Positions 1-20,689 of a DNA stretch of 20,689 nucleotides are shown piece after piece. The notes beneath the pieces are model-generated. The model worked only from the letters and a program-made list of their open reading frames with translations, ran no database searches and was not told the origin of the DNA. The DNA comes from an uncultured Deinococcales bacterium (GTDB lineage Bacteria > Deinococcota > Deinococci > Deinococcales > JAAFIG01): assembly GCA_964244895.1 (NCBI GenBank), contig CAXTKV010000083.1, positions 1 through 20,689 on the forward strand, given 5' to 3'. The position numbers were made by a program, and so were the translations under genes. Positions within the stretch are counted from its first letter, which is position 1, and every line of letters begins with the position of its first letter.

Positions 1-2625
1 GTGTTCGTGATGGGCGAGGCGGGCAGCGGCAAAACCGCGCTGGTCAACGCCTTCACCGAGGACGCAGAGCGGCAAATTGACGACCTGATCGTCACCGTCG
101 GCAACTGCACCCAGGGAAGAACCAGCGATCCGTTCCTGCCCTTCCGCGAGGTGTTGGCATCGCTGACGGGCGGTGCCGAGGAACGGGGCGGGCGATCGAA
201 AACGTCCAACCGCCTGGGCAAGCTGTTGGTGCGCTCGACCCAGGTGCTGGTCGAGGTCGGCCCGGATCTGATCGGGACGCTGATTCCCGGTTCTTCGCTG
301 GTCGCCAAGATCGGAAAGGTCGCGATTCAGAAGATGGGCTGGATGGATCAACTCGAGAAACTCGACCCGAAAAAGCCCGAACCCAGGGCCGATCAGCCCG
401 CCATGGAACAGGGCCGGATCTTCGAGCAGTACGCCAACGTCCTGAAAGCGATTTCGCTCGAGCACCCGCTGGTGGTCGTGATCGACGACCTGCAATGGGC
501 GGATGAAGCCTCGATCGGGTTGTTCTTTTACCTCTCGCGCCGCCTGGAAACCAGCCGGATTCTGCTGGTCGGCACCTACCGTCCCGACGAGATCGAAAGG
601 GCCGGGGAAACGCGGCACCCGCTGGAAAAAGTCCTGACCGAAATCAAACGCTACGCCGGGGATGTCTGGATCGATCTGGGTCAGACTCAGGAAGCCGAGA
701 AAAAAATATTCGTGGAACGGTTCCTTGAGAGCCAGCCCAACCTGTTCAGCGCCGATTTCCGCGAGCGCGTCTACCAGCACACGGGCGGCCACCCGCTGTT
801 CACGGTCGAACTGCTGCGCACGATGCAGGAGCGCGGCGATCTGGTCAAAGACGCCGAAGGCCGCTGGACGCCGGGAAGCGCGCTCGAGTGGAACGCCCTG
901 CCCGCCCGCGTGGAGGGCGTGATCGAGGAGCGCATCGGGCGGCTCAACGCGACCGAACGCGAGATCCTGGACATCGCCAGCGTGCAAGGTCAGGTCTTCA
1001 CCGCCGAAGTGATCGGGCAGGTCTCTCAGATGCAGATGCGAGCGATGCTCAAGGAACTCTCTCAGGCGCTCGAGCGGCAGTACCGGCTGGTTCAGGAAAC
1101 CGGATCGCTGAAGGCGGGGCGCACGCTGCTGGCGTCGTACCAGTTTGCGCACGCGTTGTTCCAGAGTTACCTGTACAACGAACTGGGCGCGGGTGAAAAA
1201 CGCCTGCTTCACGGCGAGGTGGCCAAAGCTCTGGAATCGCTGTACGCCGGGCAGACCGACCAGATCAGCGCCCAACTCGCGTGGCATTACGATCGAGCCA
1301 GTGACGGCGAACGCGCCAGCCCGCACCTGGTGCGCTCCGGGGAGCTGGCCAACGCGCAGGGCGCACCCCAGGCGGCCAGAGGGTTCTTCGACCGGGCGTT
1401 GGAGATTCTGTTGGACGTTCAACCCGCCGAAGCCCTCGAGCTTCCCTGGTTCGAGCTGCACTGGCGAGCCCTGATTGGACGGCACACGGCCCTGCTGCGG
1501 CTCGGCGATCCTGAGGCCCTGAACGCGGACACCGAGGCCCTACGAGAATTGGCCGGAGCCTCGGGCGACCCGCAGAGGCGCGCCGATGCCGCCTACCGCA
1601 GACTGTTGCGAGCCAATTTTTCCGGGGGTTCCGGGCTGATCCTGACCGCCGCCGACGAAGCGATTGCCGCCGCTCGAGACGCCAACGCCAAAGCGCTCGA
1701 GGCGCGCAGCCTGTACCTCAAAGCGACCACCCAGATTCGGATTGGAGACGCGACCAAAGCGCAGGAAACGGCGGCCTTCGCCATGTTGCGCGCCCGAGAA
1801 ACGGGCGACGATACCGTCCTGGCGAACGTCTTGAGCGGCGTGGCGACCGTTCACGCCTACGCGGGCGACCTGACGCGCGCCGTCGCGCTGCAACGCGAAG
1901 CGCTCGAGGCCGCACGGCGCGCCGACAGCCGCGTCAACCGGGCCAGAATCCTGGCGAACCTGGGCGATGACTACCGACGGCTCGGACTCTACGACCTCGC
2001 GAGAAGCACGCTCTCGGAGGCCCTGGACGCCAACGAAGTCATCGGGGCGAGGCGCGAACGGGCCTACGTGCTGCAATTGCTGGGTTACGTGCAGGTCGCG
2101 CAGAGCGATGCCGCTGGCGCGCAACCCACGCTCGAGCGCGCCCTGATGGAATCGCTCGAGATCGACGACCAGTACCTGCGCGCCGAATGCACCAAGATCC
2201 TCGGGTACGCGCACGAATCCCTGGGCGATCTGACGGGCGCGAAACAGTATTTTCTAAAGGCGCACGCGCTCTTCGAGGCCGACCAGAACGCGTTCTCGGC
2301 GCTGGAAGCCGTAGCCGGATTGGCTCGCATCGCGCTGGCGCAGGGCGAACACGACCTGGCCCGGAGCCACGCCAAACGCCTCTGGGATTACCTCGAGCGG
2401 CACGGCATGGGCAGCCTGATGCCGGAAGCGAACCTCGTCTGCGCCGAAGTCTTCGAGCGATCAGGCAATGTTGCAATGGCCCGAGACGCGCTGGACGGTG
2501 GCCACCTCGATCTGATCCGGCGCGCCGACATGATCAGCGACCCCGAATGGCGCGCCTCCTTCCTGGAACACGTTCCCGAAAACGCGCAACTGCTTCGGCG
2601 CTGGCGGGCTTCACAGCGCCCCTGA
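1..2625 (+). CDS. STAND-class AAA+ ATPase (AAA_16-like) with C-terminal TPR repeats; probably 5'-truncated by the window edge
   Basis: Walker A GEAGSGKT, Walker B LVVVIDDLQWAD, GGHPLF motif, YQFAHALFQ, then helical TPR-like repeats; ORF is open from base 1. Confidence 0.85.
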   Translation: MFVMGEAGSGKTALVNAFTEDAERQIDDLIVTVGNCTQGRTSDPFLPFREVLASLTGGAEERGGRSKTSNRLGKLLVRSTQVLVEVGPDLIGTLIPGSSLVAKIGKVAIQKMGWMDQLEKLDPKKPEPRADQPAMEQGRIFEQYANVLKAISLEHPLVVVIDDLQWADEASIGLFFYLSRRLETSRILLVGTYRPDEIERAGETRHPLEKVLTEIKRYAGDVWIDLGQTQEAEKKIFVERFLESQPNLFSADFRERVYQHTGGHPLFTVELLRTMQERGDLVKDAEGRWTPGSALEWNALPARVEGVIEERIGRLNATEREILDIASVQGQVFTAEVIGQVSQMQMRAMLKELSQALERQYRLVQETGSLKAGRTLLASYQFAHALFQSYLYNELGAGEKRLLHGEVAKALESLYAGQTDQISAQLAWHYDRASDGERASPHLVRSGELANAQGAPQAARGFFDRALEILLDVQPAEALELPWFELHWRALIGRHTALLRLGDPEALNADTEALRELAGASGDPQRRADAAYRRLLRANFSGGSGLILTAADEAIAAARDANAKALEARSLYLKATTQIRIGDATKAQETAAFAMLRARETGDDTVLANVLSGVATVHAYAGDLTRAVALQREALEAARRADSRVNRARILANLGDDYRRLGLYDLARSTLSEALDANEVIGARRERAYVLQLLGYVQVAQSDAAGAQPTLERALMESLEIDDQYLRAECTKILGYAHESLGDLTGAKQYFLKAHALFEADQNAFSALEAVAGLARIALAQGEHDLARSHAKRLWDYLERHGMGSLMPEANLVCAEVFERSGNVAMARDALDGGHLDLIRRADMISDPEWRASFLEHVPENAQLLRRWRASQRP

Positions 2626-2712
2626 ACGAGGCCGTTTTCCGCGAGGAACGCCGCGCGTGATACAGTCCAATCCACCCTACAGCACGCGCTTTCCCGGAGC
2701 AGAGGAGGCAGC

Positions 2713-2847
2713 ATGAACCCAGACAACGACACCCAGGACGACGCCACCGACGATCAAACCCCGCCCGAGGACGCGCCCGACACCGGCGGCGGAAGCGCCG
2801 GACGGCCCACGGGCGACGGCGCATCGCAGCCGCGAGACAGCGAGTAA
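2713..2847 (+). CDS. small acidic, low-complexity 44-aa protein (below ORF track cutoff)
   Basis: AGGAGG at 2703-2708, ATG 2713, TAA 2845-2847; MNPDNDTQDDATDDQTPPEDAPDTGGGSAGRPTGDGASQPRDSE; GC-rich third positions; TACAGT at 2661-2666 upstream and a hairpin downstream. Confidence 0.6.
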   Translation: MNPDNDTQDDATDDQTPPEDAPDTGGGSAGRPTGDGASQPRDSE

Positions 2848-2865
2848 GAACCCGCTGGACGACCT

Positions 2866-2894
2866 CGCCCGAGGAGCGTACTCGGGCGGGTCTT
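2866..2894 (+). terminator. hairpin, possible weak intrinsic terminator
   Basis: CGCCCGAG/CTCGGGCG 8-bp stem, 7-nt loop, followed by GGTCTT. Confidence 0.4.
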
Positions 2895-2918
2895 ACCGTC
2901 GCCAAACGCACGCTGATC

Positions 2919-2966
2919 GGGAACCGTCCCCGACACGAATCGAGAAATGCGTCCAGGACGGTGTTC
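2919..2966. repeat. REP-like paired palindrome, 48-bp form
   Basis: GAACCGTCCCCGACACG...GCGTCCAGGACGGTGTTC; unit centres 2930 and 2955. Confidence 0.8.
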
Positions 2967-3026
2967 TGCTGGCTCGACACCCGGATGGACTCGAGAGCAA
3001 CCGCCTGACAACACGGAGGCAATCCA

Positions 3027-3569
3027 ATGGAACCAGCCTTTCTCGAGCTGATCGAAACCCTCAAAGACCGTTTCGCCAAAAACGCGCGCCGCCACGCCAA
3101 AATGGACTGGAACGCGGTGCAAACGAGACTGGAATCCAGCCCTAAAAAACTCCGATCGCTCCTCGAGATGGAACGCACCGGCGGCGAACCGGACGTTATC
3201 GGAATTGATGACAAAACGGGCGAGGTCATCTTCTGCGATTGCTCACCCGAAACTCCAGCCGGCAGGCGCAGCATCTGTTACGACCGCAAAGCGCTCGATT
3301 CACGCAAGGAAAACAAACCGAGCACAAACGCGATTGAAATGGCATCCGAGATGGGCATCGAGATGCTCACGGAGCAGGAATATCGGGACTTGCAAGCGAT
3401 CGGGGAATTCGACAAGAAAACCTCGAGCTGGGTCAGCACGCCAGCCGAGATGAGGAATCTCGGCGGTGCGCTCTTCTGCGATCGCCGCTACAACCGCGTT
3501 TTCACGTACCACAACGGCGCGGAATCGTACTACGCCGGGCGCGGTTTTCGCGGTCGGTTGAAGGTGTGA
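3027..3569 (+). CDS. DUF4256 domain-containing protein
   Basis: Recognised family motifs MERTGGEPDV, CDCSPETPAGRRSICYD, FDKKTSSW, YHNGAESYY; GGAGG RBS. Confidence 0.8.
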   Translation: MEPAFLELIETLKDRFAKNARRHAKMDWNAVQTRLESSPKKLRSLLEMERTGGEPDVIGIDDKTGEVIFCDCSPETPAGRRSICYDRKALDSRKENKPSTNAIEMASEMGIEMLTEQEYRDLQAIGEFDKKTSSWVSTPAEMRNLGGALFCDRRYNRVFTYHNGAESYYAGRGFRGRLKV

Positions 3570-3635
3570 ATCTCGCTCGAGTCGCGCGTTCGTGTCGAGC
3601 TCGAGCGCGAGGGTAGGTGCAGAGCGAGAACTCGT

Positions 3636-3683
3636 GAACACCGTCCAGCACGCGAATCAATAAATGCGTCCAGGACGGTGTTC
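3636..3683. repeat. REP-like paired palindrome, 48-bp form
   Basis: GAACACCGTCCAGCACGCG...GCGTCCAGGACGGTGTTC; centres 3647 and 3672. Confidence 0.85.
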
Positions 3684-3703
3684 TTGTGATTCAATTTGCC
3701 TGC

Positions 3704-3709
3704 TAGACT
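3704..3709 (+). promoter_or_regulatory. -10 element of a probable leaderless transcript
   Basis: TG-C-TAGACT 6 nt before ATG 3716; no SD sequence. Confidence 0.55.
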
Positions 3710-3715
3710 CGAGAC

Positions 3716-4204
3716 ATGAGCAGCATTTCCACGGAACGCCTGATTTCGGACGCCGACGCCGTGAACATCAGGCTCGAGATCGTGCGGGGCGTACCCGTCT
3801 GGGAGGCCAGCCCTGGCCTGGGACACCAGTTGGAGATTGATCGGATTCGCTCGAGCATCCAGCCTTTAACCGGAACGGATTGCATTCATGTCGCGTCCGT
3901 CCTGTTCAGGTTTCCCGACGGTTCGCTGACGTGTCCCGATATCGCCGTGCTGTCGAGTTTGCCTGACCAGCAAGACGCACCATTGACAACCATTCCCGAA
4001 GCCGTCATCGAGATCATCAGCGAGGGCTACGAGTACAAAGACCTCGAGATTGCGCCCAGTTTTTACCTGTCCGTGGGCGTGAAGGACGTGCTGGTGCTTG
4101 ACCCGCAACTCAAGATTGTGTACCACCACCGTCACGATGGAAAGAAAAGGCTCGAGTCACCCGTCAGGGTTGAACTCGAGTGCGGGTGTAGGTGCGAGGT
4201 GTAA
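3716..4204 (+). CDS. Uma2 family putative endonuclease
   Basis: LEIVRG..ASPG..HQ, PDIAV, PEAVIEIIS, Y...GVKDVLVLDP pattern of the Uma2 PD-(D/E)XK-like fold. Confidence 0.85.
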   Translation: MSSISTERLISDADAVNIRLEIVRGVPVWEASPGLGHQLEIDRIRSSIQPLTGTDCIHVASVLFRFPDGSLTCPDIAVLSSLPDQQDAPLTTIPEAVIEIISEGYEYKDLEIAPSFYLSVGVKDVLVLDPQLKIVYHHRHDGKKRLESPVRVELECGCRCEV

Positions 4205-4211
4205 GCCTCGA

Positions 4212-4227
4212 GAACACCGTTCTGGAC
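4212..4227. repeat. REP-like palindrome, single partial unit
   Basis: GAACACCGTTCTGGAC immediately after CTCGAG. Confidence 0.65.
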
Positions 4228-4291
4228 AATCCCAATACCGACGCTGAAAAACATTTTCGATTCGCGTACACTGACCACGAGAGGTCAAGAC

Positions 4292-4777
4292 ATGAACTGG
4301 CGAGACGTGACGACCAACCCACAACTGGCGAATTTGCCTTTCAAGATCGAAACCAACGAGTTTGGGCAGGTGGTCATGAGTCCAGCCACGGCGTGGCACA
4401 GTCTGTACCAGGAAGCCCTTCAAATCCTGATCCGCAAGCACATCAAGGGCGGGCGCGTGCCGCCTGAGTGCCCCATCGAAACGAGCAAAGGCGTCAAGGT
4501 CGCGGATGTCGCCTGGATGTCCCGCGAGTTCCTGCGCGAACACGTCGGTGAGGACGCGTTCTCGAGCGCACCCGAACTTTGCGTCGAGATCATCAGTCCG
4601 TCTAACACGCCCGAGGAGATGGATCAGAAGCGCGATTTGTACCTCGAGCGCGGCGCGAAGGAGTTCTGGACGTGCGATCTGAAGGGTCACGTTCGGTTCT
4701 TTGATCTTGAGGGTGAACTCGAGGCGTCCAAGCTCGCGCCGAAATTCCCAAAGCGCGTGACGTTGGATGTGGATTGA
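4292..4777 (+). CDS. Uma2 family putative endonuclease
   Basis: KIETNEFGQVVMSPA..H, VADVAW, APELCVEIISPSN, K..LYLERGAKEFW. Confidence 0.9.
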   Translation: MNWRDVTTNPQLANLPFKIETNEFGQVVMSPATAWHSLYQEALQILIRKHIKGGRVPPECPIETSKGVKVADVAWMSREFLREHVGEDAFSSAPELCVEIISPSNTPEEMDQKRDLYLERGAKEFWTCDLKGHVRFFDLEGELEASKLAPKFPKRVTLDVD

Positions 4778-4902
4778 GGTTCCAAAAGTCATGTCCCACA
4801 GGGTGCTGTTTGACCTCGAGAGCAGAGTCACGAAGTATGAGAACTTTGACAAAGTTCCTGCACAACGACTATTTGATCAAATCAAAGATAGGTCTTCATT
4901 GT

Positions 4903-5367
4903 ATGCGTGAGCTTGAAGAAACCGAATACCGAGAGGTGTGGGACGTTTTCTACGAAGTGTTTCAATTCCATCCCTCTGTTGGTTCCTTTCCTGCCATCTT
5001 GGAGCCATCGCAGTCCATAACTTTTCGCCTTCGCGATCAGCATGAGGATATCGAAGTTAACGAATTGCAAGAGACAATCTTTGACGCGTTCTCGAAAATC
5101 GTTGGGTCGTCTATGGAGGTCTACTACTTAGACTGGCACCATGACTGTTTCGGTATTAATATTGGCTCGAACCCTAGCTGGATCACTGGCTACCCTGATG
5201 GAGACTACGCAATTCTGCTCACAAAAGATATGCAATTCGGCACCTTTGGCCACCCTTGGGAACAAAGCATATGCTTCTTTGGCGATACATTTGTGAAGGC
5301 GGTTCTCAAAAAACGACCTTCTATCCTTGAAAAGGTAATACGCAACAAAGGCGGATATGAGTTCTGA
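4903..5367 (+). CDS. DUF2716-like protein, low GC
   Basis: YYLDWHH, YPDGDY and FGTFGHPWEQSICFFG motifs; ATG 4903 preferred over the track start 4774, but the start is uncertain. Confidence 0.75.
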   Translation: MRELEETEYREVWDVFYEVFQFHPSVGSFPAILEPSQSITFRLRDQHEDIEVNELQETIFDAFSKIVGSSMEVYYLDWHHDCFGINIGSNPSWITGYPDGDYAILLTKDMQFGTFGHPWEQSICFFGDTFVKAVLKKRPSILEKVIRNKGGYEF

Positions 5368-5427
5368 GACACGTCAAATATTAGATCACTTTCAGGTTTA
5401 ATGACGAGAGTAATTTTGTAATTTCGA

Positions 5428-5475
5428 GAACACCGTCCCATACACATTCTCAAATTCGCGTCCTGGACGGTGTTC
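5428..5475. repeat. REP-like paired palindrome, 48-bp form, between convergent genes
   Basis: GAACACCGTCCCATAC...GCGTCCTGGACGGTGTTC; centres 5439 and 5464. Confidence 0.85.
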
Positions 5476-5490
5476 TTCAAAAGGAATAGC

Positions 5491-5520
5491 AAAAGGGCGG
5501 GGGTATCACCCCGCCCTTCT
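5491..5520 (-). terminator. intrinsic terminator of lon, possibly bidirectional
   Basis: AAGGGCGGGG/CCCCGCCCTT stem, 6-nt loop, TTTT on the minus strand, about 20 nt after the lon stop. Confidence 0.8.
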
Positions 5521-5540
5521 TCATCGCGTTCCGTTCTGCC

Positions 5541-8012
<2,472 letters not shown>

Positions 8013-8134
8013 GGATGCCTCCTTGGTTCCTTGACCTCGCATCGCGAGGGTCGGGGTTGACGCACTTTAAGGGGTGGCGTCGTACCTGGAAGCACACTTA
8101 TGAAAAGGTGGTGCTTGAACCTGGAACTGCCCTG

Positions 8135-8143
8135 AGTCTAACA
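8135..8143 (-). promoter_or_regulatory. candidate extended -10 promoter for lon
   Basis: TG-T-TAGACT on the minus strand in an AT-rich stretch; alternative TAGAAT at 8148-8153. Confidence 0.4.
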
Positions 8144-8205
8144 AGTGATTCTATGAATTGATGGTTACTGGTTTGTTTGTGCGTGCTCTTCGGTGTTCCG
8201 GTAAA

Positions 8206-8263
8206 AACTTTCGTGCTGGACAGTGTTTGTAGTGGCTCGAGAAATGCGTGCTGGACGGTCTAT
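8206..8263. repeat. REP-like paired palindrome, degenerate long form
   Basis: CGTGCTGGACAGTGTTT and GCGTGCTGGACGGTCT; centres 8217 and 8252; weaker third unit at 8181-8198. Confidence 0.65.
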
Positions 8264-8303
8264 TGCCTTGAGGGTTCCTTGGATGTCTTTGCCTGAACTA
8301 CGC

Positions 8304-8334
8304 GGCGCACGGGCGAGACGTTCACCCGTGCGTC
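8304..8334. other. stem-loop downstream of clpX
   Basis: GGCGCACGGGCGA / TCACCCGTGCGTC inverted repeat; no clear U tract. Confidence 0.45.
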
Positions 8335-8380
8335 AAACTCTAAACCCGGTTTCTTGATTCGTATGTATTCTGCGTTTCCT

Positions 8381-9628
<1,248 letters not shown>

Positions 9629-9660
9629 TCAAGCCACCTCCCCGAAACTCGAGACTCGAG

Positions 9661-9708
9661 AAGCACCGTCCAGGACGATGTTTTGTGAATGCATGCGGGT
9701 CGGAGTTC
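9661..9708. repeat. REP-like paired palindrome, 48-bp form (second unit degenerate)
   Basis: AAGCACCGTCCAGGACGATGTTT then GCATGCGGGTCGGAGTTC; centres 9672 and 9697. Confidence 0.75.
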
Positions 9709-9727
9709 TCGAAACGGGAAGCATCCT

Positions 9728-10348
9728 TTAATCCTCGAGTCCCTTCATGCCGTCCGCGAACGCTTTGGGCATGATCTCGACGACCTCGTCGATCAGGCCG
9801 TATTCCTTGGCGTTGGCGGGCGTCATGAAGTAATCGCGCTCCATGTCGCGCATCAATTTCTCGCGCGGCTGAGCGGTGTGCTTGACGTACAAATCCGTCA
9901 TGATGTCGCGCAGGGCCAGCACTTCCTTGGCCTGCACCTCGAGATCCGGCGTGTTGCCACGGAAGCCCGCGCTGCCCTGGTGAATCATGATCCGCGAATT
10001 GGGCAACGCGTTCCGGCGACCCGGCGTGCCCGCCATCAAGATCACGCTGCCCATGCTCATGGCGATGCCCACGCAGGTCGTGCGGATCGGGCTGCGCACG
10101 AACTGCATCACGTCGTAAATGGCGAGTCCCGCGTACACTTCCCCGCCGGGGCAGTTGATGAAGAGTTGAATCTCGCGCTCCGGGTTCTGCGCGTCCAGCA
10201 GCAACAACTGCGCCACGATCACGTTGGCCACCTGCGAATCAATCGGCGTCCCCAAAAAGATGATCCGATCCTTCAAAAGCCTGGAATAGATGTCGTAGAC
10301 GCGCTCGCCGCGACCCGTTTGTTCGATCACATAAGGAATGACGCTCAT
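9728..10348 (-). CDS. clpP: ATP-dependent Clp protease proteolytic subunit ClpP
   Basis: [16 protein letters not shown], nucleophile motif [19 protein letters not shown] catalytic triad. Confidence 0.97.
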
Positions 10349-10355
10349 GGCGGGT

Positions 10356-10361
10356 ATCTTA
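10356..10361 (-). promoter_or_regulatory. -10 element of probable leaderless clpP transcript
   Basis: TAAGAT 7 nt before the clpP ATG; no SD sequence. Confidence 0.6.
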
Positions 10362-10487
10362 CCGCCTTTTGCGCGGGATTCAGGTCGGTCTCGGGTACAG
10401 ATCCAAAGGAATTACGACTCGAGAACAGCGGCCTGCGTGAGCAAAAACCCCGTCCCGCACGGGCGAATCCGGTGTTCGCATATTCGA

Positions 10488-10546
10488 GAACACTGTCCTG
10501 CGCGGTGTTTCTCGAGCCTCGAGATTTCGCGTACTGGCCGGTGTTC
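10488..10546. repeat. REP-like paired palindrome, 59-bp form
   Basis: GAACACTGTCCTGCGCGGTGTTT...CGCGTACTGGCCGGTGTTC; centres 10499 and 10535; two internal CTCGAG. Confidence 0.7.
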
Positions 10547-10593
10547 CCCGATCGTGTTCATCTCGAGCCAGGGTTCGGGTTCATACTGGAATC

Positions 10594-11103
10594 GTGCGAA
10601 ACGTGATCGCGGTACTCGGCCCGATTCTTCTCGGCTTGGCCTTCGCCCAGGATTCCGTGAAAGCCACAGGTCGCGGTCACAGGCTGATCCTGAACGTGGA
10701 CGGCGTGCGGCGCACGTACACGCTTTCCGAAAAACGCGTCGGCGTGGACATGGATCACGCCAGGGTGCTCGAGTTCCAGCGCCAGAACGGATTGACTTAC
10801 GCGCTGCTGGACATCGACGGCCCATCGAATCGCGCCGGTGGTTCGAACCAGTGCGGCGCGGGCCAGGAATCCAGCCTGGTGTGGTTGCGCCTGAAGCGTT
10901 GGCGTCTGCTCGAGATTCAATCCGTCAAATACGAATCGTGCTGGTCGAGCATCACGTATGCCGTACCAGCGCGTCGCGGCGCGCTGTACACGATCTCGTT
11001 CTCGGATTTCACGGCCATGAAAGACAAGACCGTGACATTTGACCGCGCCCATCCCGAGCTCGGACTCGTCTCGACAGGACACCCGATGCCGCAACCCAAG
11101 TGA
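10594..11103 (+). CDS. hypothetical secreted protein
   Basis: Signal peptide MRNVIAVLGPILLGLAFA-QD; two Cys (CGAGQE, YESCW); CATACT 6 nt before the GTG start suggests a leaderless mRNA. Confidence 0.7.
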   Translation: MRNVIAVLGPILLGLAFAQDSVKATGRGHRLILNVDGVRRTYTLSEKRVGVDMDHARVLEFQRQNGLTYALLDIDGPSNRAGGSNQCGAGQESSLVWLRLKRWRLLEIQSVKYESCWSSITYAVPARRGALYTISFSDFTAMKDKTVTFDRAHPELGLVSTGHPMPQPK

Positions 11104-11110
11104 TTCACGA

Positions 11111-11169
11111 GAACACCGTCCGAGACGCAAATATTCGAGTCTCGATAAACACCGTGCTGGACGGTGTTT
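11111..11169. repeat. REP-like paired palindrome, 59-bp form, between convergent genes
   Basis: GAACACCGTCCGAGACGC...AAACACCGTGCTGGACGGTGTTT; centres 11122 and 11158. Confidence 0.85.
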
Positions 11170-11171
11170 TC

Positions 11172-11594
11172 TTACTCAGGCTCGAGTCCCACCTGCCACG
11201 CCAGGTTCTTCATCATGAAGCTCGAGAACGGTAATTCTTCGGAGTACCACGCGGGTTCCGGGCCGTTGACGCGCTGCCAGACTTCGGGATCGGGTTCGTT
11301 CAGGTGATCCACCGGAATGCCCCAGTGAACGACGGCCTGATTCTCTTCCATGAACACCAGATACCCGCCCTCAACGACGAATTCATCGGGTCGAAACAGA
11401 ACGTTGTAAATCCGATTCGCGTCATCCGCGTTTCCGGCGATCAGGACATACTCGTAGAGCGCGGCGGGCAAAGAACATCCGAGCCTCGATTCGGCCCGGA
11501 TCAGTTCGTCTTTACTCGCGCCGTCCGCCTCGAGCAACCCGCGCCCGAGGACGCGCCCAAGGATGTCCCGATAGCGTTCGAGTCTGTGGCTCAC
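11172..11594 (-). CDS. SMI1/KNR4 (SUKH) family protein
   Basis: GASKDELIRAESRLGCSLPAALYEY signature; FMEENQAVVHWGI; GTG start 3 nt after the yebC stop. Confidence 0.7.
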   Translation of the reverse strand: MSHRLERYRDILGRVLGRGLLEADGASKDELIRAESRLGCSLPAALYEYVLIAGNADDANRIYNVLFRPDEFVVEGGYLVFMEENQAVVHWGIPVDHLNEPDPEVWQRVNGPEPAWYSEELPFSSFMMKNLAWQVGLEPE

Positions 11595-11597
11595 GAT

Positions 11598-12338
11598 TCA
11601 GGCTTCGACCGCCAGATTTTCCAGATCCACGTTGGAATAGACCTTCTGCACGTCGTCCAGATCTTCCAGAGCCTCGAGCAACTTGACGACCTTACCCACG
11701 TCATCCGGCGAGAGTTCCACCGTGTTCTCGACGGTGCTGGTGAATTCCGCGACCAACGGCTCGAGCTTCTTGGCGCGGAAGCCTTCGGCCACGGCGTTCA
11801 GGTCGGCGAAGGCGGTGTACACGTCCAATCGCGGTTCGCCATCCTCGTCGTAGGCGTCCAGATCATCAGCGCCCAGTTCAATGGCCAGTTCCTGGGTGGC
11901 ATCGTCGTTCTTGGGCAAGGTGATCAAGCCCTTGCGCTCGAACATCCAGGCCACGCCGCCGGACATGCTGCCATTGTGCTTGGTGAAGGCGTGCCGGACT
12001 TCGGGCGCGGTGCGGTTGCGGTTGTCGGTCAGGGCGTAAACCAGGACGGCCACGCCGGACGGCCCGTAGCCCTCGTAGACGACTTCCTCGAGTTGCGCGC
12101 CCTCGCCGCCGCCGAGCGCGCGCTCGATGGCCTTGGCGATGTTATCGACCGGAACCCGATCGGTTTTGGCCGCCGCCAGGACGTTCTTCAAGCTCAAATT
12201 GGCCGTCGGATCGCCCGAGCCGCCGGAGCGCACCGCCGCCGTGATCAGCGCCAGGTGCTTGGAGATCATGCCTCCGCGTTTGTTGTCGGTGATGGCTTTC
12301 TTGCGTTTGATCTGCGACCATTTGCTGTGACCGGACAT
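11598..12338 (-). CDS. yebC: YebC/PmpR (TACO1) family protein
   Basis: MSGHSKWSQIKRKK, YEGYGPSGVA, TDNRNRT, WMFERKG, LEDLDDVQKVYSN; GGAGG 7 nt before ATG 12338. Confidence 0.95.
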   Translation of the reverse strand: MSGHSKWSQIKRKKAITDNKRGGMISKHLALITAAVRSGGSGDPTANLSLKNVLAAAKTDRVPVDNIAKAIERALGGGEGAQLEEVVYEGYGPSGVAVLVYALTDNRNRTAPEVRHAFTKHNGSMSGGVAWMFERKGLITLPKNDDATQELAIELGADDLDAYDEDGEPRLDVYTAFADLNAVAEGFRAKKLEPLVAEFTSTVENTVELSPDDVGKVVKLLEALEDLDDVQKVYSNVDLENLAVEA

Positions 12339-12391
12339 CGTCATTCCTCCATGTGAACGCGTCTCCTCGAGCCTCCGGGCGGATACGGGCT

Positions 12392-12439
12392 TCAGGCCGG
12401 AGGAGGGTAGTAGCGCTCGTAAATGAAACTCTTCGTCAT
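12392..12439 (-). CDS. putative polyproline leader peptide of yebC (MTKSFIYERYYPPPA)
   Basis: ATG ACG AAG AGT TTC ATT TAC GAG CGC TAC TAC CCT CCT CCG GCC TGA; starts 10 nt after TAGAAT and stops 53 nt before yebC. Confidence 0.6.
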   Translation of the reverse strand: MTKSFIYERYYPPPA

Positions 12440-12449
12440 GCGATCGCGC

Positions 12450-12458
12450 ATTCTAGCA
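12450..12458 (-). promoter_or_regulatory. extended -10 promoter for the uORF-yebC transcript
   Basis: TG-C-TAGAAT on the minus strand. Confidence 0.6.
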
Positions 12459-12500
12459 GCGCACCTCGAGCCTTCCAATCCAGTCCCGATTGATCTGCGG

Positions 12501-12548
12501 CAGCACCGTTCCGCACGCGAACCCTCGAATGCGTCCAGGACGGTCTTC
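12501..12548. repeat. REP-like paired palindrome, 48-bp form
   Basis: CAGCACCGTTCCGCACGCG...GCGTCCAGGACGGTCTTC; centres 12512 and 12537. Confidence 0.8.
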
Positions 12549-12599
12549 TCTGGCCGCGCACCGCGCCTCGGGCGCGATCGTGGCGATCAGAAACGCAAG

Positions 12600-12628
12600 T
12601 TGACACCGTTCAGCCGCTGTACTATCCT
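12600..12628 (+). promoter_or_regulatory. sigma70-type promoter of the tRNA pair
   Basis: TTGACA-17 bp-TATCCT. Confidence 0.75.
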
Positions 12629-12720
12629 GCTGACGCCTTGCGGGTCGGGTTCCTGCCAACCCCGAAGCCCAGAAATTGGGTCGGCACGCAAAGCGGATCG
12701 TCCTAGCGATCACCACGCGT

Positions 12721-12794
12721 TGGGGAATCGTCTAATGGCAGGACAGCCGCCTCTGGAGCGGCCAATCATGGTTCGAGTCCATGTTCCCCAGCCA
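12721..12794 (+). tRNA. tRNA-Gln (CTG)
   Basis: Acceptor TGGGGAA/TTCCCCA, anticodon arm GCCGC-CTCTGGA-GCGGC, GGTTCGAGTCC T arm, encoded CCA. Confidence 0.96.
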
Positions 12795-12853
12795 GCAGTT
12801 CCTCGCGCCGCGCGGGGTGAACGCCTCGCGCGGTACGGGAATGCACCAAGGAC

Positions 12854-12930
<77 letters not shown>

Positions 12931-12934
12931 AGAA

Positions 12935-12963
12935 AACCCTCGAGTTCGCGCTCGAGGGTTCTC
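12935..12963 (+). terminator. probable terminator of the tRNA operon
   Basis: AACCCTCGAG/CTCGAGGGTT 10-bp stem directly after tRNA-Glu; short pyrimidine tail. Confidence 0.6.
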
Positions 12964-13032
12964 GATTGGAAACTCTGGCCTCGCGTTTCAGGTGGCGAAA
13001 CCTGCGGGGCGCGTTCGGGTCATACTGGCTCC

Positions 13033-13668
13033 ATGAGCGCACCGGCACCGATGACGATCTTCAAGCACCTCGGACGGATTGAAGCGTTCAGCGACGGCGT
13101 GTTCGCCATCGCCATCACGCTTCTGATCCTGGAAATCAAGGTTCCGCCCGTCCACGAAGCCGACACCGCCAATAAGTTGGTGGCGCAATTGCTCGAGCGC
13201 TGGCCATCTTACCTGGCGTTCGTGTTGAGCTTCACGACCGTGTTGATCGCCTGGGTAGGTCATCACCTGATGATCCAGCAAACCCGACACGCGACCTGGC
13301 CGCTCGTGTTCGCCAACGGCGCGTTCCTGCTGGCGATCAGCTTCCTGCCCTTCCCGACGGCGCTGGTGGCCGAACACCTGACGCATCCCGGCGCGAGCGT
13401 CGCCTGCGCGGTTTACGCGGGCGCGAACCTGTTGTGCGATCTGGCGTTCGCGTTGGTGACGTTCGTGATCGGTCTGAGCGAACCGGGTCGAGCGACCATA
13501 TTGCGCGGGATGCTGTTTAACGCCTGGGTGGGCCTGGTAATCCTGCTGATCGCGATGGCGACCGCGTTTTTCAGTCCGGTGGCGTCGTTGCTGATGGTGG
13601 CGGGCATGTGGTTGTGGTGGGCGCGACCGTCGCCCGGAATCATCAACGTCGCTCAGCCGGAGGCGTGA
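13033..13668 (+). CDS. TMEM175 family potassium channel-like membrane protein
   Basis: Signature RIEAFSDGVFAIAITLL, W..HH, FLPFPT; about 6 hydrophobic segments; CATACT 6 nt before ATG. Confidence 0.9.
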   Translation: MSAPAPMTIFKHLGRIEAFSDGVFAIAITLLILEIKVPPVHEADTANKLVAQLLERWPSYLAFVLSFTTVLIAWVGHHLMIQQTRHATWPLVFANGAFLLAISFLPFPTALVAEHLTHPGASVACAVYAGANLLCDLAFALVTFVIGLSEPGRATILRGMLFNAWVGLVILLIAMATAFFSPVASLLMVAGMWLWWARPSPGIINVAQPEA

Positions 13669-13670
13669 TC

Positions 13671-13714
13671 CCACATGGAAGCCCTCGAGCGCGCGCTCGA
13701 GGGCTTCCATGTGG
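13671..13714. repeat. perfect 44-bp palindrome between convergent genes
   Basis: CCACATGGAAGCCCTCGAGCGC followed directly by its reverse complement GCGCTCGAGGGCTTCCATGTGG. Confidence 0.9.
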
Positions 13715-13730
13715 CTCGAGATTTTTTGGT

Positions 13731-14165
13731 TTACTTCGCTTCGAGCTGACCGCGAATCTCGCCGCCAGGGTTGGCCGCCGTGTGGAAGTTGACGTAGTAC
13801 TTGCCCGCGCGCAGATCTTGCACCTGGGCGTCCGTCAGCGTGACGGATTCGGTGAAGGTTCCGGCGGTCGCGGCGGGAACGTTCTTGAACGGGAACAGCA
13901 CGCCAGCGCTGGAATCCTTGTCGGCTGGGCCGTGAATGTGTCCGGCGGCGGCGTTGCCGCTCAAGCCGGTGAAGCTCGCGGTCAGGTTGAGGGTCATGCC
14001 GTCCAGGGTGGCGGTCACGGAACCTGCGGCGGTGCTCACGACCGGGGTCGGGCGTTCGTTAGCTCCGCTCAGGCTCGCGCCGAAGGTGGTGCCGGAATTC
14101 ATCGGGGCGCAGGATGCAAATACGGTCGCGGCGGCGAGTGCGAGAACGATACGGGCTGGGTTCAT
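13731..14165 (-). CDS. CHRD domain lipoprotein
   Basis: AAGGAGGT RBS before ATG 14165; lipobox VFASC; LSGANE, GHIHGPA, YVNFHTAANPGGEIRGQL. Confidence 0.9.
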   Translation of the reverse strand: MNPARIVLALAAATVFASCAPMNSGTTFGASLSGANERPTPVVSTAAGSVTATLDGMTLNLTASFTGLSGNAAAGHIHGPADKDSSAGVLFPFKNVPAATAGTFTESVTLTDAQVQDLRAGKYYVNFHTAANPGGEIRGQLEAK

Positions 14166-14332
14166 GCTGACCTCCTTGGTTCCGACGCCGGGTGCGCCGG
14201 AAACTGCTCGGGTTCTGAATTGAGCAGCAAGGTGGAGTATTCGCCTCGTTTCTGAATTGAAGCTGACGATCGCGTACATTATCCAGTCTGGACTGATCGC
14301 AATCGCGCATTCAGACGTTCTGGGCGCGGCGT

Positions 14333-15211
14333 TCAAGCGATGCGGCCTTCGACCTCATCGAAGAACGCCGAGACGGTCTTCAGGTACGCGTCCGTCTCCT
14401 CGAGGTGCGCGACGTGACCGCTGCGCTCGAAGATCCGCAGTTGCGCGCCGGGAATGCCTTCCTGGATGGTTCTGGCGCAATTCGGGGTGATCTCGTCGTG
14501 GCGTCCGACCGTCACCAGCGTCGGGACGGTGATTTCAGGCAAACGAGCCGTGCGATCCCAGTCGCGCAGGTTGCCGATCACCACGAACTCGTTCGGGCCG
14601 TTCATGGTCAGGTAAACGGGGTTGCCATCGAGAATTCTGGTGCTGCGCTCGAGCGCGTCCGGCCACGGGTTCAGGCGGCACAGGTGGCGGCGGTAAAACA
14701 GGTCCACGGCGGCCAGATACTCGGGGTTCTGGTAGTCCTGGTCGGCCTCGGCGCGTTGCATCAGCGCGTACATCTCGGGCGGGAGTCGTTTCTTGAGGGT
14801 CTCGGCTTCGGCCACGAACTGCCGGATGCTGGCGGAGGTGCTGGCCAGCACCAGGCTGACCACGCCGCGCGGCTTGTGGAGCATGTACTCGATCCCCAAC
14901 CAGCCGCCCCACGATTGGCCCAGCAGGTGAATCCGCTCGAGCCCGAGGGCGTCGCGCACGGTCTCCACTTCCTCGACGAAGCGCTCCAGGCGCCACAGGG
15001 ACGGGTCGTCGGGTTGATCGGATTGGCCGCACCCGAGTTGATCGAAGAAGATCACCTCGCGGTGTTCCGCAAGCCCCTCGAGCGACTCGAGGTAATCGTG
15101 GCCCGCGCCGGGGCCACCGTGCAGGGTCAGCAACGGGATGCCGCCCTCCCCTACTCGGGTGTACCAGACCTGATGACCGTCCACCGCGATCTTGCCCTCC
15201 GTGCGTTTCAT
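14333..15211 (-). CDS. proline iminopeptidase family alpha/beta hydrolase (S33)
   Basis: HGGPG, FDQLGCG, nucleophile GQSWGG, MNGPNEF, GRHDE, SGH; AAGGAG RBS before ATG 15211. Confidence 0.9.
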   Translation of the reverse strand: MKRTEGKIAVDGHQVWYTRVGEGGIPLLTLHGGPGAGHDYLESLEGLAEHREVIFFDQLGCGQSDQPDDPSLWRLERFVEEVETVRDALGLERIHLLGQSWGGWLGIEYMLHKPRGVVSLVLASTSASIRQFVAEAETLKKRLPPEMYALMQRAEADQDYQNPEYLAAVDLFYRRHLCRLNPWPDALERSTRILDGNPVYLTMNGPNEFVVIGNLRDWDRTARLPEITVPTLVTVGRHDEITPNCARTIQEGIPGAQLRIFERSGHVAHLEETDAYLKTVSAFFDEVEGRIA

Positions 15212-15235
15212 GGTTTGCTCCTTATCGCCCCCCGA

Positions 15236-15283
15236 GAGCACCGTCCAGGACGGCGTTCCATATTTGCGTCCCGGACGGTGTTC
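15236..15283. repeat. REP-like paired palindrome, 48-bp form
   Basis: GAGCACCGTCCAGGACGGCGTTC...GCGTCCCGGACGGTGTTC; centres 15247 and 15272. Confidence 0.9.
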
Positions 15284-15293
15284 TGACCTGCGC

Positions 15294-16655
15294 TCAATCT
15301 TTGGGGGCGAGTCGCGCCGCGATCCGCAGCATCGCCTCGAGACTGCGTTCCACATCCGTATCGGTCGTGGCCCACGACGAGACGCTGATGCGCATGGCGG
15401 TCTGACCGTGCCAGACGGTCACGCCGCACCAGCACGTGCCATCGCGTTGAATTTCGTCGATGACGCGGTGGGTCGCCTCGGGTTCGCCGAACGAAACCAG
15501 CACCTGATTGAGCACGACATCGTTCAGCACGCGGTACCCGGCGGCCTGGAAACCTTCGGCGAAGCGGCGCGCCTGGCGGCAGTTGCGTTCGATCAACTCC
15601 GAAAGCCCCGAGCGCCCGAGCGAACGCAGGGCCGCCCAGACCTCGACGCCACGGGCGCGGCGGGAGAGTTCCGGCGTGAAATCGGACGGGTTGCGGTGCG
15701 GGCTGGTCGTCGGCAGGTACTCGGCGGTGATCGCCATCGCGCCGCGCAGGGCGTCCGCATCGCGCACGAAGGCCAGGCCGCCGTCGTAGGGCACGTTCAA
15801 CCACTTGTGCGCGTCCGTCGCCCACGAATCGGCCTTCTCGAGCCCCGCCGAGAGGTGCGTTCTGCTGGGGGCGACCTGCGCCCACAAGCCGAACGCGCCG
15901 TCCACGTGAATCCAGGCTCCGGCGTTCCTGGCGCGGTCGCAGATTTGACTGATCGGATCGAACGCGCCCGTGTTGACGTTGCCCGCCTGGGTGCAGATCA
16001 GGGTTGAATTCGTCAACTCCGGCAGCGCATCGGCCCGCATCCGTCCCTGCGCATCGGTCGGGACGCGCGTTACGCGGGTGCGCCCGAAGCCCAGCAGGCC
16101 GAGCGATTTCAGCAGGGTCGGGTGCGCCTCGTCGCCGATGATGACGCTGATCGGTGGCGCGCCGAAGAGTCCGTCCGCCTCGACGTTCCAGCCCTGGCGC
16201 TCGAGCATCGCGTGGCGTGCGGCGGCCAGCGCCGTGAAGTTGGCCACGGTCGCGCCCGTCACGAAACCCACGCCGCACGAAGGCGGCAAACCCAGCGCCT
16301 CGAGCAACCAGGTCGCCGCGATCTCCTCGAGTTCCGCCGTGGCGGGCGTGACGTTGTACAACGCGCTGTTCTGATCCCAGGCCGCCGCCAACCAGTTCGC
16401 GGCCAGCGCGGCGGGCAGCGACCCGCCGATCACGAAACCAAAAAACCTCGATCCAGCCGTGGCGACCGTCGCGGGCGATCCGATCCGGTCGAGCGTGGCG
16501 ATCACCTCGGCGGGATCGGTCGGGTGATCCGGCAAGCGCTCGCGCAATTGCGCGAGCCCGGCGACGGCTTCCGGCGCGGGCGCGACCCCTCGGGCGTCCA
16601 GACCTTCCAGGTAGCGGATGGCGCGCTGCGCGGTCGTCTCGAGCAAGTCTTTCAC
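15294..16655 (-). CDS. PLP-dependent group II amino acid decarboxylase (aromatic/glutamate decarboxylase family)
   Basis: FFGFVIGG, WDQN, AGNVNTGAFD, HVDGAFG, DAHKWLNVPYD (PLP lysine), ELSRRARG; GGGAGG RBS. Confidence 0.9.
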   Translation of the reverse strand: MKDLLETTAQRAIRYLEGLDARGVAPAPEAVAGLAQLRERLPDHPTDPAEVIATLDRIGSPATVATAGSRFFGFVIGGSLPAALAANWLAAAWDQNSALYNVTPATAELEEIAATWLLEALGLPPSCGVGFVTGATVANFTALAAARHAMLERQGWNVEADGLFGAPPISVIIGDEAHPTLLKSLGLLGFGRTRVTRVPTDAQGRMRADALPELTNSTLICTQAGNVNTGAFDPISQICDRARNAGAWIHVDGAFGLWAQVAPSRTHLSAGLEKADSWATDAHKWLNVPYDGGLAFVRDADALRGAMAITAEYLPTTSPHRNPSDFTPELSRRARGVEVWAALRSLGRSGLSELIERNCRQARRFAEGFQAAGYRVLNDVVLNQVLVSFGEPEATHRVIDEIQRDGTCWCGVTVWHGQTAMRISVSSWATTDTDVERSLEAMLRIAARLAPKD

Positions 16656-16735
16656 GGCTGTAGCCTCCCGTTCGTGCTGTGATTTGGAAGCTCGAGTTTA
16701 CGCTCGTGGCCAGAAGTTCGCGCCGCGCATTTCAA

Positions 16736-16794
16736 ATAGACCGTCCCGGACAGCATTTCCAGCACCTCGAGAAACAACGTCCCGGACGGTCTTT
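16736..16794. repeat. REP-like paired palindrome, 59-bp form
   Basis: AGACCGTCCCGGACAG...AACGTCCCGGACGGTCTTT; centres 16747 and 16783; internal CTCGAG. Confidence 0.8.
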
Positions 16795-17961
16795 TCAGAT
16801 CAAGTCCAGTTCAGTCTGCGCGCAGGTCGTGATCTCGAGCTGACCTTCGGTGACGTAAATGTTGATTTCGCTGCGCACGCCGAACTCCGGCAGGTACGCG
16901 CCGGGCTCGATGGTGAAACCCAACTGCGGCATCACGGCGCGTTCGTCCAGCGTCTCGAAGGCGTCGAAATGCGCGGCCTCACCGTGCGTGGTGACGTTGC
17001 CCAGGCTGTGGCCCGTGCGGTGCTTGATGAAAGCTTCCAGCCCAGCATCGATCAGGACGTTCCGCACGACCTGATCGACCTCGAAGCCGCGCACGACCTG
17101 ACCCGCCTCGAGCCGCGATTGCAGGAACTCCACACCCGCGTCCCTGGAGGCCAGAACAGCGCCGTACACGCGCGTGAACGCTTCAGTTGGCGCGCCGACG
17201 TGCGCCATCCAGGTGATGTCGCCGTAGGGGTTGTCGCCCGGAACCTTGCACCACAGATCCATCAGCACCGCCCCCGGCTCGAGCCACCTGGAACCCGTGG
17301 CGGGCGGCACGTAGTGCGGATCGTTGGATTTCACGCCGAACCCGATGATCGGCGCGTGACCCGTCTCGAAACCGCGCGTCTCCATGAAATCGTTCATGTA
17401 CTGCTGGAGCTCGAATTCGGAAATCGGCGCCCCCGAAGACCAGCGCTCGCGCAAGACCTTCAAGGCGGCGTCTTTGGTTTCGGTCAGCACCGCGCAGGCG
17501 CGGCGGTGGTTCTCGAGTTGCTCCGGCGTCCAGGTCAAGAACAATTGCAGCAGATCGCCGGAACTGACCGCGCTGACGCCGAAGCCCCGGATCATGTCCA
17601 TCGTGCCCGCGTCCACCTTGGAGACGTAGGGGTTGTTGCCGTTCGGGGAATACTCCATCGCGATCGTCTTTGAATCCTTTATCAGTTCTCGCACCCGATC
17701 CTCGAGCGATCCGCGGCTGGAATAGGCGCGCACCTCGAAGCCCACGTCCGGGAACGATCCCAGCTCGATGGCGTGAACCAGCACGACGGGCTGCCCGCGC
17801 GCCGGAATCCACACGAACCAGCGCCGGGAAAGGATGCCCGCACCGTGCTGAAGCACCTTATTGGCGAACGGGTTGGTGCCGCGAAAATCGAAGACCAGCC
17901 AACCGTCAATCCGGGATGCCTGCAAGAAAGACTGAACCAGGGGGAGTTTTGCTCGGATCAC
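16795..17961 (-). CDS. M24 family metallopeptidase (Xaa-Pro aminopeptidase-like)
   Basis: PHY, LMDLW, YGDITW, HRTGHSLG, TIEPGAY, GVRSE metal-ligand motifs; GAGGTG RBS. Confidence 0.9.
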   Translation of the reverse strand: MIRAKLPLVQSFLQASRIDGWLVFDFRGTNPFANKVLQHGAGILSRRWFVWIPARGQPVVLVHAIELGSFPDVGFEVRAYSSRGSLEDRVRELIKDSKTIAMEYSPNGNNPYVSKVDAGTMDMIRGFGVSAVSSGDLLQLFLTWTPEQLENHRRACAVLTETKDAALKVLRERWSSGAPISEFELQQYMNDFMETRGFETGHAPIIGFGVKSNDPHYVPPATGSRWLEPGAVLMDLWCKVPGDNPYGDITWMAHVGAPTEAFTRVYGAVLASRDAGVEFLQSRLEAGQVVRGFEVDQVVRNVLIDAGLEAFIKHRTGHSLGNVTTHGEAAHFDAFETLDERAVMPQLGFTIEPGAYLPEFGVRSEINIYVTEGQLEITTCAQTELDLI

Positions 17962-18006
17962 GGTTCACCTCGTTCAAAGAGATTATCAAGTTCGGGTTCG
18001 AGTGCG

Positions 18007-18054
18007 GAGCACCGTCCAGCACGAGACCTCGAGAATGCGCGCTGGACGGTGCTA
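18007..18054. repeat. REP-like paired palindrome, 48-bp form
   Basis: GAGCACCGTCCAGCACG...GCGCGCTGGACGGTGCT; centres 18018 and 18043; internal CTCGAG. Confidence 0.85.
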
Positions 18055-18068
18055 TCCGATCTCGAGAC

Positions 18069-19196
18069 TCAGATCGCGCCGTCGTAGAGGGCTTTCGCGT
18101 TGCCGTTCAGGAAACGCACTGCGGCCCAATCAGCTTCCGGAGCCGTCAGATCGCCGTCGGCGACCGTGCGCTCGAGCGCCTGCGCGATCACGCGTCTGCC
18201 GTACCGGGCGGCCAGCCAGAACAGTTCCGGCGTGCGCTGCGCGTCCGTGCTGAACAGAATTTTCGTCAATGGCGCGAGGTGCATGGCGTGCTGGACGCTT
18301 TCCATCATGGCGTGGGCGCTGGTGTAGGGAATCGTCAGGCCCAAGTCCAGGTACGCGCCGGGATAGACGCTCGCCAGGTAGCCCGCCTCGCGCACGAAGG
18401 GGTAACAGTGGAGCATCACGACGCGCAAACCCGCCAGGTCTCTGACCTCGAAAATCTCGCGCAGGTGCAGGGGGTTGGCCAATCTCATGTCCAGGTCGGG
18501 ATCGCCGTAGCCCGTGTGGAACTGCACGCTCAGACCGACTTCCGCCGCGACGCGCAGGCCGACCCAGAGCATCTCGTCCAGAATCGCCTTGCTGGTGATG
18601 CGCGGCTTGACCCCCGGCTCGAGATCCCGCCGCAGGTCGTGATACGCGCGTTCCAGTTCAAATGGCGCGTGATGTTCGACGTTCAACCCCGTGCGGTACG
18701 CGATGGCGCTTTTGAAGCCCGCCAGCCTCGGCGCGAGCGCGCGCAGGTGCGCCTCGAAGGCGGCAAAAAGCGCGCCGATGGTGTCGTATCCTTCGACCAT
18801 CAGCGCGAGTTCGGATTCAAAGCGCAGCAGGCGCTTCGCGGGCACGCCGACGAACGCCCCGCAGTCCTGAACGCTCATCAATCGCTCGGGCCAGATACCG
18901 TCGTCCAGCAGCAGCTTTTCGATGCCCGCGTCCTCGAACATCTTCCTCGAGAGTTCGCCGTAATCCCACGAAGCCCGCGCCTCGAGAATCGCGGCGCGCG
19001 ATGGTGCGCAGCCGTAGTAACCCGCCAGATCGCGCAGGCTGCGGCGGTAAAACACGTTGTCCGGCACGAAGTCCTTCAAAATCACCGGATCGTAGGCTTC
19101 CGTGAAATACGCCTCGAACTGCGCGCCCCGCCAGACATCCTCGCGGAACAGCGCGTGCGCGTGATGATCGTAGATCGGGATGGAATCGAGATTCAT
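18069..19196 (-). CDS. amidohydrolase family protein (FluG/NodGS N-domain-like)
   Basis: DHHAH, FKSAIAYRTGL, QFHTGYGDPD, LHCYPF, FSTDA motifs; start at ATG 19196 (the track extension runs through a repeat). Confidence 0.88.
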   Translation of the reverse strand: MNLDSIPIYDHHAHALFREDVWRGAQFEAYFTEAYDPVILKDFVPDNVFYRRSLRDLAGYYGCAPSRAAILEARASWDYGELSRKMFEDAGIEKLLLDDGIWPERLMSVQDCGAFVGVPAKRLLRFESELALMVEGYDTIGALFAAFEAHLRALAPRLAGFKSAIAYRTGLNVEHHAPFELERAYHDLRRDLEPGVKPRITSKAILDEMLWVGLRVAAEVGLSVQFHTGYGDPDLDMRLANPLHLREIFEVRDLAGLRVVMLHCYPFVREAGYLASVYPGAYLDLGLTIPYTSAHAMMESVQHAMHLAPLTKILFSTDAQRTPELFWLAARYGRRVIAQALERTVADGDLTAPEADWAAVRFLNGNAKALYDGAI

Positions 19197-19211
19197 CGGC
19201 TTCCCTTCTTT

Positions 19212-19270
19212 GAACACCGACCAGCACAGCGTTTCTTCTCGTCTCGAGCACATCGTCCAGCGCGGTGGCT
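19212..19270. repeat. REP-like paired palindrome, 59-bp form, degenerate
   Basis: GAACACCGACCAGCAC...CATCGTCCAGCGCGGTG; centres 19223 and 19259; internal CTCGAG. Confidence 0.7.
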
Positions 19271-20599
19271 TCAGTATACGTATCGGTGCATCTCGATCTC
19301 CTCTTCGGGATGATCCCGAAAATACGCGGCTTCCGCGCGGCGCACGGCGGTAAACGACTGCGAAAGATCGACGCCGAGCGCGGATTGCAGCACCTCGTCC
19401 CGCTCGAGGTTTGAGATCGCCTGCTCGAGGCCGGATGGTAAGGCCACGATGCCGCGCGCCGCGCGTTCGGCGTCGCCCAGGTCACTGGGAGAATCGCGCA
19501 ACGGATCACCCGGATGCAGGTCGCGTCTGATGCCGTCCAGCGCGGCGGCGACCACGCCACCCAACGCCAGGTACGGGTTGCTGGACGCATCGCAGGTTTT
19601 CAACTCGAAATTCGTGCTGCCACCGGAACTGCCGGGCAGCAGGTGTGAACTCATCACGCGCACGGAGGCCTCGCGGTTGTCCAGGCCGTAGCAGGCGAAC
19701 GCGCCCGCCCACCAGCCGGGCAGCAGACGGCGGTACGAGTTGACGCTCGGCACGGTGATCGCGCACAAAGCGGGCAGGTGCGCCAACACGCCCGCGATGG
19801 CGTTGTACCCAAGTCTTGAAAGCCCGAGCGGATCGGCGGGATCGTGGAACGCATTCGTGTTGTCCTTCCAGAACGACAGGTGCAGGTGGCAACCGCTTCC
19901 GGCTCCATCGGCCAGCGGTTTGGCTGCGAAGGACGCGCGCAGGTTCCGTCGGGCGGCGATCCCATTGACGACGGCCTTGAAGATCACCTGACGATCCGCG
20001 CCCGCCAAGCCCATGCCGGGCGCAATCGCGATTTCCTGCTGGCCGTGACCGACTTCCGGGTAATACATTTCCGGCGTCAGCCCGACCGCGAAAAGCCCGT
20101 CGACGATCTCGTCGATCGCGCCCTGAGCGGCATCGAACGCGCCGAACACGGCGTAGTTGCTCAAATCGAGCGGCGTTCCATCGCCGTGAAACAAATAGAA
20201 CTCGTTCTCGAAACTCGAGAAGACCTCCAGCCCCAACGCCCTCGCCTCGAGCAACTGGCGTTTCAAGAAATTGCGCGGGCAGTGCGACCACGGCGCGCCA
20301 TCCAGCTTCACCATGTCTGAAATGACCATCGCGCTTCCCGGCGCGTGCGGCAGGGGCGTAAAGGTCTCTGGATCCGCTTTGAGGCGCACCTCGCCGACCG
20401 CGCTCAGACCCGAGCCGTCCACCACGGCATCCACCATCATCGCCAGGGCTTGCTGCCCGACCGTCATGCCGACGCCGGATTTGAACGCACCCTCCAACGC
20501 GTGCGCGGTGGCGGCCTTGCCGCGCGTGATGCCCGCGTTGTCCACCCACGTAAATCGCGTCAATCGCGGCGGGTTTTGAAGGATGTCGTGTTCGGTCAT
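19271..20599 (-). CDS. glutamine synthetase-like protein (GlnA3-type gamma-glutamylamine ligase candidate)
   Basis: WVDNAGITRGK, CPR, FENEFYL, E.G.GQQEI, AKP....AGSGCHLHLS, NSYRRL, NREASVR, FELK..D.SSNPYLA; GAGGA RBS before ATG 20599. Confidence 0.9.
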   Translation of the reverse strand: MTEHDILQNPPRLTRFTWVDNAGITRGKAATAHALEGAFKSGVGMTVGQQALAMMVDAVVDGSGLSAVGEVRLKADPETFTPLPHAPGSAMVISDMVKLDGAPWSHCPRNFLKRQLLEARALGLEVFSSFENEFYLFHGDGTPLDLSNYAVFGAFDAAQGAIDEIVDGLFAVGLTPEMYYPEVGHGQQEIAIAPGMGLAGADRQVIFKAVVNGIAARRNLRASFAAKPLADGAGSGCHLHLSFWKDNTNAFHDPADPLGLSRLGYNAIAGVLAHLPALCAITVPSVNSYRRLLPGWWAGAFACYGLDNREASVRVMSSHLLPGSSGGSTNFELKTCDASSNPYLALGGVVAAALDGIRRDLHPGDPLRDSPSDLGDAERAARGIVALPSGLEQAISNLERDEVLQSALGVDLSQSFTAVRRAEAAYFRDHPEEEIEMHRYVY

Positions 20600-20610
20600 G
20601 GTGTCCTCGA

Positions 20611-20658
20611 GAAGACCGTCCTGGACGCGGTTCGAGATTTGCGTACTGGAGCGCGAAC
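20611..20658. repeat. REP-like paired palindrome, 48-bp form (second unit truncated)
   Basis: GAAGACCGTCCTGGACGCG...GCGTACTGGA; centres 20622 and 20647. Confidence 0.75.
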
Positions 20659-20689
20659 AGCCCGGTAGGTGCTCTTCCGTGAGCAAGAA

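Follow-up and report, generated by a model that had tools for sequence, protein, structure and literature searches.

A short upstream open reading frame (uORF) with a run of proline codons precedes yebC in an uncultured Deinococcales bacterium, and its pattern of change among related genomes indicates that it is real and selected as a peptide, the proline run being the element that is kept. The window, by which we mean the whole stretch of DNA analysed, is 20,689 nucleotides long. Across one family the leader retains its anatomy, shows coding-type selection and holds a fixed distance to yebC, with a stop codon that is free to move. The uORF is very probably translated and regulatory. The most likely reading, at about even odds in our judgement, is a ribosome-stall sensor: slow translation of polyproline would lead to more YebC by releasing the yebC Shine-Dalgarno (SD) sequence. 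Translation of the uORF, the stalling, its direction of action and the factor sensed are what we infer from the following features and from their conservation.

12450..12478, minus strand: promoter, with -35 TTGGAA (12478-12473), a 17-nt spacer and an extended -10 (12458-12450)
12392..12439, minus strand: near-leaderless uORF, MTKSFIYERYYPPPA and stop, 15 codons, without an SD; kept in 17 of 19 family genomes
12398..12421, minus strand: conserved core Y-E-x-x-[YF]-P-P-P (YERYYPPP in the window), with the Pro codons at 12406-12398
12351..12391, minus strand: spacer between the uORF and the yebC SD, containing the 3′ arms CCGGAGG and GCGUUC and one CTCGAG
12346..12350, minus strand: yebC SD, GGAGG, 7 nt ahead of the ATG at 12338
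12341..12368, minus strand: second SD-like sequence GAGGAG (12368-12363) and mini-ORF M-E-E-stop (12352-12341)
11598..12338, minus strand: yebC (YebC/PmpR family, YebC_I-like), the putative regulated gene, matching NF001030

The extended -10 sequence (TGC-TAGAAT) is followed 10 nt farther on by the ATG of the uORF at 12439, and 53 nt separate the end of the uORF at 12392 from the yebC ATG; the -10 box, the 15-codon uORF and both gaps had been given in the preliminary description and were confirmed on the sequence. Two promoter-like sites occur in 2 kb, versus 0.3 in shuffled sequence. Transcription would start near 12443, approximately 4 nt ahead of the uORF AUG, and the Pro codons are the candidate stall site. 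Rfam returned no match for the leader up to an E value of 5, the neighbouring tRNAs alone being matched. These are tRNA-Gln(CTG) and tRNA-Glu(CTC), which lie divergent from yebC (window 12600-12929, plus strand) behind a promoter of the form TTGACA-17-TATCCT. The stop codon of the mini-ORF overlaps an in-frame yebC ATG at 12344 (ATGA), and placing a ribosome on PPP in the model reduces the opening cost of positions 12378-12363 to 8.8 kcal/mol, from 12.0 kcal/mol without it. As a speculation, the second SD-like sequence and the mini-ORF, seen in the window genome, might form a relay to yebC.

In the window genome the distance from a -10 box to the start of a long ORF without an SD is most often 6-7 nt (62 and 24 ORFs); 5, 6 and 3 such ORFs are found at 9-11 nt. 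At 10 nt the start of the uORF therefore falls off the leaderless peak, and the 5′ UTR would be about 4 nt long. The objection is softened by the SD-less yebC genes of five relatives, in which the corresponding gaps are 8, 8, 8, 9 and 10 nt. In D. deserti, 258 mRNAs with leaders of 1-5 nt are reported, and protein was detected for 150 of these (PMC4007540).

The family comprises 19 mostly fragmented genome assemblies in five genera, kin rather than independent samples, with yebC in all 19 and, split contigs aside, in a single copy in each. The leader is present in 17 of these and in every genus. In one of the two others (G017) the contig lacks the 5′ end of yebC; in the second (G014, 2.3 Mb; L007) the leader is absent and a promoter of the same type lies 8 nt ahead of yebC, which looks like loss of the leader. 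The gene 3′ of yebC differs among the genomes, leaving yebC as the constant target. An attenuator for proline biosynthesis is unlikely, since this 3′ gene varies and none, judged by its N-terminal sequence, resembles a proline gene.

The start codon of all 17 leaders, ATG or GTG, follows a TANNNT box by 8-11 nt and shares its frame with [YF]-PPP. Four lengths from start to PPP occur (7, 8, 10 and 11 codons), and the frame is always kept. The proline runs are 3-5 residues long, the first codon (Pro1) being found 60-70 nt ahead of the yebC start in the 17 leaders. Examples of the peptides are MVYEQAFPPP, MMSYHDAYPPP, MLYENAYPPPPP and VNTVVYEAIYPPP; a metagenome contig supplied an additional leader, MSYHDAYPPPFPRA, the one true member among seven matches, the other six being without the layout. 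Relative to PPP, Tyr occupies position -5 in 15 leaders, Glu position -4 in 14, and Tyr or Phe position -1 in all 17. The first two bases of the Pro codons are invariant, and the third position shows 4, 4 and 3 different bases. Codon pairs compared between genera were synonymous in 273 cases and non-synonymous in 272 when read in frame, versus 80/545 and 37/552 in the other frames, the in-frame synonymous count being somewhat inflated by anchoring the test on PPP. The core idea of the preliminary description has thus come through its principal test, in that the uORF is kept in 17 of 19 genomes, changes by coding-type substitutions and always stands before yebC.

The stop codon of the uORF behaves quite differently from the prolines: it lies 31-53 nt upstream of yebC in eight leaders, at -9 in one and at +14 in seven, and one uORF is fused to yebC. 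Nothing is kept after PPP and the stop wanders, which suggests that what matters happens on the prolines, and not in the peptide product or by coupling at the stop. The fused case is that of G005 (L032), where the PPP uORF continues in frame into yebC. Since all three frames occur among the leaders, a programmed frameshift into yebC was ruled out. The same distribution bears on a reading in which the uORF works in the reverse direction or holds output at a fixed limit, so that read-through feeds yebC by reinitiation or fusion and stalling lowers or caps YebC. The seven uORFs of 17 that overrun the yebC start, the single in-frame fusion and the ATGA-overlapping mini-ORF of the window would suit it. 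We nevertheless hold it to be quite unlikely: nine of the 17 stops lie upstream, eight of them by 31-53 nt and one at -9, so that coupling is not what has been conserved, and cutting back a rescue factor during stalling would make little physiological sense.

The arrangement is specific to yebC in the window genome, where 288 starts follow an extended -10 box and two of them have PPP within the first 20 codons. A looser genome-wide scan (-10-like box, start, PPP) gave 16 lines, in one of which a long ORF led by an SD lay downstream, this being the yebC leader. No run of PPP codons was found within 130 nt upstream of efp at any of 17 readable loci (18 loci, one of them unreadable), which rules out a PPP regulon shared with efp.

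For the wider search we used a pattern of three Pro codons 20-100 nt ahead of the yebC start. It matched 16 of 18 family relatives versus 23 of 345 sampled genomes from the other families of the phylum; the pattern needs a start of the M[AS]GH[S]KW type, present in nine of ten test genomes, so that YebC_II and other starts are missed. Thirteen of the 23 matches were inspected as loci, and none of these had a -10-box start in frame with PPP; among the remaining ten, a -10-like box is located downstream of the Pro run in nine, and one match string is incomplete. Samples from four other phyla (744 genomes) gave 4/221, 9/221, 8/151 and 3/151 matches. The layout was seen in none of the 23 of these 24 that were inspected (G861 was left out); in one of them a TTG follows a -10-like box, yet another such box lies downstream of the run. 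In a looser all-species scan, which is no test of other phyla, a yebC start was found in 1 of 120 among the matches listed (at least 120). The search for PPP uORFs that had been proposed at the outset found the leader in all five genera of the family and, with this pattern, did not detect it in the 345 same-phylum and 744 other-phyla genomes. Among the genomes searched, the yebC PPP leader appears to be confined to one family.

Another family of the phylum, f3, which is probably Deinococcus-like, carries a different element in this place, a conserved 5′-terminal hairpin of the GCGCCC...GGGCGC type 56-99 nt before yebC (L034-L039, L041-L044, L066, L068-L070 and L072). It follows the same TAGAAT/TAAACT promoter, and no start codon is found within its first 17 nt in the 14 loci parsed out of these 15. 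The PPP codons may have evolved from the C-rich arm of this hairpin.

The f3 hairpin belongs with the question of whether the conserved element is RNA, that is, a C-rich 5′ arm related to that hairpin and acting by SD pairing or as a protein-binding site, the reading frame being incidental. The preliminary description had regarded the Pro codons as a direct anti-SD. For the window this is supported by their wobble bases, which are among the best 3% of 64 synonymous choices, and not by the predicted ensemble, in which they form 0.2 pairs with the SD. Any G-rich SD will offer pairing to CCN codons as a matter of course, and overall the wobble bases are not biased towards the leader's own SD (mean midranks by genus 0.03, 0.11, 0.50, 0.49 and 0.70). 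An RNA element would account for the start-less C-rich hairpin behind the same promoter in f3, for a uORF start off the leaderless peak and for the wobble bases that favour SD pairing in genera g1 and g2. It would not account for the strict CCN periodicity with free wobble, the conserved Y, E and [YF] residues, or the in-frame ATG/GTG in 17 of 17 leaders of four lengths, and we find it very unlikely.

How a stall on the prolines might reach yebC was examined by folding. The preliminary description proposed a nested hairpin of three stems, from which a stalled ribosome would free the SD. The stems are complementary and form the minimum free energy structure, but the fold does not go beyond chance (z +0.55), 140 of 200 shuffles folding as well as the window leader. 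Pairing probabilities are 0.47 for CCUCCGG:CCGGAGG, 0.96-0.97 for GAGCGC:GCGUUC, and 0.07-0.17 for UUUCAU:AUGGAG, the stem that covers the SD. For the window the proposed switch therefore fails in the model, because this stem is rarely formed and the SD does not become cheaper to open. With the ribosome on PPP the opening cost of the SD window rises from 4.2 to 5.4 kcal/mol, that of the core SD from 2.6 to 3.0-3.7, and that of the whole ribosome binding site from 7.9 to 8.1-10.6. The unpaired fraction of the GGAG bases also rises, from 0.32-0.65 to 0.68-0.99; the bases immediately 3′ of GGAG, however, become paired in a new hairpin, which raises the cost of opening the SD and the binding site. 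Covarying stems, which had also been anticipated, did not appear: RNAalifold on a MAFFT alignment gave no leader pairs and no covariation, a weak negative, since in some genera the second CTCGAG is out of register in the alignment.

The relatives give a different picture. Their free leaders are predicted to fold so that an inner hairpin is enclosed by pairing of the SD with the Pro codons or the spacer. In 16 of 16 the SD becomes cheaper to open, by 1.3-9.9 kcal/mol, once a footprint is placed on Pro2; in the window the cost goes up by 1.2. When the spacer was shuffled, the drop was matched by at most 2 of 25 shuffles in 10 of the 16 relatives, and in the other six it was no better than in shuffles; for the window the drop was -0.8 and 23 of 25 shuffles did better. 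The model thus predicts SD release by a stalled ribosome in the relatives.

The first arm of a CTCGAG pair lies at Pro1+13 to +15, where the leading edge of the ribosome would be, in 14 of 16 relatives, and both copies, which there usually make up the inner hairpin of the spacer, are present in 12 of 16. CTCGAG is also the commonest hexamer of the window genome (21,883 sites, one per 234 bp, 12.7 times the expectation from base composition); as a palindrome so highly iterated genome-wide, it was ruled out as evidence of a selected hairpin. In one genus CTCGAG pairs occur upstream of efp as well. The element might instead act in transcription attenuation, the CTCGAG hairpin and a U-rich run forming an intrinsic terminator in which a stalled ribosome would cover the 5′ arm. 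The position of the first arm in 14 of 16 relatives would fit this, as would the U-rich runs after the second arm in genera g2 and g4 and the 14 leaderless attenuator peptides predicted for D. deserti (PMC4007540). No terminator was called in the window leader, however, the U run is absent from G000 (the window genome) and most of g5, and the stems are short with large loops; we think this mechanism highly improbable.

The failure of modelled SD release in the window's leader is more readily met if the same stall sensor has mRNA amount as its output, a ribosome parked at the 5′ end shielding the message from RNase J or keeping Rho from loading on the C-rich leader. The uORF lies at the very 5′ end, its stop is free and the structure is not conserved, all of which such a mechanism would allow; RNase J is encoded in the window genome, rho was matched in 18 of 18 relatives, and a Rho-dependent mechanism is described for mgtL (PMC12856214). 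Against this, the leader is only about 100 nt long and predicted to be folded, and the fixed spacing of 60-70 nt is explained less directly than by SD release. Rho was also not found in G000, which is 91% complete, although this is probably an assembly gap. An effect on mRNA amount, the main rival to SD release, is in our opinion unlikely.

The yebC product matches the YebC/PmpR equivalog NF001030 with 269.7 bits (cut-off 243) and TIGR01033 with 237.4 (cut-off 208.75). Its nearest solved structures include E. coli YebC (1kon, E 6e-52), and the TACO1 entries follow at about 1e-22; with E. coli YebC so far ahead, we treat the protein as YebC_I-like. A YEGYGP motif is present and was aligned to 4f3q, and its Tyr would be the counterpart of S. 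pyogenes Y84. Of the conserved Tyr-Glu pair of the latter (Y84/E85), the aromatic ring is reported to be required for activity (PMC12234827). Genes which we read as clpP, clpX and lon are found on the same strand 1.2 kb downstream of yebC (window 5541-10348, minus strand), and in genus g4 clpP directly follows yebC.

EF-P was found in 18 of the 19 family genomes, and that of the window genome has as its best match PDB 1UEB, which we take to be the Thermus thermophilus protein, a match in keeping with Deinococcota. The family EF-P carries an HQKIGRGG loop of the Arg type in 17 of 17 readable loci (G000:C18:9978-10139 in the window genome; L074-L090). Its state of modification may affect the amount of YebC needed.

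According to PMC12234827, E. coli YebC_I relieves a P5 stall in vitro, and does so better than YebC_II, and in Salmonella YebC_I is redundant with EF-P. B. subtilis YebC_I is reported not to rescue stalls (PMC12856214; PMC11990639). The efp defect of B. subtilis is described as suppressed by promoter-up mutations of yebC_II (PMC12856214), which indicates that the dose of YebC matters. By analogy with E. coli YebC_I, the YebC of the window would relieve polyproline stalling.

Returning to SD release, a ribosome would load on the near-leaderless uORF without an SD and reach aromatic-Pro-Pro-Pro after 7-11 codons. With ample EF-P or YebC activity it would pass quickly, the leader would refold, and the yebC SD 60-70 nt downstream would be paired. 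If translation of polyproline slowed down, the ribosome would dwell on PPP and cover the C-rich Pro codons together with the first arm of the inner hairpin; parked there, it would keep the yebC SD open, and more YebC would be made. Such a leader could report a shortfall of EF-P, a shortfall of YebC or the supply of Pro-tRNA.

A YebC-specific reading is suggested by likeness to FXXYXIWPPP, a laboratory-selected sequence which shares the aromatic residue right before PPP and the upstream Tyr (PMC11669330, PMC13410324), the likeness being a lead only, with the register off by one residue. The window peptide has Phe at -7, as does FXXYXIWPPP, and Ile occurs at -2 in 5 of 17 leaders. As described in those papers FXXYXIWPPP is artificial, with Tyr at -4 and Trp as the last aromatic residue, while the yebC leaders have Tyr at -5 and Tyr or Phe at -1. 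Its response to EF-P is reported to be small (PMC11669330, citing Woolstenhulme 2013; PMC13410324), and one construct in PMC11669330 did respond. That the leader is a natural counterpart of this sequence, cleared by YebC and not by EF-P, and that yebC is truly autoregulated, would be a tentative proposal by analogy, and one that we consider rather unlikely.

The published accounts disagree on whether the widespread YebC_I takes part in polyproline rescue (PMC11990639, PMC12234827, PMC12856214). A proline-stall leader kept over five genera before a single-copy YebC_I-like gene would be independent evolutionary evidence for a role in translation. YebC has only recently been reassigned from a DNA-binding regulator to a polyproline translation factor. 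If the YebC-specific reading were true, a rescue factor would be measuring its own activity, and the leader would offer a ready-made YebC-specific stall reporter. In the literature searched, with subscription journals outside its scope, we found no description of a yebC leader or of a feedback circuit on a proline rescue factor.

In leaders of the ermC type a stall exposes the downstream ribosome binding site and the product relieves the stall, a drug being needed. SecM-secA and other monitoring substrates are described as following the plan proposed here, in which the stall exposes the ribosome binding site and the product relieves it (PMC12856214; PMC7897499). SecM is a long secreted peptide freed by pulling force, whereas the yebC leader has 14-34 residues (one being fused to YebC); unlike SecM and the drug-dependent ermC, the yebC leader would report the activity of an elongation factor. 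MgtL, ahead of Salmonella mgtA, is likewise a short Pro-containing leader whose speed of translation controls the downstream gene (PMC12856214). As described there, MgtL senses Mg2+ and acts via Rho on a transporter gene, whereas the target of the yebC leader is a proline-stall rescue factor; the yebC uORF further differs in having no SD and an aromatic-PPP motif. Also close in form are the attenuator peptides predicted in D. deserti, presumably of the same phylum, which have 10-33 residues and are translated without an SD from the 5′ end (PMC4007540). The 14 leaders listed there precede tRNA-ligase or amino-acid biosynthesis genes, and among those listed none is a proline leader and none precedes yebC; they are proposed to be transcription attenuators, and 13 of the 14 start exactly at the AUG. 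By analogy, the yebC PPP leader would work like the SecM- and MgtL-type leaders and the leaderless leaders of D. deserti, as a family-restricted form of leader-peptide attenuation.
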